DNA of 64,000 nucleotides from Piromyces finnis finn. Lineage: Eukaryota; Fungi; Neocallimastigomycota. The stretch spans positions 124,001-188,000 of the forward strand of contig MCFH01000030.1 of the NCBI GenBank assembly GCA_002104945.1, written 5' to 3'. Positions 1 through 64,000 of the stretch are shown here, in pieces (position 1 is the stretch's first letter; every line of letters starts with the position of its first letter). The notes beneath the pieces are model-generated. The model did no database searches. It saw nothing but the letters and a program-made list of their open reading frames with translations, and was not told the DNA's origin. The translations under genes were made by a program, and so were the position numbers.

Positions 1-621
1 ATTATTATTTATATTAAATTATTTATGATTTGAATAAATTTATTAAATATAATATTATTTTTGTTAATATTATATTCCTTAATACTAAAAAAAAAACGCA
101 AAAGTTTAAAAAAAAAATTATTCATTATATATATAAAACGATATCTATAATTATGATTGGTTAATTTTACATTAAAAGATATCAAAAAAAAAAATACATT
201 ATAAGAAAATCTAATAAAATAAAAATTAATAAATATATATACTGCTTTTAAACTTTGATTTCAATAATAAAAAATAAAGTTTTCTTTTTCATTATTGTTA
301 TACAAAAACAAAAATACAAAAAGATAACATTTATTTAAAAAAAAATAAATAAAATAAAAAATCTTAAAAAATCATAGAAAATGAAAATATTGTATAAAAA
401 TCATTTTCTACTTATTCTTTATTCATGTAGATAAAAGTGGGGAAATTTTAAAAAAATATAAAAATTTAATTAATACAAAACTTACACATACATAAAATAG
501 AAGTACAATAATCAAAAAAAATTTTGAATAAATTATATTTGTAATTTTAGAATTTATTTATGTTAAAAAATATTATAAAAAATAAATTAAAAAAAATTTT
601 TTATTTATATAAAAGAAATAA

Positions 622-854
622 TTAACCTTTATCCAAAGGTCTTAATATATAAAAAATAAAAATATTTTAATATCCTTTGTTTTAAATAATATTTAATTTT
701 ATAAAATTTAAGAGTAAAATATTACCTATTAAAACCTCCTCTTCTATTCATATATTGTCTATATTGTCTTTTTTTCTTTATATTAACTGCACTCACATCA
801 GTACCTGGGACATGTTTACCCTTTTTTTTAAAATATTTTTTTAAGTATCAATTA

Positions 855-901
<47 letters not shown>

Positions 902-1746
902 GTTTATTATAAAAATTACTTTTGTGGAGTCAAAGCCTCCAAATCCCATAATGGCCATCATTTGAGATTCTAAGTCTTCATTTTCATTAACTATTTTTGA
1001 AAAAATAATGAATTAAAAAAAAATTCCATATATATAAATTTACTCTTTTTTTTTAAAAAAAAATAAAATAAAAAGCTTACTTTTAACATCTGAAATATTA
1101 ACAACTCTAGAAATAATATTTATTATTATTTAATATACATTAAAAAATATAACTATTATTATTGTTGACTTTAATAATTATTAATTATAATTATTATTAC
1201 TTACTCCTTCTTTTCCTTTTCTTTTTTGATTTTTTTGATATAATATAAATTTTATAAATTAATTAAAATACTATTGTTTATAATATTAATAATTTGAATA
1301 TAAATACATACGATCTCTTGAATCTTAATTTTTTGAAATTTCATTAAATTTTTTAGTAATAACATTTATTAATTTTATATAATAAATATATAAAATATAA
1401 TAAGTATATTTATTAAATAAGGCTTTATTAATTTCATTTAATATTTATATATAGAGAGAGAATGCATACTTGAAGAGCTTCTGCTTCTGCTTCTACTTCT
1501 ACTTCTATGAGAAGAACGATGATGAGAACTTCTATCTCTTGATCTTCTTCTAGAATGTCTATGATGTCTGTCTCTTGAAGATGAACGGGAACGTGAACGA
1601 GAATAAGAACGAGATCTGTGGTATCTACTTCTGCTTCTACTTCTATTTCTTCTATCTCTACTTCTGCTTCTGCTTCTATGTCTTCTTCTTTCATATGAAC
1701 GACTTCTACTACGACTACGACTGCGGCTTCTACTCCTACTAGCCAT
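622..1746 (-). CDS. SNRNP27: U4/U6.U5 tri-snRNP 27 kDa protein (RS-rich N-terminus, 5 exons)
   Basis: RS-repeat exon (1438-1746 ORF, donor GTATGC) splices to exons reading ...[15 protein letters not shown] / [32 protein letters not shown] / PLDKG*. This matches the SNRNP27 C-terminal signature (MGFxxFDSTKGK...RKYRQYMNRKGGFNRPLD). Confidence 0.92.
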
Positions 1747-2347
1747 TTTTCTTTTTCTTTTTTTTTTTTTTTTTTTTTAATTTTTACTTTTTAAAATATA
1801 ATTGATTTATTAATTTATTAAATTTGTTAGAATATACTGAAATGAAAATATATTATTGATGATTTGAAATTTAATAATTGGAGGTTATAAAACAAATAAT
1901 TTCACTAAATATAAAAATATAAAATGATTATTATATAAACCAAGCTAAAGAAAATAAAATTAAAAGAAAAAAAAAAGTTATTCGAATATTAAAATATTTA
2001 TTAATATGTTTTTGTTGATTATATGAAATTAGATCTTTCTACCTTTTGATTTTGAAATTTAGATTTCAGAATTAACAATTTTAAAAATATAATTTTTTAT
2101 ATTTTTAAAAAAAATTATACCAAATAATTTATTTAATTTTATTTTATTTATTTTTTTTTTTTAAAAAAAAAAAAAAAGAAAATAACTATTATACACATTA
2201 TACACTATACAAAAATTATTTATTCAAAAATAAATGAAAAAAACACTAAAAAAAATATTATATTTATATTTATTAAATAAGAAAAAAGAAAAATAGTAGT
2301 TCTTATAGTTTAAGATTTTAAATAAGTATTAATAATAAATTATTTTT

Positions 2348-7494
<5,147 letters not shown>

Positions 7495-7824
7495 GTTCGA
7501 AAAAAAAAAAAAAAAAAAAAAAATCTATATTGCTTATAAATTAAATTTTTAATTATATTTTTTTAAAAAAAATATCCATTTTATAAAATTATTACAATAA
7601 ATGTACTTAATATTATTTAATTACTCTTTTATATATTATTCTTATAACATTAATTTCAAATAATTATTTAAATTTAAAAAATATATATTTATAACAATAA
7701 ATATTATCTATAAAAATTAACTATATTCTATATTTCATATTTTTAAATTACACAAATTTATACACAAAATAAATTAATTTTCATATTTAATTATAAATTC
7801 TTTTTTATTGGCCCATCAAACTCC

Positions 7825-7867
<43 letters not shown>

Positions 7868-8326
7868 TATAGCATATTAATAAATTCATAAATATATACT
7901 ATTTTTTTAAAGTATAAAACTTTATAGCAAGTAGAAAAACAAGAAAAATAAAATTACCATAAGTTTTTATTTTTTTTTTTTTTCTTTTCATTAAATAATT
8001 CTAATTTTCATCACTGTAATTCTTTTTTATTATATGATTATTTTTTTTTTTACCAACAATATTTACTAATATAAATTAGCTCAATAATTACATTTTTAAA
8101 AATTTATTACTATAATTAAAATATTTTCCACTTACAATTACAATAATTGAAATATATTAAAAAAAAAAAAAAATCTTCTAAAATCATATAGTATATTGGT
8201 TCTTATGTTATTTATATAAATAAAATAGTAAAAGAAAGAAAAATTAAAACATTAAATATAAAAAAAAAGTATAAATAAATAGATAATAATGTATAAATTA
8301 ATTATTTTATGGAATCATCATTAAAT

Positions 8327-10633
8327 TTATAATTCTGCGTTTGATACAGCTGATGAATCAAATTCAACTTGATTACTTGAACTTCTTTCAGCATCATTCA
8401 TTGATTCACTTGCAATATCGGCATTTTCTGATTGTTCTAAATATGACTCACTTTGTAAAGAATCAATATTTTCGTTTGTACTCGATAGTTGTTTTGTATC
8501 ATCATTTGGAAGAACTTTTTCAGTTTCGACATCTAATGCAAATCCCCTTTCACTTATATGATCATTGCTATTTAATTGTTTTTTAACAGTATGCATATAA
8601 GGACAATCTGGTCTACTACAATATGGTTCGTAACGACACTAATTTTTTAAAGAAAATATATTAATAATAATTAACATAGTAAGCAACTTTAATAAATACT
8701 GATTTATATATAATATTATTCTATTAAGTTTAATATTCATATTATACTTACAGGAATCTTTGATTTATTGATATCATATACAGCTGAAAAATTTGGAATT
8801 GCCTTTAACATTGGCTCAGCTGTTGTTGGTTTTCCGGTTTCATTAGTATTTCCGTCTGTAGAGATTTCATCTGTTGTCTTGGCTGTAATTGGTGGATGAT
8901 AAAATGGACAATTAGCATTCAAACAATTTGGATAAAAACGGCAAGGAATAAGAGATCTTGTATCTTCAATTTTTGTTGGATCTACACCTGGAGTTACCAT
9001 TGTTGGTGTGTTATGTAAATATGGACAATTAACTTTAGTACAATGAATACCATATTTACATGGTATGGCTATTGGAACTTGAGGAGCCAATGGCATTGCA
9101 TTTGGATAATTCAAATATGAATTAACTTTAGGATAAGTGGCTGTAACTGGAACTTGTGGATGTATATATAAACATTTATCGTTATCCTGACAATTTGGAA
9201 ACTTCTTACATAATTCTTTTGGATGCCAAAATTTGCATTCATCTTGTTTTGCGCAATTTGGCCAAAATACACATCTTACAGGTTTTTCTTCCATCTGCTC
9301 AGTCTCAACAATATCATTATTATTTTCTTGTTTCTTATAAATTCCTTGTTTACCTTGGTTGTTTTGTGGTTGATTTTTATTATTTTCATTGAGATTAGAA
9401 TAATTTTTATGTTGTGTTTTATCATTATTTTTTCCATAATTATTATGATTCTTTGTATTTGTTGAATGACGTTCATGTTTATTAGAATTGCTATCGTTCA
9501 TCAATTCATTATTATTAGTTTTTTTTTTATGTATCTTTGCTATTTGAATTTCATTTTGTTTAGTTGTGTTATTATTATTATAACTGTCCTTCATATCATG
9601 TTCTTTTTTTTTATTATTATTATTATTATTGCTTTTTTGATTTTTATGCTTATTCTTATTATTTTGATTTTTATTTTGATTAGCTTTTTCAAGAGAAAGT
9701 TCGTTTTGAAAACGTAGTTTTCTTTTTCTCATAATTTCATCTTCATCAATATCATTATTTGCGGAGTTCCGAATTGTCACGAATTTAGATTTCTTTTTAG
9801 AATCATCATTTGAGAATACACTTTTTGAACTAGATTTATTTACTTTATTTTCATCTTTATTATTTATTTTAACTTTCTTAATTGGTTGAGAATCTTCATC
9901 TTCAAAGGGTGATATTGGTCTTATTATCGGCTTTGGATTTTCCTCAATATTATCATCATTTACATCTCTCTTTCTTTTTGCATCTTTATCTTGAACTATG
10001 TCCATTGATTTATTTTCATCCATCTTCATGGATGTATCATCTATTAATTTTATTATACATGATGAAATTAAGCAATTATTCTTCATCTTTATAAAAATTA
10101 CAAAATTTATTCTTTAAATACCAACTTTCAAATGTAATCTCATTGCCTGCAAATCTTTCATTTTCTTCATATAGCCAATCTATGAATGAAAATTGGAGAT
10201 TTTCAATTACTTTATATAAATTATATATATATATTGAAAATATTAGTATCATTAAGTATAATATTTATTAATATTTATCTTTATATATTAAATTACCATC
10301 TTTCAATTCATTAAATACTTGATCTTTTGTTAAATTTGTTCCAATTAATACTGAAACATATTCAGCCATAGTATCATCGTCTATTATTTTTTAATTTATT
10401 ATTAATATGAATACTAAATTTATATTTTAATGTATTCTTAAACTTTTAAAAACACTACCTGGATCATTCTGATAATTATTTTCAATTAACTTTTCCCTTA
10501 TTCTATCCTTAAAAACATATATAATTTTAATTATTAATTTTATAATTTTTTTTTAAAATATATATATAAATATATTACTTACTTGTAAAATAGGCTTATT
10601 ACTTTCATCTATATTTGTAAATAATTGACTCAT
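8327..10633 (-). CDS. NAB2: Nab2/ZC3H14-like polyadenosine RNA-binding protein (N-terminal PWI-like domain, five CCCH fingers)
   Basis: N-terminal exons read MSQLF...DRIREKL...DTMAEYVSVLIGTNLTKDQVFNEL...FIDWL. There are five C-x5-C-x4/5-C-x3-H fingers (CVFWPNC..., CKKFPNC..., CKYGIHC..., CRFYPNC..., CRYEPYC...) and a C-terminal HISERGFA motif. Confidence 0.85.
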
Positions 10634-12865
10634 TTTTATTACTTTTTATATTAAATAAAATAATCGAAATTTCAAGTAATTAATAAATTACTTTGAAATA
10701 ATAAATTCTTCAAATAAATATATTATTTTGTATTTATATTTTTTATTCTTATTTAAATATGTATATATATTATATATATACTCTTAAATATTTGGGTAAA
10801 AAATAATAAAGAAGGATTGGAAAAATTTTAAAGAAAAAAAAAGATATATGATATATTAATAATTAATAATTAACTAATAAAATGTACTTCAATATTTTAA
10901 TTATTATATGAATTAAAAATGTAGTTAAATGTATATGTTATTTGTTTGTTATTTGTAATTTCATATAATTAATATTGGATAGTTAATTATTATAAAATAT
11001 TATCTCGAAAATTAAATTATAAAAAAAAAATGAAATTCAAAATACTTTTTTTCTCAATTAATCTTTCTATATTATTTTTTTTTTTTTTAAGTTTTTCTTG
11101 TAATATTTAAATCAACGCTCATATATTATTCTTTTTTATTATTAATTTAAATTGATTATTTTTGTGTGATTGGACATAATGTACATGAAAATGAAAGTAC
11201 ATTAATTCAAATATATATTTATAATATTATACATTTTTGGATATAAATATTTGTAACTATTAAAATATTATTAACATATAAAATACAAAATAATAGATAA
11301 GAGAATTAGTAATGATTGTAAAACTAAACTACAAAATAAAAATAGAACAAATTAACAACTACAATTTATAAATATGTAGAATAAACCTAATAAATCAGTA
11401 AAAATGTCATATTTTATTATTCATTTAATATATTATTATTTTATTACTTTTGTTTTATAAAAGAATATAATTAGCTTATCTATTTATTTCAATATTAAAA
11501 CAGTAATTACAGAAGTTATAATAAATATAAATAACCTAATTAAATAAAAGATTGCATAGTTAACTATCTAAATATTTATTAAAATATATGGTATTTTAAT
11601 TTTCCTTTTTCAATAATTATAATAATTTAATAATAATAATAATAATAAAAATCATAATAAAAATCATACTATATTAAAGTTTAATAACTTAATTTATATT
11701 TTTTATAAAATAGTTTAAATGAGTTGCTATTAATATTGAATAAGTTATATATATTTAATCAAATATAAAATGTATATAAATACTTTTTCAAAACTATTAA
11801 CCTACAATTTTGTAATAACCATTAAATTGTTATAATTTGATAAATACTAACTATATTATCTTTTTTTTTTTTTTTGATTATTATACAAAAAACAATTATG
11901 GTTTTATTTTTAATCTTAAAAATATATTTATTAATTCATTAATGTAATTAAATTTAAATCTATCAACTTTTTTTTTTTTTAAACTTTTTAAAATACTTAT
12001 AATAATAAAAAAAAAATAATTAAAAGATATTTTTATATAATTACTTCTATAATCTTATATAGAAAATTTTAATTAAAAATTAGATTTTTAATAAAAAATG
12101 ACTTTTTAATGAATTTAAAAATGTATAAAACTTATTGAAAATATATATTTTATATATTTTACCTTTATTTAAAACTTCTGTATAATTTTAAAAATAGTAA
12201 CCATAATTATATAGTTTTAAAATATTCCATAATTTATAAATATTTTTGTTTAACTTTTATTATATTTTCTTTTTAAAAAAATATTTCTTTTAACTATATC
12301 AAGTTGTGAATATAAACTACAATTATATTGAAATCAGTAATTAAACAGAAAAAATGAAAAATAAATGGATTGTAGGGTAAATACTATAAGAATTCATTAT
12401 TTAATATAAATATTTGAAATAATAATAATGTATATAAGAGTATTTAATAAAAAAAAATGACAAAACTAAATTACCAAAAAAGTCTTCATTAAAAATTATT
12501 AAAAAAAAATGTTTCTTTTATAATTAAAAAATTAATTAAATAATATATATAATATATAATATTAAAACCACTTTCATTATATATATATGAATTAATTTAT
12601 TAAGAAAAAAAATTTTTAAAAAAATTTTAATTAATTTTTTTATTAAAAAAAACATTTATATTTAAGGAATGAATTTTGTAAAATATTTTAATTTTTTTTT
12701 TCACCTTTATTTTCACTAAGAATTAAAAATATTAATTCATATACCATAGTCATTTTGATTAAATATTTAAACAATTTTATACAATTAAATATAATATAAA
12801 ATACATTATTAAACAAGATTTTAATATATATACAAAATTTTTTAATAATTTATAAAATATAAAAT

Positions 12866-15781
12866 ATGGATAATTTATTATTAATCATTCTTAGTTCTGT
12901 AGGTTTAGTAGCTTTAACTACGGTTGTTTTGGTTACTGGAAGAAAAAAGAATACAAAGGATCTTTCTGATAAATATATGGATGAATTAATTAAAGAAGAA
13001 GAAAAGAAGAAATCAAAAAAAGGAGGAAATAAAATACAAAAGAAAACCTCAAAACCAGTTGAAATACAACTTATTGGTAGCCTTAATAATGCAAAAAATG
13101 ATTCAATAAGTAACAAAGAAGAAAATGATGAAGATTTATTACGTTTAAGTGCTTTATCATCACAAGCATCAAAAAATAATAATATCATCAAACAAAATAA
13201 AAAGAAAACTATACCTTCTCAAACTGCTAAGAAAAATGTATCTAAATCATTAAAAAAATCTTCTTCTATTTCTAGTATTAATAATGAAGAACATGAAAAG
13301 GTAATTTTAAATGAAGAAATAAAACATGTAAAGAAAATTCAAAATAATGATAAAGAAAAAAAGAAAGAAGTTCCAGAAAAATCACATGAAATTAAGAATA
13401 TTTCCGAAACTGAAAAATTAAATGAAAGAATAAATAAACTTATGATTGATTATTCAAACTTAAAAGATCAACTTAAAAAGGAAAATGAACAGAAAAAGGC
13501 ATTAACTAAAGAAAATGAAAAATTACAAAAGGAAATGTCATCATTATCAAAGAAATACGAAGAAAGTTTAACTGAAGCTCAGTCAAATCGTAAACTTTCT
13601 GAGTTATACATGAATAGTCAAGTTGAAATGACATCTTTACAAGATGAATTATCTAATTGTCATTCTGAAATTGAAGAATTAAAAAAAACTAATAATGCTG
13701 CTAAGGAAAATGATAAGGAAATTATTGAATTAAACAATCAAATTAATGAATATAAATCTAATTTAAGTAAATTAAGTAATAATTTAGAAGAAAAAATTAA
13801 CCAATTAAATATGGCTAATGAAATCAATAATAAAACTAATGGCGAATTAAAAAGCAAAGACGAACAAATTTCTAAACTTAATAATGAAGTTAACAGTAAG
13901 AATGATGAAATCAACAATTTAAAGAAAGAATTAGATGATGCTAATAATAAGTACAAAACTGTTAATGATAATGTTGAAAACCTTAACAATGAAATTAATA
14001 ATAAGAATAACGAAATTAACAGTAAGAATGATGAAATCAACAACTTAAAGAAAGAATTAGATGATACTAACAATAAGTACAAAACTGTTAATGATAATGT
14101 TGAAAACCTTAACAATGAAATTAATAATAAGAATAACGAAATTAACAGTAAGAATGATGAAATCAACAACTTAAAGAAAGAATTAGATGATACTAACAAT
14201 AAGTACAAAACTGTTAATGATAATGTTGAAAACCTTAACAATGAAATTAATAATAAGAATAACGAAATTAACAGTAAGAATGATGAAATCAACAACTTAA
14301 AGAAAGAATTAGATGATACTAACAATAAGTACAAAACTGTTAATGATAATGTTGAAAACCTTAACAATGAAATTAATAATAAGAATAACGAAATTAACAG
14401 TAAGAATGATGAAATCAACAACTTAAAGAAAGAATTAGATGATGCTAATAATAAGTACAAAATTGTTAATGATAATGTTGAAAACCTTAACAATGAAATT
14501 AATAATAAGAATAACGAAATTAACAGTAAGAATGATGAAATCAACAACTTAAAGAAAGAATTAGATGATACTAACAATAAGTACAAAACTGTTAATGATA
14601 ATGTTGAAAACCTTAACAATGAAATTAATAATAAGAATAACGAAATTAACAGTAAGAATGATGAAATCAACAATTTAAAGAAAGAATTAGATGATGCTAA
14701 TAATAAGTACAAAATTGTTAATGATAATGTTGAAAACCTTAACAATGAAATTAATAATAAGAATAAAGAAATTAACAGTAAGAATGATGAAATCAACAAT
14801 TTAAAGAAAGAATTAGATAATAAATCTAAAGAATATGATAATCTTAAATCAGAGATGAATGAAAAGTCTAATAATGATAATAATTTACAATCCGAATTAC
14901 TTAATAAAGATAATGAAATAAACAACTTAAAATCTGAATTAAATAATAAAACTAATGAGATGAATAATTCTATGTCTGAATTAAATAGTAAGTCTTCTGA
15001 AATTGAAAACTTAAAATTAGAATTAGAAAATAAAACTAAGGAAGCTGAAAACTTAGATAATATAAAAAAAGAATTAGAAGAAAAGAGTAATAATATGTCA
15101 GAAGTTATTGAAAATAAGAACAAGGAAAATGGTATATTAAAGACTGAAATTGAAAACTTAAAGAAACAAATCCAAGAAAATAATGAAGTTCTTAATAATC
15201 AACAAAAAGAAAGTTCCCAATTTGCAAGTGAAATTGAACAATTAAAAGAATCTGTTAAACAAAAAGAAAAGGAATTAGTTGATTTAAAGGAAAGCCTTGA
15301 GAATAAGAGTAAGGAACTTAATGAATCTAGTTCATTAAAGGATGAAATTACTAACCTTAAAACTTCTGTTGAAGAAAAAGAAAACACTATTCAATCATTA
15401 AAATCTAAACTTGAAGGAAAAATGCGTGAAACTACTACACAATCCTTAAATGTTAAAGATTTAAATGAAAGAAACAAACAATTACAATCTAAAGTTGAAG
15501 AATTAGAACAAAAACTATCTGAAAAGAATGAAAAGCACAGTAATGCTGAAATTTCAAAACTTACTTCTGCAGCTAATATCCAAGCACGTTATTTAAGTGC
15601 TGTTGCTCAACAATGCAAGGAATTAAAGTCTCAAATTGAACTCAAAAATAGTGAAATTCAACGTTTATTAGAAGAAAATGAATCTCTTAAAAAGAATGGT
15701 GATTCTTCTGAAACTAAAAATAAAGAAATGCTTTCAAAATTCATCGAAGAAGCTTCAATTGTTGGAGGCACAACTCAATAA
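12866..15781 (+). CDS. Single-exon N-terminally membrane-anchored long coiled-coil protein (kinectin/p180-like architecture), 971 aa
   Basis: Hydrophobic N-terminus (LLLIILSSVGLVALTTVVLVTG), then a Lys-rich segment, then heptad-rich E/K/N/L sequence. Uninterrupted 2.9-kb ORF. Confidence 0.8.
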   Translation: MDNLLLIILSSVGLVALTTVVLVTGRKKNTKDLSDKYMDELIKEEEKKKSKKGGNKIQKKTSKPVEIQLIGSLNNAKNDSISNKEENDEDLLRLSALSSQASKNNNIIKQNKKKTIPSQTAKKNVSKSLKKSSSISSINNEEHEKVILNEEIKHVKKIQNNDKEKKKEVPEKSHEIKNISETEKLNERINKLMIDYSNLKDQLKKENEQKKALTKENEKLQKEMSSLSKKYEESLTEAQSNRKLSELYMNSQVEMTSLQDELSNCHSEIEELKKTNNAAKENDKEIIELNNQINEYKSNLSKLSNNLEEKINQLNMANEINNKTNGELKSKDEQISKLNNEVNSKNDEINNLKKELDDANNKYKTVNDNVENLNNEINNKNNEINSKNDEINNLKKELDDTNNKYKTVNDNVENLNNEINNKNNEINSKNDEINNLKKELDDTNNKYKTVNDNVENLNNEINNKNNEINSKNDEINNLKKELDDTNNKYKTVNDNVENLNNEINNKNNEINSKNDEINNLKKELDDANNKYKIVNDNVENLNNEINNKNNEINSKNDEINNLKKELDDTNNKYKTVNDNVENLNNEINNKNNEINSKNDEINNLKKELDDANNKYKIVNDNVENLNNEINNKNKEINSKNDEINNLKKELDNKSKEYDNLKSEMNEKSNNDNNLQSELLNKDNEINNLKSELNNKTNEMNNSMSELNSKSSEIENLKLELENKTKEAENLDNIKKELEEKSNNMSEVIENKNKENGILKTEIENLKKQIQENNEVLNNQQKESSQFASEIEQLKESVKQKEKELVDLKESLENKSKELNESSSLKDEITNLKTSVEEKENTIQSLKSKLEGKMRETTTQSLNVKDLNERNKQLQSKVEELEQKLSEKNEKHSNAEISKLTSAANIQARYLSAVAQQCKELKSQIELKNSEIQRLLEENESLKKNGDSSETKNKEMLSKFIEEASIVGGTTQ
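13892..14818 (+). repeat. Coding tandem repeat, 126 bp (42 aa = 6 heptads) x 7 full copies plus a partial eighth
   Basis: The unit AACAGTAAGAATGATGAAATC... starts at 13892 and recurs at 14774 (exactly 7 x 126). Protein unit: NSKNDEINNLKKELDD[A/T]NNKYK[T/I]VNDNVENLNNEINNKNNEI. Confidence 0.95.
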
Positions 15782-16270
15782 GCATTCATATTTTTAAAAT
15801 AATTTATTTTTATTTTTTATTTTTATTTAAATTTTATATGTTTATATTAAATATTAAGTTTATATAGTAATAATTTTTATTGAAATATTTAATCAAATAT
15901 ATGTGTTTAGTAATATTACATTTAAAAAATAATCTATTTATGCAATTATACTATTAAAATAAATAATGAAACTATTAAATAAAAAATATGATAAAAAAAA
16001 AAGTTTTTCATTCTCTGTCTAATTATTAAAATAATAAATTATATTTTTATAAGGTTTTGATAATATTTAATAATTAATATCTATTTACGCAAATTGCATT
16101 TCTAAAAATAGTAAATTTATATAATTATAAAAAATTTAAATTCCATATCTTTTTTTTTCATTATTATTATTATTATTACATTTGTTTCATTGTTTTTTTA
16201 TATTTTTAATTATTATTAGTTTTTTAATATAAAGTTTATAGACTGAAACAACTAAAAATTTTTTATTAAT

Positions 16271-18310
16271 ATGAATCCAAAAAAAATACATTGTTCTTCA
16301 TGCGATAGTAAGTAATCCTTTATAATTATCAAATATATAATAGAATGAATGTAAAATATTAAGTGGGAAAAAACCATCTTTATGTTTTGAATTATATAGG
16401 AGTAATAAATGAAAATACTTTTTGCACAACAATAGCATCAAGTAACATATTAAATTCATTTATTAATGATGAAATACTTGAAAATTGCAAACAAAATATA
16501 AATCAAAATTACAATATAAATAAAGATTTTGGATATAATAATGAATATAGTGGCAATATAGAAAATTTACAAAATGATGATATTAACCAAAATAATAATT
16601 TAGAAAATAATATATTTAACGAAATAATAAATAATGATGAAGAGATATTTTCATCAGATTATTCAAATAAAAATTCCGAGATTTATCTGAAAGATGTTGA
16701 TGATATTCAACATGGCAATATTTTATCTAGTAAGACTAGTAGTAATGAAGATATATTTGATAAACTATGTGATATCATAAATGATGATATTGAAATAATT
16801 AATAATCAGGAATTAATAAATAATAACAGTAATAGTGTAGAAAGTATTGATATAAATCAAGTAAATATAATACCAAATGAATATGATATAAGTATTGATA
16901 AAGAGGATATTATAATTCAAGGTATATCTCAAGATGAAGATAGTGATGATGACATAGTAATTAATGATGAAATTAATAAAAATGATGAAACTCAAATTAG
17001 TATTGATAGTATAAGTTATAATAATATATATGTTGCAAAATATGATGATCAATATAAACCATACGTTCAAGATGTCACAGACCATCATGAAAAAAAAATG
17101 ATTTCTGACATCAAAGACAATATTAATAAAATGATAGTAAATTTGAAAAAAAGGATAAATAATAATTCCTCAAATTTAATGAATAATTCAAATACCTTAT
17201 TTTCTGTTATTAATAATGATTCCACCGAAAAATTGAGTTTACCATTAGGTATTAATTATGATGAAATAGAAACATATTGGAGCAATTTTCAAAATTCATT
17301 GGAAAAATATAAAGAAAATTGGTTAGCTACAAGAAAACAAAATAAAGATGGAAAATCAATAAACAATAATTCAGAAAATAACTCTAATAAAGAACTTTAT
17401 AATAAAAAAACAATACTGGAAGACTTACATAAAAGTTTCAATTCATTAATTACTAATATACAAGAGGGAGGAGAGAATATTGACAAATTAAAAAATGAAT
17501 TTATTAATAAATCAATTAGATATTCATGTGAAAACTTAGAACCAACATTAAATGAGTTATGTTTAGAGACCTGTGAAAATGAATCTGGTAACTCATCAGA
17601 TGATAAATCTCGAATTCTAAGTCAAGGAAATTTGAATAATTTTGTTAATATTGATTCGAATATTCTTAGTCAAGGAAATCTGAACAACTTTGTCAATGTT
17701 AATTCAGATATTCTCAGTCAAGAAAATTTAAATAGATGTGATCAAGAAATTATGAAAAATAAAGGTTATTCAAATAATTCTTTAAGTGATAATAACCAAT
17801 TAATTGATAATAATAATTCAAAAAATTCATTATTTGATAACATCCAGGTAAATACTCAGAATAATTCTCTTAACTCTTTAAACAGTAATATTAATGTTAA
17901 TATTATGAATGATAATAATAAGAGTGATAATTTATTATATGATAATTCAAAAATATTTACTCAAGAAAATTCGAAAAGTTCTTTAAATTCTAATATTCAA
18001 ATAAATATTAAAGAAAATTCAAATGAATTTTTATATGATAGTTCTCAAGTTTATACACAAGATAATTCTAATGTAAAAAATTCAACAAGATCCTTAAGTG
18101 ACGATTTACAGAATTATTTTAAAAATGAAATAGATGATGAATTTACTCAAAAACCAAGAGAAATTCAAAATGAAGATAATGGTAATAACTTCAAAATGGA
18201 ATTTAAATCATATAATTCAAGAAGTAATTCAATTTATACTGATAATGATATTATGATAGAAGCTGATGAATTATTAAAAAATAGCAACAATAACATTGAA
18301 AATGATGCTG

Positions 18311-18367
<57 letters not shown>

Positions 18368-19362
18368 TAATGGATAATCTGATTTCAGATAGTAGTAATA
18401 GCTACGATGCTGAAATAATTAATGAAACTACTAGTAATGATGGAGATGATGAATTTTCTGGACAAAAAACCAATTCGATTGATATAGAAAAAATCAAAGA
18501 ATATGTTAATTCAAATATTAACAAAACCTATGAATCCCAAGTCCCAGATGATGATGAAATTTCAAAGGAATTTGATTCTATCATGAATGAAATTATGAAA
18601 TATGACAAAACGCAAGATGAATCTAATGAAAATTCTTATTTAAAAATGAACAAAAATCCATCTATAAGTAAAATATTTATTTCTGGAATGACAACTTCTA
18701 GTTCATGCTTGATGAGTGGAATATATGATAACCAACTACAAAGCTTGGATAGTTTCGAAAATAAAAACAACTCTTATATCAAAAGTGATGATTCACAATT
18801 GTCGAAAAATAATTTAGAAAAAAAAAACAAAGAAGAGGATAAAAAGTCTTTTTTTTCAAAAATCCCTTTAAAAATTAATAAAGAAATAACTCAAATATCA
18901 AATATTCATAGAAAACCACAATTCTCTTCATTTATTACAAATAATAAAAACGTTCCTTCCAAACTTCCAATTTATAAAAAACTATCTGAGCAATATATAC
19001 TATCACCTTCATATATTTACTATAATAAAAATAAAATCAATAATAAAAATAACGATAATAATAAAAACTACAACAATAACAAAAGTAATACCAATAAAAA
19101 AAATGATATAAAAAGAAATAATTTATCACTTCATAATAGAGTTTTTTCAGTAAATAATAAAAATCGTCAAATATCTTCTACTAATAATAAAAACTCTGTA
19201 AAATTACCACATGGTGCTTGTTCATTATCAACAAAAGAATCCCTAAATTTAACTCATAAAAAGCCAGTTTCTTTTACTAAATATTACTTCAAAAATAAGA
19301 TATATCTTATATCAAATGAAAATGGAATGTATTATGTTAAAGATAGAAAACATTTAAATTGA
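16271..19362 (+). CDS. Hypothetical Asn/Ser-rich low-complexity protein (~1000 aa) with an SQ/TQ cluster
   Basis: 999-aa ORF. A probable short first exon (MNPKKIHCSSCD, donor GTAAGT near 16308) splices in frame to it. No recognisable folded domain. Confidence 0.6.
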
Positions 19363-19609
19363 AAATAACAATTTTAATCCAAAATTAAAAAATAATTTAT
19401 CATTTTAAAATTTGTTTAGCTTTAAATTAATTGGCATTAATTTTTATGTAATTATCTTAGAAAATTCTAAATCTTTTATATTTGAAATTATTTTTTTTTT
19501 CTCTTATTAATAAAAAATATATATACTATTGAAATTTAAAAAAAGAAATACAATTTATATTATTAAAAGATTATTTAATTTACAATAAATAGATATGAAT
19601 ATAATTATT

Positions 19610-20221
19610 TTATTTAACCAATGGTCGAACATGATCTGAATCAGTTAAACTGTGTTCTCTATATTGTTGCATTTCTTTCAAGTATCGTGAAGATAAATCA
19701 TCTTTCATCATATCTGATGCCTTTATCCTGTGTTTTTTCATTTTTCTATTTTCTTCTTCCTTCTTTCTTGCTTCTCTTAGCATTCTTCTTCTTCTTTTAC
19801 CTCTTAATCTCTGTATTTAAATATTTTTAATTTTTAATTTTGTTAAAATTTTCATTTTATCTACTTTAATTTTTATCAACTAATTTAACTTACAATTGCT
19901 TCTTCCCATTCGAATTTTCTTTAATAACATTTGATAAAAAACAATGATAAATAATAATTTAATTTTAACATTTATTTTATTTCAAATTAAAAATACTAAA
20001 TAATATATTAATAATTATATATACTTTTTTAAGGATTCATTAATTTTTTTCTTTTCATCTTGCTCTTGTAATAATTTAAATCTTTTCAAAAAAGAACCAT
20101 CATTTGAAAAAACATTTAATTGTACATTATTATTTGAAGATTTCTTTTCTTTTGGTAATTTCTGTATATCTTTATCTTTTGCAATATTATCAAATTTTTC
20201 TCTTGACGTTTCTGATGACAT
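19610..20221 (-). CDS. TRIR: TRIR/C19orf43-like protein (3 exons)
   Basis: Contains FSNDGSFLKRFK and ends SRYLKEMQQYREHSLTDSDHVRPLVK*. These match the conserved TRIR motifs (FxNDGSFLxxFK; C-terminal KYMxEVxKY...RPLVK). Splices are in frame. Confidence 0.75.
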
Positions 20222-20883
20222 TTCTAATTAAATATATTTTTTTAATTAAGGCATATTTATAAATGTAAAAGAGGGGAAAAAATTAGTTATATTGGTATTT
20301 TTATTTGAATTTTTCCACAAATAAATCAATGATGATTGATTGATTAATAAATTTCTTAAAATTACCTTTCTAAAAATATATAAAGGTTGGAAGGTGAAAT
20401 TATTAAAAAAAATTTTTTTAAAAAATTTTTTTATATCAACTTTAAATATATTTAAATTTCATAAAATTAATTATATTAAATTAAAAAATAAAAAAAGTAT
20501 TTTTTATTTTGATAGTTTATGTAATAAAATATAAACTAATTTTAAAAAAAAATATAGAAATGAAAAAAAAAAAAAGTAAAATATTGTTAATATAAAAGAA
20601 TGTAAAAATATTAGATAAATAATAATAAAAAGAAAATAAAAGCTAATTAAAATATATAATAATAATAATAAATAATAATATACCAAAAAAAATAATATAA
20701 TTTATTATATTATATTAATTAAAGAAATAACAAGTAATAAAAAGCCCAATTAAAAATAAAACTATTTAAAATAACAAATAATAAGAGTATTATTAAAATT
20801 ATAAAACAACTAGAAAAATTCAATTTATTATTTCCAATAAAATAATATTTATATGAAGATTTATTTCTAATATTCTAAATAAA

Positions 20884-23800
20884 ATGTCAAAAATTCAAAA
20901 CTTTGGTATCAATCCTGTTATTAAACAGTTAGTTAACTTTGATACCTTCAAGGTAATAGTAATAAATTAAATATTTTTATAATACAATTATAATAATGAT
21001 AAATGATAATAATAATAATAAAAGAAAAATATAAATAGAAAATCAAAAGGATTAATCTAATTATTATATTTTATATATTATATTCTGTAATTCTAAAATA
21101 ATAATTTTTAAAATTAGAATGATTATTCAATACATGATTTTGTTGAGCAAATTACTGAAGAACAAGTTATACAAGCAAGAAAAGAAAATTCAGGTTTTTT
21201 TTTAAAAAATAAATAAATAAATAAATAAATAAAAATTTATGCTTTATAATATATATTAAATTTAAAATTTAAACAATATTGAAATTGAATTTTCAAATTA
21301 ATTTAATTAATAGAATTTGAACCAAGACAATTTATTAGAACTTTTGAAAATGCAATAGAAGAATTAGTAAAACTACATGAACAAGTTAGTAGTCAAATTG
21401 TTTCTCTAGAAGAAGAAGTTAAAAAAGAAGAAGAAACTAAAAAAAATAGGGCTAAAGAATTAAATAGTGCATTTGATGTAAAATACTCTATCTTTCATTA
21501 TAATTTTAAATAGTATATCTAAATTTAAAATTATATATTTTTAGGATGTTTTTAAGGCTTTTGAGACTTTGGAAAGTAGAATAGGTGAAGTTGGGAATAC
21601 AGCTATACGTATAGGTAATATATAAAAATGTTGTGTAATAATTAAAATGTATATATATATTAAAAATAAACTAAGTTTTGTTTTGTTTTATTCTATTCTA
21701 TAAAAGGTGAACAATTGGAAAATATTGATAAACAAAGAAATAGGACATGTGATTCAAAAGATATTATTCAATATTTTATGGAATTTAATGAAGGAAATTA
21801 TGATAGAATTAACAAATTGGCAGAAAATGGAGATGAAGGAGAATATGAAGTAATATAAAAATAAAAATATAATACAAATATTAAAATAATTAATTGCATT
21901 TATTAATTGAGTAATAACAATAAAATTAGGCCACAGTAATAATAAGAAGATTAATTAATATTACAAATGAAGTTGATGCACCTGGAGCAGAACATGTAAT
22001 AATTATAAATTAGTTTTTATGTTGTCTCATGATAATATTTAAAAATAATAAGAAAAAAAGAAAGAAAATATACTAATTAATTAATTAATTGATGAAATAG
22101 GCCAAAGGAAATATAGAAAAATATAGTGAAGAACTTGAAAAAAAAATCTTAGAAAAATTTGATAAAGTTTACAAAGAAAATGATATTGATAGAATGGCTG
22201 TAAGTTAGATTAGTAATATTTATTAAATTTATATAATAATTTTTTAGATCTATTCACCTACTAAACTATAAAATTATTTATTTCAGATATATGCAAAATC
22301 ATTAATGAATTTTAATGGCGGAAATTCATGTATTCAAATGTATATAAATCAAAATAAATTATTTTTAATTACTGCAAACCAAAATGATTTTATATGTAAA
22401 GATACTGAGTAAGTCATTAAATATTATTAATTTTTAAGATCAATTATAAATAAATGATAAAATAGTATATTTAGATTTTTCTATTTTTAATATTCAATAA
22501 AATGAAGGGATGATATTATAATAGTTAATCCTGAACTTTCAAGATTATATGATGAAATAAGAAAATCATGTTATGAAGAATGGGAAAAAATATCAAAGAT
22601 TTTCCCAAATGCTTCATATGTAATGAAAATGTTTATTCAAAGAATATTTGTTCAATCTGTAAATACAAAATTTTATATATAATGCATAATAAATATTATA
22701 TTTTAATTTAAATAAAAAAAATTATAATTTATTAATAAATTCATTTATTATTTAAAGATTCAAATGTTTATTGAAGGGATATTAAAAGCTGCAGAAAATG
22801 TTTCAATAAAATTATATCTTAGAAATTTATATTCATCATATATTGCATCCAAAAAATTAATTGAAGAAATAAAAAACGATCTTTCTGAATACTTGCCAAA
22901 TATATATTCTTATTTAGAAAGATATTTACAAGATATTTTTATTCCATATTTAAAAGGATATTTAGAAAAAGAAAAAAGTTTTTTGATTGAATCATATAAA
23001 CAAGAATTAGCTTCTTATATTGCTTATCATGTAAGAAATTAAATTTATATATATAATTAATATAGTTTATTATTAATGTATTGATAAATAAAATATTTAA
23101 TTATTCAAAAAAAATTAATTTAGGAATATAGAAAAGAAAATTTAAATAAAACTATGTTTACTTGGGCTATTAATTCAATCACTTCAACTGCAACAGCAGC
23201 AGGTTATAACCCGAATAATCAAAATACACCCCAAGCATATGCTAATAGATTGTTTGGAAATTTATTAGAACAAGGAAAACCAAATTCAACAACAATAAAT
23301 ATGAATAACAATAATAATAATGAAAGTACAAACAACAATGGTGTGATATTTACAGAAGATTCTGGTAAACTTGATACCTCATTATGTGTAAAATTATTAA
23401 AAATACATTCTGAATCGATTATAAGATGTAATGAATTAAGTATAATTAATGAATTGTAAGTATTTAAATTATTTAATATATATAGAAATTAATAATATGC
23501 AATAATTACATAATTGATTAAACAAAAACTTATGCTTTAAACACGATTAAAATTTAGACCTCAAAACATTAGAGATTTATTTAATATATTAATAGATTAC
23601 TTTGGAATAAGTTATATTGAAGTTGCCTTAGATGTGTAATAATATAATAATACCTATAATAATATATAAGATATTTTTTTTAATTATAATAAATATTAAT
23701 TAGTTGTAATAATATATTCAAATTTTTTTTTCCTATTTATTTTGTAGTGAAATAGAAAATATTTCTGCATTTGATTCCAAAACTGAACCAAACTTTGATC

Positions 23801-24863
23801 ATTTAACCACTTTTAAATTAGCAAATAAATTTATTCATTTATTACAAGAACATTTCCAAAATTCAATAGTAACAATGATATATTATGAATATTTATTATT
23901 ATTATTTTAATACTAATTTTTAATAATATTTTTAATTAAATTTATTAAAGCTTCCCTTTATTGAAACATATCCAACTGTTCATAGACAAATTGTTGAAAC
24001 CAAAAATGAATTCATAAGCAAAATGGAGCAAAAATTAAATATTATTTTACAAAAGCAAATTAATTGTAAATATTAAATCTTAAATTTTAAAAAGTATAAT
24101 AATACATATAAATATAAATATATTAATTGATTGTATTAATCATTTTAATAATATAAGGTATATCAAATTGGTTGGGAATTTTACTTCAAAAACAAAAAAA
24201 ATATGATTTCAAACCAAAGGAGGACTCAATTATGAGTAGTAGTTTATGTTCAAATACATTGGTAATTAATTAATAAAATATTAATAATAAGAAATTCTTT
24301 AAAATATGAATAATAAACTCTATATTAATATCTTATATATATAGGCATGTACAAGTTGTGTGGAGTTCTTGGAAAAAACATATAGAAATATGTCTAAATA
24401 TTTGAATAAATCAACAAATTTTCAATCGTTTATTATCGAAGTTGGAATTATTTTCTTTGAGTAATTAATAATAGATCATAAAAAATTTATTATTATAAAA
24501 CAGAAATTATACTAATATAACTTTTTATTATTAATACAGAATGTTATTAGAACACTATAAAAGATTTGTTACAAATAATACTGGTGCATTAATCTTAACA
24601 AAGTGATTAGAATGAAAAATTATAGTTAATTACAAAAATTAATAACATTATTAAATATTAAATTATATTTTTCAACATTCTTAGAGATATTGCAGCCTAT
24701 CGTAGACTAATTGAAGATTGGGATATTGTTCAATTAGCAGAAAGATATGATATGTTGGTACAACTAGGTAATTTATTTGTTATAGAACCTGAAAATATTG
24801 ATTCCCTAATTACAGAAGGCTATTTAGCAAAGATTGAATCTTGTCTCTTGAGACCTTATTTAA

Positions 24864-24894
<31 letters not shown>

Positions 24895-25123
24895 GTTATA
24901 TATAATATGCATATATAATGATATAGTAAATAACTTATTTTATTCTCTCAATAAAAATTATAATTATTAGATGAGATCTGACTGGAGTAACTTTTCAAAG
25001 GCCCAAAAAGATTTATTTATGGAAGTTACTGAATCAGAAAAAAATAAAAGTGATGATTTTATTGGACAGTTCCAAATGTTAAAAGAAATGATTAATGAAA
25101 AGAAAAAGGGTTTGAACTTATAA
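20884..25123 (+). CDS. SEC10: Exocyst complex component Sec10/EXOC5 (many exons)
   Basis: Exons read ...FIRTFENAIEEL..., VFKAFETLESRIGEVGNTAIRIGEQLENIDKQR..., MLVQLGNLFVIEPENIDSLITEGYLAKIE..., MRSDW. These are typical Sec10 segments. Confidence 0.9.
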
Positions 25124-25430
25124 AATAATTAAATAAATTTAAACTAGCAAATATAGAGGAAATAATAAAATAATAATATAAATAACAACACAATAATAAC
25201 AAATAAATTAAAATTGAATAAAATATCTACAAGAAAAAATAAAAATAAAAATTTATATATATTCAATTATATATAATATTTTATTATTGTAATATTGTTT
25301 CTATTCATAAAAGTTTTCATTGATAGTTTGATATTTTATAGTTTTGTATAATTTTCCAAAAATTTGAGTGAAAAAATTAATTATTATATAAATTTCAAAA
25401 TTATCAATATTATAATTACAAAAATTAATT

Positions 25431-25543
25431 CTAAGTCGCTATTTTATATGGAGTTCCGTCTTTTTTTAACCTTTTCATTAATATAAGTTCACTATAAAAT
25501 TATATTGAAGAAAATTAGAATTTTTATATCAATTTAATTAACA

Positions 25544-25575
<32 letters not shown>

Positions 25576-28301
25576 CCCAGAACATTGGCATCTTGCTTTA
25601 TTAACATCTATTGATTTTGAGTGTCTTCCATAACTATACATTTATTTTAAAATATTACATAAATTTTAATTTTTAATTTTCTTTTATTATATATATATTT
25701 ATTTATTTATTTATTTATTATTTATATTAATCATTAAATTATTTATATTCACATATGTCCACAATTTTGGCATTGATATCTAAAAAGAAGAAAATTAAAA
25801 ATTAAAAACTAATCTCAATAATTAATTAAACTATATATTATATAATATTTACTTATATTTATAATCAATTTCATAAGAATGATACGTTGTAACTTTAATA
25901 TCAGAATAGCATGATTCAGCTTTTCTTCCCCTATATTATATTATACATTAGAAATTATATTAATTATTAACATTGTTATTTTAATTACATATACTTACCA
26001 ATATTTAAAATGATTTCCATGTTTTTCTTCTTTCACATCATCTATTAAGAATACGGCTACATGGCACATTTCATGAATTAATGTATTTTTTAATTTATCT
26101 TATTATATAATAAAATAATGATGTTATTTTCTTTCTCTTGATATTTAATTTTACTATTTATATTTATATTAGCATATACTATAATTATTTTTAGATAATA
26201 TTTACCTAAATTATCCAATACTTTACAAGATAATTCGATTTTTATTGATTTTATATTTTCCTTATTGCTTACGTTTAATATTATTATAAATATTTACCTT
26301 AGTTATAAATAAATTAAAATTCTATAATTTAACAAATGTTATATTTACCATTTCATTTTGGTTCGTCCTGCTGTTTTATATAGAGTTTTTGACCATTCAA
26401 TTTCCAAATTGGTTGGTAACTGATTTTCAAAAATTTCCTTATTAAATTCCTGATATAAAATTGGTGTCATATCGAATCTTTCTTTTTTGAAGTTTTTTAA
26501 AAATTTAAAGGCTAATCAATGAAATTATGTTATAAAAATTTGATAATTAATAATAAATTAATATCATTAATATAAAAAGGTAAAAAAAAATTATTATACT
26601 AACCTGTTGAAATTTTTTTAGTTTTTTCTATTTATTTTTTATATTTAAATTTATTAATACAAAAAAAATTAGCTTATTAATAATTATTATTTAACTTTTT
26701 TTTTATATTCTAATATATATATTAATATAATTTTTATCTCATTTTACTTTTCTTTTTTCTAGCTCGTATAATAACTTCTTTATGATAATTTTTCTTCTTT
26801 ATTTCATCATTATAATTTTCATATTCATCAATGCTTTCTTCATCATTATCCCATGATAATGAATTTTTATCATTATTGCTATCACTATTTACCTCCTCAT
26901 CACTCATTTTATTTTCAATAATATATATTTTTTGTCTTTTGAATATTTCCAATTCACTATTTTTCATTTTTTTATCTACATTAAATACATCCCTATTTGA
27001 ATCATTAAAACTAATGTCATCTTCTTCATCACTAACAATTATGCTTTTAACCTTTCTTTTTTTTCCTCTATATATACAAATTTCATCATTATCAATTCTA
27101 TTGACATTTCGTGATTTAGTACAATATTGTATATACGTATATAAAAATAAAAATTTAAAAAATTATTATATATTATATAAAAGTATTATTAATATATATA
27201 TAATGAAATTATAATAATTACTTCTCTATTTGTACATTACTATTATTGAATTGATCCAATGAATTATTTATATGAGTATTAAATTGTCCAAATTCTTCAT
27301 TTTCCTTTTTTTGCTGAACTTTATTATTACTATTTGTAGGATTATTATCAACTATTATTGTTTTTTCAATATTATAATCTGTATCCATAGCTAACAATGA
27401 TATATTCTCTTCATTTTCATTTAATAAATTATATATGTCATTGTTCGGATCTTCAACATTAATTTTTAAATTATTAATCATTGTACTGTTTAAAACATTC
27501 TCATCAACTGTGAATTTTGATATATTTTTTGATATTGGATATATTGTGCTTTCATTAAACACGGAAGAAAAAGGTTTCATATTTACTAATATATTTTTTT
27601 CTTCTGATTTATCAAGTAAATCTTTAAAACTTTCATCAATTTTTGAAAAATCATAATCATTCGGTAAAATTGATAATTTTTTATCTGATCTAACTACTTT
27701 TGGTTTTAAATATTCTGGAGGTGATATAAATGATGAATCGTTTGAATTTTTATCTTTCCCCTCTTTTATTAAACTTAAGAACTTTTTATCATTTAATTCT
27801 GATTCTGATAATTCATAACTACTACAAGAATTAATGCAAATTTTGTTATGTATATTCTCTTTATCATCAGAATTAAGATTAGCATTAATTTTAGTATTAT
27901 TGTTGCTATTGTTATATTTTAATTCATTACCTTTATGATTAATACCATTATTGCTATCTACATCATTTCTATTATTTTCATTACTATTTTCAACATTATC
28001 ATTATTTTGAATGTTCATATTACAAATTTCTAATGGTGTTTTTGTTTTAAAATCATCAATACTACTTTCAAAATTATTGATTTCAGTTTTGCTTCTTTTA
28101 AATAAGTTCTTTACTTTATATGTTTCAAAAATACTTTCTGTTAACTTATCATTTCTTTTACGTTTTCTTTGTTTTTCAATCGATAATAAATAATCAAATT
28201 TTTCTTTATTTGTAATATAAAAAGAATGACTTCTATTTCTAATAGACATATTATAATTTTCAATGCTATTAAGCAAAAAATCTTCATTTTCCATTACATT
28301 T

Positions 28302-28352
<51 letters not shown>

Positions 28353-29586
28353 TCTTCATTATCAAGTTCTTCTAATAGCGTTATATTTACATTAGTTTTT
28401 ATTCCATTTAAATTAGATAATTCATCATTTGTTTCGATAGTCACTGTACGTGTAATTTCCTTGTTTTCTTTACTTTCTACTTCTTTTTCATCTATATATT
28501 CTGTATTTATTTTTGATTCATCTATATTATCATTATCACTTTGAGAAGAAACAGAAGAACTACTTAGTGTTCCTCTATTTTCATAATGTTTTATTTCTTT
28601 ACTTTTTTGAATGTTACTTTGACATTTCTCTTCATCCTTATTCTTTTCTTCTCTTTTATTAGAATTTTTTCCAAAAAACCCAAATAAATATTTTCTAATA
28701 TTAAAAAATGTAGAGTACTTTTTAGAAACATTAGTTGTTTTTTTTTCAATCTTTTCGGATTTTCTTGTTTTATTTTTGATTTCTTTAATTTCATTCTCTT
28801 TCTCTTCAATTTTTTTATTATTTTCGATCTCATTCTTTTCTTCTTTATCAATCCGTTTAATTTCTTCAGCACTTGATAAACTGTTAAATTGTTTGCTTGA
28901 ATTACTTGACAAGGATTTCACATCCATATCCATTAATTGTTCTGAATTTTCTTCAATTGCTATTGGATTATCATTACTTCCTTCTTTTAAATTTTCATTT
29001 TCAAAATTAAAATTATCATCTTCATTTTCTTCATCCAATACCCATGGACCTTTCAAAAATATATCTGATTCCCTAACAACAATTTTACCTGAACTTCTCC
29101 TATGCGAAGATTTTCTTCTTTTTGTATGTTTATAATTAGATTTTATTATATTTGAATTTTGAATTTCTTCATTTTTATCTTCAAACTTCTTTTTCCAATT
29201 GATTCTTAATATTTCTAATTCATTTATGCTTGATTTACTGGTTGATTCCAAATTCCTTAAATTATTTTCCTTTTCTAGTTGTTTTTCTATCTTTTTTTTT
29301 TTATTTATTTTTATTTTTGGTAATATAATTAAATAATTAAAAGAAATAATATTAAAAAAAAAAAAAAAAAAAAAGGAATTACTAATTATAATATTATATT
29401 TTTTTATTTAAAATTTACTTATTATCATTGCCTACTTTAAATATTCTGTACCTTTTGTAAATAATTTTTCAAAAAATCAGAATTTATTTCTTCGTTAGGA
29501 TTATTAATTTTTAGATTATTTAAATATGATTTCAAATTGTCATTTAACGATTTATCTGTAATTTCTCTTTTATTACTTGAAAGCAT
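25431..29586 (-). CDS. GCNA/ACRC-like SprT metalloprotease with a very long disordered N-terminus and C-terminal Zn finger
   Basis: 3' exons give WSKTLYKTAGR, KLKNTLIHEMCHVAVFLID (HExxH, ~26061-26075), HGNHFKYW, VTTYHSYEIDYKY..C...C, YGRHSKSID...RCQCSGELILMKRLKKDGTP. The upstream 677-aa ORF splices to an ATG exon at 29586. Confidence 0.8.
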
Positions 29587-30021
29587 ATTATAATACAAAA
29601 AATATTTTAAACTATAATAATAATAATAAAAAAAATAAAATAATTTTCTTTAAATTATCTTTTATAAATAATGAAACCCTTGTATTTTACATATTTTTTT
29701 GTATTATTTCTAAAAGAAATCTTTAAATCCAAATACTCAAATACTCTGAACTACTTAGCAAAAATTTTATTAATATTAAATAAAATTATATTGAATATAT
29801 ATTTATATATATTTTTGCAGAAATTTTATGTATAATTGAATCAATATTAAAAATATTGAAAGTTAATTTATATTAAAAGAATTTGATTATTTTTTTTATG
29901 TAAAGTCCGCTCAAAATATTTACTTCAATTATATCTTTTTTTCGTTTTTCTATTATTTTTAAAAACATAATACTATCAATAAATTTTAAATTAACTTGTT
30001 TACTCTAAAACATGAATAAAC

Positions 30022-33000
30022 ATGAATAATTCAGTATCTTCTATTTATACAAACGAAAATAAATATTTATATAATTCCAGTATCTATTCAAAAGATTATT
30101 CATATAATGACCAATATAGCTCAAGCAATAATTCATTTGCAAAGTATAAGGAAACCAAAAATCTTGCTAATAAGTTTTTAGAAATTACAAAAACAAAGGA
30201 TAATTATAAAAATGAATATAATTGTTTTAGGTATAATATATATAATTATTATACTTTAAAGATTAATAGAAATTATTAATTTTAAACAATAAATAATCTA
30301 ATAATTAATAATATATAAGTTGTAATAATAATAAATATACCAAAAAATTAGATGACTATATTGATGATAAAAAAAAAATTGATTCTGATAATGTAACTAC
30401 TTTAACAAATTATTTTATTTACAATTAAATTCTATATTAAAAATGAAAAAAAAAAAAATCAATAAAAAACATACATTTAGGAATCAAATATATCCTTTAC
30501 TACAGAATCAACAGATTTTACTACGCAAAATAACACTAAAAGCAACTATAAATATTATAGTGTTGAAGATTTTCTAAATATTTCAAAGGAAAATGAAAAT
30601 AGAGAATTAATGTAATTGTATTAAGAAAAAAGAATTTTTTTATTACAAACATCATTATTTAACATTATATATATATTAATTATAGAAAAATAGATACAAC
30701 AAAACATAAACTTTTAAAAGAAAATACAGAAATGAAACATAACGAAATGAAATATATAAATTTTATAAAAGATATTCAAAAATTGATGAGTAATAATACT
30801 TTAATTGATATTCCAATGTTAATTGAATTATTTAAGAATAACCTATATGAAATCGGTATACTAGAAAATGATTATATAATTCACATATATTTTTTAATAT
30901 GCTAAATATTCAAATAATTAATTATTTTTAATATTTCTAGATTATATAAAAAATTTTTTGAAAGAAATTGAAAAGCAAAATGTATGTTTGCTCTAATATT
31001 TTTAATATTTATCCCTAATATTATTAAATTTATATAAATAATATTATATTATACAAATATATAAATGTATGTGAAAAATTATAGACAAACCATGATAAAA
31101 CTATATTGTATAAAGGAGAAGAGATTATATCATTATGCAAATATAACGAATTACAAAATGAATATAATAATGTTAAAGTATTTACTTATTAAAAAATTTC
31201 AAGTATAAAATTATTTTACAAAAATATTTATAATATATTTATTTCCATATTTAAACATTATGGTAGATTGAAAAATTGAAAAAAGAAGATCAACTAAATA
31301 AAAAAAATAAACAATTAGAAGAAAATAATGAAGTTTTAATCAAATATAAAAAAAATATAAAAAATTATGAAAAGGAGATCAAAAATTATGAATCAATTAA
31401 ATTACAACTAATAGATAAAAGCAATAATTTAAATAATATTATCAAAACTAATAAAGAAGAAATAGAGAAAAAAGATGCTAAAATAGTAAATATTATCATA
31501 ATCTATAACTATTAGTATTAAGGTATTTCTTGATAACGATTAAAAATTTATTTCTTAAATTTAATAGAAAATTTTGAATGATGAACTTTCAAAAATAAAG
31601 AATGAATATAAAAATAAGATAGAATTATATGATAAATTAAAAAATTCTTCAGATAATTACATGGAAAAACTAAAAGAAACAATTTCATTGGTAATATTTA
31701 TTATACTATTAACATAAACATTTCTCTATTAAAAACAAATTTAACCTAATATTGAGTGATAAAATTAAATTAATGTTATTAGTTAATATGTTGTCCAAAG
31801 GAAAGTTTAAATGAAAATTTCCTAGATGAAATGAATTATCATTTTTCAGTATGAAAACTATATTTTTATAATAATAGAGATATTCATTATTATTTATTTT
31901 TTAAATATAAAATATTTCGAAACCTCACACTTATTTAACTATACATTTTATTAGAATGATATATTATATAAACATTTTAAAAATTCATATTCTCAAGGAA
32001 ATATTTTTAATTATATAGAATCCTTGAAAGAAAACATTATTAAAAAGGAAAAGGAAATTAATGTCAAACTTGAATCTATTAATTTATTAAAAGAACAGAA
32101 AATAGAATTAACTAAAAATTATGAAAATAAAAAGAATGAAATTATTAAAACTAACAACTATAACACTCAAAAACTGTAATATATCATATATATTAATTAA
32201 ATTTTATATAATACACTACTGATTGAATTTCATTTCCTTTTATCATTTTAATTTTTAGAGAAAGTAAAATTTCAGATTTAAATAAGATATTAATGGAAAA
32301 GGATCCTTTAATAAAAACCAAAGATAAGTCAATTAGTAAACTTAAAAGTGAAAATGAGAATTTGGTAGGATATAATTATTCAAATATATATAATAAAAAT
32401 TACTATTTATTATACCATCATTAATGATATTATTGTTTTATATAATAGAAATTCTTATTAAATACTTTAAAAAGCGATATTAGTATTAAAGAAAATATAA
32501 TTAATTCTTTTAATACAAAAATTAAAGAACTTGTAAAGTCAATACTCTATTTTTCTATCACATTCATAATTATTTTAAATTTTTCGCTAATTTATATATA
32601 TATCATAATTTATAGACTTTGAAAGAAAAATCGCTGCAAAAAATAAATGATAATTATAAGGAAACAATAGATATATTAAAAAAAAAACAAAAATCATTAA
32701 AGTAAATCATATAAATTAAAATGAGATATATACTACTCTTAAAAATTAATTAGTATTTATAATTGTATATATATTTATATATTTCAACTTTTAATTAATA
32801 GTACTTTAAACACTCATAAAGACACTATTAATAAAAGTTTGAAGAATAAGATTACACTACTAGATGAGCAAATCAATAATATAAAAAATGAAAATTGTGA
32901 TCAATTAAAGCATGAAATAAAACTCTTAAAAAATAATATATCAAGAAAAGATGAAATAGTAATAACTAATAAGAACAAAATAAAAGAACTAACTGATGTA

Positions 33001-34018
33001 AAAAAAAAATAATAAATTATAATTATTTATAAGCATATATTTAACGTAATATTTTTTATTTCCATAATATAAAAAAAATTAAAATATGTATTTAAAGAAC
33101 AATGAAGAATATAAAAAACAATTAAATAATTATAAAGAATTGGATTTATTCAATAGTAACAAATACCAATTATTAAACGAAAAATATAACATGATTGTCA
33201 CAGAAAAAAATAATTTGCAAATGAAAAATGACAAACTTAGCAAAGTCTTGAAAAATATTTCTGAATATCTTCTATCAAAATACAAAAATCTGATACTTGG
33301 AAGTAAGCCGGATATTATTGATAACGATATAATAATTAAAAAGGAAACTAAAGATGAAGAACCATCATTTTCATATAGTGAAAATGAAATTGTTGAAAAA
33401 ATTAAAAAAATTTCTGAAAATGTATATATATATATATATTATTAATAACAAAATCAAAATGTTTAATATAATATAATATTATTAGAATATTTATATTTGT
33501 ACTTATTTATATATATTATTAACCTAATTTAGATGCTAAATATTGACTTCAAAGATGTAATAAATATTAATAACATTGATAAGTATACAAAAAGCAATGA
33601 TAAAAAGAATAAAATGTCTCTTAATAAAAAAAAATTATTTCAATATAATCAAAAAAAAAAAGAATTCAATTATATGTAAGTGTTTATAAATATATATATG
33701 AAACTTATAATATAAGCAATGATTTATAATATTGTCTATTATTATATTTTTATTATTGTTCTATTAGAATAGATATGGAAAACTTTGAATCTAAACTATT
33801 TAATTATTTCACCAATTTAATAGAACTATCTTCAAAATCAAAATAATATATATGGTATTTATAATTTATACAATAACAAAATATATAAATAAAATATTTA
33901 TTTTTTTACATTTATATAATGCCTAACCTAATTTATTGTTATATAAATTATCTATCTATTTATTCGTTCATTTATTATTAATTTATTTGTTTATTTATTT
34001 ATTTATTTATTTATTAAT

Positions 34019-34061
<43 letters not shown>

Positions 34062-34070
34062 TTAATTTGT

Positions 34071-34133
<63 letters not shown>

Positions 34134-34142
34134 TTAATTTGT

Positions 34143-34185
<43 letters not shown>

Positions 34186-34194
34186 TTAATTTGT

Positions 34195-34261
<67 letters not shown>

Positions 34262-34386
34262 TTACAATTATTTTTTTATTACAATTATTACCATGCTTTT
34301 TTTTATTTTATTTTAATTTGTATCATTGCAATTTTATTTTTTTAATTTAACTTTTTAAGAATAATATTTTTAATATGAAAAAATAA
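30022..34386 (+). CDS. Hypothetical multi-exon coiled-coil protein (3' end uncertain)
   Basis: A series of K/E/N/L-rich heptad exons bounded by GT..AG (e.g. 31276-31515, 33086-33445). No diagnostic motif. Confidence 0.5.
33955..34262. repeat. ~300-bp (TTTA)n microsatellite with periodic TTAATTTGTTTA interruptions
   Basis: Directly visible. It produces the spurious LFIY-repeat ORF 33936-34316. Confidence 0.95.
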
Positions 34387-34524
34387 AAAAATGAAAAATA
34401 TTTTTTAAAAATTTTTTAATAATTTGTTCTTTTTATAATTATTTTTTAAATAAAAACAAAAAATAATGAAGATTTAAAAATTGATGGTCTAAAAAATAAT
34501 AACAATAATAGCAATCTAAATAAT

Positions 34525-37500
34525 TTATGTCCATAATGATTCACTAAATGAGGAATAGTCAAACATTTCATTAATTTGTCTTCCATTTGTAGCATAGCTA
34601 AGTTTTATTCTTATTTTTATTGGAGCCTAATTTTTTATATAAAATAATAATATATTTTAATAAATCTTTTATTTTTCATTGATAAAAGAATTAAAAAAGA
34701 TTAAATTACCTTTGATGGATTAGCTATTTTTATTAATTGATTTATTGGTGAATCTGGTGTACAAACAGTTGCACTTGGTGGATTAATTTGAAGCTTCATA
34801 GACTATTTAATTATTTATATAATAATATTATTAATGAATATTTTTTGTAATATTTATATCTCATTAAAATTATTTACATATATTTCATATTTTCTAATGA
34901 TCTTTTTATAAAATAATATAAATAAATCATATATATTACTTTTGGTACAGCAACAAGTAAATTAATCTTATCAATAACATATGATGGATCTGCTATATAT
35001 TTAGTTTTTAATGCAATTATTATTGGATTTTCATTATAAGCATCAAATACGATTTTTAAGCCATTTTTATAGTAAAGAACATTTTCTTCTAATAAAAAAT
35101 AAAAATAAATTTGTTTAAAAAAAAAAACATTGATAAATATATGGTGCAGTGTTGCAAAAATAATTTAGATATATAATTACCTTTTTTAGGTTCAGCAATA
35201 GATGGTGTAATAGATGTTGTAGAATTACTTGGTTGAATAGTAGATGAACTAGATGGTTGCATAATATTTCCAAGAGATAAAAGATTATTTAAACTATTGT
35301 TTTGATCGATTTTTGGTGGTATTGAAGTATTCATTAAATTTAAATTATCCATTTGATTAACTAAATTGTTAGAGCTACTATTATTAGATGGTGTAAGTGG
35401 TGGCATAGAAGATGTACCCATTTGAATATCACCTAATAAATCCATGATCTATAAATAATATAATTTTTTTTATTAAATATGATTTCATCTTATTACAAAT
35501 TAAATAAATATTTATTTATATGTATCATTTACATTGCTTGAAGAACTTGATGATTTTTCTAATGGTTTTGTATTAGATGAAGTACTTGAACTTTCACCTA
35601 AAATCATGCCTAATAGATCATTTGAATTCTTCGTATCAAGTTGTTCATCAGAAGATAATAAAGAAGACTCTGAAACTTTTTTTTTTTAATATAATAATAA
35701 AGAAAATTAATTATATAATGTTATATATATAATTGATATTATAAATATTCTAAATGATAGGAATTTATTTATTTATTTTATACGTAACAACTTACCACCA
35801 AGGTTTTGCTTTCTATTTTCTTTAATATTTTCTAAAGCTGGCATTCTATCTAAAACAACAGAACGAATATCATCACTAAGAGTATCTAAGGAAGTGAATT
35901 CAACAGCGCGTTGTTGAAGTTCTAAATTAATATTAGTCTTGTATTTTGTAATAAGTGAAATAGCACGTCTATATTTGTTATTTATTATTTGTTATTTATA
36001 TATTTAAAAATAAAAAGTATTAATGGATTTAATATATAGATTTAATTTGGTTAAAGAAACAATAATATTAAAATAATAAATATTAAGTAATACTAATAAT
36101 ATAATAAGAAAAAAAGAAAATCAATTGTAATAACAAATTTAAAATAAACTATAATAACGGCAATGTTAAATGAATAAATATTATATAATAATATATAATA
36201 AATATATATACCCTCTACTTCCTGGATCCAATTTATTAGTTAATTTAATTAATGCAATTATAATGTATTGTTTAATTTTATTGGTTACAGAAGAACCTTC
36301 TAATAAATGTTCAAGTAAATCAACAACTTCATTTTCAGTTGGAATTTCATTTGTGACAGTAGTATTATTTTCATCTTCATCAGCATTAGCCAAACTATCA
36401 TCAAGAGGGCTTTGTAATAATAAATCACAATATTCACCAATACACCAAATAGTTGCTAATTGTAAACCTTCTTGACATTCAATGTTATCTTCTCTCTTAC
36501 ATAAAATATTGTATAATTTACTAGTTGCATATTGTTGTAATTCTGTTGATGATGTAGAAACTAATCTGATAAAATTATTAATGACATCTTGTTCAACATA
36601 ACTACAATTATTATGATTTTATATTTTTATATTATCAATAATAAAATAATTATAAATTAGTATATTTTAGTGTACCGTTTCCAGATTATTAATACAGGAA
36701 TAAAAACTTTAAAAAATAAAAAAAAATAAAAAATAAAAATTACCCTCCAGCAATCTTTAAAACCCTACAAACAGTATCAATTTCCCAACGTTTATTTGGT
36801 TTGTATCTGTTAGCACATTCACATAATCTTCTAGAAATTTTAGCTTTTTCTTCATTAGTTGTTGTTTCTAAACTAACTAAAAGTTCACGAGCTAATACTC
36901 TAATATTTTGTCTATTCATCAAAATAAAAGCCAAATCAATTGCTCTTTTACGAATGGAAATATCAGTATCTTTTATACAATCAATAATTGTTGATGAGTG
37001 ACGTTGGAGTGATGAAGAATCGGTTAGAATTGAAGCAACTTGACATAATGTAGTCAAAGCAACATACCTTATAATTAGTTATATAACATTATATTAAGTA
37101 TATATAATTTATTTTTTCTTAAAAAAAAATTTTTTTAATATAAATGAAGGATATAAAAACATACTTAATATTATTATCCCGATTACTCAAGAATCTACCC
37201 AAGATATTAATTGCCATAACTTGAAGAGATTTTTCACTTTCAATATTCATAATGGTTAAAACAGTTTCATATAAAATTGAATTACCAACATTCTTTGAAT
37301 TATCAGTGTTTGTGGCAACTTGGGCCAATACATCATTCATTAAATCGCTTGCCTCAACGTTATTATGACCCAATAATCTTAATAATCGTAATATTTGAAC
37401 TTGTAAAAATGGATCAGCAACACCATTTACATCATGTTCTGCGCTGAAATTGTTTGTAATTAAATTACGTAAGATTCTTACTAAACGTGGAACATTCTTT

Positions 37501-38657
37501 CATAATTATATATAATTTTACTTAATTAGATTTATTTCTATTATTATGATATTTACGATATTATTCATAAAAATTTAAAACGTAGTTTCTGCTTATTTTA
37601 CCTTTCTAGTATCGTTTAAAACATTTTTATCCATTTGACACATTTCAGTTAATAAAGATGTGCCGGTGAGAAGAATAGCATGATTTTTTTCTTCATTAAG
37701 TAATTTATTAGCTCTTTCTACATAATTTTCCATTAAATCTGGAACTTTACGAATAATTCTTAAAGCACATAAAGCAGCCTACATATTAAAAAATATAATA
37801 AATTTAAAAATTTTTTATTAGTGTTAATATTTTAAACTTCATTACATTGATGATAATTTCTTAAGTCTTGTATGTATCTACTTTCATAACTTTTTATTAC
37901 CTTTTTTCTGATATATGTATTTGTATTTCCTAAAAGTTTCTCGACTTCAGAAGATAAATCTCTTGCCATTTCAATAGAAGAAATATTACCCAGAGTACAT
38001 AAAGCCAATCCAACGTTAAACATATTTGAATGATTTAAATCACTAATAAATATATAAACGAAAAAAAAAAAATAATTATTATAAAATGTTTAATTATAAT
38101 TCTTTTTTTTTTTCTTTTTTTGGTTCTTTTGTTTGTTTTTCTCTTTTAATGTATATATGAATACAGAATAATATAATTACTTTTTTAATGAATTAGTAAC
38201 AAGTGTTAAAACTTCTTGATTTTCATCAAGTAAAAGCATAATACCTAAATAACCTAATCTTTTATCAGAAAACTTATTTGAGGCGACTATATTTTTAAAT
38301 ATTATAAATAAATATTAAAATGTTTTAACATTTATTTATTATTATAGTAGTCATAATAAAATAATACAATAATATCAATTTTATAAACAAACCTAATTTT
38401 AAACATTCTATTTGACCAAAATGAGCAGGATAACCTAACATAAAAATGTATAATAATTTTGAAACATTAATATGTCTAGTATCATTATTTTCTTCTTTAA
38501 ATTGAGTTCTTATAAAAGCAGATTCCTTTGCAATAACAGCTCTTTCATCTGCAGCAGTTTTACAATTACGAACTGCTTTAATGAGATCTTTAAGTCTCAT
38601 AACACCCAATTTATTTACAAAGGATTGAATTTGTTTAAGTTGCGCAGATGTATCCAT
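34525..38657 (-). CDS. APL4: AP-1 adaptor complex gamma subunit
   Basis: N-terminus [31 protein letters not shown]...[14 protein letters not shown]; internal [16 protein letters not shown] and [11 protein letters not shown]; C-terminal gamma-ear exons ([16 protein letters not shown]...IRIKLSY) ending SESLWT*. Confidence 0.95.
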
Positions 38658-40138
38658 TTTGTTTATTAATTAAAGAGGTTCGATTCAAAAAAAATAAATA
38701 ATTCCTTTAATATTACTTAAGCAATGTTCCGTTATCTTATTAATAATTTTTGACTATAAACAAGGCATATTAATTTACAATAAGTTGTAGTATAATTTAT
38801 ATTAGAAATACATATAGAAAAAAATAACGAACAAAATTGTTTATACATTAATAAATATACATTTTAGATAATACATAATTAATTGATAGTAAATTTATAT
38901 ATAATATATATGTATATATATAAGAAAAAAAATAATTAGTATTAATAAATTTTAGATAAAAGCAATTCATAAAGTACATTAATTAATTATTTGTATTTCT
39001 TCTGCTAAAAGTATTTAATAATATAAATCTTTTGTTAATTATTTTGATATTATTTATGTTCTATATTTACTTTTTTTATATATAAATTAATTATTCTCAA
39101 ATTATATTTCAAAAAAAAAAATAGATTCTAAAATTTATATAAAAAAATTACTAATATATATAATTTTTTTTTCCTTTTTTTTTTTTTTTATTTTTAAGTT
39201 TAAAATTATATTTATTCAAAATTTAATAATATTCATTATAGATTTTGTAAGTCACATTTCACTTTTAATTTTCTTTAATAAAAAATTATTTTTATTTTAA
39301 AATTTTAATATAAAATTTAATTAAATATTTAAAAAAATGATTTTATATAAACCTGAGATCTTTTATAGAGTATATATTATATCTTTGACTACTGAAGTAT
39401 TTTCAAGTATTAATGTTCTTTTTAAGGTTTAAAATGATATTACTTCAATTCATTGCTATATTATTCATAAATATATCCTATTTTTATTTGTTTATTTATT
39501 TATTAATTTTTTAATATTTACTATTAAAAAAAAAAGGTATATTTTTATATTATGCCTAAAATTATTAATATAAATATTGACTATAATAATATATAAATTT
39601 TAATTAGGTTAATCCTAATTTTTTGAAAATAAAAATTAAACACATAAAAACAATTTAATATATTTAATATAAATTTTGGTAATTTAATTATGATATATTA
39701 AACTAAATTATTCATATATATTATAAATATACTTAAAATTTAATTTTTCAATTTATTATGGATTATTTTTATTTTTATTTTTATTTTTATTATTAAATAT
39801 TTTTGCAAATTATTTTTTAATGTATTGATGAAAAGAAAAGAAGTTGTTTAGATATTTTTAAATGTTAATATTATTTTTTTATCTTTATGTAAAAAATGCT
39901 TTATACATTATTTTCATTAAATTAGTATAGTTTAAAATTAAAAATATAAGAAATTTATTTTTCTTTTTATTTTTTATGAATTAATATTTACTATTATTAT
40001 TATAATTATAATTAATATATTTATCCATTAATAATACTTTAATATTGTTATAATTGTTGTTTTAATATTTTTTTTTATCATTGCTTTTTTTTTTGGATGA
40101 AGCCAAAATATTTACTTTTTCACTTATTTTATAATTAT

Positions 40139-41611
40139 TTAAAGATCTGAACCACAGCAATTCTTGTACTTCTTTTTACTACCGCACTTACATCTAAATA
40201 ATAATAAATAATAATATATTTAAAAATTATAATTTATATATAAAAAGATTAATAAATTTATATATAAACTTACGGATCATTTCTTCTGATTTTTGGGCCA
40301 ACATCTTTTTTCTTACCAAGACAAATATTTTTACCAAGTAATTCGCTTGTTAATTTTTGAAGATTAGCTTCTTGTCTACGTTGAAATTCTCTTTCTTCTC
40401 TTTCGGTTGTTGGGAAACCATTATCTAAACGAATAATTAATTCATTACGTAAATCAACCTTTTCAGTAACCTTATTCTATAATAATAATAAATAGTAATA
40501 ATATAAATTAATAAGTTTAAAATTATTAAATAAATTTAAAATATATAATATTTTATAATAATTACCTTAATTAAGCGAACAATAAATTGGTCAACTTTTT
40601 CATTTATAGTTGGATTTAATTTCTTCATTTCAGTAATACCAGTATCAACAACATGATGAGCTATTTTATTATTTTTATTATTAAAAATATTTTTTAATAA
40701 TTATAAAATTTAAAATTTAAAATATTCATTCTATTTTAAATTCCAGCTATCTATTGAAATTAATTAATCATAAAAAAAATATTTTATTGCTATTAAAGCA
40801 TTAATATATTTACCAGCTTCCTTTTCCTTAAAATGAATTTTTAAATTTTCTGTAGCAGCCCAAACTACTCTATTAAAACTATCAGTTTTATCAAAACAAA
40901 GATCAACACCTTTACATAAATCAACTTGAACAGTCTTAATAACAGTGTTGTTCAAAACATTAACATTAATATTGTTCCATAATTCTTGTACTTGAGTAAT
41001 AACCTTTCCATTAAAAACAAAAGAACAATCTTTACATTTTTCTTTTTATGCGAAAAGTACAATTTATTTGAACAGCAAAATAATTAAATAAATAATTAAT
41101 AAATAATATCATAAAGTTTATAGATATACTTTTATATTAAACTTAATATGATTTATTATTATATTATTATTTATTACCAATGCAAACTTTAGTAGACATA
41201 GCAGCAATAACGAATTTTGAATTTTCACATCCTTTAAAAAATAATGTTTCATTTGATTCAATATCCTTATCAGTTAAAAACTTTGATTGGTCTTTTACAC
41301 TCTATTATATTTTATAATATTATTTTAATTAATTTCAAATCACAATCCGAATAATAATAATGACTTATACAACAAAATAACTTTATATTTATATTAATAT
41401 TAATAATTATCTATATATTTTTTCTTACAATTAATTTAATTTTTTGGTTCATTTTTTGAGTGAAACCATTATCTAAGTTTTCTTTTAACTTCTTTTCTTC
41501 TTCTTCAGTAAGACCAGTTTTACTGTTTGTTGTAACTGTGTATTTATCTTTATTGGCCTTTGGAATTTCATCTCTTTCATTTGTAACTTTAACTTCTTCG
41601 TTTGCTAACAT
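40139..41611 (-). CDS. C-CAP/cofactor-C-like beta-helix protein with a C-terminal SEC-C motif
   Basis: Exons give KGCENSKFVI..TKVCIEKCKDCSFVFNGKVIT..ELWN..VKTVQVDLCKGVDL (CAP_C-like). The last two exons splice in frame to KIRRNDPCKCGSKKKYKNCCGSDL*. Confidence 0.75.
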
Positions 41612-42761
41612 TTTGAATTAAAATTAAAAAGTGTATTGATTTATTCTAATTGAAATTTAATAAATATAAAAGGTTACAATGTAATTTTATTTATAAATTA
41701 ACTATCAATTAATATTATATATTAAAATTATTACCTTTCTAAATTTATACAGATATTACAAACTATTATTATTTTATTAATAGTACAATGTACTATAAAT
41801 TTATTTTATATTTAAAAAGGTTAAATATAGAATAAAAAAAAATTATAAAGAATTTTTTTTTTGCTGTAGTTTCTACTCTATATAATATATATAATTATAT
41901 ATTCAATTAATTAAAATTAATAAATTTTTTATACGATCAATTTACTTATTCATTTATTTATTGATATTTATAATTTAATTTGTTATTCACATCACAAAAT
42001 ATATTTTTAATTTATGAATTTTTATTAATAATTCATAAAAATATATAAACCTAATCTACCATTGTTATTCTTTCAAAACCAATTTCTTAATTCATATTTA
42101 TACTTTATATATTAAAAATAAGTCATCTAACTTAACCTAATTATAAATACTTATGATATATATGAAGATAACGTATTTTTTTCTAAAAAATGAAAATATC
42201 CATTACTTTTTCATTATATAATAATATTATATTTTTATACTTCGTTATTATAAAAAACATTCTTTAGAAAAAAACATTTAAATAAATTTATTACTATTAC
42301 TATATTTTAATATTACTTATTTCTATATAAAAATAAATGTATATATTTCTTTAATTCTTTATTAAATATTTCATAATAATTAGATTTATGCAAAAATAAT
42401 TATTATCATAATGTTGTTGTTTTTTTTACAGCTATAAATAATTCATATTTTGTAACTACTATTGTTTTATTTATTAACAAGTAATACCCATAAGTTGAAA
42501 TATAAAAAGTTTATCTTTCATATTGAACGTTCTTAAATTTATTTCATTTCTAAATTAATGTACAAAAATATAAAGTAGTAAAAATGTATTTTAGAATAAT
42601 TTTAAATTTTGCTTATTGGCCATATATATATTAATAATATATTAATATATATTATTTGAATTAAATTATTAAATAAATTATTATATAACTTTAAGTTTTT
42701 TTTTTTTTTTTTTTTTTTTTAAACAATATTTTGAATAGTAGTTAGAAATAAAAAATTAATC

Positions 42762-43430
42762 ATGCGTCTTATAACACATAATATGCTTCAATGCCATGTT
42801 AAGGGATGTACCAAAGATAACTTCCCTTTAAAACTTGAAGAAATCGAAATTGAAGAACTTGAAGCTGAATTCAATGCAGATTTTATTAAATCAATGTTAA
42901 ATCGTTTAGATTGGAAGGCTCTTGCTCAAACTACATTTTCTGTATGAAAAAAATAAAAAATAAAAAATTATTATTTTAATTTTATATATAAAAAATTATA
43001 TTACTTAAGTTATAATAGTATAATATAATATTTAAATTACCTTTTTTTATTATTATTATTAAAGTTTTAATTAATTTATAAAAAACTTTTTCTAATGGTC
43101 ATTTGTATATAACCTTTTATTATTATAAAAATAATATATATATATTACTTTTTAAATATTATAAATTTTAGCTTGGAATTGCTCAATTACCTGAAGAAAT
43201 GCCAGAAGAATTAAGTGATGAAATGTTAGAACAATTACATCACATTTTATTAGAGGTATATAGAATTTTAAAATTATATTAAAGATTTAATTCTATTATT
43301 AAAACATTTGTAATTAAAAATATGATAGATTGATATTACTTCTGGAAGAATGGTATGTCAAGGATGCAATCACGTATATCCAATAAGAAATGGAATTCCA
43401 AATATGTTATTAACTGAATCTGAAGTTTAA
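42762..43430 (+). CDS. TRM112: Trm112 methyltransferase activator (3 exons)
   Basis: MRLITHNMLQCHVKGC...LDWKAL..., LHHILLE, GRMVCQGCNHVYPIRNGIPNMLLTESEV*. Confidence 0.95.
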
Positions 43431-44097
43431 AATTAATATACCAAATATAAAAATAATTATTAATCTCAAAAAATATTAAATAATACAAATACAATTTGAA
43501 GAAAAATCAAAAATTTATTTCAAAATTTTATACTTGTTAAAATTAAAATTAAAACAATAGAATAATGTTATGATAACATAAATGTTTAAAAAAAAATTAT
43601 ATTTACATCAATTAGATAATAAAATATATTAGAAATTAATCAATATAGTTTTTTTTAATCGAATTTTATGAATTTTGGCTATAAAAAATAAGTAATTGAA
43701 ATTACAATATTAATTAATAATATATTTTTAATTATAAATATGATACAACATAGAAAATTATTTTTAAGTTTATTATATATAAACTTTTTTAAACATGAAT
43801 GAATTTCAAGAATTAAAAAAATTTATATCTGATCTTTATAATGAAATTATGTTTTTATATAAGAATTATATATAACAGAATTTCCAATGTTTTATTTTAT
43901 TATTATTATTGTTTTAATATGTTTTGAGTTTGGTTTGTTTTAAATTTGGAATTTAAAAAATAGGTGAAAAATTTTTTATTTATTAGTATTAATATTCTAT
44001 AATTATAAGAGTTATAAGAATAAAAGTTAAAATCTTTAAAATAATAATAAAAATTATTATATTATTAATTATTATTTTACTTTTTGTAAATACTAAA

Positions 44098-44375
44098 CTA
44101 TGTATATTGACTACTTGATTTACTATTTTTATAAGAAGATTTTTGTTTCGAAATTTTTTTAAGAGAGTATATGGTATAAAATTTTATAATATAGAGATAG
44201 AGAAGGATAGCTGAATTAATAATTATTGTTCCAGTGGAATTAAAAAAATCTTGAACTCTTACTGATATATTATATAGAGAGTTTGCTAATTCAGAAATAC
44301 CTATAAATATAAAATAAGCATAAATAGGTATTGCTAAATTCTTTAAATTTTTTTTAGAATATTATATATTAGTAA

Positions 44376-44407
<32 letters not shown>

Positions 44408-47400
44408 AAATAAAATATTATATATAATATATATATTACTTCTTTAAAATTATCTTTAACTTTTCTAATACAATATGAAAAATAACATCCAAGAAATAAC
44501 ACTATATAATTTACTATGATGCTTTTTAAATAAAAAATGAAATATTAATTATTTTGATGAATATATAATTATTTCTAATGAAAATATATATATCAATTAA
44601 TATTTTAATAAATAGATAATTTTTTACCACATAACCCTAAAATCTGGATATGAACAATATTGATATTTCTTATAATCTTCTGTGATTGCTGATTTTGCTG
44701 ACACATTTCCTGTAACATACCAAATAAGATTTATAACTATGTAATAAATTACTAAAGTCATAACAATACTAAGCATTATTTTTTTCTTTAATCCAATGCT
44801 TCTCCTTTTAATTCGAAATCTATCAAATATTTTTTAAATTTTTATTGTTAGAATAAAATTAAGTAATTGTATTTACTTAAAAAATATATTTACATTAAAT
44901 ATATTCTTATTGTTTTAACAAGAATTGAACCATATGAAAGTGAAAATCCCTAATAAAATATTTATATTTTTTAATATTTATTTATATTTATAATCAATAT
45001 ACCATATATTAGTTATGTTTGTATTATTAAATAATTTTTATATTTTTACAATGTTATTTAATAAATGAATTAAATAGCATTTATTTGTAGTTCTTTCCAC
45101 TGTTAAAAAGAATACATGAGAAAAACTAAAAATTAAGCCAATTAATATTATTATCAAAAAATCAACACTTCCTATTATTAATTATAAAAATAATAATATT
45201 ATTATTAAATTAATAAATAACTATATATTTATAATATTTTATCATACCTCCTTTAATTATTGGATTATTTCGAAGATATATTGTTGAGAATATTGTAATT
45301 ATTGTAACTATTATTAATATTATTGATATGATTCTTATTGATATATCAATTACGCTTATTCTCTTTAACTTGATATATTCATTACAATAACTACCGGTAA
45401 ATAAAGTATTATTACAGCTACAAATATTATTATTAATACAAGTTCCTGTATTACATGAAGGTTCGCAGCTAGGTTTATAACTATAAAATTTTATTATAAA
45501 AATTAATTGATATATAAACTATATACTTATTAAAATTACTGAATGATATAATAACGAAATTAAACATACCAAGATTTCAGTTTAATATTTTCTATGTCTT
45601 GATACAAATAATTATTTTCACAAGGAATAATTTTTATTTTAATATCTACGGTATTATCATCAAAATTTGTAAAACGTCCTAATTAATAATTTTTTAGATA
45701 AAAATAATAGATTATAATAAAAATAAGTTTCAATATATTTAATAAATAGTTATATTATTGTAAAAATTTATTATTACCAAAAGTATTGATAATTAATTTT
45801 AATTTATATACACCGGGATTTCCTACAACTAAACAATTATATTTTAATATTATATTGGTTATATTATAGCAACTTATTAATTTATATATGAATTTTGAAT
45901 AATTGATTTTAACCTCTGACAATCGGAAATTCACAAAAATTATCCCAACAATATGATCGAGTTTGACCAACCAATGCAGAATTATATGTATCATTAACTT
46001 CAAGTTTAAAAAACATAAACTCGCTAATTTCAACATTTGCTATATCTGATCCAAACATGATTTCTATATAAATAAAATATATTAATTAAATATATTTATA
46101 TCCCTTTATATAATAAATTATTAACTTAATACTTACTATTATCGTAATCATCATATATAGAACCTTTCGGATTTAGGTAAAAAAAAAGTTAATGATAACA
46201 TATAATATAATAAAAATATTATTTTTAATTTATTAATTCATTTATTGTTTCATTTATTATATAAATATTTACATGTTATCCCTTCTGGAATTTTATCTCC
46301 TGATTTAATTAAAAGATCATTAAATGTATCATTATTTAATTTAATTTTTGTAGGATTTGTTGCTAAAGAACCTTTTATATTTTTTAAATATTCTCTATTT
46401 GATATAAGAGGTTCATAATCAATTTTGAGAGTATATATATCATTTCCAATAAGAGCTTTATTGTTAATAAACTCACAATTTTCAACTTTTACACTCTTCG
46501 GAGTTAATTTATCCTTTGAGTATATAACACCTCCATATTTACTTGCGGTATTATTTTCAAATTTTGAGTTTATTATATTTATACGAGTATGATATCTTTC
46601 ATCTAATAATTGAATATTTAAAATTGTTCCATATTCAGATTTATTATTTATAAATACTGAATTCTCAACAGTTATATTTCCGCTTTTTTCTTTGGAACGA
46701 TCACATTCAATTATACCGTTTTTAAAATAACTATTTTTTATTGTATTATTATAAAAATAAATACTTGTTCCATCCGCAGCACCTAATCCACTAACTGTAT
46801 ATATAAAAATAGAAATATTAATTTTTTACTATATTAATTATTAATATTTGAAATTAAAATTAACCTCCATTAATATTATCAAATATTGTATTTTTAATAG
46901 TAATTTCTGATTTTGAATTAATTGCGGCTATTTCATTATTAAGATATAATTCCATTATTCCTTGCTTGTTTCTACAACTATTATCACGATTACAAGTATG
47001 AATATTTGTTATCTATATAAAATTTATAAATTAATATATTGTTTTTTATCCTTATAACTAAATAATAATTTTAAAAATATACCACTGAGTCAGAAACACT
47101 TATTACACCAAACGATGATTTAAATATGGCTTTTAATATACAGAAAAAGTTATTAAAATTCTGTTATTATGAAAATATTCCGAAAATATATAGCATAATA
47201 TATATATATTATTTATGTAATACCTCCTTGAGAAATAATATTATCTAATCTTAAATGACTAATATTTAATATACCTATTTAATATATTTAATATACCTAT
47301 TTAATATTAATAGCAATAAAAATATATATATTAAATGTTAAATCTACCATCTGTTTCAGCTAGAGAGCTATATGAAAAAATTTCACTTGCAGTAGATGAG

Positions 47401-48500
47401 TAATAATTACTAAGTTCTATATTATTTATATTGACAAAGCATTCATCACCCTGATATGTTAAACTTGAATTGATATTCAAATAAATTACAATTATTATTG
47501 CTTTATATATTAAATAAATAATAATCTATATTATTAATAATTTATTTATATATTACTATGCATTATATGCTCCAACATTACTAAATCTTATGCTTAATAA
47601 TAATTAATAAATAAAAAGATTAATATTCATTTTTTTTAAAGTTCATTATTACTATTTCAATAATTTGAAATAATATACTTTTCTATTTCAATTCTTGCTT
47701 TCCTATTAATCCAAAACAATATACTAGAAGGTCTGTCACTAAACTGATATAAATCATTCAATATAATATTTGTAGCTCTAACATAAACATTATCTTCATA
47801 ATTTGTAAATAAAAATAGTCCATCAATACTGTTCCCTCTTATATGATTCAATTCAACATTACTAACATTATTAATAATGATATAAAATAAATGGTTATTA
47901 TATATAATAAATTTAATATATAAATAATATATATTATTGAAAACTACTTCATTACTATCGACGCATATTCAATTAAATCGAATACATGACCTGCATTATA
48001 ATAATTGCATAAGTTTTCACCATAATAATTTTCTAAATTAATCGAAGCAAATTTAGTTAAACTAGTAGTAATAATATATAAAACTGATAAATAAACAAAA
48101 TTTATATTTATTTTATTATATATATTTATGTATGAACCTAAATCCTAATCCACCTTCTTGAATTCTTTCATTATTTATTCCAGTATTGATTTGACGAATA
48201 TTCTTAAATATTGCTGTAGATCCTATATCTTCTATTGTTGATATAAATACCATGCTTCCCTAATCAGTTTCATATAATTATTTATTCTTACTTTTGAGTA
48301 ATCATTTTAGACGTCAAAACATTAATAATTTATATACCTTATATATTGCTGTATTATTAACAACTTCTAAACCATCAGCTTCAAATCCAAAAATATCTTC
48401 AAGATACAATGCTCCTCCTTCATGCATAACATAATTATTAGTAAAATTACAATTTTTTAAATGTGTATTTGAATTTTTAATTTTTAAACCACCGCTTTTA

Positions 48501-48573
<73 letters not shown>

Positions 48574-49376
48574 GTGTTAATATTAATATAGTTAAAAAAT
48601 ATAATATGTTTAATATTAAAAAAAAGAAAAGAAATAAAATATGAAATAAATATTTAATAATTGGTTTTTAATTTTTTTCGAAATTTCATGCATTACCCTC
48701 CTTCAAATATTTTTGGCACATAAGCATTATCAAATGTTGATTTATAAATATTTACTTCATGTCCTTTATCAATGTTTACACACCCACATTTATATTCTCC
48801 ACTAAAATTTGAATTTTCAATATATAAATCATAATACTCAAGGCCAAAGAAATTAAATAATCTATTATTGCATTGTGAACTTCCTTTAAATGTAGAATCA
48901 ACTATTTCAACATTTCCACTTAAATTTATACAATTATCGCTCGAATATGATGATGGATTATAAGTGACATTCTTAAATTTTATATAATCATTAATATCAA
49001 TATCAAAATATGAATCAATATTTCCAGTAATTGATACTGAATCAAAAAATACACTTTTAATATTATTAAAAAATATATTTCCAATAATGGATATATTTTT
49101 TATTTCAATTTCTTTTACATTTTCACCAAAATATAATTTGTTTGATAAATTTTCAAATTTTATAAAAGAAGTTTCAACTGATTTTCCAATAATTATTATT
49201 TTTTTATGATTATCGTTTACAATAAAATCATTACTAATGTATATTTCAGAATCTATATTTATTATTATTTCATCATCTATTTTAGATATTAAATCAGCAA
49301 ATTGAGCTTCGTCAACAATAACCGAATATACATATGTTATTAATATTAAAAAAAATAAACCTATTTTTATATTCAT
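44098..49376 (-). CDS. Class C (7tm_3)-like GPCR with signal peptide, pectin-lyase/Pmp-like beta-helix ectodomain and EGF-like module; copy 1
   Basis: Signal-like MNIKIGLFFLILITYVYS; GGA/FxxN beta-helix repeats (NFTNNYVMHEGGALY, FENNTASKYGGVIY); EGF CEPSCNTGTCINNNICSC...C; TM exons SVDFLIIILIG, GFSLSYGSILVKTIRIY, ...FYTIYSLKK...SQYT*. The exons I checked are in frame. Confidence 0.8.
48501..48573. repeat. (ATT)n microsatellite in intron 1 of receptor copy 1
   Basis: Directly visible. Confidence 0.9.
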
Positions 49377-49899
49377 CTTTTTAAATTTATACAAGGAATT
49401 AGCAACTAATTTTCGCATTAAAAATAATATTTGTTCATTCAAGAATGGTTCACTTATGATTGAATTTATTCAAAATGCCTTAAGTATTTTATTTAAAATT
49501 AAGTTTATCTTTAAATAAATTGAAGTATAAATATTTTAATTTAAAGATAAACTTAATTATCATATAGCATATTTATTATTATTTTTCCCGATAATATAAA
49601 ATATAGTTTAAATTATATAGTAAAAATTACATTTTTTTTCATTCATATAAAATAATATTTTTTAAGCTTTTGTTTAAAGTAAATTTAATATCTATTAAAT
49701 TTAATAAAGTTTTTTATGTATAAAACTTATTTAATATTTTAAATGCTTATAATATAGTAAACATAATATATAAGAAAAAAAAAGTAATTACTAGATTATT
49801 CAAAATCAAATGTATAATAAATAATATATTAGATACTAAAACTATGTTAATACTATAAATTAAATTATAATAGTGATAAAATAATAATTTGTTCAAAAT

Positions 49900-50116
49900 T
49901 ATTAAGAGTTGTTTAATTTAGGTTTATAATTATGTCAACTTTATTAATATATTTTATGATAAAGAACTACTTGCGTTACATTCTTCTAAAACTACATGTA
50001 TTTATACATTTACATTGTGGCTTAAACATATAATCAAATACAATATATACAAATACGTTTTAATACATTTCAATACATTTGAATACATGTGACATAACGT
50101 TTTACATATTCTAACA
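49900..50116 (-). repeat. 3' LTR (217 bp; element strand TGTTAG...CTTAATA)
   Basis: Apparently identical to 54532-54748 and immediately preceded on the element strand by the PPT. Confidence 0.93.
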
Positions 50117-50128
50117 TTCCCCCTCAAA
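50117..50128 (-). other. Polypurine tract (TTTGAGGGGGAA) abutting the 3' LTR
   Basis: The element strand reads GGTTTGAGGGGGAA|TGTTAG, the typical Ty1/copia PPT-LTR junction. Confidence 0.9.
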
Positions 50129-50487
50129 CCTAATTTTCTACTAAGTAAAATTTGGTTTGCTGGTGAATATGTGCATTTTATTATTTCTAAACTATTAACT
50201 ATAAACTAAATCTAATGTTTAAAATTTTTATATTTCATTAATTGGAATTTAAAATATTTCACATATATTATTCGCTAATTGCTTTAAAGAATTTAAATAT
50301 TACCCTATAACTTCGTTTTTATGGATAAACTGAAAACCTTTGTATAATTGGGTAGTATTAAAGTTTAAAATTTGGATTGGATATTCATAAATTGTTATAT
50401 CATCCATTAAGGATTGAAAACCCTTCCGGTTTTACATTATCCTATAAACTATATTGGTAATCTCTCTGAGATTTACACAGAATTATA

Positions 50488-50642
50488 GACAACACATGGT
50501 TTATCTCTTTGATTTTACGTCCTTATGACAACACATATGGATAACTCTTTTTGGTTTTACGTTCTCTTAACAACCTATGGTTAATCTTCTTGGTTTTACG
50601 TTCTTCGGACAACCTATGGATAACTCTGGTTTTATGTCCTTA
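50488..50642. repeat. Imperfect 39-42-bp tandem repeat x4 in the element's 3' internal region
   Basis: Units (G/A)ACAAC..ATGG.TAA.CT..T.GGTTTTACGT.CT start at about 50488, 50527, 50569 and 50608. Confidence 0.8.
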
Positions 50643-52552
50643 TAATTACAATTTTCTTTAGAATATTAGCATAATTGTATTTCAATCTATTTGTAAATAC
50701 TAATTAATAATGGTAAAATTTTAATTAAATTCTTAATAGTTATTTAGTTTATGTATATTGAATTTTAACATTTTCTTTTAGGTGTTTTTCCTTCCTTTTA
50801 TGCCTTTTGTATTGATTAATTATTCTTATAATATTTAAGAATATTTTACTTTGTATTTGAAATTTTGTTCTTTTCATTTTTACATATTGAATCTTATAAA
50901 TTTTTACAATTTGAATTTCAATTCATTCTATTTATTAAGCCTTAGTTTCTATGCAATGTTTTAGTTATTTCCAATGTTTAACTAGAAACAAAAATTATTA
51001 TCTTGAATTTTAAATTTCGTATATTCACTACTTCCCCCTCAAATCTAGATGTTTAGTAATAAATACTTAGATTTGAAAAAGAGAAATTTAAATTTCATAA
51101 AATTTCATTCATTTTGCATCAAATTTTCATAATAATGAATAATTTTCCATAACATATACGATAAGTATTAATACCTATATAAATAATAAATAACATATTC
51201 TAATGTTTTCATTCATTTTTCTCAATTGCTTATCCTTTAAAATATAGTGAAATAATATTTTCATGATAATATATTTTAATGTAGTGATAATCATAGAATA
51301 TCAAACTAATGAATAAAATATTCCTCAATTATGTATTTCTTTACTTCAAATTAAAATAAGTAGATATACCAGTAAAATTATAACAAGTTAATATTGTAAG
51401 ATAATGACATTTAAAATATCGATTGTTGAAGAGAATAAAGTTCTTCTAAATTATATCGAAGTCGGCTCGGTTAATTAGAATGTCAGCTAATTGGTCGGCG
51501 ATCACTCACTACGTTGAAAGTGGCGATTTATATATGAGGTTACTAAATCACCGTAAATTATATTTTAAAACGGCGTCACAACATTCTTGAATGTTGGTAA
51601 TAAATAAATATGATGAATCAATGTCATCTAAATCTAAGGAGCCCTTACTATGAAGGTACTACATTGTTATTGATGGGACCAAATTAAATATATATAGGTC
51701 TAAAACCATCATTAATAATTATCTATGAATATAACTCATTTCACGCTAAGTTAAATCATGATAAGTTGTTAAAATATTATTGAATATACCCATTTCACGC
51801 TAGGTTATTCAAAGTATATATATATGTAGAATATGCTCATTTCACGCTAAGCATTTCTAACTTTAATAAATTACCTCATTTGAAATATTTGCTATGTATA
51901 TTAGCAATAACAGCCTACGGGATGAGCATTTGACCAGTAATATATTTGCTTTATAGGTAGCAATAATTTAAATAATGCTTTTGAGGCTAAATATTATCTT
52001 AAAGTATTGTTATAATGATTTAATTCAAAGAATAGTATACTGGATTAAATTATATAATACTGATTTGAGTGAAATTATCATAAAGAAATTGATTGACATT
52101 TTCACAAGGATAGTTTCAATGTTTATTGCATAATTTCATTACAATAGGGTATTTTATACAAACTTATCAAATAATGTTTAATTATTCTAATTCATGTTTC
52201 TAATTGTATAAATTTTATGTATTTTCTTTATGTTCTATCTTTCCTCTATGGCGGAAAGAATATTTTCTCATTAAAATAGTAGTAGTTAAAGTATTTGAAT
52301 ATTTCACAAACAATTTATTTACTTGAAATAAATATGTATGCTTTCAATAACAATAATGCTATTTTATGAATGTTAATAAAACTAGTTCTTTTGAAAATAA
52401 AATGAATGTTTGTGGAGATGTTAATTGTATGTTTATGAATATTTACATAATTGAATATATGGATTTTTAAATGATGATGAATGTAAATTGACATAGTGAG
52501 TAGATCAAAATCAAATTAATAAATTTAATAAATTGAGTAAATTAGGAGAATT

Positions 52553-53854
52553 CTAATATACAATGTTTATTTGCCAAAACATTACTAACGTTAAAATAAT
52601 AAATACATTTGCGAGAGAAATATATTTGAAGTTTACAGTTCCGTTTGAATCGTCATTATTATTTAATGAAGAATCATTTTCATCTTTATCATCTTCATCA
52701 ATGTAGTCGTATGTATCAATGTATTTGAATGTGTAAAAATTACATATTTCGCTTGATGCATCTACAGATCTTTTCCCAAAATTAAAATACTCTGAAGGTG
52801 AGTATCCATAAAAAAAAGTTACTTCGTCATAAAAATCATAAGTAATATCATATGTTTTACCATCTCCTGCGATAAAACTTGGAATATCTTCATCAAGAAT
52901 ATTATGTATTCCAGTTTTTATTCCATTCCAAAAATTTTTAAGAAAATTTTGATCTTTCTCCTTTTTGATGTGTTCAAAATCCCATGTGTCATATCCTGAA
53001 AAATGAATTTTAACAGTGTTCCATCCGGATTTTGGATAAAAAGCATAATCAATATTGACATAATAGCTTCCTAACGTTAAACACCAAAGTCCTCTACCTG
53101 AATTTTTTGCATTTCTTATTACAGTTTCATTTTTTATTTTTTCATCTGTGACTTTATCTTTAATTATTTTTTTTAGTTCTTTTTTCATATTTTTGTATTT
53201 CAAACTCTTTTTCATTTCTTCATTAATTAGAGTATTGCTTGCAGGTACTGTTTTTCCAGACTTTCCTCTATAATGGCCAATTGCCATAGCTAAATCAGAT
53301 ATATAATCATATGTAGATGGCCTAGAATTTTTATACGCTTCAATAAATTTTATTGTAACTTCAGCAATTGTGTATGATAGATCTAACATTGGCAGCATTT
53401 GACTAACTGTAACTTCAGGACAGTTATCATTTAAATTTAAATTTACATCATCAATATCTGTATTATTATTTAGATTTGTATTTGGAACACATAGTTGAAC
53501 AACATCATCTCCTGGGCATTGGTTTAAATATCTCGTGTAAGATTCTTCTGAACAGTTACCTTCATTTATATTTTTACATTTTCCTGTTGTTGGAAGAATT
53601 GTTCCATCTGTAAGTGTATCGACATCTTTTATACAGCATTTAATCTTTTCCGAGTCATGTTTACAAATTTTTGGATATGCTTTAGCATTGCCAGTTTGTT
53701 TACCATCTAATTTACATTTATCCTCATTAACGCAAACACCTGTTCCGACATTGGTTACATGACATTTTTGATTTTCAGCAGCAATTACCAATGGTAGAAT
53801 TAAAATTGTCGAAAAAATGTTTAAAAAATATATTACTTTGCTTCTTAATCTCAT
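52553..53854 (-). CDS. Intronless LTR-element cargo gene: signal peptide, two Cys-rich modules, putative colicin M-like domain, KR site, C-terminal TM/GPI anchor (433 aa)
   Basis: Clean 1,302-bp ORF. N-terminal hydrophobic stretch to ~aa 25; Cys modules at aa 31-123; motifs AIGHY(191-195), LTLG(259-262), YDTWDF(288-293), GKTYDI(332-337); hydrophobic C-terminus ISLANVFIILTLVMFW. The ORF itself is certain; the product name is inference. Confidence 0.85.
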   Translation of the reverse strand: MRLRSKVIYFLNIFSTILILPLVIAAENQKCHVTNVGTGVCVNEDKCKLDGKQTGNAKAYPKICKHDSEKIKCCIKDVDTLTDGTILPTTGKCKNINEGNCSEESYTRYLNQCPGDDVVQLCVPNTNLNNNTDIDDVNLNLNDNCPEVTVSQMLPMLDLSYTIAEVTIKFIEAYKNSRPSTYDYISDLAMAIGHYRGKSGKTVPASNTLINEEMKKSLKYKNMKKELKKIIKDKVTDEKIKNETVIRNAKNSGRGLWCLTLGSYYVNIDYAFYPKSGWNTVKIHFSGYDTWDFEHIKKEKDQNFLKNFWNGIKTGIHNILDEDIPSFIAGDGKTYDITYDFYDEVTFFYGYSPSEYFNFGKRSVDASSEICNFYTFKYIDTYDYIDEDDKDENDSSLNNNDDSNGTVNFKYISLANVFIILTLVMFWQINIVY

Positions 53855-54517
53855 TCTTTGGAGTATTTATAATATTAATATATTTGATGAAATTTAATAA
53901 CTCAATTGTAAATAATTATATAAAATAAATTTAGAGTTCACTAGTTAATTTATACTGTTTGTAGTGAATAAGGTAAACTGAGAATGAAATTCTATTATTT
54001 CTAATATAAACATATTGTTTAGTTTAAAATTTAAATTACTTTTAAAAATGGATAAATTTATTTATTTTAAATTTTAAATTTCAACTTAAATTTCTGAATT
54101 TCAATTGTTCTTAAATTTAAATTATAAATTTTAATTTTTAAATTTAAATGTTTGTTTATTCTTAAATTTAAGATCTAAATCTAAATTATTTTATTTAGTA
54201 TAAATTAATTTATGTCTAAAGTATAATATTATCAATGTTCCATGTTTCTTGGACGGAGTTTTCTTTCGCTATATAGTCAGTATTGTTAATTAGGCAATTT
54301 TGTGACTTAGTTTTTTTTTTTTTTTTTTTTTTTTTTTTCAAGATTTCAAAGTTTTAGATCTCTAAATTTCATAATTTTCAATTAAAACTTATATTGTAGG
54401 GATTAGGGTTTCCAATAGTTTTCTCCTATGACATAATGTGTCCGGCGGTTTGATTCATCTTTCAGAGAATCATCTGAGAGTCAATGAGAGTCATTGATAT
54501 TCTCTCATGAGAGTCAT

Positions 54518-54531
54518 TGAGACTCTTAATC
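54518..54531 (-). promoter_or_regulatory. Primer-binding site GATTAAGAGTCTCA, complementary to a tRNA-Lys(CUU) anticodon stem-loop
   Basis: Directly abuts the 5' LTR. The + strand reads TGAGACTCTTAATC, i.e. stem-CTCTTAA loop-stem as in eukaryotic tRNA-Lys(CUU) (recalled sequence; host tRNA not seen in this window). Confidence 0.65.
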
Positions 54532-54748
54532 TATTAAGAGTTGTTTAATTTAGGTTTATAATTATGTCAACTTTATTAATATATTTTATGATAAAGAACT
54601 ACTTGCGTTACATTCTTCTAAAACTACATGTATTTATACATTTACATTGTGGCTTAAACATATAATCAAATACAATATATACAAATACGTTTTAATACAT
54701 TTCAATACATTTGAATACATGTGACATAACGTTTTACATATTCTAACA
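54532..54748 (-). repeat. 5' LTR (217 bp)
   Basis: Same length as, and no differences seen from, 49900-50116. Flanked by the TSD on one side and the PBS on the other. Confidence 0.93.
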
Positions 54749-54852
54749 AAAATAATCTTTTTAAATTAAATATATATATATATATAATATTGATTATTGA
54801 TATTGATATAATATAAAAATCACTTTTAATAATTTCATTTTATATAAATATA

Positions 54853-57532
54853 TTACATTTTATGAATTGTTTCATATTTTGGAACATTTTTATATATATA
54901 TATGTCAAAAAATTTTGAGATATAAAGAAAATATAAAATTACAGATGTATTGATAATTGTACCAAGAGAACCGAATAAATCTTGAACTTCTAATGATATT
55001 TCGTCTTGAAGATTTATGAATTCAATAATTCCCATAGTTATAACATAAACATATACTGGGATATTTAAATGCTAATAAAATATTATAGAGAATGTAATAT
55101 AAATTATTAAAACATTTATTTATAAAAATATATAATTTTCTTTCTTTTTTCTTAAATATTAAATATTGACTTGTTTATATTACCTCTCTAAGTTCACTTT
55201 GAACTCGTCTAATAGAATACGATGTAAAAAATCCAATTAGTAGTATAGTATAATTTAATATAACACTATTATTTTTAGATATTATTTAAAAATATATTAT
55301 AATATTTCAAAATTAGTTTAAAAAGTTATATTATTAATTCATAATATTTTTATTAAAAGATATACCATAAAACACTTGTTTTTGAATAGAAACATTTTTG
55401 ATACACTTTCTTATCATTTGTATAAGCAGATCCAACTTTAATCCTACCAAGTAAAGACCATAATATAACAACAACAATATGAAATGATACTATAGAAATA
55501 ATAATAGCATACATGTTTCCTTTCTTAATACCAACATTCTGTTGTCTATTGATTTTGAATCTTTAATAAAATAAATTATAATTATTAATTTTTTTATCAT
55601 TATTTAGTACAAATTAAATTAATAAATTACATTCTATATATTCTCAAGGTTTTAACAAGAATAGAACCAAATACTAATGAAAATCCCTAATATTGAAATA
55701 TAAATATAATAATTATGTCAAAAATATTATATATATTTATACAGTATAATTTAGTATAATTTAATATTATATAATTATTTTGTAAGCTTACTATATTATT
55801 AAATAAGTAAATTAAATAGCATCTTGTAGTAGTTCTTTCTTTAGTTAGTAATAATATATATCCATATCTTATTATAGATCCTAATAAAATAATAATTAAA
55901 AAATCCACACCTCCTACATATATAGAAATCCAATATAAATTTCAATAAATGAAATTCATTCAAAAATATAAAAAAATATTTATGAATTTGTATTATACCT
56001 CCCATAATTTTTGGGTTTTTTCTATTAACAATTGTTAATATTATCAACACAATAGTTATTATAAATAAAACTACGGTTGTTGATAATATAATATTATCAA
56101 GATACTTTTTTCTATTAAGTTTATAGTTTTCATTGCAATATTTTCCAGTATATAATGTTTCAGTACAATCACATAAATTAATGTTAACACATCTCCCTTG
56201 GCCACATGATAGTTCACACTTGGGTTCATAGCTAAAGTTTTTGTAAAAAGAATTAAAATAATAATTTATAATAAAGAATATTTAAATTATTTACCATGAT
56301 TTAAGTTTATTGCTTTCAAACTTTTGATTAATGTAATTATTATTACACTCCATTATTTCTATTGGTATACCAATTGTGCTATTATCAAATTTACTAAATT
56401 GACCTATGTAATTATGTAAGTATTGATATATAAATATTTTATTATAATATTTCAATAATTAATACAATACTTAAGTTTACCAAAAGAATTAATTGATAAT
56501 TTTATAGTATAATTTCCGGGATTTCCTATTACTATTTAAATATTTTATTTTAGAATATTTTATAGTTTATATTATTAATATTAGAATAAAGTCTTAATAA
56601 AATAATATTTGATTTATTTCTGTATTTTAAACCTTTAATAGATGGGAATTTACAAGAATCACCCCAACAAAATGATTGTGTTTGACCTATTAATTCTACA
56701 TTATAACTATCATCAACCCATAAATTAAAAAACATAAATTCTTCATATTTCACTATAGAAATATCAGATTCAAATATAATCACTAAATATTTAACATATT
56801 AATAAAATATTAAACTATAATTAATATTTAAATTTTAAACTATATATTTCTTGAATTTTAAATATGAATAGATAATTATTTTAATAAATTACTTACAATT
56901 GTTATAGTCATCATATATATTACCTTGAATAGTAATAATCAAAATATATAATTATTAAATTTATAATGTGATAAAATTTGATAAAATATTAATATATAAT
57001 ATATACACATAATTCCATCTGGTAATTTTTCTCCCGAATACAGTGAAACATTCTTTACTGAATTTTCCCTAAATTTTATTTTTGTTGGATTTGTTGCAAA
57101 AAACCCTTTAATATCTTTTAAATTGTCAACATTTGTAATATTGGGTTCCGAATTGATATCAAGGCTATAAATACTATCACCAATTAAAGCTTTATTATTT
57201 TTAAATTCACAATTTTCAAGTGTAATATATTTATTCGTATTAGGACTTATTGAATATATTACGCCGCCATATTTTGAAGCTGTATTATTAAAAAATTTTG
57301 TGTTTTTTATTAAAAATTTACAATTTGACGATGTCCTGTAAATATCATCAATATATATTACAGAACCTTTCTCTGATTTAATATTAGAAAAATATGAGTC
57401 TTCAATAGTTACATTTAATGCATATCTGTTAGATTCACTTAAATAAAAAGTACCATTTTTAAAAGTACAATCATTTATCTTACTGTTATAAATTTTCAAA
57501 TTACTTTTATTAATTGACTTAAAGCCTATATC

Positions 57533-57616
<84 letters not shown>

Positions 57617-59129
57617 GTATTATGTATTATGTATTATGTATTATGTATTATGTATTATGTATTATAATTACCACCATAAACATTTTCAAAAACCGAATCC
57701 TTCACAACTATATCAGAATTTCCATCAAGGTAAAATATTTCAGCACCTTTTTGATACTTATTTGTAGTTTCTTTATTTTTACAATTATTATCAATATTGC
57801 ATCTATGTATATTTTTAGCCTTGAGTAAAGTTAATAGCTTATATAATATTATAGAAATATTAATATTTTTATTTATTTATTACTTCACAACCAATTATTA
57901 TTGCTTTAGCTGCAACCATTTTAAATATTGCTTATATTATATAATTATTAATAAAATATATATTAATGATATTAACATTAAAATAAGCAACGATGTTAAG
58001 AGTATACTGTTTTCAATAAATTCTTACGTCCTTGGGATATTATGTTATGAATTTTACATCTATTCAATGTAAATAATGCTTTATTCATTATATTTATAAA
58101 TATTTTAATTAATGATTTCTTAAGAATAAAATAAAAATTCTATAAAGATACCATTAGATATATCAGAGCTCGTATTATGCAAAATTAATTCAATTGAATT
58201 TTCAGAATAAAATGAATCAACTTCCAAATCAGCAATAACGGTTTGAGCTTTGTCAGATAAATATACTAATCTTTTTTTTAAAAAAAAATAAATTAATAAA
58301 TATATAAAGTAAAAAAGTAATATAACTCCATTAGCATAATTATAACTTACCTTGAATTTACCCCACCGGAATTTGTAACCTTAACTCTGATTTTAATAGA
58401 TAATACTCAGTTAACTTAGGTTATTATTTAATAAAATTAAAATAAAAATACACTACTTTTCAATAGTAGTTTTTACATTATCTTCAACCCATAAAAGTAC
58501 AGCTGATTCTCTTCCATGAATTTGACGTAGATTATTTAAAGTAATATTATAGGCATCAAAAACAACACCTCTTGATTCTAAAGTAAAAAAAAACAAACCG
58601 TCTACAGTATTTCCAATCATTTTATCAATTTTCATATTCCTATAATAAAAGAATTAATATATTGAAATTATTTAATAAAAATAATTATTTATTAAATTGA
58701 TATTTTATTTTATTACCTAATTGATAATTTTGAATAATGAGATAAAATAAATGCACATCCAGCATGTTCTGTATTTATTAGGTTTTCTGCATAATAATCT
58801 TCAATTGCAACATTTGCAAACTCTTCAAGACTTTTTATAATGGTATAATTAATAAAAAATTTAGTATTATATGAAAATAATAATTTTTATTATAATTCTA
58901 ATTTTTAAATAATACTTCATTATTAATCCTCCCTGTTTCATTCCCTTAATATTACCCGTATTGATTTGGCGAATATTTTTAAATTTAGCTTTTGGTTCTA
59001 TATCGTTATATATATCTTCAGATGTTCTCATAAATACAATACTTCCCTTTTAATATTTAATAAGATATTAAATTTTATATTTAATATTATTTCAAACTAT
59101 ATTGATATATTCTAATTATTATTATTCTA

Positions 59130-59186
<57 letters not shown>

Positions 59187-60196
59187 ATTATAATTATTAA
59201 ATAATATTTACAATATCAAGTGAAGTTGTATTAAAAAATTCAAGTTTATTTGCTTCAAAATCAAGAATATTATCAAGGAAAAATGCACCTCCTTTTTGAG
59301 TGCTAATGATGTCTTTAAATATGCAATCTCTAATATATATATGCGAATAGTATGCTCTTATTGCACCTCTAATTAGATATAATAAAAAATAATAATATTA
59401 TTATATATTGGAACATTTACAATTGAATTTTTATACAATAATGATTATCTATTTATTTAATCTATTTATTTTTCTTTTAGCTTTTAGTATTTTAACAATA
59501 TTTCTTTACAAATTACCCTCCTTCTATTTCCTCATTACTAAATCCTTTTTCAAAACGACTTTCATTTATAGTAATATTTATTCCATTTTTAATATTAATA
59601 AATGGGCAACTATTTTCACCATTAAAATAAGAATTTTGAATTGACATTTTATATTTATCTAAACCTTCATAATTAATTAATCTATTCTTACATGATATAC
59701 TTCCAAAAAACTCAGAATTCTCAATTTCAACGTTTCCTCCTAAATTTATACAATTATTACTTGGAAATGTGGAGGATTTATATTTAAAATCTTTAATTTT
59801 TAAATATTCATTGTTATTCTTAAAATCTGAATAAATATTTCCTATTAATGATACTGAGCTAATAGTAACTTTTATATTATTATCAAAATAAATGTTTCCT
59901 ATTATTGATAAATCTTTCAATATTACTTCCTTAACATTATCAGTAAAATGTAATTCTTTTGATATATCTTCAAATTTTAGTGAAGATATTTCTGATGATT
60001 TTCCAATAAACGATAGTTTTTTATATGGATTTTTTATAACAAGGCTATCATCAATATTAATTATTGAATCCAAGTTAATTTCTTTTTCATTTTCATTTTC
60101 ATTATTAGCTAGAATACTCCTTAAATCGTTTTCATTTTGTATTAAAATAGAGTTCACTAAATTTGTAATAAATAGTATTAAAATATAAAATTGCAT
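54853..60196 (-). CDS. Class C (7tm_3)-like GPCR with beta-helix and EGF ectodomain; copy 2 (tandem paralogue)
   Basis: MQFYILILFITNLVNS signal; exon series parallels copy 1 (EEIEGG|, FFNNTASKYGGVIY, CEPKCELSCGQGRCVNINLCDC, GVDFLIIILLG, GFSLVFGSILVKTLRIY); last exon ends at 54853. Confidence 0.8.
57534..57663. repeat. Compound intronic microsatellite: (ATT)n followed by (TATGTAT)n
   Basis: Directly visible, in an intron of receptor copy 2. Confidence 0.9.
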
Positions 60197-60543
60197 TATT
60201 ATACAAATATAAATAAACAATTAAAATAAAACAATTTATTTATTAATATGTATGATATTTAAATCCATTTTTGTAGAAAAAGGTAATTTATAATTATTAA
60301 AATTTGTTGTTTTTAATATTGTAATTCAAAAAATTTTAACTTAACCTTATGTATAAATACCTAAATTCTTCATATAGTTAAAAAAGAAAAATCTATATTA
60401 GTATAAATAATGGAAAAATCAAAATAAAATGAAGAAAAATTATAAAACCTAACCATATATTTATAAAAAATATCTTTAAACTTTATTTATTTATTTTTTT
60501 TTTATTATTATTTTTTTTTTAGTAAGCTAAAATATAAGATATA

Positions 60544-61055
60544 ATGGATCCAGAAGAAATAAATGAAATTAAGAAAAAAAGTTTGTATAAAAAAAATGTC
60601 AATTTTAATAATAAAATTATAATGAAAGTTAATAAGATTAATAAAAGCATAATATATTCCACATATATTATATAATTTATAAAAATAGCAACTGAAATTG
60701 AGGTTTTAGAAAATGAAATATCCTCATTGTCTAGCGATGCTGTAATATATTTACATTAATTATTAAATTATTATTTAAATGATAAATAACGTTTATTATA
60801 TATAATTAGAAAATATATAGACAATTAACAAATGCTCCTGTATTCTTTTTATCAAAAAAATCTGTAATTGAAGATAGCATAAAAAGTAATTTAATTATAT
60901 AAATGAATTTTTATTTAAATTGTTAATTTTATAAGTATATAAATTATTAATATTTAACATTATTATTTTAACAAATTGATATGGATGAACTAATTAAATG
61001 AAAAAAAGATGAAAAAGAACTTTATAAAGATAAAGTTAAGGAGATCAAAAAATAA
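60544..61055 (+). CDS. ASDURF: ASDURF-like prefoldin-type microprotein (~70 aa, 4 exons)
   Basis: In-frame splicing gives MDPEEINEIKKKTTEIEVLENEISSLSSDAKIYRQLTNAPVFFLSKKSVIEDSIKNEKELYKDKVKEIKK*. KIYRQxxNxxVFFL resembles ASDURF KVYRQQQNSNIFFL (recalled). Not in the ORF track. Confidence 0.65.
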
Positions 61056-61418
61056 TAACTATAATTTTTATATATGTCATTATACTTTTCTATCCCAATT
61101 AATTAAGACCACCACCAACAATAATAATAAAAACAACAATAATAAATATAAATAATAAATATATACAATAATTCTTTTTCTTCTTTTTTGTGTATGTGTA
61201 TTAATAAAATAAAAATGATAATAATTTTTTTTGCAAGCCGCTCAACGCTCAAATAAGTGTTATTTTGGAAATGTAATTTTTAAATTTGTCTCCAATTTTT
61301 TTTATTTAGTACTATTTATTATACATAGTCCTTTTTATTATAATGATAATATATAAAACACCATTATTATAATGTTTAGTATGTAATTAATAGGACTTTT
61401 ATATATATATAATAATAA

Positions 61419-64000
61419 TCAACTATTTTCTTCAATAGTAAAAACGCAAACACCTTTCTTCTTTTTGTCAACTACACATAGTAATCCACGTTTTAAACTT
61501 ATTCTTAGAAATTGTGGTGTAATACTATTTATTGTTATTGAATTATGTAAATGAAGGTTATATGCTTTCTATTAGGTATTAATAAATATTTATTTGTAAG
61601 TAATGAATAAAAAAAGATAAAATCAATGTTAAGTATTTATAAAATAATTATAGTAGTACCAATTTTGAAATTTCTAAAAAGTCAGTAAGCTGAAGATTAT
61701 TGTAATCATTTAAAATCATTTGAGATAGTGAAGTAAATTTTGTTTTGTAGTAGTTTACCCATCCTATTTTATAAGTATTACCATCTATTTATGGATTTTG
61801 TTTTGTTTTAAAATTATTTTTAATTAATTATTATATATATTGAGAAGTACTTAATAATACGAAATTACAAAATAATAATAATAAAATAAATAATTAAATA
61901 AAATAATACCTTTATTTTCATATTTAACAAGACATATTATTAATTTATCATTATAAAATTCAAAATCTAATATTCTTGCATTTTTGGGTGTTTTTATAGC
62001 AGTGATTTCGGTAATTACTTTACTATTTTTATTATTATTTTCATTATTTTTATTATTATTTTCTTTATAACCTTCTATCATTTTTTTCATTTTAAATTTG
62101 AAAATATATACTTTTAAATAATATAATTATATATAAATGAATAATAATAAATATTACTGCTAATATGCTAAGTACAAAGAAATATAATCATGAATTTATT
62201 AATTATTATTAATAGTATTATATATTATTGGAAATCTAATATTACAATATTGTCCAGTAATTCTTTTATTTTTATCATATAAATTAAAGGCTGTATAATT
62301 AACCATGTATTTCTTTATAATATAAATAATTTAATTTAGTAATAGAAATGATTATTAATTAACTTTCTATTTATTTTTTATTATATTATAATACCTTCCC
62401 ACAATAAAATTTACAAATTAAATAACCTTCGTTTTTCATATTATAACTTAATTCATTATTATAATGTTCATCTTCTATTTCTGTTGAGATTGAATTATTT
62501 CCAAATTCATTATCAAAATTTTGATTTTCTTCATCAAATCTTGTTTCATTATCAATAATTACACTTTTAAAAGTCTGGTTGTCGTGCGTTACGCTAAATG
62601 AATAAATTAATGATAATGATCTACCAATAATATGTGATGGCATCAAAATAATTTCTTTTCCTTTCTTTGTTACTTCAAGAACAAGTGACATTAGTGAAAT
62701 ATTTTTATATGCTGGAGATATCTGATTTTTATTATGTTTAGGGAATGTATATTTTATTGGATTATCAGCATAACTTTTATTTGAAAAAACTGGCTTTAAT
62801 CTTTTACCTTGATATTTATAATTTGATAGTGAGATTATAGGTTCTTGATTATTATCCAATGCATCAGATATAATATTACAAGATCTTTTTTTACTATTCT
62901 TTATTACTTTGTCGTCATTATCCTTTTTATTTTTAAAGGAAAGTAATAGAAGAAAACATTTAATATAAATCAATAAAATTTCGTAAATAGTTTTATCTTC
63001 ATTATCAAATTAATAAATATATAAATATATAAATAAACCACAAACCTTTTCATTTATACTATCATTATAATTTATTAACATATTATCTTCGTCATCTAAT
63101 GATACACATTGCTTTTTTGGGGAGTTCTGAATTCCTTCATCAGAAAACTTTCTTCTATTATTATATAAATAATTTTCATTTTCATTTAGAATGCTATTAT
63201 TTTCATTAAATATATTAAAACTTGTATTTAATGTATTTCTTGTATCCATATTGTTTTCATTGCTTGTTTCTAAACAATTTCCAAATTCAGAAAAAATTCT
63301 AGATATATTTTCATTATTATTCCTTTCGTTTTCTTCTTGATAAATATATTCTTCCCAGTTTTCTAGTTTTGATGATAGACTAGGTAAACTATTCATGTCA
63401 ATTCTTTCAGCAATATCAAATATTGTTTCAGGTTCTTTTTTAGAGGTTTTACTTTTACTATCTTCATTATTTTGAATGTCATTATTCATTACCGATCCAT
63501 CTTCATTAATATCAATAAAGTATTTATCTAGTATATTATTAGAATTACTAAATGCTGTATGAAGAAAATCTAATATTCCTTTTGAATCTTCAACTATTGG
63601 TGGCTTAGCATCTTCATTTACAATTATATTTAAAACAGATTGTAACCATGCAAAAAATGAGTTTAAATTTTTTCTTAATTTTTTAATTTCTATTGAAATT
63701 TCTTCTAGCATTCCTATTAATGATCCTGTCAATACAATAAATTGTTTAATATCTGCTTCAACAATTCCTAACGAAGTGAATTGTTCATCCCTATAAATAA
63801 TGTATGAAAAATATAACTATAAATGTTTTTATTTTTTAAAACTATTTTTCTATTTTGATATTTATAAGAGCCACTAATACCATTTACAAAAGCCCAATAA
63901 ATCACTTAGATAATATAATAATCTTTCACATCCTGGCTGGACATATTCAATTATTAATTTATATATATTTGAATAGGTGACATCTAATATTCTTTCCCAA
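61419..64000 (-). CDS. APC4: Anaphase-promoting complex subunit 4 (3' part; gene runs off the window)
   Basis: WERILDVTYSN, EYVQPGCERLLYYLSDLLG..W, KKLRKNLNSFFAWL (Apc4 long domain) and C-terminal ISLKRGLLCVVDK...VFTIEENS*. Confidence 0.8.

Follow-up and report, generated by a model that had tools for sequence, protein, structure and literature searches.

A young, probably helper-dependent LTR retroelement family carries genes for predicted secreted enzymes in Piromyces finnis

The element at 49900-54748 of the window (the whole 64,000-nucleotide stretch of Piromyces finnis DNA that was analysed) belongs, with a probability of about 0.8, to a young family of helper-dependent (non-autonomous) LTR elements in which host-derived genes replace gag-pol. 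The preliminary description had read it as a non-autonomous, cargo-carrying retroelement, and this reading is supported. The orientation of the element is that of the minus strand, which makes 54748..54532 the 5' LTR. The following features were assigned:

54749..54753, minus strand: 5' copy of the target-site duplication (TSD), ATTTT in the minus-strand reading
54532..54748, minus strand: 5' LTR, 217 nt, TG...TA ends, 100% identity with the 3' LTR
54518..54531, minus strand: primer-binding site (PBS) GATTAAGAGTCTCA, directly adjoining the 5' LTR
53855..54517, minus strand: 5' leader between PBS and cargo ORF
52553..53854, minus strand: cargo ORF, 433 aa, without introns, intact
53477..53776, minus strand: N-terminal domain, aa 27-126, 10 cysteines, beta-rich
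52802..53305, minus strand: central payload domain, aa 184-351, predicted colicin-M-like fold, H-x-R ... D-x-W-D-F conserved
52556..52654, minus strand: C-terminal tail, aa 401-433, SNGTVNFKYISL and then a hydrophobic run
50126..52552, minus strand: 3' internal region, non-coding, 91-99% conservation in at least 25 copies
50117..50125, minus strand: polypurine tract (PPT) GAGGGGGAA, abutting the 3' LTR
49900..50116, minus strand: 3' LTR, 217 nt
49895..49899, minus strand: 3' copy of the TSD, ATTTT in the minus-strand reading

These assignments bear out the two LTRs without differences, the exact 5-bp TSD on both outer sides and the correctly placed PPT of the preliminary description, together with its single intact, intronless and co-oriented ORF, for which a distance of about 680 bp past the 5' LTR had been given and 677 nt was measured to the ATG. 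No other ORF of at least 80 aa is present in the element. The reported absence of gag and pol was confirmed: the 433-aa product had no Pfam match, the 10 longest stop-free pieces of the remaining interior yielded no gag/pol match, and among the 150 RVT_2 (Copia) matches listed none fell inside the element family. The LTR sequence (TGTTAG...CTTAATA) ends in TG...TA instead of the canonical TG...CA, and inspection by eye located a TATAAATA box and an AATAAA signal inside it. The first ~130 nt of the leader are conserved between subfamilies, an A30 tract at 54310-54347 is seen in this copy only, and a TATAAAT motif lies ~95 nt upstream of the cargo ATG. The 3' internal region holds 39-nt tandem repeats at 50504-50623 and a second PPT-like motif at 51032-51043.

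A PBS had also been claimed, and a site does adjoin the 5' LTR; it is, however, not a classical TGG... site but one that matches an anticodon arm. In reverse complement, GATTAAGAGTCTCA agrees exactly with the anticodon arm encoded by a tRNA-Lys(CUU)-like gene (C227:117743-117777, containing TGAGACTCTTAATC); the pairing spans 14 nt, and 15 nt when the final base of the LTR is added. Judged from this complementarity, the PBS of the family is of the half-tRNA type. Drosophila copia and yeast Ty5 have a PBS that is complementary to a tRNA around its anticodon arm and not at its 3' CCA end; priming in P. finnis would follow the same principle with tRNA-Lys(CUU) in place of initiator tRNA-Met. The same PBS adjoins the LTRs of many Copia elements, which end in ...AAA or ...ATA ahead of it, and tRNA-Lys(CUU) half-molecule priming is documented here as common in P. 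finnis Copia elements. Versions of the PPT plus LTR start with one mismatch adjoin Copia reverse transcriptase genes, and RVT_2 ORFs of 1300-1830 aa are found near the recurrences of both motifs at the right distance and on the right strand. The PBS and the PPT plus TGTTAGAA flank same-strand RVT_2 ORFs at about 3.2-3.7 kb and 0.6-1.5 kb, for example at C124:115560-120270 and C164:439415-444045. Genome searches returned no autonomous element whose LTR or leader is homologous and pointed to no single helper, so the helper can be deduced only from cis motifs of ~15-20 nt that are common to several Copia lineages. Of the autonomous copia partner that had been proposed, the PBS and PPT/LTR start common to RVT_2 elements therefore stand, but a match of LTR body or leader does not. 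Similarly, the signals for mobilisation in trans (LTR, TSD, PBS and PPT) are present, while their user is a deduced one. The probable Copia affinity of this pol-less element rests on the cis motifs common to RVT_2 elements and on the 5-bp TSD.

The P. finnis genome contains about 25-28 elements of the family for which both junctions, 5' and 3', were found, and solo LTRs in addition; searches counted 28 exact PPT/LTR junctions (as a 20-mer), 25 LTR/PBS junctions and 27 leaders. At least 41 LTR copies are near-identical, among 137 candidates. Distinct exact TSDs were obtained for 8 full elements and 8 solo LTRs; direct reading covered about 200 kb of the genome, so that several elements are known only in part and the TSDs of B-subfamily copies at most at the 5' side. 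Full copies that contain the 433-aa ORF, which the preliminary description had proposed to count, number three; their ORFs are 90-100% identical and their TSDs differ (ATTTT, TAAAC, AATAC). Within elements, the LTR pairs show 0-2 differences per 217 positions, and the insertions are therefore recent. Subfamilies differ in the type of cargo placed between the common leader and the common 3' region: at least 10 copies bear an ORF, 11 bear serS, and ORF-less members also occur. The sole old copy is C188, in which LTR identity is 84% and the ORF is broken.

The 433-aa protein consists of a signal peptide (by eye), a Cys-rich N-domain, a colicin-M-like domain and a hydrophobic tail. In other subfamilies, the signal peptide, N-domain and tail are kept and the payload is swapped; aa 401-433 are common to subfamilies A, B and C. 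The N-domain was modelled with a pLDDT of 93, and Foldseek returned no PDB match for it. To the eye, the C-terminal tail looks like a putative GPI-attachment signal, and this resemblance is the one ground for the 'surface protein' label of the preliminary description.

For the central domain, an AF2 model with a pLDDT of 80.7 was obtained. Its top Foldseek matches all belong to the colicin M family (E 5e-3, probability 0.98-0.99), and by VIA it aligned over the whole domain (124-142 residues) with the catalytic-domain fold of ColM, PaeM, syringacin M and pectocin M2 at Z 5.1-7.0, a score below the tool's caution line of Z 8 but twice that of the next unrelated fold (3.5). At the sequence level, Pfam Colicin_M did not match the domain at E up to 10, and a 63-sequence profile of the domain family matched neither ColM chains nor PDB sequences. 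The family does conserve D-T-W-D-F (D in 47/63, W/Y/F in 63/63, D in 46/63 and F in 61/63) at a place roughly equivalent to the D-x-aromatic-D-F of the colicin M family. Of the DxYD(x5)HR motif, however, the domain has only this D-x-[Y/W]-D-F half; HR is absent at +9/+10, and a conserved H..R is found near the N-terminal end of the domain. The colicin-M likeness is thus one of predicted fold only. In contrast to the colicin M bacteriocins, the P. finnis protein is a predicted secreted eukaryotic protein with another N-terminal module. The same domain forms the C-terminal toxin module of bacterial RHS-repeat polymorphic toxins, and a fold-level colicin-M-like toxin family is indicated in anaerobic fungi, trichomonads and bacterial RHS toxins.

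Six copies, the B subfamily, combine the same N-terminus and tail with a GH24 lysozyme payload (Phage_lysozyme, PF00959; E 1e-23 to 9e-26, 84.5-91.1 bits with a cut-off of 22.3), which by eye has the T4-type Glu-8-Asp-5-Thr spacing. One further element joins the colicin-M-like domain to a Cys/His peptidase-like domain (papain/NlpC-P60-like, by eye). All strong GH24 matches in the genome (6/6) and all colicin-M-like copies lie inside family elements, and the element-borne genes are the only strong copies of these domains found in P. finnis. The earlier guess of an effector gene gains support from the lysozymes of the sister copies and from the colicin-M-like fold of the copy described here. Current annotation lists such proteins as 'lysozyme-like' or 'hypothetical', with no mention of their location in a transposon.

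A sister subfamily retains a signature of capture. Pieces of host serS were identified in 11 elements (TIGR00414, E 8e-11 and 3e-6); they are contiguous in the element and split by gaps of 160 bp and 95 bp in the host gene on C1, which has introns. The serS fragment is thus spliced in the elements, and cargo therefore enters as processed mRNA. Piromyces sp. E2 has a homologous gene that likewise contains introns, and the LTR and PBS are absent from it.

The cargo ORFs could be neutral passengers, accidentally captured host lysin mRNAs that are still open through youth and that bring no gain to host or element. The recent insertions implied by the LTR pairs, the spread of ORF-less derivatives and the 11 copies of a useless serS cargo all agree with such passengers, as do dN/dS values of about 0.4-2.6, partly around 1, although NG86 estimates are crude in an 18% GC genome. 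Subfamily members nevertheless differ by 73-102 substitutions without a single stop, for which the probability under neutrality is 0.001-0.009. Indels in the ORFs are only in-frame (3 or 6 nt), whereas the 3' flank shows 4-14 indel events per ~1.4 kb, many of them out of frame. The serS cargo is decayed and frameshifted, unlike the enzyme ORFs, and the broken ORF of the old C188 copy is expected when selection lapses. Neutral passengers are accordingly considered unlikely, and the cargo ORFs are apparently under selection, with the note that dN/dS near or above 1 also fits relaxed constraint. It is very improbable, and largely refuted, that the ORF is a highly divergent gag- or env-like product of the element itself: its co-oriented gag position, its envelope-like topology of signal peptide and C-terminal hydrophobic anchor, and a tail conserved in two diverged LTR families would suit such a product, but against it stand the kinds of payload (GH24 lysozyme, colicin-M-like fold, peptidase-like domain), the presence of the N-domain in ordinary host GH25 and Phage_lysozyme2 lysins that lie outside any LTR element, and the equally good transposition of serS-carrying and ORF-less members.

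Because solo LTRs of the family are common, two of them might by chance flank a resident host gene that is no mobile unit. This was refuted, and is barely conceivable, given identical LTRs with matching outer TSDs and PBS and PPT at the correct inner positions, and the recurrence of this interior between these LTRs at over 25 loci whose TSDs differ. As to the target of the cargo proteins, whose function is predicted only, the fungus's own wall or other eukaryotes appear improbable. In other anaerobic fungi, homologues occur as fusions with chitin-binding CBM18 modules, and a GPI-like tail would hold the protein at the fungal surface; however, GH24, GH25 and Phage_lysozyme2 are families of peptidoglycan hydrolases, and the colicin-M-like domain serves as a toxin module in the bacterial RHS proteins. 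Its closest folds are likewise lipid II-cleaving bacteriocins and a T6SS effector (PMC8469651).

As part of the main reading, we propose that the host-derived cargo of this helper-dependent family is a cassette. A signal peptide with Cys-rich domain and a GPI-like tail would enclose an exchangeable enzymatic payload, and the protein would be secreted or displayed by the fungus and damage bacterial cell-wall material. Gene capture and later payload swapping may have occurred by reverse-transcriptase template switching between co-packaged RNAs, with reverse transcriptase and integrase supplied in trans by a Copia lineage that has the same PBS, PPT and LTR 5' end. Retrotransposition would multiply and diversify the cargo genes, and selection would hold them open. 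A further-reaching reading, which we hold possible at less than even odds, is a retrotransposon-borne effector cassette system: a fixed frame for export, targeting and anchoring would receive different antibacterial payloads (lysozyme, lipid II-type toxin fold, peptidase) by template switching, and diversifying selection would sharpen the genes after their amplification. If so, the fungal arsenal against rumen bacteria evolves via a mobile element and not by ordinary duplication. In this gut symbiont, the role of a retroelement in multiplying and diversifying weapons directed at another kingdom can be tested on a specific family.

Some expression data are available. In contigs of three P. finnis runs (X1, X2 and X4, of guessed RNA nature), which carry no strand, start or level information, depth runs from the hundreds into the thousands over the element and is 0-23 over the flanks; the LTR and the 3' region are also represented in a true metatranscriptome. 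The 5' leader contains many upstream ATGs, so genomic RNA made from the LTR may serve poorly as mRNA, and an internal promoter for the cargo ORF is no more than suggested.

Gene capture by LTR retrotransposons is known chiefly from plants and usually concerns fragments. In acutely transforming retroviruses, a spliced cellular gene replaces viral genes through RNA co-packaging and template switching, and a helper with common cis signals is used. To such LTR-mediated transduction of genes, the P. finnis family adds a new variant. The spliced serS fragment is the same signature as that of retroviral capture; unlike the transducing retroviruses, the family is intracellular and Copia-type, has no infectious cycle and carries antibacterial-type enzymes instead of growth regulators. 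Maize Bs1 and the gene-capturing LTR elements of rice and sorghum have transduced host sequence that is in some cases expressed and under selection (review PMC13317346). They resemble the P. finnis family in being non-autonomous, with captured host sequence that replaces or adjoins gag-pol and is amplified together with the element. The plant cases are mostly gene fragments or chimeras, whereas the family in this early-diverging anaerobic fungus carries complete, open and apparently selected genes for secreted, predicted bacteria-targeting enzymes, with payload exchange between constant N- and C-terminal modules. LTR-mediated retroposition in metazoans places retrocopies of host mRNAs between LTRs via template switching (Tan et al. 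2016, PMC5131818); those retrocopies are mostly single, while the P. finnis chimera kept all cis signals and transposed repeatedly. The preliminary description had called the element LARD/TRIM-like, which is appropriate insofar as LTRs, PBS, PPT and TSD are present, gag-pol coding is lacking and mobilisation would occur in trans by a partner. LARDs and TRIMs are defined by a non-coding interior, however, and here an intact, apparently selected ORF of 433 aa is open across diverged copies. At 4.4-5.2 kb with 217-bp LTRs, the family elements also match the size classes of LARDs and TRIMs poorly.

Over positions 49000-55800, a repeat finder returned one long direct repeat, formed by two LTRs of 217 nt that are 100% identical, and the sole ORF enclosed by them that reaches 80 aa encodes 433 aa. 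Read along the minus strand, the order is ATTTT, the LTR (TGTTAGAA...CTCTTAATA), GATTAAGAGTCTCA..., a leader of 677 nt, the ORF, an ORF-free stretch of 2.4 kb, ...TTTGAGGGGGAA, the second LTR and again ATTTT, in a window (C157:124001-188000) with a GC content of approximately 18%. The features discussed here are as follows.

54532-54748, minus strand: 5' LTR
54524-54540, minus strand: end of U5 (CTCTTAAT) with adjoining bases of the primer-binding site
54310-54347, minus strand: A30 tract in the leader
52553-53854, minus strand: cargo ORF, 433 aa
53477-53776, minus strand: 100-aa N-terminal module of the ORF (N-domain)
51032-51043, minus strand: second copy of the polypurine tract (PPT) motif
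50504-50623: three 39-nt tandem repeats
49900-50116, minus strand: 3' LTR

The A30 tract was ruled out as a poly(A) mark of retroposition, as it is private to the window copy and located upstream of the ORF; the copies on contigs C46 and C192 have CTTGAAATCTCAAAAACTAAG at the same place, and the tract is probably an effect of slippage or assembly. Behind the duplicated PPT motif within the 3' region comes a sequence similar to the LTR start, and the 39-nt repeats lie near this internal motif. Both may be remains of an older recombination.

Searches of the genome for an autonomous element with the same LTR body or leader found none, the leader search returning family members only, and no gag/pol remnant could be detected in the interior. 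The element is therefore non-autonomous. An Rfam search of the element gave a sub-threshold snoRNA-like match and nothing else. The sequence following the 5' LTR lacks a TGG and is the exact reverse complement of TGAGACTCTTAATC, which a pattern search located within the tRNA-shaped context GCG-TGAGA-CTCTTAA-TCTCA-AGGTT-GTGGGTTCGA (C227:117743-117777; the reversed control gave no match). This locus is the anticodon arm of a tRNA-Lys(CUU)-like gene, the search pattern having been modelled on eukaryotic tRNA-Lys-CTT; ARAGORN detected no tRNA genes in the window. Priming from an internal tRNA fragment, there with tRNA-iMet, is used by Drosophila copia and yeast Ty5. The core of the primer-binding site (PBS) also follows the LTRs of many elements with RVT_2 (Copia) reverse-transcriptase ORFs of 1300-1830 aa, which are located approximately 3.2-3.7 kb downstream on the same strand (for example, PBS/RVT_2 at C1:152122/147701, C124:56552/52113, C190:21222/24973 and C159:267560/263639). 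At the other end, the junction of PPT and TGTTAGAA(T/A) was found with one mismatch 0.6-1.5 kb behind RVT_2 matches, and three RVT_2 elements matched at both ends (C124:115560-120270, C164:439415-444045 and C1:77402-81938). A Copia element is thus a plausible candidate helper. The U5 end repeats the tRNA anticodon-loop sequence itself, so that U5 end and PBS form a perfect 8-bp inverted repeat about two bases, which is absent from the Copia relatives with the same PBS.

The P. finnis genome (56.5 Mb, 232 contigs) contains at least 41 LTR copies at 98-100% identity, obtained from 137 candidates. A 20-mer across the PPT/LTR start was exact at 28 sites, a 23-mer across the LTR end/PBS occurred at 25 sites with at most one mismatch, and the leader occurred 27 times. 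Element comparisons were based on 60 fetched loci (L001-L060) stitched by coordinates, approximately 200 kb of genome, with the D-type elements and the 3' ends of the B copies covered in part. Reading of the DNA revealed exact 5-bp target-site duplications (TSDs), all different, around eight full elements (ATTTT, TAAAC, AATAC, ATTAC, ATAAA, TATAC, CAACT and ATAAT), as well as eight solo LTRs with TSDs of their own. The two LTRs of any one element show 0-2 differences over 217 positions. The preliminary description had called for multiple insertions that share the ORF and have distinct TSDs, and this is borne out by three elements with the 433-aa ORF type, namely the window copy on C157, C46 (99% aa identity) and C192 (90%), each with a different TSD. 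Some contigs may be allelic duplicates, given the identical flanks of solo LTRs on C203 and C81. At C200:349990-351238 (L012, L013), an LTR, a 200-bp leader remnant, approximately 320 bp of the 3' end, an LTR, approximately 195 bp and a third LTR are surrounded by a single ATAAA duplication and form a recombined element that has lost internal sequence and has an LTR in tandem.

Comparison of the interiors showed that the LTRs, the first 130-430 nt or so of the leader, the last 100 nt or so of the ORF and the 3' region are common to the subfamilies, and that different cargoes occupy this frame.

Cargo of the element subfamilies in P. finnis.
Type A (window copy, C46, C192): signal peptide; 10-Cys N-domain; unannotated central domain; tail ...SNGTVNFKYISL and hydrophobic run, a candidate GPI anchor.
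Type B (C35, C222, C43, C189, C182, C200; 400-401 aa): N-terminus (aa 1-136) and tail as in A, with Phage_lysozyme (GH24) between them.
Type C (C151; 514 aa): own signal peptide; type A central domain (55% identity); Cys/His peptidase-like domain; common tail.
C188 (older copy, LTR 84%): N-domain and type-C peptidase-like domain; broken by a stop.
Type D (11 copies, most numerous; L020/L021, L024/L025, L018/L028, L009): no long ORF; frameshifted serine-tRNA ligase pieces in sense orientation from element position ~1100.

The GH24 domain of type B was matched at E values of 1e-23 to 9e-26, and by eye its FEG...D...T spacing agrees with Glu11-Asp20-Thr26 of T4 lysozyme. All six strong PF00959 matches in the genome are type B copies, and the type A central domain is matched by A and C copies alone. 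The peptidase-like domain of C151 was called NlpC/P60-like by eye, a reading that stays at this level because phmmer against the PDB gave E 0.6 at best, to a papain-type cysteine endopeptidase.

Pfam had no match for the 433-aa ORF, nor for its central domain (aa 184-351), and a profile of the latter against PDB sequences retrieved nothing meaningful and no colicin M (ColM) match. An AlphaFold2 model from a 9-sequence alignment (pLDDT 80.7, pTM 0.73) was compared at the level of structure. The first 13 rows of a Foldseek search of the PDB were colicin M, PaeM, pectocin M2, syringacin M and the C-terminal domain of a Bacteroides fragilis T6SS effector (best row E 5e-3, probability 0.98-0.99), and VIA-align gave Z 5.1-7.0 over 124-142 residues against the catalytic domains (residues ~121-277), compared with 3.5 for the best-scoring unrelated fold. 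The essential motif of ColM is D226-K-Y-D-F-N-A-S-T-H-R236 (PMC8469651). D-x-[W/Y/F]-D-F is kept in the central-domain family, the window copy having DTWDF with D289 and D292 in ORF numbering, whereas HR is absent at the ColM place and a conserved H..R is instead found at the domain start. Without a ColM match in sequence or HR in this place, the model supports a colicin-M-like fold with the distribution of a toxin module, short of demonstrated family membership. Among 1.84 billion representatives, a profile search detected 124 clusters with the central domain, including C-termini of RHS-repeat proteins (P0051, P0057, P0094 and P0129), small proteins of Tritrichomonas musculus (P0024, P0137) and Histomonas meleagridis (P0065), and fusions with chitin-binding modules in other anaerobic fungi. 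This distribution across anaerobic fungi, gut parabasalids and bacterial RHS toxin ends suggests inter-kingdom transfer into gut eukaryotes.

The N-domain, with 10 invariant cysteines (also L043, L048, L050, L059 and L044), forms the N-terminus of no fewer than four kinds of lysin-type gene in P. finnis. Several of these are normal host genes not enclosed by LTRs, namely a group of GH25 genes on C184, two Phage_lysozyme2 genes on C146 and one gene on C180, which argues that the cargo derives from a host lysin. Its model is all-beta (pLDDT 93, pTM 0.83); Foldseek against the PDB found no match and the ESM Atlas no usable one, and the module may be an undescribed cell-wall-targeting domain. The C184 cluster (C184:234673-250437; L042, L043, L046-L049) has six N-domain genes from a duplicated unit of approximately 10 kb, comprising four GH25 lysins (359-360 aa) and two truncated 124-aa copies in inverted orientation. 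A more distant family (C152:619.3-623.4 kb, C208, C80; L044, C152:618919-622287, and L045, C208:150732-154100) has LTRs that are 77-81% identical and an identical PBS. Its cargo, an ORF of 482 aa, likewise has the N-domain and a comparable hydrophobic tail and matches PPPDE/Peptidase_C97 weakly, which suggests that ORF-carrying elements of this design are older than the split of the two LTR families.

Several observations bear on selection. Values of dN/dS (NG86), which are rough in this very AT-rich genome, were 0.41-0.76 for A copies, 1.8-2.6 for B copies and 1.5-3.2 for the N-domain between A and B. ORF pairs differ by 73-102 substitutions and contain zero stops, for which 5000 simulations based on the observed spectrum of substitutions gave a chance of 0.001-0.009. 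Indels in the ORF are exclusively of 3 or 6 nt; in the adjacent 3' region, 4-14 indel events were counted per ~1.4 kb, mostly out of frame. Between C35 and C43, the ORF diverged by 8.3%, the leader by 0.7% and the 3' region by 4.3%, a pattern that fits either diversifying selection or recombination with diverged copies.

The origin of cargo can be followed in type D, whose pieces match TIGR00414 (E 8e-11 and 3e-6, at collinear model positions) and tRNA-synt_2b (E 4e-4). A 640-nt stretch aligns with the host seryl-tRNA synthetase gene (C1:662815-663663) in three blocks of 82-88% identity (663523-663663, 663081-663362 and 662815-662985), which are contiguous in the element but lie 160 bp and 95 bp apart in the host gene. 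Judged by sequence, this piece is an intron-free copy, the signature expected of capture from a spliced mRNA. For captured-gene chimeras, the established explanation is template switching of reverse transcriptase between RNAs packaged together (PMC13317346), and the same process would account for capture and payload exchange here. The colicin-M-like-domain gene of Piromyces sp. E2 (P0008; 2060 nt for 607 aa) translates non-colinearly and hence has introns. No LTR or PBS was found around it, nor around another homologue (P0005) on metagenome contigs, and the element arrangement is thus known from P. finnis alone. The closest known cases are, in plants, maize Bs1 and genes captured by LTR elements in rice and sorghum (PMC13317346) and, in animals, LTR-mediated retroposition (PMC5131818); helper-dependent transducing retroviruses match mechanistically. 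In contrast to known gene-capturing elements, the cargo is a complete, open and apparently selected gene set of putative antibacterial function, payloads are exchanged within a constant frame, the sole strong genome copies are element-borne and the host belongs to the anaerobic gut fungi. No account of such elements in Neocallimastigomycota was found in literature searches.

In four sequencing runs of the same organism, 45-75% of the words of the element were present. Run contigs on 49700-54950 span 49900 to ~54600, where word depths are in the hundreds to thousands, against 0 on the left flank and 3-23 on the right; the A-type ORF reached 270-1150 in two runs and about 0-6 in a third. These depths agree better with RNA than with DNA, although the run type is a guess. 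A true metatranscriptome also yielded contigs on the LTR and 3' region; contig evidence of this kind carries no strand, ends or levels. Loose contig ends at 52651 run on into the ORF of type B, which shows that B copies are also present among the contigs. Because the leader is rich in ATGs and has a TATAAAT approximately 95 nt upstream of the ORF ATG, the protein may be made from an internal start under a putative internal promoter. Contigs from three runs join 52541 to 53876, leaving out the ORF almost exactly (1334 nt), one side of the junction being supported by only 21 nt. The junction may represent a deletion derivative or an 'empty' ancestor; ORF-deleted copies are located on C37 and C196.

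What the first reader, a model, noticed from the sequence alone, without database searches (positions are those of the whole stretch)
52805..53299. Cargo protein's central domain looks like a colicin M-type lipid II hydrolase
By-eye comparison with the colicin M catalytic domain as I recall it (AVAHYLWG...AYLGNITL...YDDKYDFN...HR...GESLT...GKEYQI) gives the same ordered motifs: AIGHYRG (191-197), CLTLGSYYV (258-266), YDTWDF (288-293; D289/W291/D292 in place of catalytic D226/Y228/D229), E322, GKTYDI (332-337). The LG-to-first-Asp spacing is 28 residues versus ~30. The His-Arg dyad after the DF is not clearly preserved (only H295), so this is a hypothesis. If real, a gut fungus is mobilising a bacteriocin-derived, peptidoglycan-precursor-destroying enzyme, plausibly against competing rumen bacteria.
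Basis: inference. Interest (0 to 1): 0.85.

Follow-up and report, generated by a model that had tools for sequence, protein, structure and literature searches.

The report
Colicin M-like toxin in gut fungus
A secreted surface protein of the anaerobic gut fungus Piromyces finnis carries a domain with the fold and part of the active-site motif of colicin M, a bacterial enzyme that destroys a cell-wall building block, so the fungus probably uses a toxin taken from bacteria against gut bacteria.

Summary

Sequence libraries (Pfam, NCBIfam, PDB) find nothing. Two AlphaFold models (pLDDT 78 and 87) nevertheless retrieve only colicin M-family catalytic domains as top hits. Foldseek's first 13-14 hits are all ColM-family chains plus BtpeA. 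An independent aligner ranks all five ColM-fold representatives (four ColM-family chains and the BtpeA toxin domain) top of 48,161 chains (Z 5.2-7.3).

D289, W291, D292 and E322 are conserved in 79-97% of 29 homologues. The His-Arg dyad essential in colicin M is absent.

The domain belongs to an undescribed family that includes:
- bacterial Rhs C-terminal toxins followed by lipoprotein (periplasmic immunity-like) genes;
- a Tritrichomonas musculus gene.

In the fungus it sits between a signal peptide plus Cys-rich module and a GPI-like tail. Phage-type lysozyme paralogues share that chassis. All are cargo of a multi-copy LTR element.

Verdict: a real remote ColM-fold homologue and probably an antibacterial envelope-targeting enzyme. 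Lipid II cleavage itself is unproven.

The parts
52553..53854 (-). Complete single-exon gene, 433 aa plus stop (protein P0001)
   Evidence: ORF list. The identical protein is on record from a 631,782-nt contig. Three further intact paralogues exist in the genome.
53777..53854 (-). Signal peptide, about residues 1-26 (MRLRSKVIYFLNIFSTILILPLVIAA)
   Evidence: One of only two hydrophobic segments in the protein. It is essentially identical (one residue shorter) in the GH24 lysozyme paralogues P0002 and P0004. Cleavage is inferred, not predicted with a dedicated tool.
53471..53776 (-). Cys-rich N-terminal module (residues 27-128, 10 Cys), fold and function unknown
   Evidence: Shares 76-85% identity with the same region of the GH24 (PF00959) lysozyme paralogues and is related to the N-terminus of a GH25 (PF01183) protein. 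No Pfam or Atlas lead.
52802..53320 (-). ColM-fold domain (residues 179-351).
   Evidence: Family HMM envelope 179-351. AF2 models with pLDDT 78 and 87. Top structural hits are colicin M, pectocin M1/M2, syringacin M, PaeM and BtpeA CTD. Atlas neighbours are Colicin_M, DUF3289, DUF6402 and Rhs tips.
52976..52990 (-). D289-T-W291-D292-F293, the counterpart of ColM D226-K-Y228-D229-F230 (putative metal/pyrophosphate site)
   Evidence: hhalign alignment. Conservation in 29 homologues: D289 23, W291 28, D292 25, F293 29. The role of D226/D232 in cation binding is taken from PMC8469651.
52556..52630 (-). C-terminal hydrophobic tail (residues 409-433) preceded by S-N-G, a GPI-anchor-type signal (inferred)
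   Evidence: The second of only two hydrophobic segments, at the very C-terminus. Conserved in the lysozyme paralogues and in L029.
49900..50116 (.). 217-nt direct repeat (the 3' LTR relative to the gene's strand)
   Evidence: 100% identical to 54532-54748. At least 41 copies at 98-100% identity in the genome. A purine-rich tract abuts it, and a 5-bp AAAAT duplication flanks the element.
54532..54748 (.). 217-nt direct repeat (the 5' LTR relative to the gene's strand)
50117..52552 (.). 2.4-kb conserved, ORF-less internal part of the element downstream of the gene
   Evidence: No ORF of 100 aa or more. At least 25 copies at 91-99% identity. Covered by very deep contigs in four public runs, while the outside flanks are not.

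Best explanation
Residues 179-351 form a remote homologue of the colicin M catalytic domain. The domain belongs to a previously undescribed sequence family. The bacterial members of that family are C-terminal toxin tips of Rhs polymorphic toxins paired with periplasmic lipoprotein immunity genes.

Anaerobic gut eukaryotes (Neocallimastigomycota, and also Tritrichomonas musculus) most likely acquired the domain from bacteria. In Piromyces finnis it is built into a secretion chassis of signal peptide, Cys-rich module, effector domain and GPI-type tail. The same chassis carries a phage-type (GH24) lysozyme in sister copies.

The whole gene is amplified as cargo of a non-autonomous LTR retroelement.

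The likeliest mechanism is as follows. The enzyme is displayed on, or released from, the fungal surface. It attacks a polyprenyl-pyrophosphate-linked envelope precursor of bacteria (lipid II or a close analogue), using the conserved D289/D292 pair to hold a divalent cation at the pyrophosphate. Gram-positive neighbours are the likeliest targets, because their lipid II is not shielded by an outer membrane. The fungus needs no immunity protein because it has no peptidoglycan.

Shown: the fold, the motif alignment, residue conservation, the Rhs and lipoprotein context of the bacterial relatives, the shared chassis, and the LTR copies.

Inferred: the direction of transfer, secretion and GPI anchoring, antibacterial activity, and the substrate.
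For: Fold:
- Foldseek on two models lists only ColM-family chains (plus BtpeA CTD) as its first 13-14 hits (E 1e-3 to 2e-1, probability up to 1.00), then drops to E ~0.5-1.
- VIA-align against 48,161 representatives, run without Foldseek, puts pectocin M1, BtpeA CTD, colicin M, syringacin M and PaeM at ranks 1-5 (Z 5.2-7.3, 134-153 residues aligned).
- Model residues 1-174 map onto ColM 111-271, which is the catalytic domain.
- The ESM Atlas, by shape and by language-model features, returns Colicin_M, DUF3289, DUF6402, Rhs/YD-shell tips and MuF fusions, all bacterial.

Sequence:
- hhalign score 23.0 against a shuffle maximum of 18.8.
- Conservation of D289, W291, D292, F293 and E322.

Toxin context:
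- P0050, P0080 and P0138 carry the Rhs core-end (DPxGL-type) junction directly before the domain, and one is named 'RHS repeat-associated protein' by its source.
- Each of three bacterial loci (GC 43-53%) has a small lipoprotein-signal ORF immediately downstream.
- One locus lies beside a Tlde1 (PF10908) peptidoglycan-targeting effector.
- DUF3289, another ColM-fold family without Pfam ColM membership, is experimentally a periplasm-acting T6SS toxin (PMC11148199, PMC12135965).

Fungal side:
- Four intact copies exist; dN/dS is 0.32-0.38 against the divergent paralogue.
- The signal peptide, N-module and tail are shared with GH24 lysozyme paralogues.
- The ORF has 28% GC and lies on a 632-kb fungal contig.
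- ColM and PaeM cleave Gram-positive lipid II in vitro (PMC8469651).
Against: - No Pfam, NCBIfam or PDB sequence match at E<=10. The PF14859 and PF11692 HMMs find nothing in the genome.
- Structural Z scores are middling (5-7), in a range the tool warns can reflect common arrangements.
- H235 and R236 of ColM, each essential, have no conserved equivalent. ColM-like domains with degenerate motifs (PmnH) are thought to be inactive.
- D289 is Asn in 4 of 29 members, and D226N abolishes ColM activity.
- Transcription is not proven. The four runs holding the gene are only guessed to be RNA.
- Young copies give uninformative dN/dS values.
- The tree is unrooted and the taxon labels of most metagenomic members are guesses, so the direction of transfer is not demonstrated.
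Confidence: 0.6

Rival explanations
1. The domain has a ColM fold but different chemistry or a different target. It may be an envelope-directed toxin that acts on another substrate (for example another undecaprenyl-linked intermediate, a phospholipid or the glycan). Alternatively it uses a different catalytic constellation (R254, H194/R196, N318, E322) in place of the His-Arg dyad.
For: The HR dyad is absent. A different set of residues is conserved: R254 22/29, H194 22/29, N318 26/29, E322 28/29. The ColM catalytic mechanism is itself unresolved. DUF3289 and DUF6402 are as near by structure and features as Colicin_M, and their substrates are unknown. The lipoprotein immunity genes show only that the site of action is periplasmic, not what the substrate is.
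Against: The one motif known to bind the cation and pyrophosphate (D-x-aromatic-D-F) is the best conserved stretch, and it aligns precisely with ColM.
Confidence: 0.25
2. The domain is a domesticated, non-toxic module. It may have lost catalysis and now serve fungal surface biology (adhesion, wall remodelling, binding of bacterial envelopes), or simply ride along with the retroelement without benefit to the host.
For: The HR dyad is missing. Degenerate ColM domains such as PmnH and PmdH are considered inactive. dN/dS between young copies is near 0.75. 11 of 20 sampled element copies carry no ORF of 120 aa or more, so cargo is often lost. There is a GPI-type tail.
Against: The acidic pair and E322 are conserved across fungi, a protist and bacteria. 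dN/dS is 0.32-0.38 against the divergent paralogue. The same chassis carries bona fide lysozyme domains. One paralogue pairs the domain with a possible NlpC/P60-like module.
Confidence: 0.1
3. The resemblance is due to chance or convergence. The domain is unrelated to ColM and merely shares a common alpha/beta arrangement and a few short motifs.
For: Z is only 5-7 and TM about 0.45-0.5 against PDB chains. hhalign probability is low (6%). No HMM-level hit.
Against: All five ColM-fold representatives occupy ranks 1-5 of 48,161 chains in two separate models. Foldseek's top 13-14 hits are exclusively that family. The shuffle control was never reached. The motifs are collinear with the structural alignment. 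Atlas neighbours by two methods include Colicin_M. The bacterial relatives are toxins with periplasmic immunity-like partners.
Confidence: 0.05

Closest known systems
Colicin M family (Pfam PF14859: colicin M, PaeM, syringacin M, pectocins M1/M2), lipid II-degrading bacteriocins
   Same: Same catalytic-domain fold end to end (ColM 111-271). Collinear motifs A.xHY..G, LG, D-x-aromatic-D-F, E and GKxYxI. The domain is used as an exchangeable killing head on varied delivery modules.
   Different: No HMM-level sequence membership. The His-Arg dyad of DxYDx5HR is absent, and there is a 14-20-residue insertion after WDFE. The host is a eukaryote. A signal peptide, Cys-rich module and GPI-type tail replace the TonB box and the receptor and translocation domains. 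There is no linked immunity gene.
DUF3289 (PF11692) T6SS effectors with DUF943 immunity
   Same: A ColM-fold family recognised only by structure. It is toxic in the periplasm and makes cells round up (PMC11148199, PMC12135965). It is among the nearest Atlas clusters to this domain by shape and by features.
   Different: The PF11692 HMM finds nothing in this genome. These effectors are bacterial and T6SS-delivered. Their substrate is also unknown.
BtpeA C-terminal domain (PDB 9jdi), Bacteroides fragilis T6SS effector with immunity protein BtpiA
   Same: Structural neighbour at the same level as the ColM chains (Z 5.9-6.3, 144-153 residues aligned). It comes from a gut bacterium.
   Different: Its biochemical activity could not be found in the searchable literature. 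There is no detectable sequence similarity.
Rhs C-terminal polymorphic toxin tips with downstream lipoprotein immunity genes (metagenomic P0050, P0080, P0138, P0140)
   Same: Same sequence family as the fungal domain (family-HMM domain E 4e-33 and 8e-21 for P0050 and P0080; profile E 1e-31 to 1e-10 for P0080, P0138 and P0140), with the same A.xHY..G and D.[WF].F core.
   Different: They are delivered as tips of Rhs cages in bacteria with 43-53% GC, are paired with immunity genes, and share only 28-37% identity with the fungal domain.
Antibacterial genes domesticated by eukaryotes: tick/mite dae (from Tae amidases), GH25 lysozymes spread across kingdoms, Trichomonas NlpC/P60 hydrolases
   Same: A eukaryote uses a bacterial cell-wall-directed weapon without needing immunity.
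   Different: The toxin class is different (ColM fold). The domain is combined with lysozyme paralogues on one chassis and multiplied by an LTR retroelement.

Membership tests
Pfam Colicin_M (PF14859) | Score above the gathering threshold of the family HMM | tested here: not met
   No hit at E<=10 for the whole protein or for any of 29 domain homologues. The six-frame search of the genome with PF14859 found nothing, although the controls were also silent.
ColM structural superfamily | Fold of the ColM catalytic domain (residues ~124-271) | tested here: met
   Ranks 1-5 of 48,161 chains are ColM-fold proteins (Z 5.2-7.3, 134-153 residues aligned). Foldseek's top 13-14 hits are the same. Atlas TM to the Colicin_M cluster is 0.54.
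ColM family | Signature DxYDx5HR: the acidic/aromatic half (D226, Y228, D229) | tested here: met
   D289-x-W291-D292-F aligns to D226-K-Y228-D229-F. Conserved in 23, 28 and 25 of 29 homologues. Tyr is replaced by Trp.
ColM family | Signature DxYDx5HR: the His-Arg dyad (H235, R236) | tested here: not met
   The aligned positions (I316/H317) and H295 are not conserved, and a variable, low-confidence insertion follows WDFE.
ColM family | Cleavage of lipid II between undecaprenol and pyrophosphate, dependent on a divalent cation | not testable with these tools
   Needs a biochemical assay.
ColM-type bacteriocins | N-terminal TonB box plus receptor-binding and translocation domains, with a linked immunity gene | tested here: not met
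   The N-terminus is a signal peptide plus a Cys-rich module. No other ORF of 100 aa or more lies within the element.
Bacterial polymorphic toxin C-terminal domains (Rhs-CT) | The domain occurs directly after the Rhs core-end junction and is followed by a small immunity gene | tested here: met
   Met for the bacterial relatives P0050, P0080 and P0138. Lipoprotein ORFs follow at L004:686-1090, L008:~3340-3735 and L010:620-1030. Not applicable to the fungal gene itself.
DUF3289 (PF11692) | Match to the family HMM | tested here: not met
   No match in the genome, while the E. coli control did ring. It is a structural and feature neighbour only.

The most novel reading that the evidence does not exclude
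An anaerobic gut fungus runs a eukaryotic counterpart of a bacterial polymorphic-toxin system. A constant secretion and anchoring chassis carries exchangeable antibacterial heads: a ColM-fold lipid-II-type enzyme, a GH24 lysozyme, and a possible NlpC/P60-like hydrolase. These genes are copied and diversified by a non-autonomous LTR retroelement. The same ColM-fold family was captured independently by a gut parabasalid. It would be the first eukaryotic lipid II-cleaving enzyme, active from the outside on Gram-positive competitors.
Probability: 0.3. Interest if true: 0.85.

Novelty: new variant of a known kind. Interest (0 to 1): 0.72.

Why it matters
ColM-fold enzymes are so far known only as bacterial weapons against bacteria. 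A searchable-literature check found no eukaryotic example.

A secreted fungal version would extend the list of antibacterial genes that eukaryotes have taken from bacteria to a new class, one that attacks a peptidoglycan precursor. It would also give a natural example of a ColM-type enzyme built to work without an outer-membrane import system, which the field names as the main obstacle to using these enzymes (PMC8469651).

The finding also defines a new, unannotated toxin family in Rhs systems, with candidate immunity proteins.

Finally, it shows a retroelement multiplying host-beneficial secreted effectors. This bears on how anaerobic fungi hold their ground against gut bacteria.

Tried and rejected
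- Direct sequence searches of the protein against Pfam, NCBIfam and PDB found nothing useful. An 8-sequence profile against PDB gave only chance hits.
- hhalign of the family profile against the single ColM sequence gave nothing. A ColM family profile was needed.
With P0080 it recovered only Rhs-core matches (Akkermansia and a MAG), not the toxin domain.
- A sample of 401 genomes from that phylum gave three weak hits, one of them broken. The bacterial taxa that carry the family therefore remain unknown.
- The function of the BtpeA C-terminal domain could not be found in the library.
- The N-terminal Cys-rich module gave no Pfam or Atlas lead.
- dN/dS between the young copies is uninformative because there are too few changes.
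- The four public runs holding the gene are kept only as contigs and are only guessed to be RNA. Expression, strand and transcript ends could not be established.
- Bacterial contamination was considered and rejected. The ORF has 28% GC, lies on a 632-kb contig, exists in four copies inside fungal LTR elements, and has eukaryotic targeting signals.
Full report
WHAT IS THERE

The window is extremely AT-rich (14-25% GC). The interval 52805-53299 lies on the minus strand inside one uninterrupted ORF, 52553-53854 (433 aa), and corresponds to residues 186-350.

The assembly has 56.46 Mb in 232 contigs. The window is C157:124001-188000. ORFs elsewhere in the genome are 100% identical to proteins named Piromyces finnis (P0002 = L023, P0006 = L029), so the organism is P. 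finnis or something indistinguishable from it.

SEQUENCE-LEVEL SEARCHES

Pfam, NCBIfam and PDB sequence searches of the whole protein returned nothing relevant.

Homologue searches found a recurrent domain of about 160 residues (residues 179-351 here). The exhaustive search gave 76 hits in all, and 57 stretches of the domain were found among the retrieved proteins. It occurs:
- in several Neocallimastigomycota proteins, behind Cys-rich repeats, CBM18 chitin-binding modules or a ricin-B lectin;
- in a gene of the gut parabasalid Tritrichomonas musculus (KAK8843783.1, on a 1.59-Mb contig between a protein kinase and an ankyrin-repeat protein);
- in bacterial metagenomic proteins.

No member hits any Pfam family consistently. 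This is an undescribed family.

IS IT COLICIN M-LIKE?

Two AlphaFold2 models were made, one from 8 sequences (pLDDT 78) and one from 29 (pLDDT 87, pTM 0.80).

- Foldseek against the PDB listed only ColM-family chains (colicin M, pectocin M1 and M2, PaeM, syringacin M) plus the BtpeA C-terminal domain as its first 13-14 hits. E ranged from 1e-3 to 2e-1 and probability reached 1.00. The next hits had E ~0.5-1.
- An aligner that does not depend on Foldseek compared each model with 48,161 representative chains. In both runs the five representatives with a ColM fold took ranks 1-5 (Z 5.2-7.3, rmsd 3.6-5.1 A, 134-153 residues aligned). The next row was Z 4.5-5.0 with half the aligned length.
- The model aligns to ColM residues 111-271, which is the catalytic domain and not the receptor or translocation parts.
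- The Z values are middling in absolute terms. The argument rests on the fact that every ColM-fold representative, and nothing else, is on top in four searches.
- The ESM Atlas searched by shape returned only bacterial clusters: Colicin_M (TM 0.54), DUF3289, DUF6402, Rhs/YD-shell tips and a MuF fusion.
- The language-model feature search independently returned DUF3289, DUF6402 and Colicin_M clusters.

For a residue-level test I took the real cma gene from pAPEC-O1-ColBM and collected 52 PF14859 proteins. I aligned a 45-sequence ColM profile to the 29-sequence family profile with hhalign.

- The best local alignment (score 23.0, P 0.006) pairs L261-G262 with the ColM LG, D289-x-W291-D292-F293 with D226-K-Y228-D229-F230, E322 with E241, and G332-K-x-Y-x-I with GKEYQI.
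- A second, collinear local hit pairs A191-x-x-H194-Y195...G200 with ALAHYLWGNG (E 0.018).
- 100 column shuffles of the ColM profile gave a maximum of 18.8 and a median of 11.9. The reversed profile gave 14.3.

CONSERVATION

Counts out of 29 homologues:

| Residue | Conserved |
|---|---|
| A191 | 29 |
| G262 | 29 |
| F293 | 29 |
| W291 | 28 |
| E322 | 28 |
| G200 | 28 |
| Y270 | 28 |
| G287 | 27 |
| P325 | 27 |
| N318 | 26 |
| D292 | 25 |
| D289 | 23 (Asn in 4) |
| R254 | 22 |
| H194 | 22 |

The His-Arg dyad has no conserved counterpart. H295 is variable, the aligned positions 316/317 are variable, and a low-confidence insertion follows WDFE. In ColM, H235A and R236A leave under 2% activity, and D226N is dead (PMC8469651). 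The chemistry therefore cannot simply be transferred.

WHAT THE BACTERIAL RELATIVES SAY

P0050, P0080 and P0138 carry the Rhs core-end junction immediately before the domain. P0138 is named 'RHS repeat-associated protein' by its source. Their contigs have 43-53% GC.

In three independent loci the toxin gene is followed directly by a small ORF with a lipoprotein signal peptide and lipobox: L004:686-1090, L010:620-1030, and L008 from about 3340 once the start is extended. This arrangement is expected for immunity to a toxin that acts in the periplasm.

In L008 the next cassette is a Tlde1 (PF10908) peptidoglycan-directed effector with its own small partner. A true PF14859 member is also annotated as Rhs-associated (P0128).

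DUF3289, another family recognised as ColM-like only by structure, has been shown to be periplasm-toxic, to cause cell rounding, and to be a genuine T6SS effector-immunity pair (PMC11148199, PMC12135965).

Together these observations support the reading 'envelope-directed antibacterial toxin'. They do not fix the substrate.

ARCHITECTURE AND GENOMIC SETTING IN THE FUNGUS

The protein has only two hydrophobic segments, at residues 5-28 and 409-433. These fit a signal peptide and a C-terminal GPI-type signal preceded by S-N-G (inferred). Residues 27-128 hold ten cysteines.

Both ends of the protein are shared with paralogues whose middle is a phage-type lysozyme. The signal peptide and Cys-rich module are 76-85% identical, and the last ~40 residues are 78% identical in two of them. 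The lysozyme is PF00959 at E 9e-26. A related N-module also precedes a GH25 domain (P0009).

The gene lies between two perfect 217-nt direct repeats (49900-50116 and 54532-54748). A 5-bp AAAAT duplication flanks the element, and a purine-rich tract sits next to the downstream repeat. The repeat occurs at least 41 times at 98-100% identity, and the 2.4-kb ORF-less internal region at least 25 times.

All four genomic copies of the ColM-fold domain (C157, C46, C192, C151) sit inside such repeat pairs. Of 20 sampled elements:
- 2 carry the ColM-fold gene (in addition to this window's copy);
- 5 carry the GH24 gene;
- 1 carries an unrelated 196-aa ORF;
- 12 have no ORF of 120 aa or more in the sampled cargo stretch.

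One further copy (C182), judged from coordinates alone, has almost no room for cargo.

The C151 copy (514 aa) lacks the Cys-rich module. It adds a second domain whose nearest feature-space neighbours are NlpC/P60, CHAP and endolysin clusters. This is a lead only (score 0.92).

Compared with the window's gene, copies C46 and C192 are 98.8% and 89.6% identical. That leaves too few changes for a meaningful dN/dS. Against the divergent C151 domain, dN/dS is 0.32-0.38 at dS about 1.

EXPRESSION

Four public runs hold the stretch as contigs. Coverage starts exactly at 49900, falls away within the right-hand repeat (by about 54550), and is near zero outside. Contigs break at the borders of the modules shared with the paralogues.

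The runs are only guessed to be RNA, and contigs cannot show strand or level. Transcription is therefore likely but not shown.

ORIGIN

A maximum-likelihood tree of 32 domain sequences gives a well-supported Rhs-tip clade (99/95) next to the main fungal clade. A second group mixes GC-richer, presumably bacterial sequences with the Tritrichomonas cluster.

The tree is unrooted and most labels rest on amino-acid composition. Every structural relative is bacterial, while the eukaryotic members are confined to gut anaerobes. Transfer from bacteria, possibly more than once, is therefore the economical reading. It is not demonstrated.

MECHANISM AND ODDS

- A ColM-fold homologue: about 0.9.
- An antibacterial, envelope-directed enzyme: about 0.7.
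- Cleavage of lipid II itself: about 0.4.

An outside-acting enzyme would reach lipid II most easily in Gram-positive bacteria. ColM and PaeM accept Gram-positive lipid II in vitro. A fungus has no peptidoglycan, which would explain the lack of an immunity gene.

The main rival keeps the fold and the toxic role but changes the substrate or the catalytic residues.

NOVELTY

Searches of the paper library found no report of ColM-like domains in Neocallimastigomycota or any eukaryote.

The phenomenon of eukaryotes domesticating bacterial cell-wall weapons is known. The toxin class, the shared chassis with lysozymes and the retroelement vehicle are new variants.

Noticed in passing
window 49900-54748: The gene is the only ORF of a 4.85-kb element bounded by perfect 217-nt direct repeats. 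The element has a 5-bp AAAAT target-site duplication and a purine-rich tract. The repeat has at least 41 copies in the genome and the internal part at least 25.
   Followed up: partly
window 50117-52552: A 2.4-kb internal region without any ORF of 100 aa or more. It is 91-99% conserved among at least 25 copies and is covered by contigs of very high depth (hundreds to thousands) in four public runs. Its function is unknown.
   Followed up: no
L029:33-1577 (-) = G000:C151, 514 aa: This paralogue has a different signal peptide, no Cys-rich module and a ColM-fold domain. It also has an extra C-terminal domain (Cys...GHHMGIV) whose nearest feature-space neighbours are NlpC/P60, CHAP and endolysin clusters. 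It could be a two-headed wall-attacking protein. The public annotation (P0006) starts inside the ColM-fold domain.
   Followed up: partly
L013, L014, L020, L023, L027 (five element copies): The same element carries 400-401-aa genes with the same signal peptide, Cys-rich module and C-terminal tail, but with a GH24 phage-lysozyme middle (PF00959). The effector appears to have been swapped as a cassette.
   Followed up: partly
L026:1941-2531 (+) = G000:C196: One element copy carries an unrelated 196-aa ORF with no signal peptide and no Pfam match.
   Followed up: no
G000:C182:376471-379602: An element copy with only about 270 nt between the internal region and the far repeat, so effectively without cargo. 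In addition, 12 of 20 sampled copies have no ORF of 120 aa or more in the sampled cargo stretch.
   Followed up: no
L034:5001-5555 (Tritrichomonas musculus GCA_039105265.1, JAPFFF010000034.1): A 184-aa member of the same family (KAK8843783.1) lies in a gut parabasalid genome, between a protein kinase and an ankyrin-repeat gene, with no obvious signal peptide. P0152 lies on a 57.7-kb contig with 16% GC from another AT-rich eukaryote.
   Followed up: partly
L008:2543-5295; L004:1-1090; L010:76-1486: Bacterial orphan toxin-immunity arrays. Each has an Rhs-tip or stand-alone member of the family followed by a small lipoprotein ORF. In L008 the next pair is a Tlde1 (PF10908) effector with a 152-aa signal-peptide ORF, followed by a DDE transposase.
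   Followed up: partly
P0003, P0010, P0012, P0014 (metagenomic fungal-type proteins): These have tandem ~35-residue six-Cys modules (C.SQGG.C.NP..C.G....GLCPGG...KCC) in front of the ColM-fold domain. P0003 has two ColM-fold domains in tandem, and P0034 fuses the domain to a ricin-B lectin. The fold and ligand of the Cys modules are unknown.
   Followed up: no
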